A stretch of DNA of 64,000 bases from Selaginella moellendorffii (taxonomy: Eukaryota > Plantae > Lycopodiophyta): positions 248,813 through 312,812 of the forward strand of contig NW_003314343.1 in NCBI RefSeq assembly GCF_000143415.4, written 5' to 3'. A model generated the notes under the pieces. The model was not told where the DNA came from. It saw only the letters and a list, made by a program, of their open reading frames with translations, and ran no database searches. Below are positions 1 through 64,000 of this stretch, in pieces; position 1 is the first letter of the stretch, and each line of letters begins with the position of its first letter. A program made the translations under genes and the position numbers.

Positions 1-1579
1 AAGTAGCTCCGCAACCAGAAAAGAGAAGAAGATCGAAGAAAGCGTGCCCTATTTATCCATCTAATCAGCAGCAAAGTGAAGTGGAAGCAGTCAATTAGGG
101 CAGGACGCGTGGAGCGCACACGGCTTGGTTGTTTGACTGGTTGGATTTTAGGTGGGAAAGAAAGAACAGTCTCTATAGCCTTTGTGTGAATCAGTGATAA
201 TTTTAGTGTAAAGAAATAATTAATTAATGAATTAATTAATATTATAGTTTAGAAAGAACTTTCTCTTGCCAGGCAAATTTTTTTCTTTCATGTGCTCTGA
301 CACTATTGAATTGTCTGATTGTGTTACCAAAAAGGGGGAGGATCATCACCAGCAACATTGTTGTTATTGACAGCTAACTTTTTTGATTTTTGTGTATCCT
401 CTCAATGTGTCCATTCCAATCGCAGCATCTACCTATCTGATGTGAGTGATAGCAATGTCTGTGGCGATCTCTGTCTAGAAGCCCACTCAAGCTCGACTTA
501 TAGAAAAACAGATAGTTGCCATTTGCCAAGCAGCAGCCACAGCAGCGGGATCTTTATCTCCAAGCTGTGAAGCCCACCCAGGCCAAATGAAACATGACAA
601 CAGTGTTGGAGGAGAAACACTAGCTCGCTCAGTCACACAAGGAACAATAGCAACAGTCCAAGCACCATCAAACAAGGCCAAGGTTTGAAGAGATAGAGGA
701 GATCGATCGATCCATCCTGGGCAGGCCAGGAAATCTGCAACAAAGAAACAAAAATCACCAATGCCTATATTGATTGACCACTTCCACCACCACCACCACC
801 ACCAAAATGTACGTGCATGGAACTCGGGGTCTTGCGATCTGGGTAGGGAGAAAAGCTGGCCGACCAATACTTAGGGGGATCTTGTACATAGTTTTTTTTT
901 GACTTTGCAGAGGTATATTTTTTTCTTTGATTCGTTGTGATGGGGGCCCTCACAGGCTCTCTAGCAAAAGGTGGTGATTTTTTCACGCTTTTCCCATCTA
1001 TATCGATTGCAAACCACAAGAAAATGCCCGAATGTGATGTGCAAACCAAGCAAGGCCAAGGAAATATAGATTTCTCCAAGGAAAGCTTTTTCTATACAGT
1101 CCAACTATCCAAGACCATTTCCAAGGTGGTGGGCGACGAGATAAAACAGGCCATCGACGGTCGGGAACACGAGTGAATTTGGAGCAATCCAATCACGACC
1201 GCTTGCGCGTTATGAGAGAAACACACATGGCTCTATTGGGTTGGATGGGCCAGGGGTGGCCCATATTGTCCTGTCTACGTAATCGTCCGTACATCCTACA
1301 TAGAAACAAGAGATCGCAGCGCGAAACTAAAAAAATTCCAAACATCACTTTCTCTCATCCGTTTGTGATCATCCCAAGATGCGCGGTATATGCGATTAGG
1401 GCCGCGTGGTAGCCACGCGGCGGGCATCTGTCCACGTGTGCAGCTCCGCCCAACCAGACGGCGCCACGGCGGACATCCCGGTAAGAAATTTACCGCTCAG
1501 ATTTGGGCATTCTCCCAATGGCTGTGTAAACTTCTGTCTCGAGTCCATTATTTTTGTTTGCGCTCGTTGTGTGGTGGCG

Positions 1580-4500
1580 ATGGAGGAAGCTCCAGCTATG
1601 GCGATCAGGCGATCGGACAAGGCGGTGCCGCTGCCTCCGCAGTCCGGATCGTCCAGGCGGCGGCGCGCTCCTGGCGGCGCTGCTTGGCCTGCATTCCCGG
1701 GAGAAGGAGGATTAGGGATAGGTTGCGGCAAGCGCAGCCCTGCGCCATCGCCAGCAGCGGCGGCGGCGAGTGGTAATATCGCCGATGGCTCGTCTTGTCG
1801 AAGTCCCTTCTCTTCGTCGTCCCGAGTAGCATCTTTTGGATCGGGAGCTGCCATGGCTGGAGCTGGAATCAGGAGGAACAGCAGCGATTTGGCAGGGGAT
1901 AGGGTTAGCAGTGGATGCGGCGGCATCAAATCTCCAGGAATTGGGAAGAAGAATATCTCTTCCTCTTCTTCCTCTTGCTGCGATTCGTGCCGTCCTTGTT
2001 CTTCTTCCTCGCATCAACACGGCACCAAAGGTAGCGGCAGGATAGAATACAGCGATGTCTTTGGAGGGCCGCCAAAGTACCTCGCATCGGCTCCCACTGG
2101 CAGGAATGCGGCCATTCCAGACTATGATGACATCTTCCAGGGAGGATCCAAACGAAGCAGTAGCAGCAGCAGCAGCAGCACGTCCTTCTCTTTCCAGCAG
2201 CAATCCTCCAAGACGAAATCCCGCACCACGGAATTGCCAGTCTTCGATCTGCCCGTTCCGGAGCGTGACACTGGCGAGGTGTTTAAAGGCTCGAGCGAGG
2301 AGCTGCCCAAGGTCCCTGTAGCAGCTGCTTCTCCTCCTCCCGCGGAAGAGATCGTTTACGACGACGTGTTTGGGGGTCCTCTCACAGGTCCAAGGACGAA
2401 ACTCTTGAAGGATTTGCTGCGGTGCTCTGGATTCGCGGAAGCCAAGAGAAAGCCGGGGGTCAAAACCAAGCTTTCTTCTCAATCCGACTCCAGCCCGGTC
2501 TCGTCCATCCACTCGATGTGCCGCGAGCCCCACGGGAACCCAATCTTCGAGTATGAATCAGAGTACGTGCTGTTAGTTTAGCTCTAGTTGTAGGCCAAGT
2601 TGGAAGCTTGTGTTTGTCACTCACTTTTCCTGGTTGAATGCTGCATGATTGGACGTGGAGCATCTCGTGTTTGTTATTTGTTTTTTCGCTTCTATCTAGC
2701 TTTCCGGCATGTTGTGGCTGATTCGCTCTTGGTTTTGTGCAGGGTATATGGAGATGCCAAACACTTTAACAGTCCACACAAAAGCTCGCTGGGGTCCGTT
2801 GATAAGTCCCCTCAGCAGACATTTGTGGGTTTGGAATCCAATCGTAAGCAGCCTGCCGTAACCAGTGTCTCGGCCACGTCCTCTCCTTTCACAGAGCAAT
2901 TTGACGACTCAACAGTGCACTCGTACAGCACGAGGGCCTCCAAAGGTGCGAAAGACCCGGTCGGTGTGCCCAGCTACGAGAAAGTGTACAAGAATGTTTC
3001 GAAAGTGCCCGCTGCCGGAGATGCTGTGCCCAAGATGAAAACTTTCGGACGTGAAGTCGACTTGGAAGTTGCCAGCTCCAGTAGCAGTGAGTCTTCCGAG
3101 CAGGAGTACCTCAGAAAGGCTTCCACTGCGACGAGGCACACGTATAAAACTAATCGAAAACACCGCAGCAGCAAGACATCATCGCACAGGAGATCTTCTA
3201 GAACGCGGCGAGAGGCCAGCCATGTTCCAGGACAGACGTCAGCTTCGAATGGTCAGAAGAGTTTTGGAAGCGCGCAAGCAACGAGCAGTCCTTTCTGCGA
3301 TTCTTCCGCGGCCGAGCAAGACTTCGATTATGAGGTTGAGCTGTCAACGGACCCTTCGATCAAGTGCTTTCCGAGGAAAGCAGCCGACAGCTTCACTTAT
3401 GATGACGGATTCAGCAAAAAAGAGAAACAGGTGAATTTCGTTACAGTCAATCACGTACAGTTGACGACAGAGCCGACTGTTCTACCACCGGCGAGACCCG
3501 CGCCATCTAAGAACGTCGACTTCCTCAGCGAGAAGGATATGTCTGACTTCTTGGAAACCGATGCGTTTATGGAGTATTCTATCAAGGACCTGGATGGGCT
3601 GGTCGCTGAGGAGTATGTAGTTTCTCAGGGATCAGTATCTGAGTCAAGCCCGTCCGTTTCAAACTCGATCAAGACATCTCCGTCGGGGCGGTCTTACGAA
3701 GATGAAGACTCCGATCATTGTTACGCCAAAGATGCTGTTAGTCCGGATCCGGACCCCGAGCCCAAACCGGAGAGAGGGGGATGTGCAGCGGAGCAAAAAG
3801 CTGAAGTTCAGAAAATAGCAAAAGATAGTGGCGACCATGAACAGATGGCTGTGGAACAGTCATCTGGTGGAAGTGAGGAGAAGAAACTGGGAACTGGCGC
3901 TTTGAATGTCGGAAGCAGCAAGTCGAGCCTGGAGGTTCATCTTTTTGTTTCGTATGTCTCGTATATCTTGTTTCTTATTTGTGACTGGACCAGGAAACAT
4001 CAAGCTCCTCATTGAGTGCCGAAGAACAACCAAAGTGTGTATCGTCAGGATCATCACCAGCAAATGTATCGGACGACTTGTCATCTCTTTGTGGTAACTC
4101 GTTTTGTTGTCCTCGCCTCATTCGTGGTACTAATTCCCGGCGTAGGGACAGAGTTCGAGGTGATTGACGGAGAACATCCCGAACGCAGGAAGTCTAGATT
4201 GGAACGTCATCAGCGGGCTGTAGAAAGAGTGGTAAGGATGGTGTTGACAAGATACTTTCTTCAATGTTCTTTCTTCAAGTGCAGGCCAAGGCATTGGCTG
4301 AGAAAAACAACAGAGATCTGGAGCTTGAGAGGGTTCAAGAAGAGAAACAGGTACTTCTGTTGTCTTGCATTCACTTGTTGGTTGCTTATTTCACGTTTGT
4401 TGCAGAGAGTTGCAGAGCTTCTGAACGACGTCATTAAAAGATGGGCCGCTGGCAAACAAGGCAACCTCAGAGCACTTCTTTCAACCCTCCAATACGTAAG

Positions 4501-4818
4501 CGCTTTGTTTTCCGAATGCAAAACTCTGTAGCGCTTTGGCATGCTGCAGATTTTGTGGCCCGAGTGTGGATGGCAACCAATATCATTGATCGACATTATA
4601 GAACCGGCATCTGTAAGGAAGGCGTACAAGAAGGCTACCTTGTATGTCCACCCGGACAAGCTTCAGCAAAAGAATGCCTCGACGGAGCACAAGTACATCG
4701 CAGAGAAAGTATTCGATCTCTTACAGGTTCGGTTTGAAGATTTGCCTGGCTTACTTACGAATGCTATTATGTTTCTCAGGAGGCTTGGACAACTTTCAAC
4801 CTGGAACAGGCGTTCTAG
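1580..4818 (+). CDS. Auxilin-like / J-domain protein (multi-exon)
   Basis: ATG at 1580 in ORF 1406..2581. N-terminal 'YSDVFGGPP...DYDDIF...LPVFDLP' motifs. C-terminal exons give '[21 protein letters not shown]|[40 protein letters not shown]...EKVFDLLQ|EAWTTF', an auxilin-type DnaJ domain with HPD. Stop TAG at 4816-4818. Internal exon boundaries are partly approximate. Confidence 0.88.
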
Positions 4819-5506
4819 CTCGCTCGCGTGTGATCCTTCCTGATTTAGAGCCCGAGGAGCCGGGGTCATGGTTCTTATAACATGTTAGAATGTTTTTTTG
4901 GGAGAATTGTAAGATATGGAGGTGCCAAAACATCAAACGAGACGATAGTGGCACCGGTAAAGCGTGTACAATGCATATGAGCAATAAAAAGAGTATCCAG
5001 TGAAACGTCAATCCAGGCCGTCCGATCCAGCCCTAGTAGTTAAAGAAAAATAAAGGGACCTTTTGTTCCAGTTGCTTATTTATTTTAAACCATGAAATAT
5101 TATGATAAATTTACTTGGTGTTTAAGAAAGTTTATATATAGAACACGAGCTGGAGAGCCTTCAACAATGAAACGAAGATTCTGGTTGGAAAGCTCTTCTA
5201 CAACAGAAACACCATAGCGATGTTCCAGTATCCACAAATTCACAGACGTCGCTCGCTAATTGTTTCGCAAGATGTCTTTGCCATCTCTGTCATTGCAAAG
5301 ATCCTATGTACGGTGATAGAGTGCGCTCCCGGCCGTCTAGGCTCACGCAAAAGCTCGGCAGGAGGAGTTGGAGGCGGATTGTACAGCCTTCCTTGACGCT
5401 GCGCGCAAGAACTTAGACCTTGATCGTGGTTTCTTTTTTCACAGAATGAAGGCATTGAAAGTTCTTTTCATTTTAGCAGCACTTTTATTCTTTGTTCCTG
5501 GCTGAC

Positions 5507-6052
5507 TTACTCGGTGTAATCCTTGTTAGACAGCAGGTAGGCCTCGACGCCTCGCATGATTTTCTCGGCGTTCCCTTTCATCCTGTCCAGGGGAGGATCC
5601 TCCACGAGGCTGTCATACGCGATGCTCCAGGTGACTTTGGTTCCGGAGTCCTCCACGGGCTTCAAGCTGATGGTGGCTGTCTGGCTGCTGAACAGGCTAC
5701 CGATTGGACCGCCCTCGATCGTAGACAGAACTACCGAGTGATTGCTCTCGTCCAGCGACTCGAGCTTCTCTTTGGCGTACTCGTGAGGTATGGCTGCAAC
5801 ATACACGAGGAAGAAGAACTTGTTAGCGGACAGACTTCGATTTCAAAACTATCGGATCAGAGCAACTGTACCAGGCCCAAAGTGGACTAGACGAACGGAG
5901 CCGACTTTACCATCCCCTTCGACGGTTTGCACGCTCGTGAACGCGTCGGGTAAGGCCTTTGGAAACATGTTGTTACTGTCCTTGATTGCTTTCCAGACTC
6001 TCTCTAGGGGGACCTTGATCTGCAGCTCCGTTGCAACTGATCCAGCCACCAT
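5507..6052 (-). CDS. Bet v1/PR-10/MLP-like protein, 2 exons (6052-5872, 5793-5507)
   Basis: 'VWKAIKDSNNMFPKALPDAFTSVQTVEGDGKVGSVRLVHFGP' contains the glycine-rich EGDGxVGS loop. A phase-1 GT-AG intron joins it in frame to 'AIPHEYAKEKLESLD...VEAYLLSN'. Confidence 0.92.
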
Positions 6053-6321
6053 TGCTATCGATCAGATCAGAGAGAAAAGGAAAGTAAAGCAGCAGGAGCT
6101 AGATCAAAGGAAGTAAGTTCCAAGTACTTTTCTCTGCTTGGGCATGCATATATAGCTCACATTTCGTTGGAAAACGAGAGGTTTCTTGTCTCGAGAGGGG
6201 GGCTCCTTCATTGCTAGACTATAGTAAGAAGCATTCATCTTAGCTTTAGCATAATTTCCATTACGTTTGTTTCATCTCATTGCAGGATAATCTTTTTATC
6301 TTTCTCTTGCTATGTGCAGCC

Positions 6322-7967
6322 ATGCCCTTGCTCCAGTTCCCACTCGTAGCCCGTGTTTCTGCACCATCTTTTAAGCTGCTAGATATGGAATTTGAGGATG
6401 CCAAAGTGAAGAATGCGGTGATTGTCGGTGGTGGACTGGGAGGTCTAGCAGCAGCTATTCAGCTAAGGAAGCGCGGAATCGATGCCCAGGTTTGCTCCTC
6501 GCTTTTAAAACTTTTTTTCCTCAAATCTTTCACAGGTTTATGAGAAAAATCCTATCATATCTGGAGGAGAAGGCACACTTATTTCATTGTTTCCCAATGG
6601 ATGCCGGGCACTCCTCGAAGGAAGTCCCGAGCTGGTAACAAAGGTCAGACATTGTCCTCGCTTTCATTCTTTTTTTCTTTCTTTTATCAAGCATGAACAA
6701 ACAGATGAGACGTGAAGGTATCACAGACTCTAAATCGAGCATTGTTCCTCCGGACGCTAGTTTTCAGCTCGGAGAATGGTCATTGAGCTCTCAAATGGAG
6801 CAAAAGTATGGTCATCCAATGATAGCAATCATGTGGAAGCATGCTTTGAGAATACTCTCGGAAGAACTTCCGGACGCTTGCAAGCACACAGGCTATCAGT
6901 GCGTTGGTGTCAGCCAGGTAGAGTCTGAATCTTCCTGATAGCTTTCTTGATCAGCATGGTCTTACAGGAAGAAGATGGCTCAGTTGCGCATTTTACCAAG
7001 GGAGAGGAGCACTACAGCGTGAAGGTCTAAAAGCATCTTCAAGGCAGCACTGAAGTTGTTTTTCTCTTCAGGCTCCGCTGATCATTGGCGCAGATGGAAT
7101 TCGATCCACTGTGCGTTCTTCGCTGTTTGGTCCCATAGCTCCCCGTGATAACGGACGAACAATGTGGCGAGCTGTAATCGACTCTAGTCTTTGCCAGAAC
7201 AAGGTATCCATCATCTTTCTTCGAGAATTATAATTTTTTCTTTTTTTTGGACGTGTAATCTAAAGGTGCTCAACAGTACTGGAGCTACAACCTCGGCTGC
7301 TAATGGACGCACGGTGTTTATCGTGAACGGAGTTCATGGAAAGCTCTACTGGGCCTTGAGTGTAACAGATGAAGCTACAAACGGTGACACTGCAAGGAGA
7401 TCTACAAACGCGCTGGAGATGAAAGAAAGACTCCTGGAGTATTATAAAGGATGGAGCCTCGCCACTCAGATTGTTGAGGTGGGACACTTCCAACTTTCTG
7501 AAATATGTTACTAAAACTTTCTTCTTCCCTGTGTTATTCAGGCTACAGAACCAGGTCTCATTCTGGAACGCAGAGTTGTGGACCTGCCGGTGCTTGAAAA
7601 ATGGTCTAAAGGTTCCACCGTCCTGCTCGGGGGTATGTTTTCTTTTGGAAGAAAAGAAGTCTGGATTCATGTTACCTTCTTTTAATTGAAACAGATGCTG
7701 TTCACGCTGTGACACCGGCACTTGGCCAGGGAGCAAACATGGCATTTGAGGACGGACTTGAGCTCGCAATGCAAGTCTCAAGTTGCTCCAATCTACAGTT
7801 AAGTTGGCAAGAACTCTTCTGTCATTATGACTCCTTTTATATCTTCTTCTAGGAGCGCTCTAGAGGCGTATCAGGCACGAAGAATTCCTCGTGCAAAGGA
7901 GATATCTGCAGCCTCACAGCGGCAACTACAGTCTCAGGAATTCTACGATTGGCTCTACAGTCAATAG
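6322..7967 (+). CDS. FAD-dependent monooxygenase (UbiH/zeaxanthin-epoxidase-like fold), multi-exon
   Basis: Dinucleotide motif 'VIVGGGLGGLAAA', DG motif 'IIGADGIRSTVR', GD motif 'LLGDAVHAVTPALGQGANMAFEDG'. Last exon ends ...FYDWLYSQ* at 7967. Start may be 6322 or 6385. Confidence 0.88.
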
Positions 7968-8074
7968 GATAGGAAAATCTCTTTAAGAAAAGTTCGCTAT
8001 TTTTAACGAAAGAGGAAACTATTTAAGCTTCTAAGAACGTGACTACTGCTGCTTAAATTTGGAATTTGGGGGGG

Positions 8075-8266
8075 TTGGGTTGTGCCAGGCTAAGGCGGTA
8101 GTGTAAGGCCAAAGCGACACGTGGAGAGCCGGGTAGCAAGCTACCGATGGCCCTCCTCCCACAAAAAATTAGTTAATAGCGTTGGGGCACGTGGCCCCAT
8201 ATCAGCTATTAAACTGATAAGAACAGATACTACACTTGATCTTAGCCAAAAGGCCGAGAAAGGTAT
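8075..8266 (-). ncRNA. U2: U2 spliceosomal snRNA
   Basis: Reverse complement begins ATACCTTTCTCGGCCTTTTGGCTAAGATCAAGTGTAGTATCTGTTCTTATCAGTTTAATAGCTGATAT, the canonical plant U2 5' end with branch-point-pairing GTAGTA. An Sm-site-like AATTTTTTG follows. The 3' end is approximate. Confidence 0.96.
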
Positions 8267-8290
8267 GAACTTCCCACGCCCAGCCCTCTC

Positions 8291-8343
8291 TTTATATACT
8301 CAAGCTCTGGCGCGATCCCTCGCCTTTGCATGTGGGATAGGGC
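8291..8343 (-). promoter_or_regulatory. snRNA promoter of U2: USE (TCCCACATGC) plus TATA box
   Basis: Minus-strand GCCCTATCCCACATGC at 8343-8328 resembles the plant USE RTCCCACATCG. TATATAAA lies at 8298-8291, about 25-32 nt upstream of +1. Confidence 0.85.
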
Positions 8344-8446
8344 GCGCGCCGACGTGGCTCTGGCCACGTCATGTGCCGACGTGTGTGTTTAGGGTTGTTA
8401 ATAATACCCTAAACCCTAACCGACTGAGGGGCAATGGTCGTAGTTA

Positions 8447-8484
8447 TGTGTTTTTGGTAAACAGTCGCCTGGGCCTGGTCACTG
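8447..8484 (-). other. 38-nt fragment resembling plastid 23S rRNA (micro-NUPT)
   Basis: Plus strand TGTGTTTTTGGTAAACAGTCGCCTGGGCCTGGTCACTG matches, from memory, the antisense of chloroplast 23S rRNA with about 1 mismatch. Confidence 0.6.
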
Positions 8485-8997
8485 TAGGACTAATGGAGCT
8501 GCTCCGCGCCCGTTTACAAAAATGCTGCGCCTTGATCGATAACTTCTGCGAGGTCTTGAGAAGGACAAGACAATGTTCTTGGAACGACAAAAATTCTGGG
8601 GAGTTTCTTGCTTATCATTTGAACTTTTGATATGTTTGGTACAAGCATAAAGGAGAATGCAGCTAAGGCTTTGAGACTCAGGTGGAGTATAATGGCCTCT
8701 CCAAAGATCTGCAACAGGTGCAATGTCTCATCCAAAAACTTCAGCGAGAGTCACAGAAACGTCCTTTGTGGTTTGGTGTCCGGCTCTACTCGGTGTTCAT
8801 CTAGAGTCTGCTCTTGGACGCCTTCTGCCGCTTACTGTCTTTGAATCCGGAGGCTCAAAACCACGCTGCTGGAAGCTGGTGTGTCCACTGCTCCGGTGGC
8901 TTCTTATGCACGCGCTGGTGTGAACGCTCTTAAATCTCCTGTCGCAAGGAAAGCAGGCTAAACCTTTAGGAGCCGGGACAAAACTAGCTTCCCTTTT

Positions 8998-11900
8998 TCA
9001 GTAGTCGCTGAGGAAATTGTCCGACTCGGATGCTCTTCTGGCGTGGATGAGCTGCCTCTGCTGCCTCTGCTGTTGCGAGCTCCTGCTGTGCTGCGGCGTC
9101 GTCTTGATGCCACCGCCACCCGCAAAGTCGGCGTCAAAGTGCTCGGCACTGCTTCTCAATGCCGGCACGCGCACCGCCAGCGTTTTGTACAGCCTCGAGT
9201 ACCTTGCCCGGGTCCCGTCGGCGGTCCTCGCCATGGCAAGCTGCCTAAACGCCTCCGGTAGAGGCTGCAGTGCCTGCTTTATCTCCTCCAGCGACAGCCC
9301 CGACAGGATGGACGGGCTCGGCACGATGGCCACCACCTCCCGCCCCGCCGCCTCGCTGCTCTCGCTGCTCTTGTTGCTTGCCTGGGCCTTGATCACCAGC
9401 TGCATCAGCGACGTTGCTCCACACTTGATGATGAATGGTGTGTCTGTCCCGTTGTTGAACTGGAGGACGCTCCATTGCACGACTTCGCTGGCGGGATTCA
9501 TGCTGGCGTCGTTTCCCCAGTCGCCTGATGAGGATGACAGCTCGCCGCTCTTGCCGTCGTCGGAAGAAGCCGTCCTCCTGCGTGTTGCTCCGTCACTTGC
9601 CGCCGCCGCTGCCTTTAGAACGCACAAGTGCTCAGCTCACGAATTGGAAACGTGACACAAGTACTAATGATATACCTCGGTTGCCCGGCGGGCGGCTTTG
9701 ATGAACTTGTGAGCACAGGCGTGGTCAATCGACAACAGTGCAGACGTCTGGCTGACTAGCGAGTCGAGCCTTGACAACATGAACTTCTTCTTGGACGTAA
9801 ATGTGGCTTTCAGTGGTGCTTCTTTACGTATCTCCTGATAGGCAAACAAAAGGTTGGCCATGAGGAAAAACAAACAAAACATACCTCGGCTTGATTACAG
9901 ATGTCTTCGAGCGAGATAAGCGATGCAATACGGGCTTCCTCGCTAGCGGAGGAAGGGCAACGCAATGGAGATCCACCTTCTTCTTTAGTCAGGAGAGCGG
10001 GATCGTTCCTCATTTGTTGCAATATCTGTGTCGGGCACAAGACAACAGTAAACTACAGAATAATAAGATGATATCTCCACTCTACCTTTCTTCGCCTGTG
10101 ATCAATGGATTCAAGAGCCGACCGGACTTTGGTCACTTGTGCAAGATCCTCTGCCTCTTCTGTAGCCAGAGTGGCTGCCACATCCTGATCAAGTAAAAAG
10201 AAATACACACTTCTTCATCGACGAAAACATATCTCCAACTTTACCTTCAAGTGTTGTAGCTGAGACATGTATACATGCTTGGTGTACTCGGAGAACAACT
10301 GGCCCAGAGCATCGGTTGTAGGACGTGTAGGAATACCAAGTCCGGCCATCCAACCGTCCATGATAGCTGTGGAAAGGAGCTCCAGTTGGCCAAGGGCACC
10401 GCTCGCATTGTCTGCTCCCGTTAATGACAGAAACTCAAAGTTTTCTGCAAGCCACCCACGTATTTCCCTCTGAAGCTCTCCAGCAGGCGTGTGAACGAAC
10501 AAGGCTGCCAGTTTCTTGTTCCCGATTGCGTAGTTCCGCGCTTCTTCGTTCATCTCGCGAAGCTTTGCTCCCGTTAGATGTTGCTTCCAAGTTTCCTGAG
10601 TAATATAACTACCAATGAGAAGATTCACTTGTGGTCTTTCATGAGCTTACCTGGTTGATGCCTCTGAGCTTGAGCACGATTGAGGATAGTTTGGATGCTT
10701 TCTCCCGTTTCAGGTTAATCTTGAAGGATGGTATGCTCTCACCATCTATCAAGTCTTTCCTTGAGCTGGAATGCAGATGGCTGGAAACTGGAGAACGACT
10801 CGGACTGCTCCCATTGCTGGATGTTCTACTGCTCTTTGATCCGACCTTTTCAAAGAATCTGTCCACGGAAGGCACCTAAAAAGAAATGTTTTTGAGTTAG
10901 CTCGTTTCTTTTTGTTACGTACCTTAATCTCTTGCAGCTCCGGTGCTCTCGCTAGAAGAGAACGCACGTACAATATTCGGACCCGGGAAACCAGCATTGT
11001 ATCCATGACCTTTCTCGGCTCTAGCTTGCGGATGAATGCGAATACAGCTCCCCGAATCTCTTCCAGCATCTCATGTTCCCTTGTGGCACCGGCTTTGATC
11101 ACAGCCGCTAGAACCTGGAAAGATCGAAACCGGGACATAAAGAATATAAGTATTCAGGAAGAAGGACAACGTACCAGCATAAGCAGTTTATTTGCGGCAT
11201 CCGATATAGCAGCTAAGCCCTGGTAGTGATCAGGATCGAAGTCCGACAAAGCAGAAGTTAAATATTCCCCGGCTGGAGTGGACTTAAAATTTGTCTTTTG
11301 CAAAGCATTTGTCATTTCTGGAGTGCTCTTGTTTGTGTTAGTGTTATTGTTCAAGTTAGTGCTTGGGACTTGGTTGTAAGGTGAACGTTTGGCAGAATCC
11401 CTGAGAAAAGAGTGCTTAAAGACACATGCAAGCATTTTTGGATTCCATACGTACTTGATTGAGTCACCTAAGGTGAGATTGTCAATTGCTGGAGGATCCG
11501 GTTGACGATTCTTGAGGGGAAAAAAAGAAGATCAAAACTAGGAAAACATGAAATTTATGCGTACCTTTGGAGAAAAGATACCTCTGTCAGTGAGCCGCTG
11601 AAAGAGCTTCTCGTTTTCCTCGTGCAAACGCTGAAAATAAATGAAACAAGCTTGACAAAGAAAAGAACATTCAAGACGACTACCTCAATCAGATCGTCTC
11701 GCTTCGCGAGTTCTTCTTCCCTCGCCGCAGGCGACGTGCCGTTTAAATCCGATGTCGTTCGAATGACCTTTTCTATCTTTTGAGATTCTCTAGCTCTCAT
11801 CTCTGATAACTGCAGAGTAAGTTCTTGCAGTTTGTCCTGTTCACGGACAAAAGAAAACAAGCTCAAACAAACAGTCTGAAGGAGATCTCAACTTACTTCA

Positions 11901-14219
11901 AGAACCAAGATTTTCGATGCTCTACTTGCAAGCTCGGCTTTTTGGTCGCGGTCATACTTCGCAAATTGTGCTACTTGAGTTTTCAGCTGAACTATTTGAT
12001 CCTTCTCAAACTTCCGCTCTATTGAATCGTCACCTCCAGCAGTACTTGGAGACTAACCAGAAATAGTTCTTTAGCGAAGGAAACAATGAAAAAAAAGAAG
12101 AATAGAGCTACCTTCCAAGACTTTTGCATCTCTTTGAATAAAAGTGCACATTGATCTTCAGACGCTTTCAATGACTTTTTCAGCATTTCTACTTCGATCC
12201 TGAGCTCTTTGTTTTGCTCTTCGTAAATCTGTTCACACATCATGGTAGATGAGTATTTATGCTGCATACAAACGGCATACCCTGTTTTGTAAAGTTCGGG
12301 ACGAATCATTGCAGAATTTTGCGATCTTGAGCCATGCCTTCGTCACATCAAGACTCACATCGCTTGGACTGATGTTCAGTATCAATAGCGTCTTTGAGTC
12401 CCCACCTACATACAAATGCAAGCTATTCACGACTTATCAACTTGACAAGAAGTACCTACCTAGGGAGTCCGATAAAATTCTCGCTAGCTTCGAATTTGCA
12501 TATGGTACATGGTCCCTTTTAGAGACGAGAGCAGATATGACTTCAACTAGTCTGAGTGAACGAATGATTAGAACAAACTCACAGATCAACAAACTGTGGG
12601 AGGATACTCACGATGAAAAGCACGGGCTAACTCCTTCAGTAGTCATTTGCTGCTCGGTTCCAGGTACATCAACAAGGGACAGCTTGCTATACTGCTTTTC
12701 ACCAGTGGAACTGTTCGAGTATCCTACGTGAATGGTGACAGTCCTTAAAAGACAGAAGACTAAATGTTAGAAGAAACACGAGACAGAATAGAGGAGACAC
12801 ACACAGGCATGGAGAGCTCATGTTCTTTGCCTTGAAGTCGTTTATTTGCTGGTTTTGTAGCCCGGTCTTGAAGATTCTAGCAAAGCTTGAAGGATTCTCG
12901 GCTTCAAGCTGCACTAGCTCTACAGAAGATTCCATCTGAATCTTATTAACAGGACCTTCCGCAACAGTTGCTACGTTTGCAAGCAAGTCTTGAACCTGAA
13001 ATTTCTCAGAATTAAGTACCTGAAAATTAAAAAGAAATTGTCACCTGGTCGTTACAGAGCTCAAACATGGTCACATAGAACGTGAACTTGGACGAAGGGG
13101 TAGCTTCTCCATTCGACAGATCGAAAAGCTCCTCGAAGGCTCGGAAGTACATGCCTCTGTCATGGCTCGGCCCCTCCTGCGGGAATGCAAAGGTAACTAA
13201 CACAGAGCAAGTTTACAACGCTCCATTACCAGTGTGTAAGTTTTGCCAGAGCCAATAGAACCACACGCAAATATTGAAACATTATAGCCATCTAGCGCCG
13301 ACTGTACCAAAGGCTGGATATCTTGGAAGAACTCTCCTGGAAAACATGGGAAGGGAAAAGCCAATTCAAGAGAAGGCAAAAAGAAAAAGCGTATTAGACC
13401 TTGTGAAGTACGAGGTTCGTATACTCGATCAAAACGAAACTCCACAGGCTGGAGCCGGGAGGACTTTTCACCCGCTCGGTTGATGATAACGGTGCACTCG
13501 TCAGGAAACGAAAGTGCCGTACTCGTTTCATCACTAAGCTTTGGACGAGCACGAACAAAAACTCTAGTACTTCCTGCAGCCACAAAAAATAAATTGTGGT
13601 CACCCTGTTGCTTTCTCGCTTTGGCCGTACCTTTGCTAGACACTAGTTCGTTGAAATGTAAACACTTTTCTTTTCTCAAAATGGCGAGCCTAAGTTCATA
13701 CTCCGCTGTCGTCCGATCTACAAGTTAACCACAAATTAAACTCCAAGTGAGAGACAAAACAAGAACTTCGTTACCGAGCTTGCGCGTTTTGTCCGCGAGA
13801 ACACCAAGATAGCGAGTTACTCGATCGAGCTTTACACTGGAGTACTCCTGTAGATCATTAGCTTCTTGTCTGATCTCTAGAAACTCGCTCCGAGCCCTCT
13901 GACGAAACACGAATCGACCACTCAGAAGACCGACTTGACAAACAGAAGGAAAAAGAGGGGAAGGGCATACCAGGAGCTCTTCCCTCAGTTTCAAGAGCTT
14001 GCTGGAAAGCTGTTGCTGCTGCTGCTGCTGCTGTTGCCTCTCGTCAGTGCTGTTGAGATGAGCCGGCAGCGAGAGCCTCCGACCACCCTTCACCGTCAAG
14101 GCATGCAAATCGTCTCCATCCTCGTCACTCCACAAGGTGCTATTCGCCGCGGAAGAACTCCTGGGCTCAAACGCTGGCACTTCCCAGCTCCAGCTCCGGA
14201 ATGCCGACGACTCTCCCAT
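8998..14219 (-). CDS. KAC: Kinesin-14 KAC/KCA-type (kinesin-like protein for actin-based chloroplast movement), many exons
   Basis: N-term 'WSWEVPAFEPR' and 'RQEANDLQEYSSVKLDRVTRYLGVLA'. Motor domain with 'FQDIQPLVQSALDGYNVSIFACGSIGSGKT'. C-terminal KAC-specific blocks 'TPAGEYLTSAL', 'AGATREHE', 'VHTPAGELQR', 'ARTADGTRARYSRLYKTLA'. Confidence 0.92.
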
Positions 14220-15169
14220 CCTACACAAAGTCTCCTGCTCTGACGATACAAATCCAAACTTTGAGCAGCGCAGGTAATCCTTCCGGGAGCAATCTGACCG
14301 CCATCGAATTGAGAAAATGGAGCACAACCCAACTCCCAGAGGCCGCTATCCAAATCGCCCAAGAGCCTGCTTAGAATCCCTGTGCATGCCCATGCCGCCG
14401 CTCTTGTCTCTAGCCCCCCATTTCTTCACCTGGCACCTCCTCCTTCCTACTAATCAATCTATCAATCTCCACACCTCACTAATCTCCTGGAGCTGAAAAG
14501 CCAATGATGGTTCATGTCCTGGCTAAAGTCGCTCGCCGGACGAAGAATGTTGAGGCCTTCGAGGTTGCTTAATTATACTTCCTGTGCTGTGATCTTTCTA
14601 CCCCTCATCTTTCTTCCTTGCTACACAAACAATGACCACATCAGTACACAAATGGAACCCACAGGCACGAATCTCACAGTCCAAACCTTTTCTTCGTTTT
14701 CTTTTTTGTGGCAAGCAAATCACCTCATTTTTTTCGTTCTTGAGCGTTCTTTTTTCTTTTGATTGTTTGAATCAGGAAGCCGTGAAAAGCATTCGGATAA
14801 GCAAAATACGCAGGCGCAAAACACCATTCACGTCCTCATCATCAGCAGGTACGCTGTTTGGCACTCGAGCAAACGCGCACACACTGCGACAAGGTACTCC
14901 TCGAATTCGACTACATAGCTACCAACAAGTACAAGAGAAACGCTGGAAATTCCAAGGCCACAAGCATCACCCAACACCCACACTAAACAACAGCAAAAAC
15001 TCTCCTAGACTTAAAACAGCAAAACTAGAAAAACGCTCGCTAATAGTATATATTCATCATCCTACGTATGACAAGAGAGAAAGAAGACACCAGACTCTCC
15101 CCCTTCGCTCTCAAAATGAATCTCCTATGGACTAGTAATGTACATCCCCAGTTCACACTCACTTAACTC

Positions 15170-17830
15170 TCACTTACCCCACGCCACCGAGTCGATCTCA
15201 TCCCGAGCTGCTCTATACAGGTCGAGCCTCTTAGCACAGGCCGTTCGGCGCTCCATCAACGCTGGATCCTCATCGAGCAACTGAGCTAGCTGCTTGCCCT
15301 GCTCGTACAGAAGTGTAAATAAGTTAGCTGCTCCATGCTAAAAGACAACCGTACCTCTTTCTTGCCGACCTGGGTGTAAAAGTTGTCTAGCAGCGACCGC
15401 TTAGCTTCCCGGACCTGGTTGTGCACGACAGCTTTTGGGATTGAGATCCTGATCGTCTCACAGACCATCCAGACGTAGTTTGTGACGTTCGACCCTGTCC
15501 ACAACAAGAAAGTGAGCAAATGAGTAACAACACGAATCCAGACGGGGCACTTACCGATTCTTCTCAAGTGAGAGTCTGTGTACCTATCCATGGTAGTTGC
15601 AGACGGGTTGCCACCCCTATCGAACTCTTGCGGAAGCTTTCTGAAGAACTCCACCGTCAAGTAGCTTGATTCCATGTCGACCAGGCGCAAACAAAACTTT
15701 CGACTTTCCTCCCTGCATCTCTCAAGTGCTTCAATGGCTGCAGCGGCAACTTCGGCTTGTAAAGTTGGAAAGCGTTTCAACTCCTGAAACGCGACTGTGA
15801 GATAAGCATTAAAATGTAAAACACAAAAATATTACCATCGTCTCTCCAATAGCCTTGCGCACCAAATCCTTTAAAACAAAATGGACCTGCAGATGAAAAG
15901 AAATTCAGTACTGGGCAAAGCAAAATGTATTGCAGTTTTAGCAGTGGCTTACCGCGTCAACAACCGCTTCGGCAGGACCTCTAAACAATACTAAAGCGCC
16001 ATCAATAAGCCGTCTATAACCTTGCTCAGGTGCTATCAAGTGTGGCTGATAACCATCAGCTTCCATCACAACCTTTCGTACGTTTTGTATGGACAAATGC
16101 CGATCGAAAGGAAGCTTTTTAAGTGCAGCAGGGAGCTGATTATCAAAAACAGTGTATATGCGTTCACCGCCAGGTCGTCTGAAAAGGAATAGTGAGTGCT
16201 ACTAGAAGATGGTCGAAATTTGAGAAACCAACCCTCCATCGAGATGGGACTTGAAGACTTGATCAAAGGCCCTGCAAAGCTCCAATATCGAGTATAGCTG
16301 CGCCTGGAAAGTGCAAACGTCAGGCAAATACTAATACATAAGACAGACAATTCGTGTTACCCCGGAATCAACAGCGACGGGTTTCCCCAACTGGTTCAAC
16401 TCCATTTCTAGCTCATCGATTGTTTTGTTTATCAACGAAAGAATGCTTGGGATACGCGCCTTTATAAAAGCTTCCAAATGCTGCATATGGTCCTCATTTA
16501 GTCATCAGGAGTCCATACCAAACAGTTCAACTTTGGCTTTACCTTTGAAAGTATCTTTGCAAGGTATTCCGAACCCATGCGACTCGTCAGATGACCGTAA
16601 TCGGCGCTGGAGGAAAAATACTCTCTTTCACGACGCCTGGCAGCTACCATATCCACGCTACGGTTGATATCGGCCTGTGAGCGATTAACAACTCCAACCC
16701 ATGGATGTTGTAGTTTGTATGACCGCCCCTCAAGAACCTGAAGAGTAAAGCGAAAGATTAGTCTCCAGTTAGACACAAAACTCTACGCACGTCAAGAGCA
16801 TTTGTTCCTTTGTCCATCAGATCCAGTTTTGTTAACACACCAAATGTCCGTTCACCTTTACAAGGACATGAAAATAATTATAAAGAACAGCTCAAGACCT
16901 TAGAGTTTACCTGTAGGATCCACTTCTCTTGCTAGCTTCATAGCATCAGATGTTGCAATGTCTTGGTTCGCTGGAGAGATAGCGAGAATGACAGAATTTT
17001 GCTGACAGGAAAAGAAAGAGACCGTTATGTTTCTAACTTGAACCTACATACGAAAACGCATACCTTCTCGACATAAGACCGCACCATGTTTTCTATGTCA
17101 GCAACAATACTGTCTGGCTGACCCTCTGCACAAAAAGCAGTATTGGAGTGAGTTTAAACTTAATAAAAAGCTTTCATCTTACCTATAGCAATTTTTGTCA
17201 ATCCCGGTAAATCAATCAGCGTTAAGTTCACAACTGGACAAGGAGAGCGTGAGTGATTTGTACTCTACTTGAAGCTCAAGTCTAGTTACCATTTGGCGAA
17301 TAGATGCTCAGCTGGATTGGAATGGGAGAAATCTGCTTGCTACGGCCAGTCACTCGATCCGTCTCATCCTGGATCTCTTTCCTCACCAGAGCTGACCAAG
17401 TCGAGTTCCAAAACGCGTTGTTAGAACCTCGCAAAATAAATGAAAAACTCACACGCTCAAAACTCACAAAAATCCGTGAATCGCTTCTTTGGAATGTGCA
17501 AAAACTCGGCATACTCGGCTCCTCCCTCCGTCTTGTGGAGCTGCAGCACCAAGGGCCTCCTGGTCACGATTCCCGATCCCCTGGGCAAGAAATCACGCCC
17601 CACAATGCTCTCCAGCACCGACGATTTCCCAGAACTCTGCACCAGAAATTTCTCACCTCGATCAGCCCCGGAGCACAAGATCAATCACATACCTGGCCAC
17701 CGACAACGACAACCGACGGCAAGGACTCCCAGAGCGTCGGGAGCGAGCTATCGCCGCCATAATCCCCCAGCACAGTGCACGCCTGCTGGATCCGATTCAC
17801 GAGCCCGATGAGGCTCTCCATGGTCGTCAT
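15170..17830 (-). CDS. DRP1: Dynamin-related protein 1 (phragmoplastin-type), many exons
   Basis: '[20 protein letters not shown]', G1 '[31 protein letters not shown]', 'DLPGLTK', '[10 protein letters not shown]'. GED ends '[11 protein letters not shown]'. Confidence 0.95.
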
Positions 17831-18112
17831 GATCTCCGCTGGAACGAGCTGGGATCAGATCGATCGACGAGCGCGAGGAAATGCGATCTTGTTCTCGCCC
17901 GCGCCTTGACCCTCTACCTTCCGCGAAAACCCTAGCGCACCAGCAAAAAATGGAGGACACGGACTTTACTAGACGACTTTACACTTAGCCTTCGGTCTTT
18001 TAGACCGCCTATTTAAATGTGACGCCCGTTTGACAGCTCTAACGGGCATATTCTTTCTACATGAAGACGTGGTGCCGAGTTCGATCCACACCGCGTTGGC
18101 GCCAATCTTCTT

Positions 18113-20440
18113 TTAACTCGAGCTCTCCGTCGTCTCTCCAAGATAGGTGTTGAAGAGAGCTATGTATCCCGCGGAGGAGCCTGGATTAAACTTGATCGCA
18201 AGCTTGGCAGCTCTTCGAGCTCGTCCGAGATCGCCCTGGCTCTTGCAAGCCGCGAGCATTGTCATCCAGGCCAGCGGTCCAATGTTCTCGATCTTGGTGA
18301 GGAGCTTCTCGGCCTCGTCGAGCTGCCCGGCTCGAGCCAAGAGATCCACGATGCAGCGGTAGTGCTCGCAAGTGGGAGCGATGTTGTGATCCTGGATCAT
18401 CGCCAGGAAATAGCTGTAAGCTTCCTCCATGAGCCCAGCGTGGCTGCAAGCCGAGATGACGCTCACGTAAGTCACTCGGTTTGGCTCCAAGCCTTCGTGT
18501 TGCATGCTCCTCACGAGCACCAGCGTCTCGTCTACGTGACCGAGCTGAGCGTAGGCTGCGATGAGCGAGCTCCAGAGTATCACGTCTCGGACTTCCATGC
18601 CGTCGAAGGCTCGCTGAGCTTCAATCACTTTCCCGCACTTGCCATAGAGATTGACGAGGGCGATCCCGACTTCGATGGAGGAACGCAGCTGCTTCTCGGG
18701 AATGGACGCGTGAACCTGTCTGCCTTTGTCGAGAGCTCCCATCTCCGTGCAGGCATCCAGCACCGCTACGTAAGTTATGTTGTTTGGACTTAATCCCGAG
18801 GCCTCTTCCATTTCCTGGTAGAGCTCCCAGGCTTGTTTGGGATGTCCTGTGTGAGCACAAGCTCCGATCATCCCGTTCCAGCAGATGATATCCCTGTGCC
18901 TCACGTTGCCGAAAATTCTGCGAGCTTCCTCTATAGTCCCAAACTTCCCGTGCATGGCCACCAGCGCGCTTCCCAGGATTTCATGAAACTCATCCCCTCT
19001 CTCCGCGATAAAACCGTGAACGAGCTCCACTTCCTTGAGGCTGGCAGCAGCGTTGAGCGCGTGAGCCAAAGTCGCCCGGTCTGGTTCTCCGCCCTCGCAG
19101 AGCATTAGCCTAAACAGTGTCTTGGCCATGCTCGTCTGCTCGTGCTGGATGTAAGCCGATATCATCCCGTTCCAAGAGATGGTATCCCTCACCTCCATTC
19201 CCGAAAAAATCCTTTCCGAGACCTCCAAGTTCCCGCAAGCATCGTACATGCTTATGAGCGCGTTCGCGACGGAGACATCCCTCTCGAAACCGCATTGAGC
19301 TGCGGCAAAATGAAGAAAGCGAGCGTCAGTAAGCTGCGACCTCTTCGTGCAAGAGCTCAGGATCGTCATGAAAGTTACCTTAGTCGGCTTAAAGCCATGC
19401 TGGAGCATCTCGTGGAACAAGCTCACAGCTCTCTTGCAGCTCCCGTGCTGGATTAGAACCGTCATCATCGAGTTCCACGACACAACTGTGCGCTCCTCGA
19501 TCGCCTGGAACGCATCGCAAGCGCCCTCGAGTCTCCCACACCTGCCATACAAGTTGATGAGAGCAATCCCAACAGCGTAGTTCAGGGTGGTCATCCCACT
19601 TTGCACCAAGCTCTGGTGGATCGACATACCTCGCTCCAGAGCTTCGATCCGAGCGCAAGCGTTGAGAACAATCCCGAGAGTGAGATGCTTTGGCGATAGC
19701 CCCTCGAGCAGCATCCGCTGGAAGAGATCCAGAACGTCGGCCTCGCAGCCCTGGTACCTGGAGCAGGCCGAGATTGCGATGCTCCAGGAGACGAGGTCTC
19801 TCAAAGGCATGCTGTAGAACACCGCCTTGGCATCGAGCAAGCTTCCGCACTTGCCATACATGCTCACCAGCGTGTTCCCGACTGCTATCTCGCAATCCAC
19901 CTGGCTCTCGGCAGCACACAGATGGATCAAAGCTCCATCTCGCAGCTCCCGGGGGCTGGAGCACGCCGTGAGCGCATTGATGATGGTCACCTCGCTCGGC
20001 CTCACCCCTTCCAGCATCATCGCCTTGAACAAACGAAGCGCGACTCCCTGATGCCCGGCTTGGGCATATCCGCCGATGAGCATCGTCCACGCCACAGCTC
20101 CCCTCTCGCGGAGACGATCAAACACTGTTTTTGCGATCTCGACGCTCTCGCACTTGCAATACATGCTGAGGAGCGGGATTCCCACGCTCGGATCCCTGTC
20201 CAGCTGATCCAAGCCCGCCAAGTGTGTGTGGAAGCGCTTCCCTAGTGCAAGCCCCTTGAGCCGTCCACAGGCCTGGAGAATGCGCGCCCAATCTTGCTGC
20301 GGCAAGGAGCTCGCGCGCGCGGCATTGCGATCGAGATCATCCAGCACGGCCTGCAAATCCCGGAAATCCTCGACTGGATGCCGGAGAAGATGAATGTACT
20401 TCACGAATCCCCACGGCGCCTTCTCTCTGCGCGCGAGCAT
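18113..20440 (-). CDS. PLS-class pentatricopeptide repeat protein with E-type tail (no DYW), intronless
   Basis: 775-aa ORF with repeated 'NTLVSMYGKCGSL..A..VF', 'VSWNSMM', 'SVISACSHAGLMEEA', 'EHYRCIVDLLARAGQLDEAE'. Confidence 0.93.
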   Translation of the reverse strand: MLARREKAPWGFVKYIHLLRHPVEDFRDLQAVLDDLDRNAARASSLPQQDWARILQACGRLKGLALGKRFHTHLAGLDQLDRDPSVGIPLLSMYCKCESVEIAKTVFDRLRERGAVAWTMLIGGYAQAGHQGVALRLFKAMMLEGVRPSEVTIINALTACSSPRELRDGALIHLCAAESQVDCEIAVGNTLVSMYGKCGSLLDAKAVFYSMPLRDLVSWSIAISACSRYQGCEADVLDLFQRMLLEGLSPKHLTLGIVLNACARIEALERGMSIHQSLVQSGMTTLNYAVGIALINLYGRCGRLEGACDAFQAIEERTVVSWNSMMTVLIQHGSCKRAVSLFHEMLQHGFKPTKVTFMTILSSCTKRSQLTDARFLHFAAAQCGFERDVSVANALISMYDACGNLEVSERIFSGMEVRDTISWNGMISAYIQHEQTSMAKTLFRLMLCEGGEPDRATLAHALNAAASLKEVELVHGFIAERGDEFHEILGSALVAMHGKFGTIEEARRIFGNVRHRDIICWNGMIGACAHTGHPKQAWELYQEMEEASGLSPNNITYVAVLDACTEMGALDKGRQVHASIPEKQLRSSIEVGIALVNLYGKCGKVIEAQRAFDGMEVRDVILWSSLIAAYAQLGHVDETLVLVRSMQHEGLEPNRVTYVSVISACSHAGLMEEAYSYFLAMIQDHNIAPTCEHYRCIVDLLARAGQLDEAEKLLTKIENIGPLAWMTMLAACKSQGDLGRARRAAKLAIKFNPGSSAGYIALFNTYLGETTESSS

Positions 20441-20739
20441 GAACCCTAAAATCTCACAGAATATTTCAGTTTATTCTAAATAATAATTGGTAAAATAAAA
20501 TATCATTTTTAACTTTTAAAATTTAATTCTGTAAGTGTTGGTTAGGCTTCAAATTTATAAAGTAGTTATTTTTTGCATTTTGCAGGGCAATTTCATTTTA
20601 CCTTTCTTGATTGGAAGGGTGAATATTACAATTGTCCTTCATTGTGCAAAATAAAAATTAACTTCCTAATATATAGATATTTATATAAAAATTTCTTTTA
20701 ATACAATTAATTCAATCACAATGCTAGGCATTATAAATA

Positions 20740-22480
20740 TACCCTTAGTTGATCTTGTTGTAGTCATCCATCACCACATAAATAAATGAGCATAAAATCA
20801 TTTAAAGTTTCAATTTTTAAAAATCTTGAAATAGTTTTAAATTGATTTTGATAAGAAAATCCATGTTCAACACAAACAATATTCATAAGTAACAAAGAGA
20901 TAATTTTCCATAATTCCATCAAATTAGAGTACATATCTATTATACAAATATCATTTTTGCTATGAGCTTCTGGAAACATTCTTTGAAAAAATTGATTTAC
21001 CCTAAAAAATAAAAATGTTCCATTCTTAACTGTTTTTCACGTGTCTTTATCTCCACCATTAAACTCAAAAAAAATCTTAATTGAACATGTCACCCTTGCT
21101 CTTTTAAATATAGAAGGATTATGCAAATATCATTTTTGCATATTTGCCAAGCCATGAGCCCATGTTTTGTTAATAGATTACTTAACATAACAATTATAAA
21201 TTTTGTGAGTTTTCCTTTACATTTTTCCCCATCTACAAAAGCACTATATTGGTTTAATAATATATTTGGCCATTTGTAATAGTTGTTATTCAATTCTTCC
21301 TTAATTTTTTGGATTAAATAATTTTGTAGCATTGAACATAGTTATATCTTTTCCCATTTTGGTTAGTATATTAACATATAGTTTTTGAACACACTCATTA
21401 CTTAAATCTAAGCAAAAGCTCAACCTACCATCTCTTTTGCTATTTGGAATAAGAGTATAATTTAATATATATTCATGTTGTTCCCCTCTAACATCTACAA
21501 ACTTAATAAATCTATCTTTAATAACCTTTACAAAATTACTAAAGTATTTCACACCAAGAGTCTCTTTTAGAAGTTTCTTTTAATACTTTTCAAGTATCAT
21601 CTAAATACCTAGCAACATAATTTATCTTGAAAGATTTTATTAAAACTATTCAATTCAAGAAGTATATTAGCTAGCATATGAATAGCAAATTGCAATATAT
21701 AATTTGTCAAAAGCTAGTATATCTTCATAAAAGAAAATTAAAATTCTGTAAGAAAAGTTGACATTATGATGATCATTCTCTCTAAGACTTCCTTATGAGA
21801 TAACTAATGTATCATTACATCTTCCAATAGGAAATGCATGCATTTCCTAAGTTTTATCTATGAGCTAAGCAATGCACTCAAAGAAAGTGTGGAATATCCT
21901 ATTTCAGATTGTTCTTCAAATATAACAAAAGCTCTATTAGTTTCAATAGCAATATATTTTCCCTCTTCAAGGTCATCTCTTTTAAAACCTTTTTGATGGT
22001 TTTATATTTACTTATAGAATCTTCATCTAACATCAATTTTAGAAAGCAAGTTTTATTTAGACTTTTTCTTCTTCTTGCATATGGAAAAAGATGTATATGA
22101 TAAAATGAACTTCTAAACTTCTATTAGCATTATCATCCACCATAATAGAAAAGTAAAGACTGACTTGAATATCATGGCAAAAACCTTTCCATAACATATT
22201 TTTATGCATTTTATAAACTTTTTCCCATTCATAGCATTTATATAAGTCTCATTCTCTATAGTGAATGGTATATAGGCTAATAGGAGGGAGAAAAGAAAGA
22301 TAAATCAACAGTATATAGCAAGGCAAGAGCTTCATGATTCCTTATTTAGTGAAGGACTTGAGATCAGATTAAAGGATGAAGATCTTTAACAATAGAAGAA
22401 AAAATTGATACTTCAACCAATAAAAAGAAGAAGAAAAATAAAATATTCAAAATTGAGAGGAAATTCAATTTTCCTTAAGT
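20740..22480 (-). mobile_element. Decayed hAT-superfamily (ZNF862/C17orf113-like) transposase relic
   Basis: AT-rich broken frames include 'FSIMVDDNANRSLEVHFIIY' (first catalytic D region) and 'LWKIISLLLMNIVCVEHGFSYQNQFKT..RFLKIETLNDFMLI' (hAT C-terminal dimerisation domain). Many stops. Confidence 0.65.
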
Positions 22481-22870
22481 TTATCCTATGGTGGCAAGTA
22501 GAGGATGAAGTACAACATGTGTACTAAAAAGGATAATCTTTTTCATAAAGATGGTTCTTTGATTCTTCAAAAACCAACTTTGAAAGAGTAGAACAATTCT
22601 CAACAATATTAATTGGCTATAACTATTTGGGGTTATCTATCCCTAAGGATCAACACAAGAACAAATTAATTTCCACAATCAATCTATGAATCTAGTAGGT
22701 TTATGAGAATGCACAATAGCACATTTCCCATTTGCCCTAGACCTAATCCACATCAGCTTCATTGAATTCAAGTGGTTAGACCCAGGATATTCTTACAATA
22801 TTCTTAATAATATTTGATAGAATATTATCTGTGTTACAATGTACAAGTTTGCTTTGGGAACACTAAAATA

Positions 22871-22968
22871 CTTTTGTACCTCATTAGTGCAAAGTGAAAA
22901 TTAAACATGTCCTTCAAGTAGCAAGGTAAAAGTGAAAATTGAACATGTTCTTCAAGTAACAAAGTAAA
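22871..22968. repeat. Short tandem duplication (about 38-bp unit, 2+ copies)
   Basis: aaagtgaaaatt(a/g)aacatgt(c/t)cttcaagta(g/a)caa(g/a)gtaa repeated head to tail. Confidence 0.7.
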
Positions 22969-23469
22969 TTAGAAACCAACTTCGAAATGCCAAAGTAAAT
23001 ATACCTTTGCAAGGCTTTGCAGGGTGTAAATTTGAGGCCTAGCGCCAGCCACTCTTTTATATTAGGGCTCTTATGATAGCTATGGTGGCCTTTTCTCCAG
23101 TTTAGTCTAATGTTTCAAATTTATGGTTGAATTGTTCCAATTACTGCTCCAATTAAAACTTCAATTAGAGTTCCAATTGGTGTTTTATCACTCCCCACCT
23201 CAGCCACTGCCACCGTTGCCACCACCATTGTGGTAAGACTTTGAGTGGTTCTTTCACCAGCCGCCATTGTCATAGGGCTTAGAGTGGTTCTTCTTTCACC
23301 AGCCGTTGCCACTGCAACCACCGGACCTCAGCAGTTGTTGACCTGGTTAACCAAGTGCATGTCCAGCATCTCCCCCAGCTCTAATCCAGCACCAAATGAA
23401 TCTTTTGCTTTCCATTTTATAACTGTATCTCTGAGATAGGTGAAGATTCCCTGGAATGTGAACAGTCTT

Positions 23470-24855
23470 ATTCTGGAAACTTGCAAGAAATGCTAAATGC
23501 ATGATAATTCGTCCATCCCCACCCATGAGGTAATGCTTCCATATGCGTAAACAAAGTAGTGTCCTCATCACAGAGGACTTGGATGGATTCAGAACTGGAA
23601 CAAAGTTAAGACAAGACATGCTTCGACACATCAAAGCTGTGTGACGCTGCCTGATTCCAAACAAATGAAGTGTTCTTTCCCAGCAAATTAGTAAGTGGAC
23701 CTGCAGAGATTAATCTCTTGCATTGGATCCGCTCCCTTTTCTCGACAATGGAATTCATGTGTTTTGACATGCCAATGTGTACGAGAATAAATCAAAATAT
23801 CATCCAAATACACACACCTTGCTGAAGATGCTTCGAAAAAAATTGTGCATAGCTGCCATGAAAGTTGCTGGGGCATTTGTCAATAAAAACAATCTTTTCA
23901 TGGCCTTCTTTGATTCTTATTTGATGATATAAAGAATTGCAAGCAATCCAACAAGTCGTCTATGCACAGCAGTGGATATCGATTCTTGATATAAGAGCTC
24001 GGTAATCTACACAAAGACTCATCCCTTTTCTTAACAAAGAGAACTGGTGCACCAAAAGGGCTTTGGCTAGGTGAAGGTGGAGCTCGACTCTGCATGAGAC
24101 ACTCAATAAAAGGGGCTCAGAAAACAGGACTAGCACCTGGCTCTTTGTTCTATGGTGTGATCCACAATTTAGTGAGGTGGACTTGAGTCCTGAGAAATCA
24201 AGTGCATTTATAGCACAAAACACTCAGAGCCTTTTCTTACCATCTTTATTGCTTGAGTAGCAGTCATAATCTGTAGATCATGCTTGGCTTGCATTTCATA
24301 CTTCTTGCCAGCAACTTTCAGTTTCCTCAGATGGCGTCACTAGCTAATAAATGGATGTAGCCATTCTTGGCCAATTATCATATCCAGATGAGTGAGCTCC
24401 ATCACAACAAACGAGTCAGCTAGGTGAACTGTTTGACCTTTATCTTAGAGGAAGCAAGCCTCTAGACGTTCGGGTAATCATCTAAGCTCTCACTATATGG
24501 AGAACCTGACCTACAGATTTATGCAAGAAACCTGAGTCGATTAATACCAGCACCTGGTGGCCTTCATAGATCCCAAGATGTCATGATGATTGTGCTTGGA
24601 CCACTCCTACAAACACCAGGTTTGCAGCAGGGCACTTACCACGTTGCTTATAATCTTCCTTTTTAATTTCCTCAGATTTTGGTGCTTCAACTTAATTCAG
24701 TTGTGCCTTTGTTGTTTTCATAGGAATGGTGTCCAGCTTCCCCACAGCTGTAGCAACTTGCCTTCATTTCTATAACTTGCTTTTTGAGCATTTGGAAAGG
24801 AGACCCTTGGGCATGCCCATGACACAGCGACAAGCAAGGTAGCAAAGGAAGGCTC
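23470..24855 (-). mobile_element. Ty3/Gypsy retrotransposon relic (protease-RT)
   Basis: 'PSQSPFGAPVLFVKKRDESL..VDYRAL..IKNRYPLLCIDDLLD' and 'VYLDDILIYSRT' RT motifs, with frameshifts and deletions. Confidence 0.85.
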
Positions 24856-24937
24856 TATCTTTGACATCTAGCTGCATTTGTGACGCTTGTACTGTGATGC
24901 TCCACTGGGACTTGGATTGGAGTCTTCATGAGTGGCT

Positions 24938-26390
24938 ACTATGAAACTGTTTGATATGGGAGAGATTTACAGTCTACCTGGGTTTGATGGCAGCAACATC
25001 CATGTGTTTATGGAAAGGTTTATAGATGTTAGTTGACTAGACATGCTAGCTGTTATCTCCACCTACACAGAAAGGAGAAGAGTTTTATCAACTGCTATTG
25101 AGAAGTATATTATGGAGACTGCACCTGCTACAGATTGGTTTATGGAGTTTGCATGAAGGATGATCACTGAAACAGGCTGGGAACTTGGAGTCTATCACTT
25201 TCTGAGGGATGATGTGGTTTTGCTGTGGAACGATCCTGAGACAGCAATCTTTAGAGAAGATTTGATATTTACTTACTATCTCTCAGGTAAGACAGTAAGA
25301 ATTACATGATATCGTGATAACTTTTTCAGGTGCCAGACATGTGATTGTACCAGGATGGAGGAGAGGCATGACTCTTGTAGACTGTGGTTTTGCAACTCTT
25401 CTTGAGAGTAGTGATGGAGTGGAACCTTTTGCCCCAATAGTTCCATATATAAGAGGGGTCACCAATAATGAAGCTCAAGCTCCCGGTTTGCTAGTTACAA
25501 TAGGAGACATATGAACTTTAAAACTGAGAGGGGTGTCAGTGGTGCTGGTTAAAGAGATTGGGAATGTGGAACAACTAAATGAGTGTTAGTGAAGACTGGT
25601 ATTTCATTGGTTGAATAAGGTCATTTTGTGAAACAGGACCAGATGTGATATTTTTCCTATGGAATGGTAAGCTAAACAAGATTATGCTTGTGTTTGTATA
25701 GATCAAAATGGGAAGTGACCTTGAAGCAACTCAAGCATTTGCAATGCTATACATCATAAAGCTGGGCAAGAAAGTGAATTCAGAAGGCTCTCACAAACTC
25801 AAAGATTGATGTTCCACTACGTACATAAAGCTGGTTGTGACAATAAGGAATGCCTACGAGTGAGAAAGCTAGCCTTTGGAGAAGGTAGAGTGAACATTTA
25901 AAAGGAAAACATTTGAAAGAAAAAGTAAGGGTAAGTTTTGAAAATTATGTGTTATTTAAACTTTCTGTGGTCTGTTCTATAGGTTCCACCTTTATTAGCT
26001 ATTTGGGCCAATGAAAGGCTACATGGTATTATGAACACAGAATTACTAGAAGCTATAGAAAAATTCGAGAAAAAATGGAATAAATTACACTTGTTCTTAA
26101 TAAGCTGCAATAATGAACATACAATAGAAACTCTTGGTTCATCAGTTGCAATAGAAATTTGCTATATAATCTTGAGAAAGCTTTTGGTAGTAGATGTATT
26201 GTGGTACCATATGTCACAGAGTACACTTATGGGACGTTTTATGAACATATTTAGACAACCATCTGTATACGGAATTAACTTCAAGATATATGTATATATA
26301 ACACTTATAAGTGTTTGAGAAAAGAGTATTGGAAGTGTCTTTGAAACAAGAGTATTGACAGAGCTGTTTGGATTGGTTGAAACACATATA
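24938..26390 (+). pseudogene. Broken copy A of the NTPase-nuclease gene (3' half, internally deleted and scrambled)
   Basis: Colinear homology to 29720-28326 of the intact gene, including intron 3 and the last intron. Contains stops. The missing middle segment reappears at about 26140-26390. Confidence 0.85.
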
Positions 26391-26487
26391 AAGAGTCATG
26401 ATGAAGTTAGTTTCGCATATGGATAGTTGTCTAAATGTGTTCATAAAACATTCTATAAGTGTATTCTATAGCATCTGGTGCCAAAAC

Positions 26488-28180
26488 CACAATCTACAAA
26501 AGTTATCCCTCTCCTCCTCACATATCCAGCACCTGAAAAAGTAAAAGTAAAAATCAAAATATCATGTTGTCATACCTGAGAGATAGTAAGTAAATATCAG
26601 ATCTTCTATAAAGCTTGCCGTCTCAGGATTGTTCCACAGCAAAACCACATCATCCCTCAGAGAGGGATGGACTCCAAGTTCCCACCTGTTTCAGTGATCA
26701 TCCTTCATGCAAACTCCATGAACCAATCTGCAGCAAGTGCAGTCTCCATAATATACTTCTCAATAGCAGTTGATAAAACTCTTCCTGTGTAGGTGGAGAT
26801 AACAGCTAGCATGTCTAGTCGACTAACATCTTGTAAACCTTTTCATAAACGCTTGGATGTTGCTGCCATCAAACCCAGGTAGACTGTAAATCTCTCCCAT
26901 ATCAAACGGTTTCATAGTTCCAGAAAGAAGATTCTCCCAAACCGTCAACAAGCTCTTTCCTGTACCTGAACCAAATAGGGGACTTCACAGCACACCATAT
27001 GACTTGAGCACAAGGACGACTGTCCTTCCTGAGGAGTTCGGCCTGATATGAAGCAGCCCTTCATGCATTGTAATAATGACTGAGCTTCTAGCACGGCAGT
27101 TGATGACGTGTTTCTGAGACTGGTTGAGGAGTTGCTTGGTTTGGTCCGTGAAGTCCATCAAGTGCCTCTTTCGTTAATTACTTCATGCGGCATAGAAAAG
27201 CTGGTAAAAGAGGATGCCACAGTTGGGTACTCCAGCTGAAAAAAACGCAGTCTCGTGGAACAAGCCCTGGCTTACACTCTTTCAATAATTTAAGCCAAGT
27301 GAGCCGTGCAACCCCCACCCCACACAGCACCACTGGATGCTCTGGGGTAATATTTCTTTCTCCTCCTAGAAAACTGTTTTCCATCCAGTTGGCCACTCTG
27401 TGAATATCTTTTGATCCTCCTCCAAACCCAACCATGGCACAGTCACCTGTGAAAAACAAACTGAACCTGGTGCTGGCGAGTTCAATCAGCATTCGTGTTT
27501 TACCTTATAACTAGGTGCTAAGATCACAGTAACCTGCTGACTTGACAACCTTCCTGCAAATCTTTTGTCCAACTCTACAAGTCCACTTCCAACACCTTCC
27601 CACAAAATGCATGGTCTACCATCAAGCGTGCACACGAGCAGAAGGGAACCTTGCCTTGTAACCTGACTCGTCTACTGCTAACTGTGCTATTGCCGGCCGT
27701 TTTGAGAGAGATATAAGCGTCACACCGACGTGTAATGTCTGTTTCTGTAAACAATAAAATCAGTGAAAAAAATTCCCAAGAAACCAGTTACAACGCCACG
27801 TCATAGCCACCAAAAGACAAATGCGCTTGCAGCAGTGCAGTAAAGAATAACAAGCATCTCCATGGCTAAGACACATCTTCTGTTTACACAAACTCGTCAC
27901 ACAACCAGCTTAAGCCAACAGGGACAGAACCTACAGCCATAGCCAATGGCCAGAAGGCAAAACAACAAGTGAGACCACAGAGCGAAGGAAACAATACAAA
28001 CAAAACAAAACCCTCAAGCAAGATCAAACTCGTCAACACGTAGTTCCCAAATGTAGCGCACCACATCAGGCAAACCACCAGTTACAACGGCCAGGCCATA
28101 GCCAGATCACCAGGTATAGAGACGCACGGCACACAGTCACGACCACAGCCAGAAGACAAAGACAGCATTAATAGAACGCA
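26488..28180 (-). pseudogene. Broken copy B of the NTPase-nuclease gene (NTPase part plus long intron)
   Basis: 'MLIELASTRFSLFFTGDCAMVGFGGGSKDIHRVANWMENS' etc. Frameshifts, deletions and an internal inversion at 27094-27225. Confidence 0.88.
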
Positions 28181-28325
28181 ATGGAAGCAGATGGCCATGA
28201 ATTTAATTACAACCACAGGCCAGACACAAGCACCCAAGCACCAAATCCAACAGCGAAGCAAGACCTTGAAACATCCGCCGATTTCATGGAGGAATTACGA
28301 AGAACGAGTGCAACTTATTCCGTTT

Positions 28326-31157
28326 TTATTTGAACTTTTCTATAGCTTCTAGTAATTCTGTGTTCACAATACCACGTATCCTTTCATTGGCCCAAATAGC
28401 TGACAAAGGTGGAACCTACACAACAGACCACAAAAAAGTTTAAATAACACACAACTTTCAAAACTTACCCCTGCTTCTTCTTCCGAACATTTTCCTTTTA
28501 AACGCTCACTCTGCCTTGCCCGCATTCCTGCTCGTGAGCATTCCTTTGTTGTCATAACCAACCTTATGTACCCAGTGGAACACCACTCTTTGAGTTTGTG
28601 AGAGCCTTCTGCATTCACTTTCTTGTCCAGCTTCATGATGTCCAGCGTCGCAAATGCTTGAGTTGCTCCAAGGTCACTTCCCGTTTTGATTTGTACAAAC
28701 ACAGGCATAATCTTGTTCAGCTTACCATTCCACAGGAAAAACATCGCATCTGGTCCTGCTTCACAAAATTGCCCTATCCAACCATATGTTGCAAACGAAA
28801 CACTAGTCTCCACTGACTTGAGCCACTCGTTCAGCTGTTCTGCATTTTCAATCACTGTAACAGCTCCCTCTGATGCCCCTCTCTGTTTTAAAAGCTCATA
28901 TGTCTCCTTGTATGTGGTGTGTGTTTCAACCAATCCGAGCACCTCTGCCGGTACCTTCTTCTCAAAGGCACGTCCAAGCTCCCAACATACATATGTCTCG
29001 AAGTTGATTACACGCTGTCTAAATGCGTTCAGAAAGTATCCCATGTGCATACCCTGTGACATGTGGTGCCACAGTGCATCTACCACCAAAGGCTCTCGCA
29101 AGATTACATACCGAATCTCTGTTGTAACTGACAAACGACGAGTCTCTATTGTAACTGGCAAACCAGGAGCTTGAGCTTCATTATCGGTGACCCCTCTGAT
29201 ATATGGAACTATTGGGGCAAAAGGTTCTGCTCCATCGCTGCTCTCAAGGAGAGTTGCGAAACCACAGTCTACAAGAGTCATGGCCCTCCTCCGTCCTGGT
29301 ACAATCACATGTCCGGCACCTGAAAAAGTAAATGTAAATATCACAATATCATGTAATTCTTGCTGTCTTACCTGAGAGATAGTAAGTAAATATCAGATCT
29401 TCTATAAAGTTTGCCGTCTCAGGATCGTTGCACAGCAAAACCGCATCATCCCTCAGAGAGCGATAGACTCCAAGTTCCCGGCCTGTTTTAGTGATCATCC
29501 TTCGTGCAAACTCCATGAACCAATCTGCAGTAGGTGCAGTCTCCATAATATACTGCTCAATAGCGGTTGATAAAATTCTTCTTCTTCCTGTGTAGGTGGA
29601 GATAACAGCTAGCATGTCTAGTCGACTAACATCTATAAACCTTTCCATAAACGCTTGGATGTTGCTGCCATCAAACCCAGGTAGACTGTAAATCTCTCGC
29701 ACATCAAACGGTTTCATAGTTCCAGAAAGAAGATCCTCCCGAACCGTCAACATGCTCTTTCCTGTACCTGAAACAAACAGGGGACTTTGCAGCACACCAT
29801 ATGACTTGAGCGCAAGGACGATGGGATTCAACAGCGACTGCCCTTCCTGAGGAGTTCGGCCTGATATGAAGCGCCCCTTCATGCACTGTAATAATGACTG
29901 CGCTTCGTCTAGCACTACTGTGGCATCCCCCCAACCCACCTCTTTTACCAGCTTTTCTATGCTGCTAGTGAAGTAAATAACAAAAGTGGGCACTTGATGG
30001 ACGTCACGAACCAAACCAAGCAACACCTCAAGCAGTCCCAGAAACACGTCATCAACTGCCGGATACTCCAGCTGAAAAAACGCCCAGTCTCGTGGAACAA
30101 GCCCTGGCTTACACTCTTTCAATAATTTGAAAAAACTGAGACGTGCAAGGATTAAGGCCCCCACGCCACACAGCACCACTGGATGCTCTGGGGTAATATT
30201 TCTTTCTCCTCTCGGAAAACTGTTTTCCATCCAGTTGGCCACTCTGTGAATATCTTTTGATCCTCCTCCAAACCCAACCATGGGACGGTCACCTGTGAAA
30301 AACAAACTGAACCTGGTGCTAGCGAGTTCAATCAGCATTCTTGTTTTCCCTGATCCACTAGGTGCTAAGACCACAGTAACCTGCTGACTTGACAACCTTC
30401 CTGCAAATCTTGTGTCCAACTCTACGAGTCCACTTCCAACACCTTCCCACAAAATGCATGGTCTACCACCAAGTGAGTACACGAGTGTCCGAGCAGAAGG
30501 GAACCTTGCTTTGTAACCTGACTCGTCTACTGCTAACTGTTTTATTGCCTCCCGTTTGAAAGAGATATAAGTGTCACACCGGCGTGTTATTTCTGTTTCT
30601 GTAAACAATAAAATAAGTGAAACCTTGAAACCTCCGCCGATTTCAAATGCCAAAAACTGGACAACAAATGGGAATTCTGACATGGATGCATGTGCAAGGG
30701 AACAAAGGGCTTTCGCAATTGCTTACCGATTCCATGGGGCACTGCAACATTCAGAACAAAACAAAGTTAGTATTAGATCTGGAAGAAAAAACTATCAATA
30801 GAAAACATGGCCAACCATAGCCACACTTCCAGCAACCCAAAATAAAAGCGACCTCAGGCAAAATCCTTAACCATGACCGAAAGCAGCCATATCCACAACA
30901 CACAGCAAAACGCCCCAAATCGAGGGGGATGACTTACCATTACTTCTGAGGAGAAGGAGTTTTTCCTCCCGCAGCTGCACTTTCTCATTCCACAGCTGCT
31001 CTTCCTTCTTCCGCAGCTGCTCTTTCTCATTCCGCCAATATTCCGCCAGAGATTGATTGCCACTCTGAAGGGCAGAGAGAAAAGATTCCCCAGCCGCTTG
31101 GATCTGCGGCTCAAGAAGCCCGATTTGAGCCTCCACCTTAGCCAATTCCTCGTCCAT
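28326..31157 (-). CDS. Intact 5-exon, about 800-aa coiled-coil header + P-loop NTPase + PD-(D/E)xK-like nuclease (Crinkler/RHS-type CR protein)
   Basis: Exons 31157-30938, 30741-30727 (15-nt microexon), 30598-29372, 29319-28469 and 28415-28326 are all GT-AG and phase-compatible, 2403 nt in total. Walker A 'VLAPSGSGKT', Walker B 'VVLDEAQ', C-terminal 'GPDAMFF...VFVQIK'. Confidence 0.8.
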
Positions 31158-31499
31158 TTTGCTAGCTGAAACCCTATCAGTGGTGCCCTAGAATCGTCAA
31201 GGACAACTTAATTTATAATCAAGAGAGACAAAAAGAGAAAACTCAACCGGCTTCTATTTTACAGTTTTGTACGAAACTATTTCTGCTCATCCCTCTGACA
31301 TCCACCAAAGTGGAGAACGTGGCAGCCGATCGCCAACGTTGCTGAGTTTGGAACGAAGTATGGAGGAAGCATTGCTCTCACGGTTGGAATCGCCGGCACC
31401 GGACTTGTGCTGGCCTCCAAGGCCTAAACATCCCAAAAGCGAAGAACAAGAAAGATCATATCAATTTAAAGCCATAAAGAACTGGTTGAATGATCCACT

Positions 31500-31597
31500 A
31501 ATTTAGGGTTTTTAGGTTTCTTTGATGTTTTGTGAGGTAGTTTTTGCTTTCTTCAAAGTGTTAGACCAAGAGGCTTTCTTCACATGGTATCAGAGGT
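31500..31597 (+). mobile_element. LTR 3' end plus tRNA-iMet primer-binding site (retroelement relic)
   Basis: ...CTTCACA followed directly by TGGTATCAGAG at about 31586-31596. No coding region follows. Confidence 0.5.
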
Positions 31598-31756
31598 ATA
31601 GGTTAGAATTTTTGGCATGAGTAGGGCCTTAGATGATAGGATAGGATGGTATCATTTTCATCTTCTAGAGAAATGGAGTAACAAATTTCCTTGCCTGGAA
31701 AGAACATACACAATTCTGGTTTATAAGGTGGCCCATGGTATCTGGAACAAGAAAAT

Positions 31757-31960
31757 GCCCACTGCATTGTGGGGCCGTCCCTAACCCATAAATTTTATGG
31801 GTTAGGGGTGAAATTGTTTTCACATTGAATACTTAGTTAACTAAGAGTTTTTTTAAGAGTAGGGTTTCCACACCTAAACTCTTAAAAAAACTCTAAGTTA
31901 GGGTTCAACAAAATTTCTATGTAAAATTTAAGGGTCCTCCCCAGGACCCTTAAATTTATA
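31757..31960. repeat. Cluster of adjacent perfect inverted repeats / palindromes
   Basis: 14-bp arms at 31779-31807, 6-bp arms at 31808-31823, a 14-nt palindrome at 31832-31845, 17-bp arms at 31844-31894, and 15-bp arms at 31924-31957. Confidence 0.9.
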
Positions 31961-32290
31961 TTCTCTCTCTTCTGCATGCAATTGCCTACCACATCAGCTA
32001 TGTGCCTCAACTTGACGCCCTAACTTTGGGCAAGAGCAGCTATGACCATGGTGTGAGGAGCAGGGCATTTTGGGCTCCAACACTTCTTCAAGTTCTAATT
32101 AGCAGCAACAACAGATATTCTCTATTCTCTCTTTTTGCATTCATGCACATCATTTAGGTTCAATAAGTTCAACAACAAGATAAAGAAAAAACCCTTTCTT
32201 CAATAGCTCTTTCTTTACTAACTCCTTTTGCAACTCCTTCTACAACTCTTTTTACAACACCTCCAACTGACTAAAGCTTCCAGCTCCACT

Positions 32291-32440
32291 AGAATCTTCA
32301 TTCTGGCTGTTGGGCTGGTCAGCCCAGCCAGAATCCTTATTCTGGCCGTTGGGCTGGTCAGTCCGGCCAGAATCCTGATTCTGGCTGCTAGGCTAGTCAG
32401 CCCAGCCATAATCTTGATTATGGCTGCTAGCCTGGCTAGA
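32291..32440. repeat. 39-bp minisatellite, about 3.5 copies
   Basis: Unit agaatc(t/c)ttattctggc(t/c)gttgggctggtcagcccagcc. It produces the 13-aa 'ARIRILAGLTSPT' repeats in the ORF track. Confidence 0.8.
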
Positions 32441-32629
32441 ATCAAGCTGGTTGTGGCTGTAGGCTCAATTTTCAGCCTGGCCATTGGGCTGATCAACATG
32501 TGGAGCAAGGCACCTGATCTCAATTTCCTGCTACAGGCAACTAGCCTAAGGTTGATTTGCAGTCGGAACAGCTAAGTTTTGGCTCCCCGCTTGATAACGA
32601 GCAGAGAAGTGAAGATCGAAGGGTAGCTC

Positions 32630-32833
32630 TTGGTACAAGTAGACGTGGAGGCAGAGTTAGTAGAGGTCATGGATGTGGACATGGACGTGCAAGCAAGTTT
32701 GCAGGTGGATGTGGAAGATATAGCAGCTCGACCAGGAGCAAAAAGGCAACGTTCCAAGAACTGGACACAGGAGGAGATTTGGGCCTTGGTGGAAATCAAG
32801 CAGCAGGAATATTTGACGCGATGTGAGGCATAA
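32630..32833 (+). pseudogene. Truncated Myb/SANT-like (trihelix-type) domain fragment
   Basis: 'KRQRSKNWTQEEIWALVEIKQQEY' matches the first helix of Myb/SANT-like DNA-binding domains. The frame ends immediately afterwards. Confidence 0.5.
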
Positions 32834-33067
32834 GGATTGTATATTCATAACATATTCTATGCCTGTAAGGGAAGCAGCCGCCATGAATTTATTTACAACC
32901 ACAGGCCAGACACAAGCACCCAAGCACCAAATCCAACAGCGAAGCAAGGCCTTCAAACATCCGCTGATTTCATGGCACACACATGGCGTGCAATTCATAA
33001 AAGGGTGGATTTTACAATGGTGTATGCCTGCTATTGATCCACGTGTATTATGAGTGTGAGAAAAACA

Positions 33068-34770
33068 TGCGTTCTATTAATGCTGCCTGTGGTTGTGACT
33101 GTGTGCCGTGTGTCTCTTTATCTAGTGATCTGGGTATGGCCTGGCCGTTGTAACTGGTGGTGTGCTACATTTGGGAACTATGTGTTGACAAGTTTGATCT
33201 TGCTTGAGGGTTTTGTTTTGTTTGTACTCACTGGCCGTGGATGTTTCCTTCGCTCTGTGGTCTCACTTGTTGTTTTGCCTTCTGGCCATTGGCTATGGCT
33301 GTGGGTTCTGTCCGTGTTGGCTTAAGCTGGTTGTGTGACGAGTTTGTGTATACAGAAGATGTGTCTTGGCCATGAAGATGCTTGTTATTCTTTACTGTGC
33401 TGCCTACAAATGCATTTGTTTTTTGGTGGCTATGCCGTGGCATTGTAACTGGTTTCTTGGGATTTCTTTTCACTTATTTTAATGTTTACAGAAACAGACA
33501 TTACAGGTCAGTGTGACACTTATATCTCTCTCAAACGGCCGGCAATAGCACAGTTAGCAATAGATGAGTCAGGTTACAAGGCAAGGTTCCCTTTTGCTCG
33601 GACACTCGTGTGCTCGCTTGAAGGTAGACCATGCATTTTGTGGGAAGGTGTTGGAAGTAGACTTAAAAAAGATGTGCAAGATGGTTGTCAAGTCAGCAGG
33701 TTACTGTGGTCTTAGCACCTAGTGGATCAGGGAAAACAAGAATGCTGATTGAACTCACCAACACCAGGTTCAATTTGTTTTTCACAGGTGACCGTGCCAT
33801 GGTTGGGTTTGAAGGAGGATCAAAAGATATTCACAGAGTGGCCAACGGGATGGAAAACAGTTTTCCAGGAGGAGAAAGAAATATTACCCCAGAGCATCCA
33901 GTGGTGCTGTGTGGCATGGGGGCCTTAATCCTTGCACAGCTCACTTGGCTTAAATTATTGAAAGAGTGTAAGCCAGGGCTTGTTCCACGAGACTGGCCGC
34001 TGGAGTATCCGGCAGTTGATGACGTGTTTCTGAGGAGTTGCTTGGTTTGGTCCATGAAGTCCATCAAGTGCCCTCTTTCGTTAATTACTTCACTAGCGGC
34101 ATAGAAAAGCTGGTAAAAGAGGTGGGTGCCACAGTTGTGTTAGACGAAGCTCAGTCATTATTACAGTGCATGAAGGGCCGCTTCATATCAGGCCGAACTC
34201 CTCAGGAAGGGCAGTCATTATTGAATCCCATCGTCCTTGCACTCTATGATGTGCTGCAAAGTCCCCTATTTGTTTCAGGTACAGGAAAGAGCATGGACAG
34301 TTCGGGAGAATCTTCTTTCTGGAACTATGAAACCGTTTGATGTGGGAGAGATTTACAGTCTACCTGGGTTTGATGGCAGCAACATCCAAGCGTTTATGGA
34401 AAGGTTTATAGATGTTAGTAGCTGTTATCTCCACCTACACAGGAAGAAGAAGAATTTTAGCAACTGCTATTGAGAAGTGTATTATGGAGACCGCACCTGC
34501 TGCAGATTGGTTCATGGAGTTTCCACTAAGGATGATCACTGAAACAGGCAGGAACTTGGAGTCCATTGCTCTCTGAGGGATGTTGCGGTTTTGCTGTGAA
34601 AGGATCCTGAGACAGCAAGCTTTATAGAAGATCTGATATTTACTTACTATCTCTCAGGTATGACAACAAGAATTACATGATATCGTGATATTTACTTTTA
34701 TGCCGGACATGTGATTGTACCAGGACTCTTGTAGACTGTGATTCCGCAACCCTTTTGCCCCAATAGTTCC
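33068..34770 (+). pseudogene. Broken copy C of the NTPase-nuclease gene
   Basis: 'SSQQVTVVLAPSGSGKTRMLIEL', 'ATVVLDEAQSLLQCMKGRFISGRTPQEGQSLLNP'. Frameshifted. It is close to the reverse complement of copy B, including its long intron. Confidence 0.88.
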
Positions 34771-34794
34771 ATCGAGTTGTTGCAATTGCTGATT

Positions 34795-35500
34795 GAACTG
34801 CTCCAATTGAAGCTTCACTCCCCACCTCGGCCACTGCCACCGCTGCCACTGCTACCACCGCCACTGTGGTAAGGCTTTGAGTGGTTCTTTCGCTAGCTGG
34901 TATTATCGTAGGGCTTAGAGTGGTTGTTGCCACCACAACCACCGGACCTTACTGGCCAGTAGCAGTTGCCGACCTGGTTAACCAAGCAACTCCTCCAGCT
35001 CTAATCCAAAGCAAAAGATTCATTTGGTGCTGAAGGATTATAACAGTGTCTCTGAGATATGTGAAGACCTCTAATAGAGTTATAAAATGGCTCCACCTTT
35101 GACTTCTGGCCGCATTTGCAACGCTTGTACTGCGATGCTCCACTGGGACATGGATTGGAGTCTTCGTTAGTGGCTCCTCCATTGCCTCGCCTCGAGCCCA
35201 AGAACCTTCTGGCCACTTTAGTTCATGTACTGCTAGAGCCCGAAGCGAGGCCGTGCAGAGCCTCAAAGCCACGGACAGCCTCAATGCAGACTCGTCGTTA
35301 TACACGACACTGGAAAGGTGGTGCAGGATGAAAGGAATCGAGAGAAACTTTCGTCCCACCTTGTTACAATGGTCCGCGATAACTATGTCAACACAGGGAA
35401 GAACGCCAGTGTGTACGTTTGGAAAGCGGTGCCATAGCTGCTCGAAAGAGAGTGAAAACGAGAGAAACAAACTCATGCATGCATACCATCATTCCCTGTA
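34795..35500 (-). mobile_element. Possible MULE/SWIM-type transposase 3' relic (duplicated at 23140-23460 and 24862-24937)
   Basis: Frameshifted 'SCGTAFQT..GVLPCVDI' (SWIM-like) and 'YKRCKCGQK' (zinc-knuckle-like). Direct homology to the two pieces flanking the Gypsy relic. Confidence 0.35.
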
Positions 35501-35549
35501 ATCTAAGTGCATACATCCATACATGAGCAAAGAGCAAGCTTTTTCTTCC

Positions 35550-35905
35550 AAACCTGCAAACTCAGGATTGTCTTCGGGGCTGTCTAGCTCGAAGGCAAGC
35601 TCTCTGGCCGCCGCCACCACAGCGGCATGGCAATAGTGAGGATTTGACGTCAGACAAATGGCCAGAGTATCAAACTTGTAAGAAGTGAGAGGGAGAGCAC
35701 TACTTACATGAGCAATCCGTGGTAGTCAGTGTCGGCAAGGATGCATTCACGTCCCAGGCCATCCGTGAAAAGATCTTCTGGCGTTTCAGTCCCACGAACA
35801 GCGACAACAACCAACTTGAGTTCCTTCAACTCAATCACGAAGTAGACTGTCTCAGTACTCTGAAATAGTGGGGAGATTTGTGATGCAACATCAAACCTCC
35901 TTTCA
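35550..35905 (-). pseudogene. Internal fragment of a class-3 (DAG-lipase-like) lipase gene with intron
   Basis: 'YFVIELKELKLVVVAVRGTETPEDLFTD' (lipase_3 RGT motif), GT-AG intron, then 'HYCHAAVVAAARELAFEL'. No start or catalytic GxSxG seen. Confidence 0.7.
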
Positions 35906-35999
35906 AGAGTGCCTCGGCTGGGCGGCAAGCAGCACGAAGGAACGCAGTTGCATGGCCTCGCCACCATCTATCACCGTCTACGCTTGGGCTCCTTCTCCA

Positions 36000-47541: not shown

Positions 47542-48484
47542 AGCTTGAGAGGGTGAAAGCCCAAAGTGTTCGTCTCCCAGACCCTGGGGGGTTTGGTGAG
47601 CTCCAAAAGTATAGTAAGGGGGAGGACTGTAGTGGAGCTAGTTTGGCCAGGAAAGGCCAGTTTGGCCCAGGAAGGCCGGACCCAGTGTTGGGTGATGAGC
47701 TGCCCACTGGGAAGTCCAAGACTAGAGTGAACACAGACCGACAAGCGGGGTAGCTGGGTGAAGTGTTCAAGAGCCGGCTCTAGTTCCCCCGGGGGATCGA
47801 CTGGCCGATGCTCCCAGTCCAAGTGTGGGTGGCACTACCTACTTGGATACCTGGTGTGGCTCAACGGAACCCGCTCTAAGCCCATGGCTAGAGCACCCAA
47901 GGGCAGAAGGCGAGGAGGGTACCCAGGTGGCTCGCATAAGGCCACGGTGTTCCGAAATGTTGTCCCAAAGGCCCAGATTGTGGAAAGGAAGAGGAGCAGT
48001 CCTCTGGGGTAGTGACCAAGGACACAGTCGTGTGGTGAGAAAGTCCCAGAGGACCGTGGGACTTAGTGGTCAGGCCTGTGGGTCTCGATCCAGTGGCAGT
48101 GTTGGCAAACACGGCCAGGGGCAGAAAGGGACTTAGTGGGGACTGACAGAGGGATATTGGGGAAGGCTATTCCCCTTGTCGGTAGGCATCCTAAGGATGC
48201 TAAGGAGTGGATCTGAGATGACCACTCACGGATGGTTTGCCTAGTCTTGGAGAGCCAAGATGGTGATGCAAGTGGTATTGGACTACCAGTGTGGCAAAGG
48301 TGATAGGGCATGGCCTTAGCGTAACGGGCTGCTATGTCGGTGGTACCTTTGAGTGTCGGTCATGGGATCGGACACGTGGAGCACTAAATCGAAGACCGAG
48401 GTTGAGACAGAAACCAAGATTGAGATCGAGACCGAGACTGAGTCTGAAACCAAAATTGAGACCGAGACCGAGATTGAGACTTAA

Positions 48485-48679
48485 TGTAAGTAACTAAAGA
48501 GAACAACTCAAAAGACAATTCATAAGGGTTCAAATATAGAAAAAAAAGGCCTATGAACAAGAGTGCACCCCCTTTTCCAATCAATTAATAATCTTGGGAT
48601 ACTTAGGGTTAAGTATCCTTGGGTTTAAATAGTACTGGGTTGGGTGACCTCTTGGAAAGTTTAAACTCAGAAGTTTACA
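48485..48679 (+). mobile_element. 195-bp LTR carrying a 5S-rRNA-derived segment, followed by a PBS
   Basis: TGTAAG...TTTACA termini. 5S-like segment at 48608-48662. TGGTATTAGAG (decayed iMet PBS) at 48682. The 3' part is duplicated at 48759-48850. Confidence 0.8.
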
Positions 48680-51600
48680 TTTGGTATTAGAGTTGTTCTT
48701 TAGTTTGACTTTTATTGGTGGTCAAATATATCACCACTTGTATTGGCAGTTTGATTAATACTGGGTTGGGTGACCTCCCGGGAAGTCGAAACTCAAGAGT
48801 TTATATTTGATATTAAAGTTGTTTTTTAATCTGATTTTTATTAGTGGCCAAGTATATCATCACTTGTATTAGCATCAAAAGGTCCCAAGAGTAGGCCTAT
48901 CCTTAAGGTGTAGCATGTCAAGAGGGCATAACTTTCCACCTTAGTTCATACATGAACATATTGGCAATGTGGTGGATAGAAAGGGGTTAATAAGGGAATG
49001 ATTTTGAAATCTTAAGAATAGTAGAAGGTTTTACTCAAAGAGATGAGGATATGATCTATATAAGCATTTGGCTTAGCAAACTGACTAATGTGGTTATGGT
49101 AAATAACTATTGTTAGGATCATAGATAAGATAGAAACTTTGAGATAATAAAGGAGTCACAAGATAATCATCATATAATTGATGATGGTGCTCATGAATTT
49201 GAGACTATTGTAGGAGGTCAAATACAGATGAGGACATATGTCTTTGAAATGGTAATTAGGGCTACCTTTAATAAAGGTTGGAACAACTCAAGGAAAAGGG
49301 GGTGGATTCTTATTCATAGGTTATATCCTTTTATAATTGAACTTTTATAGATTATCTTTTGAATCATTCTCTTTGGCTACTCACAATCTAGTTGCTTACA
49401 CTTAAACCAAAACCTAAATCCAAACTAAGTCTAAATTTGAGTTTGAATCTAAGTCCAAATACAAATACAGGCTGAGGGGTGAAAGCCCAAAGCATTTGTC
49501 CCCCCAAGGGAGGGGGGTTTGTAGGGGTTGCAAAGGTTCTAGAGTATAATAGGGAGAGTATGTGTTGGACTCTAGTGGAATCAATTTGGCCAAAAAAGGT
49601 CAATATAACCTAAGAAGGCTATATTTATGTGGTGGGTGAAAATATAACCACCCAGGAATCCAGAGCTAGAGTGAACACAAATGGACAAGTGAGGTAACTT
49701 GATGAAGTGTTTAAAATCTAACTCTAGCTCCCTTGTTAGATTGAATAGTTGATGCTCCCAATCCAAGTGTGGGTGGCACTATCTATTTTAAGGCCTATAA
49801 AGCTTGTGTAGGGCTACAGTATTTCCAAATGTCATCATAAACTCCTAGACTATAAAAAGGAAAAGGAATAATCCTCTTATGTAGTGACCAAAGGCATGGC
49901 CTTGTGGTGTAGAAATCCCAAATGTAAGTAGGATTTAGTGGTTGGGCCTTTAGGTCTTGGCTCAGTGGTAGTGTTAGCAAGCATTACTATGAATAAAGTG
50001 GGATTTAATAGGGACTAAAAAGGGATGTTTGGGGAAGGGTGTTCCCCATATCTCCTGTATGAAGAGGTGATTCATATAAAAATTTGACTTAGTAAACTAG
50101 TTAATATGGTTGTAGTAAGTAACTACAATTAGGATCACAGAATGATGGAAACTCTTACATATTGGGCTTGGTTTGTAAATTTTCTTTTGCTCTATCCTAC
50201 ACTATCTTGACAAGAACCTTCGTGATATTGAGATTGATCCCTCAATATTTTTTATATAATAAATAGCTTATTATGTCTACCAAACACCCTCGTTATCATG
50301 CCCTTTGTGTTAATACTATTCGATCCCAATTGCTATTTATGGAAAGTGTCTTGATTTGCTAATTTGGCATATCTATGGAATGTAGAGATTGTCATGAATA
50401 TAATGGTGTTCATCCCATGTCTAAATTCACAATCTAATGCTGTTCCATATTTAGTAAGTTTTGAGTTAGCCCTAAAGACTAACTCCTAATTAATGGTGGA
50501 TAAGGGTGAAAGCCTAAAGTGTGTGTTCCTCAAGGGAGGGGGGGCTTATAGAGGATTCTAAATGTATAATAGAGATATTGGGTAGGTTGGGCATGGCCTA
50601 CCAATTTGAAGCATACTTTAGCTCCTATTTGCATACCTATCTGTGTTCTACATCCAGCTTGGGTCTAGGCCTAAATTCCATACCATGCTAGCTAGTGGAG
50701 TACCATATCTTCGTGTTAAGCCACTAGTAGCACTAAACTCTATTTGGCTCCATTTTACATGTTGGTTCTAGCATTGGGATGTTAAATGCTCTAGGACTAT
50801 TCCAAGTCACTCCATGATTCTGTCCTTTTACTCCTTGGGTTGAATGCTTAAGAATCACATTGTCCTTTAGTTCCTTTGCTCCTTGGCTACAAGCTTGGGA
50901 GTTTGGCTTCGTACCTTCATTTCGTGGCCTAAGGCCTTCAAACTTAGGTTCCACTATGTGGTCCTTAAATATATGGCATATGACATATAACAGATAGAGG
51001 GTTTAGGTTCTATTTCATGGTTATCCTATGGTAAATCACTAAGGATAAAGGGTGAAAGCGACATGTGCTACATTTGGTATTAGAGGATATTGTAAGAAAC
51101 CAACTTCCCGAGGTGTCGTAGGCTAAAGGATTCCCGAAAGCACGACTAAAATGATAAAGAGTTCATCGGATGAAACTTGAATGAATCCAAGATCGAGTCG
51201 AAGAGAAAGGAAACTGACTACAGTGCTCCTGGTTTATGTGGAGTGGTGCCCCACTTGAGTACCTTGCAGCTCATTGGTCCTCACCTTTCCTAAGGGCATG
51301 GGCCTTTCCTTCGGGAGGGAAGTAGAGGAGTAAGGGTACCTATACCGGGCCGTTAGGCCACAATGTTTCCCCCTAGTGTCCCGAAGTAAGTGTTGTTTCT
51401 AAGGCTTAGGATTTAAAGGGTTCTATAATCAAGTCTTATTATACCAAGGGATGTTATGAACCTAGAGGCTTGGTGTGCTTGGCTACTTGTGCTTGTGGGG
51501 AGTGTAGCCGAACCTTAATCCAGTTTAACCTGGGGAGGGGGATTAAGAGAGAATTTGGGAATCCGTGGATGGATGGCTAACACTCTGTTACTCATGCAAT

Positions 51601-53657
51601 GAGTTGCTAAACTAAATAGGACCAAGTAGGAGCTGGTACAATATGCGAAACCTTGGCAAGGGAACTTAACTAAAGCCAAGGCTATAGTGGTCAGATAGAC
51701 AAGGTAAGCTAGCAAATTGGAAAGGAAAAATTTATGGCTTACAGATATGTATTAGCGAGTACCATCCAATGAGATTGGGCAACTAAATTTGTTGCATACG
51801 TAAAGATAAAAATAATGATATAAGTGGGTACACATTTGGGTGCTAAGACTTCACATTTATTCCTTGGGTATAGATTTTGGTTACCTTTTCATACTAGATT
51901 ATATGAGCTTACTCTTGGGCTTATAAGATGGACTGAGATGTTCTATTTGCACGAGTTTGCACTTGAGCTTGTGAATGAGGCACATTAGCAACTTAAAGTT
52001 ATGCTTTGAGTTGGCAGGATTAATGTTAGCGTATCAGGGGTTACTATGAGTGGTTCCATATACTGTGAGTGAAAGTAAACCTTCCCTGAGTTTTCTATAA
52101 ATGGCAAATAGGCTAGTCCATAGCTATTTAGCATGGCACTAATAGATCTTTCCTATGTATGATTATAAATGGATCAATCAAGATTGTAGGGATTAATCTA
52201 TTGGTTCAAGTAATCATTGTCGTGCTCTTTCATATACTTTTCTTGGATTGAATTGAAGGCAGTGTGAACGCAAGCTTGAGATTTGATCAAAGTAGAGTTT
52301 GAAAAAAGAGTTCTCTAGAATGAAAGATCAAACACATAAATCATTTTCTCTTTTTTGAAAGATGATTTGCAATGAAATGTTAACTCATTGTTTCTATTCA
52401 CATTACACAATCAAGAGTTTTTATCTTGATGCATATTGGTTATAGTGGTCTTACAAGTGGTGGGTTGTAAGATGGATAATGGTGAAGTGTTAAACCATTT
52501 TGTCTAGGCTTGCTATTGAAGACTTGAGTTATAATACTCAATTCTTTTACGGGGAACCTTATTACTGCTCCTTGAGTAACTTGGTGTTGGATTAATTTTG
52601 AGTTTGGTCGGAAAGAGAGTGGCATGAACTTGTCTGTATTGTGAACAAAAGTTAGTGGCATTGGGTGTTATAAATCTCAATCGGTGAGGTGTGGCATTTA
52701 TATTGCATTTTGTCAAATCGAGTTGGCATGTGATACTCACATAAACTTTTGAAGTAATAACATAGGTGTTGGTCGTGGTGTTGCTCGATTAATAATCAAG
52801 TTATTGTGATACTTATGTCATATCTATGTGATAATAAGCAATGTGTTTACGATATTACTTGGTTAAATGATAATCAACCTTAAAGTGGTTAATGGTGAAA
52901 TTAGTCTACTTGTAAGTAGTAGCATTGTAATAGCTTTAACTAAGTTCTTAATAATGATCTTTGATGTGCTAAGCTTATGTTGGTATCTTAGTTTTTAAAG
53001 GGTTACTTATTGAGGTGATGGAAAAGTTATCACATTCATTTACTATGGCTTATTGATTTATCTGTTAGCACTTGGAGTAAATTGTTAGATAGAGAATATG
53101 TGAATTTGAGGTATTGATATTGTTAACATTTGTATTAGTAGAAGTGGCACTATTATTTTGAGTGATGAGGAATTTTCTTTAGACCTTGATTTTTCATATC
53201 ATTTTTCTTATTAAGTATTTTAGCTTTATACTAGATCTTGAAGATGATTGAAGAAAAGTGTTAGTGCAATATGGATATCTGAATATATGGTCTTCGTGAT
53301 CAAATCTTAGATGTTTATTTTTCATTTTTTATTTGTATTGGGTGTTAAAAATTTGGGTATGATGTTTGATATTTAAGCATATTGGGTCATGAGAATTTGT
53401 GTCGAGGTGAACCTTTGTAAAATTGTTGGTAGGAGGAAGTTAGTTGAATTCTGAGAATTTATATTCCTAGATTGAGAGTCATTTTTTCTTTAGGATGGAA
53501 AATTTTCCATAAATTTTCTTAGATTTTTCTAATGGCTAATTTAATAATCATTTTGCTCGAAAGCCATTCAATTTTCAAAAGCCATTATAAAATAGTGAAA
53601 GGGTTGGAGTTGACTTTGATTAACCTAAACTTTAGTTGATAATTTGTAAGATAAAAC

Positions 53658-53851
53658 TATAAGCTCTTGAGTTTGGACATTCCGAGAGGTCACCTAACCC
53701 AGTACTATTCAAGCCCAAGGACACTTAACCTCAAGTATCTCAAGACCCTTAACCGATTAAAAAAAGGGGTGCACTTTTGTTCATGGGCCCTTTCCCTCTA
53801 TATTTGAACCCCATGGACTGTCTCTCAAGTCGTTCCCTTTGGTTGTTTACA
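53658..53851 (-). mobile_element. 194-bp 5S-bearing LTR (minus strand) with PPT-like GTGGTGGAT and tandem truncated LTR 5' ends up to about 54080
   Basis: Reverse complement of 53675-53729 is GTTAAGTGTCCTTGGGCTTGAATAGTACTGGGTTAGGTGACCTCTCGGAATGTCC. The motif gttg(c/t)ttacaatccacca is repeated. Confidence 0.8.
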
Positions 53852-55767
53852 ATCCACCACGCTTCTTTACAAGTTCCCTTTATATTTGAACCCCATGGAC
53901 TGTCTCTCGAGTCGTTCCCTTTAGTTGCTTACAATCCACCATGTTGTTCCCTTTGGTTGTTTACAATCCACCACGTTAACCAATTGGAAAAAGGGGTGCA
54001 CTCTTGTTTATGGGCCCTTTCCCTCTATATTTGAACCCCATGGAATGTCTCTCGAATCATTTCTTTTGGTTGCTTATAGTAACCTAAAAGAGATGCTAAC
54101 TTTTGGGACTAAAGCAATTGAGTTGAATAGAGTCTAGAGTTGAAATAGAAGAATAATTGTTGCACTTTTCTAAAAAGGTGACCCTTGTGCCTTTCTTTTA
54201 TAATGTTGTGTTTGGTGGCAAGTTACATCTTGCATTTCGTAGACTCTATGAGAATAATGAACTCTCATTAATCTTAATTTGGTCTTAGTGGCCCTACACC
54301 TTAGTTAAGGATGGTGATGTCTAACTTAATTATTTGAAGTTAAGGTGTTAGTACCCATACTATACCTTAAACTTATGAGGAGGTTGTGTACCATATGTGT
54401 CAATCTCATGGTCTTCACTTTAGTTATAACTAAGTGTTGATCATGCATAGTTAGCCTCTCCAAAGTATACTTGGAGCTATTGGCTAAATGTGTTGGTGAG
54501 TTTATTGCTATATAATTGAATTTGAATAGTTATTTAGTTTGTGCTTGTCCATATTCCTATATTTGGTATCTAGAGTGTACCTTTCTGTTGGACAAGTATT
54601 TGACATGATGACATGAGTTTAGTGTCTAAATTTTGTGAAGGCCAGTTGAAAAGTGATTGTTGGTTGCTTTGCAATAAATGATTATTGGTAGACTTTGTCA
54701 AGAACTATTGACATTTATCAGATGGTATTGCAAAGGATTGTATCAGGGGTTTGCATGGTTTTTCTGTATTGGCATGTTGATTTTTCCTCTATCAATATCA
54801 TTTGGTTACATTTATCCTATGGTGTTAGATTTCATAGAGTCTTGGATATGGTGATTCACTCTTTAATGATGTGTTATCTGTATTTGAGTATTGTTGAAGA
54901 ATTGGTTTCAAATACTAAGTATAATATCTTTGATTTTGGTTAGCTTGGTTTCTAGAAAGCTTTGAGTGGTGATTGCTTTTACTTTCTTCTAGCTTTATTT
55001 TGGTGTTGATGGCATTGAAGTGATGTCTGTTGTTGATATTATTGATGTTGAGATTTGAGTGAAATGAGATGTCTCTCCTTAAAATTGATATTGATTTTAA
55101 TTAGTTTCGATAAAAATAGTGTTAATGATTTGGCTGTAGCTTTGTGTTATTAGCATTTGTTTTTTGTTAATTAACAACTATATCCACATTCAAATGAACT
55201 GAGTAGCAAGTTAAGCTAGTTATGTTCTAGATGAAATTATTTAGTAGGATTGCTTTGGCTTTTCCTTCAAACATGGTTTAGTCGTGGATTATATTAACTT
55301 TACAAGAAGAAGAGTTAATGATCGATATTGAAGATGTTAATTCTTTATTGAATTTAAGTTAGGGATATATTGAATTTAAGTTAAGGATGATTTTTCTTAT
55401 GCTTGTTACGAAGTGAGTTATGTCTTATTATAGATGGATTTATGGAGGATTGTTTAGTGATCATTTGTTGAGCATAGCTTTATTATACTTAACTTTTGGA
55501 CTGATGTAGAAATGCTTTTCATTAGCTTAAGTATTATAAAGTTTAGCTTTTGGATGTGTTAAGGAGGATATTGTGGGTTGTATTATAATTTCTTCTTTAG
55601 CATTGAAGTTAATTCATGCAAAACTCATGATCATTGTTAAGCAAGACTTGGTTATAACCTCTTTTTTTGACTCATTAACTTTGGTGTTGAAGTTAGTATT
55701 TGCATCTGGTAATTATTAATGATGATTAACTATCATCTAAGATAGTTGATTATCCTTGTCAAAGGTT

Positions 55768-57320
55768 TGTGAGACACAAAATCCCTAGGCCCCAAAGTGG
55801 AGCCGGAAAGGGTGCCATGTGGTAGTGGCTGAAGCAAAAGCCAAACGAGTGTAACACGTTTGGACTAAAAGCTCTGACTTGGAAGGTCGAGAGCGGGAGT
55901 GGAACTCCCAACAAAGTGCTCAAGGAGCGAGCATGAAGCGAGCAATAAGCAAGGCTCCAAAAAGGGACCCAAAAAGGACCAACACATGACACGTGAAAGA
56001 GTCCGAGATGGAGTCCGAGATGGACCCGAGATGGAGTCCGAGATGGAGTTCGAGATGGAGTCCGAGATGGACCCGAGATGGAGTCCGAGATGGACCCAAG
56101 ATGGACTCGAGATGGAGTCCGATATGGAGTCCCAGATGGACCCGAGATGGATTTTAAGATGGAGTCCACGATGGAACCGAGATCGACGGCCGAGACCGAG
56201 GCCGAGCCCGAGCCCGAGACTGAGCCCGAGTCCGAGTCCGAAACCGGGACCGAGACCGAGTCCGAGTCCGAGTTCGAGCCCGAGTCCGAGTCCGAATACT
56301 AATACAGGCAATTGGGTGAAAGCCCAAAGCGATCGTCCCCCAGTGGGGGGGGGGGGGGGGCTGCAGGGGGTTCCAAAAGCATAGTAGGGAGAGTGTGGGG
56401 GTTGGAGCCCAGTGGAGCTAGTTTGGCCAGGAAGGGCCAGTTTGGCCTAGGAAAGGCCAGTTTGGCCCAGGAAGGCCATACCCTGTGTTGGGTGATGAAC
56501 TGACCACTGGGAAGTCCAAGACTAGAGTGAATACGGACTGACAAGTGGGGTAGCTTGGTGAAGTGTTCAAGAGCCGACTCTAGTTCCCCCGGGAGATCGA
56601 CTGACCGATGCTACCTACTTGGATACCTGGTGTGGCTCAACAGAACCTCACTCTAAGCCCATGGCTAGAGCACCCAAAGGCGGAAGGTGGGGAGAGTACC
56701 CATGAGGCCTGCGTAGGGCCACAGTGTTCCGAAATGTTGTCTCGAAGGTCCAGACTGTGGAAAGGAAGAGGAGTAGTCCTCTGGTGTAGTGACCAAGGAT
56801 ACAGTCAAGTGGTGAGGAAGTCCCAGAGGACCATGGGACTTAGTGGTCGGGCCTGTGGGCCTCGATCTAGTGGCAGTGTTGGCGAACACGGCTATGGGCA
56901 GAAAGGGACTTGGTGAAGACTGGAAAAGGGATATTGGGGAAGGCTATTCCCCATGTCAGTGGGCATCCTAAGGATGCTAAGGAGTGGATCTGAAATGATC
57001 ACTCATAGACGGATGGCCCAGTCCTTGAGAGATGGGACTGTGATGCAGGTGGTGTTAGACCACTGGTGTGACCAAGGTAAAAGGGCATGGCTTTAGCGTA
57101 ACGGGCTGATATGTCGGTGGTACCTTGGGGTGTCGGTCATGGGATCGGACACGTGGAGCACTTGGATCTAGTGCAAAGGTTGAGTGGCGGGGAGGCCATT
57201 CTCGGGACTAGCAAGCCTAAGTCTGAAATAGGACTTATGAAGATTGTGAGTGAAACTCCTCCAAGTGGTTGGAGGTGTGGTTAAATGACTAAAGTAGAAT
57301 GGAAAATTTGGTCGCTTACA
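55768..57320. mobile_element. Solo-LTR-like insertion (1553 bp) with 5-bp TSD
   Basis: TGTGAG...CTTACA termini flanked by AGGTT (55763-55767 and 57321-57325). Homologous to 45437-45660 and 47046-48383. Confidence 0.8.
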
Positions 57321-59317
57321 AGGTTTTGTTAAATTATTATTGTTGTTGAATGATTTGCCGTTCTTCAGGATGGTGGATTCTTTAGTCGATAATGATTGTA
57401 CATCTCTCTATTGATGGATGATTAATGATCTTTCATGATAGTTAGTTTCTCTTTGATAACTTATTGTTTTTCGCATTACAATATATAGTTTGCTTTGGAT
57501 TGATTTTTTGGGTTTAAAACATTAGTAAGATGTTGTTGGTTCTTACTTAAGAAACTTGAGTCCTTCAGTATATTGATTAGGATCTATTTAGATTGATTAA
57601 TGCAATAATTGGCATGAACAAGTGTTTGTTTTCTTTGCAACATTCACTTTGTTTTGTTGATTGTTGTTATGGTCAGTTTTGATAGATTAAATGTTATTTC
57701 CTTTAGGTGATACATTCGCGAACATTTTGCTTGTCAATCAATGATACTTTCTAGTTTTTAAAATATCTTTCCTAAGTTGTTTGGCATGCTTTCTATAATT
57801 TTTGGTAGTTAAGTTTTATCATTAAGTTTTTTTGATGATCTACTTGCTATTTAATTTTTTTAGATGGTTAATCCTATGACATTAACTTTTAAAAATCTTG
57901 GTGGTTCCTATACTATAATACTAATTTATTGGATGATAACTTACTTAGAATACTTTTATGTTTTAATCTAAAATTTATTCATTAATAATTAAGTCTCTAA
58001 GATATCATTATTTATGACATTGATATTGTCCATTTTTTAATCTTTAAATTTGGGCCAGTATAGACAAACTGACTTCAGCACTTCGTGTGCATAGTGAAAT
58101 ATTTAGTCATGAGGTAGTTACTATCAACTGATCACATCACCCACCTCTATATTGATGTTTCTTATTTTGGTAAAGTGCATAACTATGTAAATAATTCTAA
58201 TTGCCTATTTCCAATAGTCTATTTAAAATTTACCAATAGGTTTGTTTTCTTTGCTTAAGAGGGTTGGGACTTCTACCTTCTTTCTCTATATCCCTGTGGG
58301 TAGAGGCGTATCACACTTTTGTAAGCTGGATGATATCTAGAATAGCAAGGGTGGATAACTCCATTAGTCATTTCCTTATTAGTGACAGTCGGAAGGTGTT
58401 TGAGTTAATAGCACATTTGTGTTAAATAGAGGGGTTATCTTAACTCATTTAAATTGGTGCATTTCTCACAAAGTGTGAACACCATAAACTTTTTCTAGAG
58501 TTATTTCCTTGGCGGTGCTCTAAACTAGAGTATGCATCAACAAGAATATCAATCTTTCTTAAAGGGGGGAGAGTGTTTGAATTTAAGTCCAAATACAAAT
58601 ATAGGCTGAGGGGTGAAAGCTCAAAGCAATCGTCCCCCCAAAGGAGGGGGGTTTGTAAGGGTTGCAAAGGTTCCAAAGTATAATAGGGAGATTATGCGTT
58701 AGCCTCCAGTGGAATCAATTTAGCCAGAAAAGGCAAATATAACCTAAGAAGGTTATATTTATGTGGTGGGTGATAATATAACCACAGAGGAGTCCAAGGC
58801 TAGAGTGAATATAGATAAACAAACAGGATAACTTAGTGAAGTGTTCAAGAGCCAACTCTAGCTTCCCTAGGAGATCAAATAGTTGATGCTCCCAATCCAA
58901 GTGTGGGTGGCACTACTTACTTGGATACCTAATGTGACTCATCAGAACCTCACTCAAGCCACATGGTTAGGGCACTTAAAGATCGAAGGTGGGGAGAGTA
59001 CTTATAAGGCTCATACAGGGTCACAGTGTTTTGAAATATCGTCCCAAAACCCTAGACTATGGAAAGGAAGAAAAGCAATCCTTTAGTGTAGTGACTAAAG
59101 ATATAATCACTTGGTAAGGAAAAATTATCTTTCTTGTGTTATCTAGGCACTAAGCCATTACAATCATAAAAAGAGCTCCTTCATTCAGTATTGTCTAAGC
59201 CTTGCAATCACTGAAAAGATCTACTTGTGATTCCTAGTGCTAAGTATGTTTAAAATTCACAAGTGATTTTTTCCTGATTGTTTTTCAAGCCAAAGAGTGA
59301 CGGCTTATCCTGTTGTG

Positions 59318-59512
59318 TGTAAGCAACAAAAAAGAACGACTCGAAAGACGATTTATAAGGATTCAAATATAGAAGGAAATATCTTATGAATAAGAGTGCA
59401 CCCTTTTTTCCAATCGATTAAGGGTCTTGGGATATTTGAGGTTAAGTGTCCTTGGGTTTGAATAGTATTGGGCTGAATAACCTCCCGGGAAGTCCAAATT
59501 CAAGAGTTTACA
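59318..59512 (+). mobile_element. 195-bp 5S-bearing LTR
   Basis: TGTAAGCAAC...GAGTTTACA. 5S-like segment at 59441-59495. Confidence 0.78.
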
Positions 59513-61049
59513 CGTAGTCTCCAAATGTGAGTAAGGTTTTTTTTGCCTATACTCATGTTCTTGTCTCTTCTTGCAAAATAATGACAAATAAACAAAGACA
59601 AAAACGTAGAGAAGAAAATAAAAATGAGAAGAGAATAGAAAAAAACTCAACCTCAAACCCCAAAAGCATAGGTAAGGATAAATATATGTCATTCTTTCAA
59701 CTCTACTTTACACAAATAATCATAAGTGGGAGAAAAAATGGTTAATTCAATACAAATGCATACAATAGTAAGTAGGGGTTGTTTTCCAACACATCTAAAT
59801 GTTACTTATATACTACATAATTTTATAATTGTTCTTAACTGTTTCACGCTTATCTATAATAAGCATTGCCTAAGTTGAGTCTTTCTTTTTTGGATGCATA
59901 ATCTTATGTGTAACTCCATTTTGCCTAATCTTCCTTCTTTTGCTCTACCTAGGAAAATACTCAAAATAAAACATTTACCTCTTCATCAGTTTTACAACAA
60001 TTATAAAGACAAAGTGAAAATTGATTTTTTAATGATGAAGCTTTCTGTAGCATATGTAGTTTTCACCTTTTATTCTATAGTGATTTATCATAGGATAACC
60101 ACTAAATAGAACCAAAACCCTTAACCAGGTGTCAAAGAGTAATAAATTCCCAAGCATATAGCCAAGAAGTGAAGGAATTGGAGTATGGAGCAACTTTTAA
60201 CCGTTCAGCATAAAGAACAAAGGGACAAGAGCATGAACTAATATATAGTCCTAGAACATTTAACATCCCAATGCTAGAATTAACATGCAAAACAAAGCCA
60301 AAAGAGTTTAATACTATTTTGGCATATCAATGGCCTAACACAAGAATATAGGTATTCCACCAACTAACATGGTATGAAGTTTGGGCTTAGACATAAATTA
60401 GACGTAAAACAAGGATAAATAAAGCTAGACTATGCCTTAGGTTTGTTGGCCCTACCCAACCTACCCACTATCCCTACTATACATTTGAAACCCCCACAAC
60501 CACCGTCAGAGATAATTATAAAAATTTATTAAATATGGAATGGTGTTAGATTGCAAATTTGGATATGGGAACACCATCATGTTCAAGACAAGATTTACAT
60601 TATGTAGATATGATTAGCTTGTAGATTTAAACACTTTTCATAAATAATTAATGAAACCAACATATGGGGCATGATAGTGAAGGTGTTTGGCAAATACGGT
60701 AAGTTATCATGTAACAATATTAAGGGACTAGACTCAATATATGAGGGTTCTTATCAAGCTAGTGAAAAATAAAATAAAAGAGAATTAAGAGCCAAGCCAG
60801 TTATGCTTAGAAGACACATAAAAGTTCTTACCTTATGTTCTGACTAAGTATAAATGTTAAATCTAATTTACTAATACTTGAACAAAAAGGGTTGAAAAGG
60901 GAACCAGCAATACCAACCTTCATAACAATAAATAAAGAACATTTAAAAAAACTTTTCAATATGTAACTTTGGATATTTGCAATCACATTTATAACACTTA
61001 TAGGCTATGTTCCTTCATGGTAGAAAAACTAAATTAAAACTAATCCAAA

Positions 61050-63230
61050 ACCAACTTTTTAGGGTGATTTAATAATAGTTTTCCATATTTTGTTTATTAA
61101 GAAGTTTGAAGAGTTTGATCTTGTGAACCAATTGTTAGAAACCAAGTAAGGAAGGGACTTTGTTTTTAGATGTGTATGCCCCCAAATTTTATGTCTTTGC
61201 CTTGGTCTCATTGGCATACATAATGATTTGTTTCATCAAAGGTTTAATTTCCATGGATATATAGAAGAAAGTCAAGAAAGATTTCCAACAACATTAATTA
61301 ATATTATCATTGAGGCTTAGATCTTTTTGCAAAACCATTAGTCAATAGGAAAGTTAATAGGGAAGTTAGTCCATCATATTTAGGGAAAAAGTAATTATTG
61401 CTACATTAGCTCAAATAATGGAGATGGAAATAATGTTAAGAAGTTTCAGTTAAATTAGTAAAAGAAGTATAAGGTAGAGAGCATTACCACAAAGCTAAAC
61501 ATTATAGCAAAGATTGTCCTCTTATGAAGGGGTGTGGTGTAATTTATTGTGAATATAACTCAATTGCCTACTATGATGGCTTTTCTACATCCTAAGAACA
61601 TGAAATGAATATGCAAGTGTTTTGCAATTTTTAAGGGATAACAAAAGCTAAAAAATGTAGCAATTGAAAATTTGAAAGAGTCCACTGAATGAGGAACTTA
61701 AATTATATCATAAGTGTAAATTTTTCTTGGAATAAATTGAATATCTTAAGCATTTGATTTTAATATGTTTTGTGAGAGTTGATCCCACAAAAATCTAAGT
61801 TATGGTTGATTGACTTAAACCTTCAATAACACATGATTTCTGTAATTTCCTTGGTATGGCTGAAGTTTTTTAACATTTTGTGAAGGACTTAGAAATAGCT
61901 ACTCCATTGATTGATCTTTTCAAGAACAAATTAAAATATGCTACTATTTATGATTGGGATGAGAAGTGTAAAGTGGCATTTTAGCAATTGAAAAAATAAT
62001 GTATCTCTACTTTTGTGTTAAAGATTTTTTATTTATTAAGGGATGCCTCTACAAATTTGAAGGGTGATAAATTTTCATCATTCAAGATATATTAAGGATG
62101 TATGTGTTGGTGAAGAGGCATTTCTTTTGACTTGGGATAAAGTTAGATGTTGAAAAGTATGTAAGTGGTTATTTAATCTACTAGGTGGTCAAAGTTGATC
62201 ATCAAAAGCTTATTGACATTTATCATCCTATATATATAACCAAAAATAAGTGGGATAATATCTTAATGAACTTTATCACTTATTTGCTCAAAACCTTTTG
62301 AGGAAATAATGTTATTTGGGTTTTTGTGGATCGATGACTCACTTCTTATTAGTTAAAATGATAATTAAAGCTTTTAGGCATTTATAAATTGGTTATTCAA
62401 TCCCTATAATTTGCCGGGTGACATTGATCAAGATCCTAACTTCACATCCAAGTTTTGGCAAATAGGTTTTAAGAATTTAGAAACTAAGCTGAGCATATAA
62501 GTAATGGTGAGCCTCCACAGTTAGATAGGTAGATAGAGCACTTGAATTAACTGTTAGAATATATGTTGAGATTTTCTCATGGGAAACTTGATTTGGCAAG
62601 GAGAAGTACTTACATTTGCTCTAGTTTACTCACAATAGCATTTAACAATCAACTATTAGTATATCTTAATTCATGGTAATATATGGCTTTAAGCCCAAGT
62701 CTATTGTGAGTTTAAATTTGGCTTTGGTTTATACAAAATAAGCTTAAGTTGGCAAATTCAACATGAGATAGATTTAAGAAAATGATCAACATTGTCATCA
62801 TTAGGAGTACAAAGTAGGTTTTCCTTAAGCTATCACATGTACAATAGTCTCTAAAGGAGATGGTACTGTTAAGTTGTCTCTATAGTATTATAGGCTTTGG
62901 ACAATTTTGTAATGAATGAGGAATTTAAATTTTCTAGCTAGTTTGAAGATAAATACACTTACTAACTAGTTTGAAAATTCATCCAATATTTCATTTGAGC
63001 AAGTTTAAAATGTGTTTGCACTCTGGTAATGTCATGGATTAATCCATCATCTAAGTCATAAAGATTGATGTTGAAAAGGTTGGTGTAGCTAATATTCTTG
63101 CTCAAAAGTTGTTGGTTTAGTGAAATAAATATTCTATAGACTATGTTATATAAGAAACTGAAAATGACATGGAATTTCTCAAGTTTTGGTGAGTTTTAGT
63201 CATGAGGGGAACAACAATATTTGAAGAGCC
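61050..63230 (+). mobile_element. Decayed Gypsy (chromovirus-like) pol: RT/RNaseH, integrase, GPY/F tail
   Basis: Remnants 'FLGMAE..HFVKD..IATPLIDL', 'WDEKCKVAF', 'KWDNILMNFIT', 'IWVFVDR', 'DQDPNFTSKFWQ', 'KIHPIFHLSK'. Confidence 0.78.
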
Positions 63231-63467
63231 CTTGAAAAACGTTTGGGTTACGTCATCAAACGATGGAGACTTCTACAGTTTTAAAAGCTCTCAGCGGGCT
63301 TTGTGGACACCTCGAAAGATCTCACGCTCAAGAGTGCCAGCCTCGAGAGTTTCCAGTTCTCTGGGTGCAGCGAGAACGAGAAAGTTTAGGATGATCACCG
63401 GGGGTAAAGTCTTATCCTTTTTGCTTGTCTTTTTAATAGCCGTAGTTTCCTAGGGCAGGGAAAACCT

Positions 63468-64000
63468 ATGGCGGAGGTGGACGCGACGGTGGAGTTCCTT
63501 AAAGCAGTCATGGAAATCTCAAGGACAGGCGTGAAACCTGATTGGATAGAGGTGGAGTATGGTCCTTATGGCATCCGTGGATATAAGGATTCTAGGCCTA
63601 AACGGGTTAAATCTCAAGAGGAGTTGGAAGAGATTGACAGGAAGAACAAGGAGCTGTGGGAATTGCACAGCCGTGGAAATGTATTTGGCACTATTTGCTC
63701 AAAGTGGGTTCGCTATGGGCGCTGTGGATTTGATGATTCGGATCCCTTGTGTAGCAAGGAGCATCCTCCAGAGTATCGAGGTAAATCAGGCCTCATCCTG
63801 GATAATGAATTAGCGTTCGCTCGCCAGAGAGTCCAGAATGGCCAGGTTGACAGGAGGATCTTGCCTCCGAGTGGATGTAAGTCATTGAATCATGAATGAC
63901 GATCATTCTCCCGCAAATTTGATTTTGCGCGTTGCCATTATCCAAGAGGTGAGTCTCCTTGCTCCTTGTGTGTTCTCCAACCTCTCTTTGTAGGCCGGAG
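63468..64000 (+). CDS. 5' part of an unknown protein with a CCCH-type zinc finger (continues beyond window)
   Basis: GC-normal 143-codon ORF containing 'CSKWVRYGRCGFDDSDPLCSKEH'. GTAAG donor at about 63877 and a further GTGAG donor near 63949. Confidence 0.55.

Follow-up and report, generated by a model that had tools for sequence, protein, structure and literature searches.

A spliced, transcribed gene of Selaginella moellendorffii for a Crinkler-type P-loop ATPase with a predicted nuclease domain

Gene structure and transcripts

The window, a 64,000-nt stretch of the Selaginella moellendorffii genome, contains a five-exon gene that runs on the minus strand from 31157 to 28326. The exons (220+15+1227+851+90 nt) add up to 2403 nt and comprise 800 codons plus the terminal stop, with every in-frame exon piece open. 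All four introns possess GT..AG ends, with cumulative phases of 1, 1, 1 and 0. The gene is organized as follows:

Exon 1, 30938..31157, minus strand: 220 nt in open frame with the start codon at 31157, encoding a 73-residue helical/coiled-coil header (MDEELAK...EKLLLLRSN)
Intron 1, 30742..30937, minus strand: 196 nt, GT..AG
Microexon, 30727..30741, minus strand: 15 nt, TGCCCCATGGAATCG, encoding (V)PHGI, with an AG acceptor and a GT donor
Intron 2, 30599..30726, minus strand: 128 nt, retained at times
Exon 3, 29372..30598, minus strand: 1227 nt, P-loop NTPase domain
Intron 3, 29320..29371, minus strand: 52 nt, GT..AG
Exon 4, 28469..29319, minus strand: 851 nt, a linker followed by a predicted restriction-endonuclease-fold domain
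Intron 4, 28416..28468, minus strand: 53 nt, GT..AG
Exon 5, 28326..28415, minus strand: 90 nt including the stop, encoding a conserved 29-residue C-terminal tail, VPPLSAIWANERIRGIVNTELLEAIEKFK

A preliminary description of the window had assembled this model from its letters, and the exon lengths, splice ends, phases and 800-codon frame all proved correct. It also regarded the gene as hidden across open-reading-frame fragments; the spliced model is right, but the locus is already in GenBank as EFJ11403 (P0002, "hypothetical protein"), a mis-spliced model. Its statement that this is the only intact open reading frame in 16 kb is roughly true, apart from an intact 775-residue PPR gene at 18113-20440.

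Splicing was checked on contigs from four public runs of four studies, the type of which was guessed to be RNA. Intron 3 (29320-29371) is removed exactly in contigs of all four runs (29319/29372 junction), and intron 4 (28416-28468) in those of three (28415/28469 junction). The final 90-nt exon proposed earlier is borne out by the latter junction and by its tail, which is homologous to the C-termini of the RefSeq paralogue P0098, of fern homologues, and of P0004, P0006 and P0009. In contig overhangs of 13-14 nt, exon 1 continues directly at the microexon acceptor (30741), and a 134-nt contig departs from the genome precisely at 30599, the exon-3 acceptor; the junction from microexon to exon 3 was not directly seen in the contig output. 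For the allele of the other haplotype, the RefSeq model P0108 reads RSN-VPHGI-ET and therefore includes the microexon, which is also kept as VPHGI, VPHEI or VRGS in the paralogues P0109, P0112, P0113 and P0110, and is missing from P0098. Together with the joined acceptor, these models support the microexon at 30741-30727. Within exons 3-4 (28865-30321), all contig letters that differ from the window fall at positions that distinguish the two haplotypes, so these contigs derive from this locus. The spliced body of the ATPase-nuclease gene is expressed in these presumed RNA runs, and the excision of introns 3 and 4 and the joining of exon 1 to 30741 agree with the junctions first predicted. Among the RNA-type contigs, the depth over exon 1 is much above that over the gene body.

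Intron-retaining forms are also present. Contigs at 30603-30742 read past the microexon donor into intron 2, the retention of which leads to a stop at ~30589 in the exon-1 frame (ORF 30587-30742), and the RefSeq allele isoform P0108 keeps intron 3 and ends in ...SGKTARIT. Part of the RNA thus codes for truncated products. In one contig a 26-nt piece is joined near 31175, as if from an extra 5′ exon; it is absent from the window and corresponds to the 5′ exon of a paralogue, so no added 5′ exon is proposed. Nor does anything in the window correspond to the SAM-like N-terminal exon with which paralogue P0003 is equipped, and an Rfam search of the 1.5 kb upstream of the gene gave only miRNA matches far below threshold.

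The ATPase and nuclease domains

Exon 3 encodes the Walker A motif APSGSGKT at 30365-30342 and the Walker B motif VVLDEAQ at 29918-29898, which match the GxxxxGK[ST] and hhhhDE patterns of AAA+/STAND P-loop NTPases. Both motifs had been recognized in the preliminary description, and both are conserved in the family: across 61 sequences, conservation is at least 90% at each of G81, G83, K84, T85, D230 and E231. The predicted fold, with a helical lid behind the core, is that of the AAA+/STAND class, as had been anticipated for the Walker region. The P-loop ATPase encoded by exon 3 belongs to the same fold class as ORC/Cdc6, TnsC and NLR. Its model fits TnsC and MuB about equally to ORC or NLRs, the structure-match scores being tied between clades. 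At the sequence level, no exon has a Pfam match at threshold, the three ORFs giving sub-threshold AAA matches only, and a PDB sequence search with the family profiles found only P-loop-level matches. The gene has no NB-ARC or LRR Pfam match and thus lacks the hallmarks of plant NLRs (CC-NB-ARC-LRR).

The exon 4 domain is modelled with the α-β-β-β-α-β core of PD-(D/E)xK enzymes, and its best fold matches are all PD-(D/E)xK-type nucleases. A conserved E lies at 28999-28997, followed by GPD at 28756-28748 and QIK at 28693-28685 (GPD...QIK span 28756-28685). In exon-4 numbering, E107 is located in the helix 106-118, D190 just ahead of the strand 191-197, and Q209 and K211 on the strand 202-211, so that the E / D / (D,E,Q)xK residues occupy the canonical catalytic positions. 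Residue D190 is invariant in the family, and conservation reaches 90% or more at E107 and Q209. The third catalytic position has a Q in place of D/E, which counts against the nuclease reading. A Foldseek search of the nuclease model against the PDB returned nothing below an E-value of 0.1, the weak list being rich in restriction enzymes; PADLOC defence models gave no meaningful match, and exon 4 alone, used as the query of a word-indexed protein search, retrieved a single fragment owing to the length window. By its model, the C-terminal domain has a predicted fold of the PD-(D/E)xK type in which the E...D...QxK site is conserved, in line with the restriction-endonuclease fold ascribed to it earlier from its FE...GPD...VQIK pattern; GPD...QxK is conserved in the family.

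The N-terminal header and the protein family

The header encoded by exon 1 also opens the RefSeq paralogue P0098 and the allele model P0108. Together with the microexon, this coiled-coil exon is common to at least nine Selaginella proteins with at least three different bodies, which barely match one another; the bodies of P0109/P0112 and P0110/P0114 give only marginal matches to the family profile. Exon 1 has no match to Pfam PF20147, the ubiquitin-like Crinkler header with its LxLFLAK-type motif, and the N-terminus (MDEELAK...) reads as not hydrophobic. The coiled-coil exon and the VPHGI microexon form a lineage-specific N-terminal cassette reused on several P-loop bodies, a header shared among different C-terminal modules as in Crinkler/RHS-type (CR) proteins. 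The helical/coiled-coil header described earlier therefore stands, but it is Selaginella-specific rather than the Crinkler ubiquitin-like header.

A family search gave 80 hits that share the motifs GxSGxGKTR, DEAQ and GPD...QxK, with E...GPD...QxK located 150-230 residues beyond the NTPase in most members. The relatives come from Selaginella, ferns, one moss, amoebae and many fungi, including Glomeromycota, Mortierellomycota, chytrids and Basidiomycota. None of the ~30 labelled hits was identified as an oomycete protein. The labelled relatives include no seed plant, consistent with the earlier statement that such proteins lie outside the standard angiosperm gene set. Four of the 61 aligned members carry PF20147, fungal proteins among them. 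Exon 3 matches one Crinkler-bearing protein, P0011 of Rhizophagus (Pfam Crinkler E-value 4e-9), with a phmmer E-value of 5.7e-15, and P0043 is named "Crinkler ... domain-containing" in UniRef. The spikemoss NTPase is thus homologous to that of bona fide Crinkler-header proteins and is directly followed by a domain of the REase superfamily, and the canonical ubiquitin-like header is absent. The CR architecture first proposed holds for the NTPase and nuclease, both homologous to Crinkler-header fungal proteins, but not for the gene's own header.

According to PMC5289972, CR proteins with an NTPase and an REase C-terminal module were described by Zhang et al. 2016, and Crinkler homologues in land plants are attributed to the same study in PMC5289972 and PMC12957317. 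The gene is therefore real but not new in kind, since its ATPase-nuclease design is known from Crinkler effectors and already reported in land plants.

Origin, probable function and relation to known systems

Three degraded copies lie near the gene:

Copy B, 33468..34753, plus strand: cut-down and frameshifted, corresponding to 30622-29250 only; blastn identity 87% with 87 gap columns
Copy C, 26484..27768, minus strand: cut-down and rearranged, corresponding to 30622-29259, with an inverted inner piece at 27094-27213
Copy D, 24938..26386, plus strand: partial, from the 3′ part of exon 3 to exon 5, with a displaced exon-4 piece at 26120-26386

These copies are 87-93% identical to the gene at the DNA level and share breakpoints (30622 to ~29250); in copy B, the tblastn matches fall in shifted frames. 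They are truncated segmental duplicates, of which shared internal breakpoints are typical. By contrast, the allele on the other haplotype is intact, with 0 indels over 2832 nt, an identical microexon and a 100% identical exon 5 tail. Between the haplotypes, dN/dS is 0.50 (36 coding differences), which at best indicates weak constraint. Gene conversion from the broken copies was considered as a source of the allele differences; variants shared with the local copies number 12 on the allele and 21 in the window, a mixed pattern that gives it no clear support.

The gene might instead be a young duplicate drifting towards a pseudogene, open and transcribed yet functionless, as its three broken neighbours are. 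Its location amid clustered copies that are truncated and frameshifted, the dN/dS of 0.50 on few sites and the intron-retaining transcripts would all suit such a fate; however, 2400 coding nt are open and indel-free in both haplotypes while the neighbours are full of gaps, all family-invariant residues are kept, introns 3 and 4 are spliced out in all or most runs, and full-length paralogues are retained elsewhere in the Selaginella genome. We regard this reading as unlikely.

More improbable still is that the gene belongs to a selfish mobile element which spreads copies of itself through the genome and, like Tn7 TnsC/TnsA-like systems, pairs an NTPase with a nuclease. The family is multi-copy and clustered, the NTPase model scores about the same against TnsC and MuB as against ORC/NLRs, and PMC5289972 traces the CR NTPase-REase pair to prokaryotic transposons. 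Yet no transposase, terminal inverted repeats or target-site duplications bounding the gene were found, and the nearby repeats are partial gene copies with shared breakpoints. Moreover, paralogue L001 is a lone gene among P450, CRCB, DUF4057 and ECH genes, the locus is syntenic between haplotypes with Fasciclin and PPR genes on either side, and the genes are interrupted by spliceosomal introns and have a host-type header exon in common. The "self-mobilising element" once envisaged thus finds no support. Recent transfer from, or contamination by, a fungus such as a Crinkler-rich arbuscular mycorrhizal fungus is hardly credible: many relatives are fungal, but the gene falls with Selaginella, the fern Adiantum and one unlabelled sequence in a clade supported at 99/96, a tree that gives no indication of the horizontal transfer that was to be examined by phylogeny, and no labelled fungal protein exceeds ~30% identity to it. 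Given this plant clade, the short introns (52-53 nt), the plant genes on both sides and intactness in both haplotypes, we read the ATPase-nuclease gene as neither recently transferred nor a transposon.

Intactness in both haplotypes and homology of both domains to a family that includes Crinkler-header proteins are established here, and we consider it probable that the locus is an intact, transcribed nuclear Selaginella gene for a CR-type P-loop NTPase with an REase-fold domain that would act as a nucleotide-gated endonuclease. In such a protein, the NTPase would have to bind or hydrolyse ATP before the C-terminal nuclease could cut nucleic acid, and the coiled coil would probably aid oligomerisation. 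The rapidly duplicating, header-shuffled family may serve some biological conflict, for example defence or regulated cell death, and not housekeeping, and the gene would have arisen through local duplication inside the plant-specific clade, without transposition or recent transfer. A nuclease activity and a cell-death or defence role are what its domains suggest. A bolder and rather doubtful extension is that Selaginella holds an arsenal built on the Crinkler principle, in which one cassette on unrelated P-loop bodies makes nucleotide-gated executioners of immunity or cell death. Its pieces may be the coiled coil and VPHGI microexon, at some loci an alternative SAM-like exon, and nucleases on some of the bodies. 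If true, this would be a nuclease-armed functional analogue of CC-NLRs, lost by seed plants.

The result is a corrected full-length model of a locus that figures in GenBank as a mis-spliced fusion only and whose allele has just a truncated isoform in RefSeq. The CR class and its occurrence in land plants were already described in 2016; added here is a lycophyte that keeps a large, actively duplicating Crinkler-type ATPase-nuclease family headed by a cassette specific to its lineage. What makes free-living organisms retain "effector" genes is a question raised in PMC12957317, and Selaginella would be a tractable system for asking it of Crinkler-type genes.

Compared with known ATPases, exon 3 is only 9-15% identical to Tn7 TnsC, MuB, Orc1/Cdc6 and STAND proteins (plant NLR, Apaf-1). 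Unlike STAND ATPases, the spikemoss protein lacks an NB-ARC Pfam match and an LRR, WD or TPR sensor, and in place of the LRR of plant NLRs (CC-NB-ARC-LRR) it has a predicted C-terminal nuclease domain. Exon 4 is 5-15% identical to the PD-(D/E)xK nucleases PaqCI, MspJI, FokI, Hachiman HamA and Can2/Card1, from which it differs in its QxK third motif and in having no recognisable domain for DNA recognition or cyclic-nucleotide sensing. Trypanosomatid retrotransposon hot spot proteins (RHSP, PF07999) are classed with Crinklers as CR in PMC5289972. When exon 4 is searched by language-model features, an RHSP-bearing cluster comes up at a score of 0.87, below the 0.9 line and a lead only, as no alignment-based match was found. 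The domain logic of oomycete CRN effectors (Phytophthora; NTPase + HTH + REase C-termini), as described in PMC5289972, is alike. The fungal Crinklers P0011 and P0043 (Rhizophagus irregularis and Entomortierella) have a PF20147 header, whereas the spikemoss gene has a coiled coil and a five-residue microexon, and its owner is a free-living vascular plant, neither pathogen nor symbiont. Nevertheless, these fungal proteins share its NTPase homology and GPD...QxK motif, their C-terminal domain aligns with its own, and fungal NTPase-REase Crinklers resemble it in length (700-900 residues) and in the logic of a constant header on variable bodies.

Exon structure and transcript support

The gene is organized into five exons, the second of which is a microexon. 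All four introns carry GT..AG ends, with cumulative phases of 1, 1, 1 and 0, and the exons sum to 2403 nt, corresponding to 800 codons plus the stop, with the in-frame portion of every exon open.

Exons of the gene
31157-30938, minus strand: exon 1, 220 nt
30741-30727, minus strand: microexon, 15 nt
30598-29372, minus strand: exon 3, 1227 nt
29319-28469, minus strand: exon 4, 851 nt
28415-28326, minus strand: exon 5, 90 nt, stop included

The top protein match is P0002 (GenBank EFJ11403, SELMODRAFT_426307), several exons of which are 100% identical to the window (e.g., 32484-32272 and 31423-31319), so the locus already carries a gene model. This model is incorrect, as it leaves out the Walker A region, relies on different splice sites at the 5' end and extends into a broken downstream copy.

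Contigs from four public runs of four studies (assemblies of 26-57 Mb; presumed to be RNA) were placed on 28000-32600. The intron 29320-29371 is absent from contigs in all four runs and the intron 28416-28468 in three of the four, both having GT..AG ends on the strand of the gene. The end of exon 1 is joined to the microexon acceptor by overhangs of 13-14 nt (ATTACTTCTGAGG behind 30742 and GATTCCATGGGGCA before 30938). Contigs at 30603-30742 read on past the microexon donor, and therefore a form retaining intron 2 exists, which meets a stop near 30589 in the frame of exon 1. In three runs, contigs of 111 nt terminate at 30599; in the fourth run, X3, the same stretch lies within a 134-nt contig whose 23 extra letters do not match the intron, suggesting that the exon-3 acceptor is used. 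Within exons 3 and 4 (28865-30321), variant letters of the contigs all fall at positions differing between the haplotypes, indicating that the contigs derive from this locus; both alleles appear to be represented.

RefSeq models lend independent support to this structure. P0108 (LOC9645782 isoform X1), the model of the other haplotype's allele, is 100% identical to that locus (L002) over residues 79-494, and reads ...LLLLRSN-VPHGI-ETAIRRR..., equivalent to exon 1, microexon and exon 3; this isoform keeps intron 3 and ends after ...SGKTARIT. The full-length paralogue P0098 (805 residues) starts at the same MDEELAK and ends with ...PLSAVWAGRKLRGIVNTELLDAVEEV..., matching exon 5. It lacks the microexon, with no counterpart within its intron 1; owing to the length of 15 nt, both inclusion and skipping preserve the frame. 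Altogether, the five-exon spliced model of the preliminary description is borne out by the exon arithmetic, the contig junctions and both RefSeq models.

Upstream of the gene, the stretch 31329-31449, which served as an exon in P0002, reaches a depth of up to ~13,500 in two of the four runs, in contigs with several mismatches. Rfam gave nothing at 31329-31449; this stretch appears to be a piece of a strongly expressed gene sited elsewhere.

Domains and family membership

Exon 3 (window:29373-30596:-, 408 residues) and exon 4 (window:28469-29317:-, 283 residues) were searched and folded separately, and residues are numbered within each exon. A HMMER scan without filters, run with exon 3 against 1.8 billion representatives, returned 80 proteins at E <=1e-3. 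In a 61-protein alignment, the Walker A residues S80, G81, G83, K84, T85 and R86, the Walker B residues D230 and E231, and the pairs G277-T278 and G337-R338 are near-invariant. The AlphaFold model of exon 3 has a mean pLDDT of 90; as fold-match scores are tied between clades, the predicted NTPase can be placed only at the level of the AAA+/STAND class.

Exon 4 could be aligned to the C-terminal portions of 32 relatives, with E75, G188 and D190 invariant and P76, G103, E107 and Q209 at least 90% conserved, giving the motif EP(L)V ... G..xE ... GPD-x(15-25)-QxK. Its model has a confident core (pLDDT ~90 across residues 103-260). Foldseek against the PDB found no significant match to it. Shape search of the ESM Atlas revealed a Mucoromycota cluster, 87% of whose members possess a Crinkler N-terminal domain, in addition to PDDEXK_4 and Mrr_cat clusters.

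Pfam PF20147 (Crinkler N-terminal domain) is matched in 4 of the 61 aligned proteins, on which basis the gene body is assigned by sequence to the NTPase-REase module of Crinkler/RHS-type (CR) proteins. The original classification as a CR-type NTPase plus nuclease is upheld. Neither the gene kind nor its occurrence in land plants is new to the literature: reviews credit the module, about one quarter of CR C-termini, to Zhang et al. 2016, and attribute to that study the report of CR homologues in land plants (PMC5289972, PMC12957317). Labelled relatives come from plants (Selaginella, which has many such genes, several of them arranged in tandem on a single scaffold; the ferns Adiantum capillus-veneris and A. 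nelumboides; the moss Ceratodon), fungi (Glomeromycota, Mortierellomycota, chytrids and Basidiomycota), one amoebozoan and marine protists.

In a maximum-likelihood tree of the NTPase region, the gene pairs with the paralogue P0003 inside a nine-row clade (support 99/96) of Selaginella sequences, one Adiantum sequence and two unlabelled rows; a second plant group is placed elsewhere, near fungal sequences bearing the Crinkler N-terminal domain. The gene has introns of 52 and 53 nt and is flanked on both sides by plant genes.

Flanking genes
18113-20440, minus strand: intact intronless PPR gene, 775 residues (Pfam PPR_2, E 1e-70), also flanking the other haplotype's allele
38740-39675, plus strand: Fasciclin-domain ORF, 311 residues (domain E 1.5e-9), syntenic with the other haplotype

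Both haplotypes are present in the published assembly, where the locus of the second allele (L002, GL377707.1) is likewise flanked by the Fasciclin and PPR genes. There is no sign of recent transfer or contamination, and the horizontal transfer that had been raised is not supported, given the well-supported clade with Adiantum, the plant neighbours, the introns and the presence in both haplotypes.

Partial copies and allelic divergence

Three partial copies lie near the intact gene, all with many gaps and frame changes.

Partial copies
33468-34753: copy B, equivalent to only 30622-29250 of the intact gene
27768-26484: copy C, equivalent to only 30622-29250 of the intact gene
24938-26386: copy D, holding the 3' part

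Copies B and C both begin at the equivalent of 30622, 24 nt before exon 3, and share ~340 nt upstream (27832-28168 versus 33067-33403, 82-96% identical). With this upstream sequence, they form inverted arms of ~1.7 kb (26484-28168 and 33067-34753) that bracket the intact gene. All three copies arose by segmental duplication and decay rather than transposition. The earlier suggestion of a self-mobilising element finds no support in these decayed fragments, nor in P0098, a lone gene amid P450, CRCB, DUF4057 and enoyl-CoA hydratase genes.

The stretch 31837-31902 is palindromic, with weak both-strand matches to plant miRNA families of MITE-derived type (Rfam MIR781 and MIR1120, 28-30 bits, where the gathering scores are 86-88), and is probably a small inverted-repeat element.

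The two alleles align over the 2832-nt gene without an indel. Their in-frame exon pieces differ at 36 positions (13.5 synonymous and 22.5 non-synonymous) and the introns at three; the dN/dS of 0.50 indicates weak constraint at most and is based on a small number of sites. Of the 39 differences, ten fall in 30602-30519, the first 84 nt of the exon 3 region (TEITRRCDTYISFKREAIKQLAV versus TAIRRRCDNYISFKREAIEQFAV), a locally hypervariable patch directly after the header.

Header cassette and proposed mechanism

The header combines a helical stretch of 73 residues, rich in heptads, with the five-residue microexon that comes after it; no Crinkler ubiquitin-like domain was found at the N-terminus of the gene. 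A search with the P0098 header revealed that it is common to at least nine Selaginella proteins of 494-805 residues, whose sequences differ after RSN-VPHGI (or VPHEI, or VRGS).

Bodies joined to the header
Type 1, family of the present gene: P0003, P0098, P0111, P0113
Type 2, second P-loop body: P0109, P0112
Type 3, third P-loop body: P0110, P0114

For the second and third P-loop bodies, matches to the family profile are confined to the Walker motifs. The divergent paralogues P0009, P0018 and P0022 have a similar N-terminus, ...QLRxKExQLRExKLxLLK.... Contig coverage of exon 1 is 10-50x deeper than that of the body, a difference that would likewise be accounted for if paralogues share exon 1. 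Some paralogous loci (P0003 residues 1-48; L001:5630-5773, the P0098 locus) have an extra upstream exon encoding a SAM-like or helical segment, MIDRAVQSLESEGYEF...KLEPHL, spliced ahead of the coiled-coil exon; the window lacks a counterpart.

Judging by analogy to the fold relatives and to the CR model described in reviews, the NTPase might drive nucleotide-dependent switching or oligomerisation and would thereby control the putative metal-dependent nuclease at the C-terminus; the coiled coil may help family members to assemble or to pair with one another. The protein shows no evident sensor domain. The family displays turnover, tandem amplification and header shuffling, which would fit participation in some conflict, for example defence or regulated cell death. 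CR proteins are organised around a constant header joined to variable enzymatic bodies, and the same principle is seen here with a lineage-specific header.
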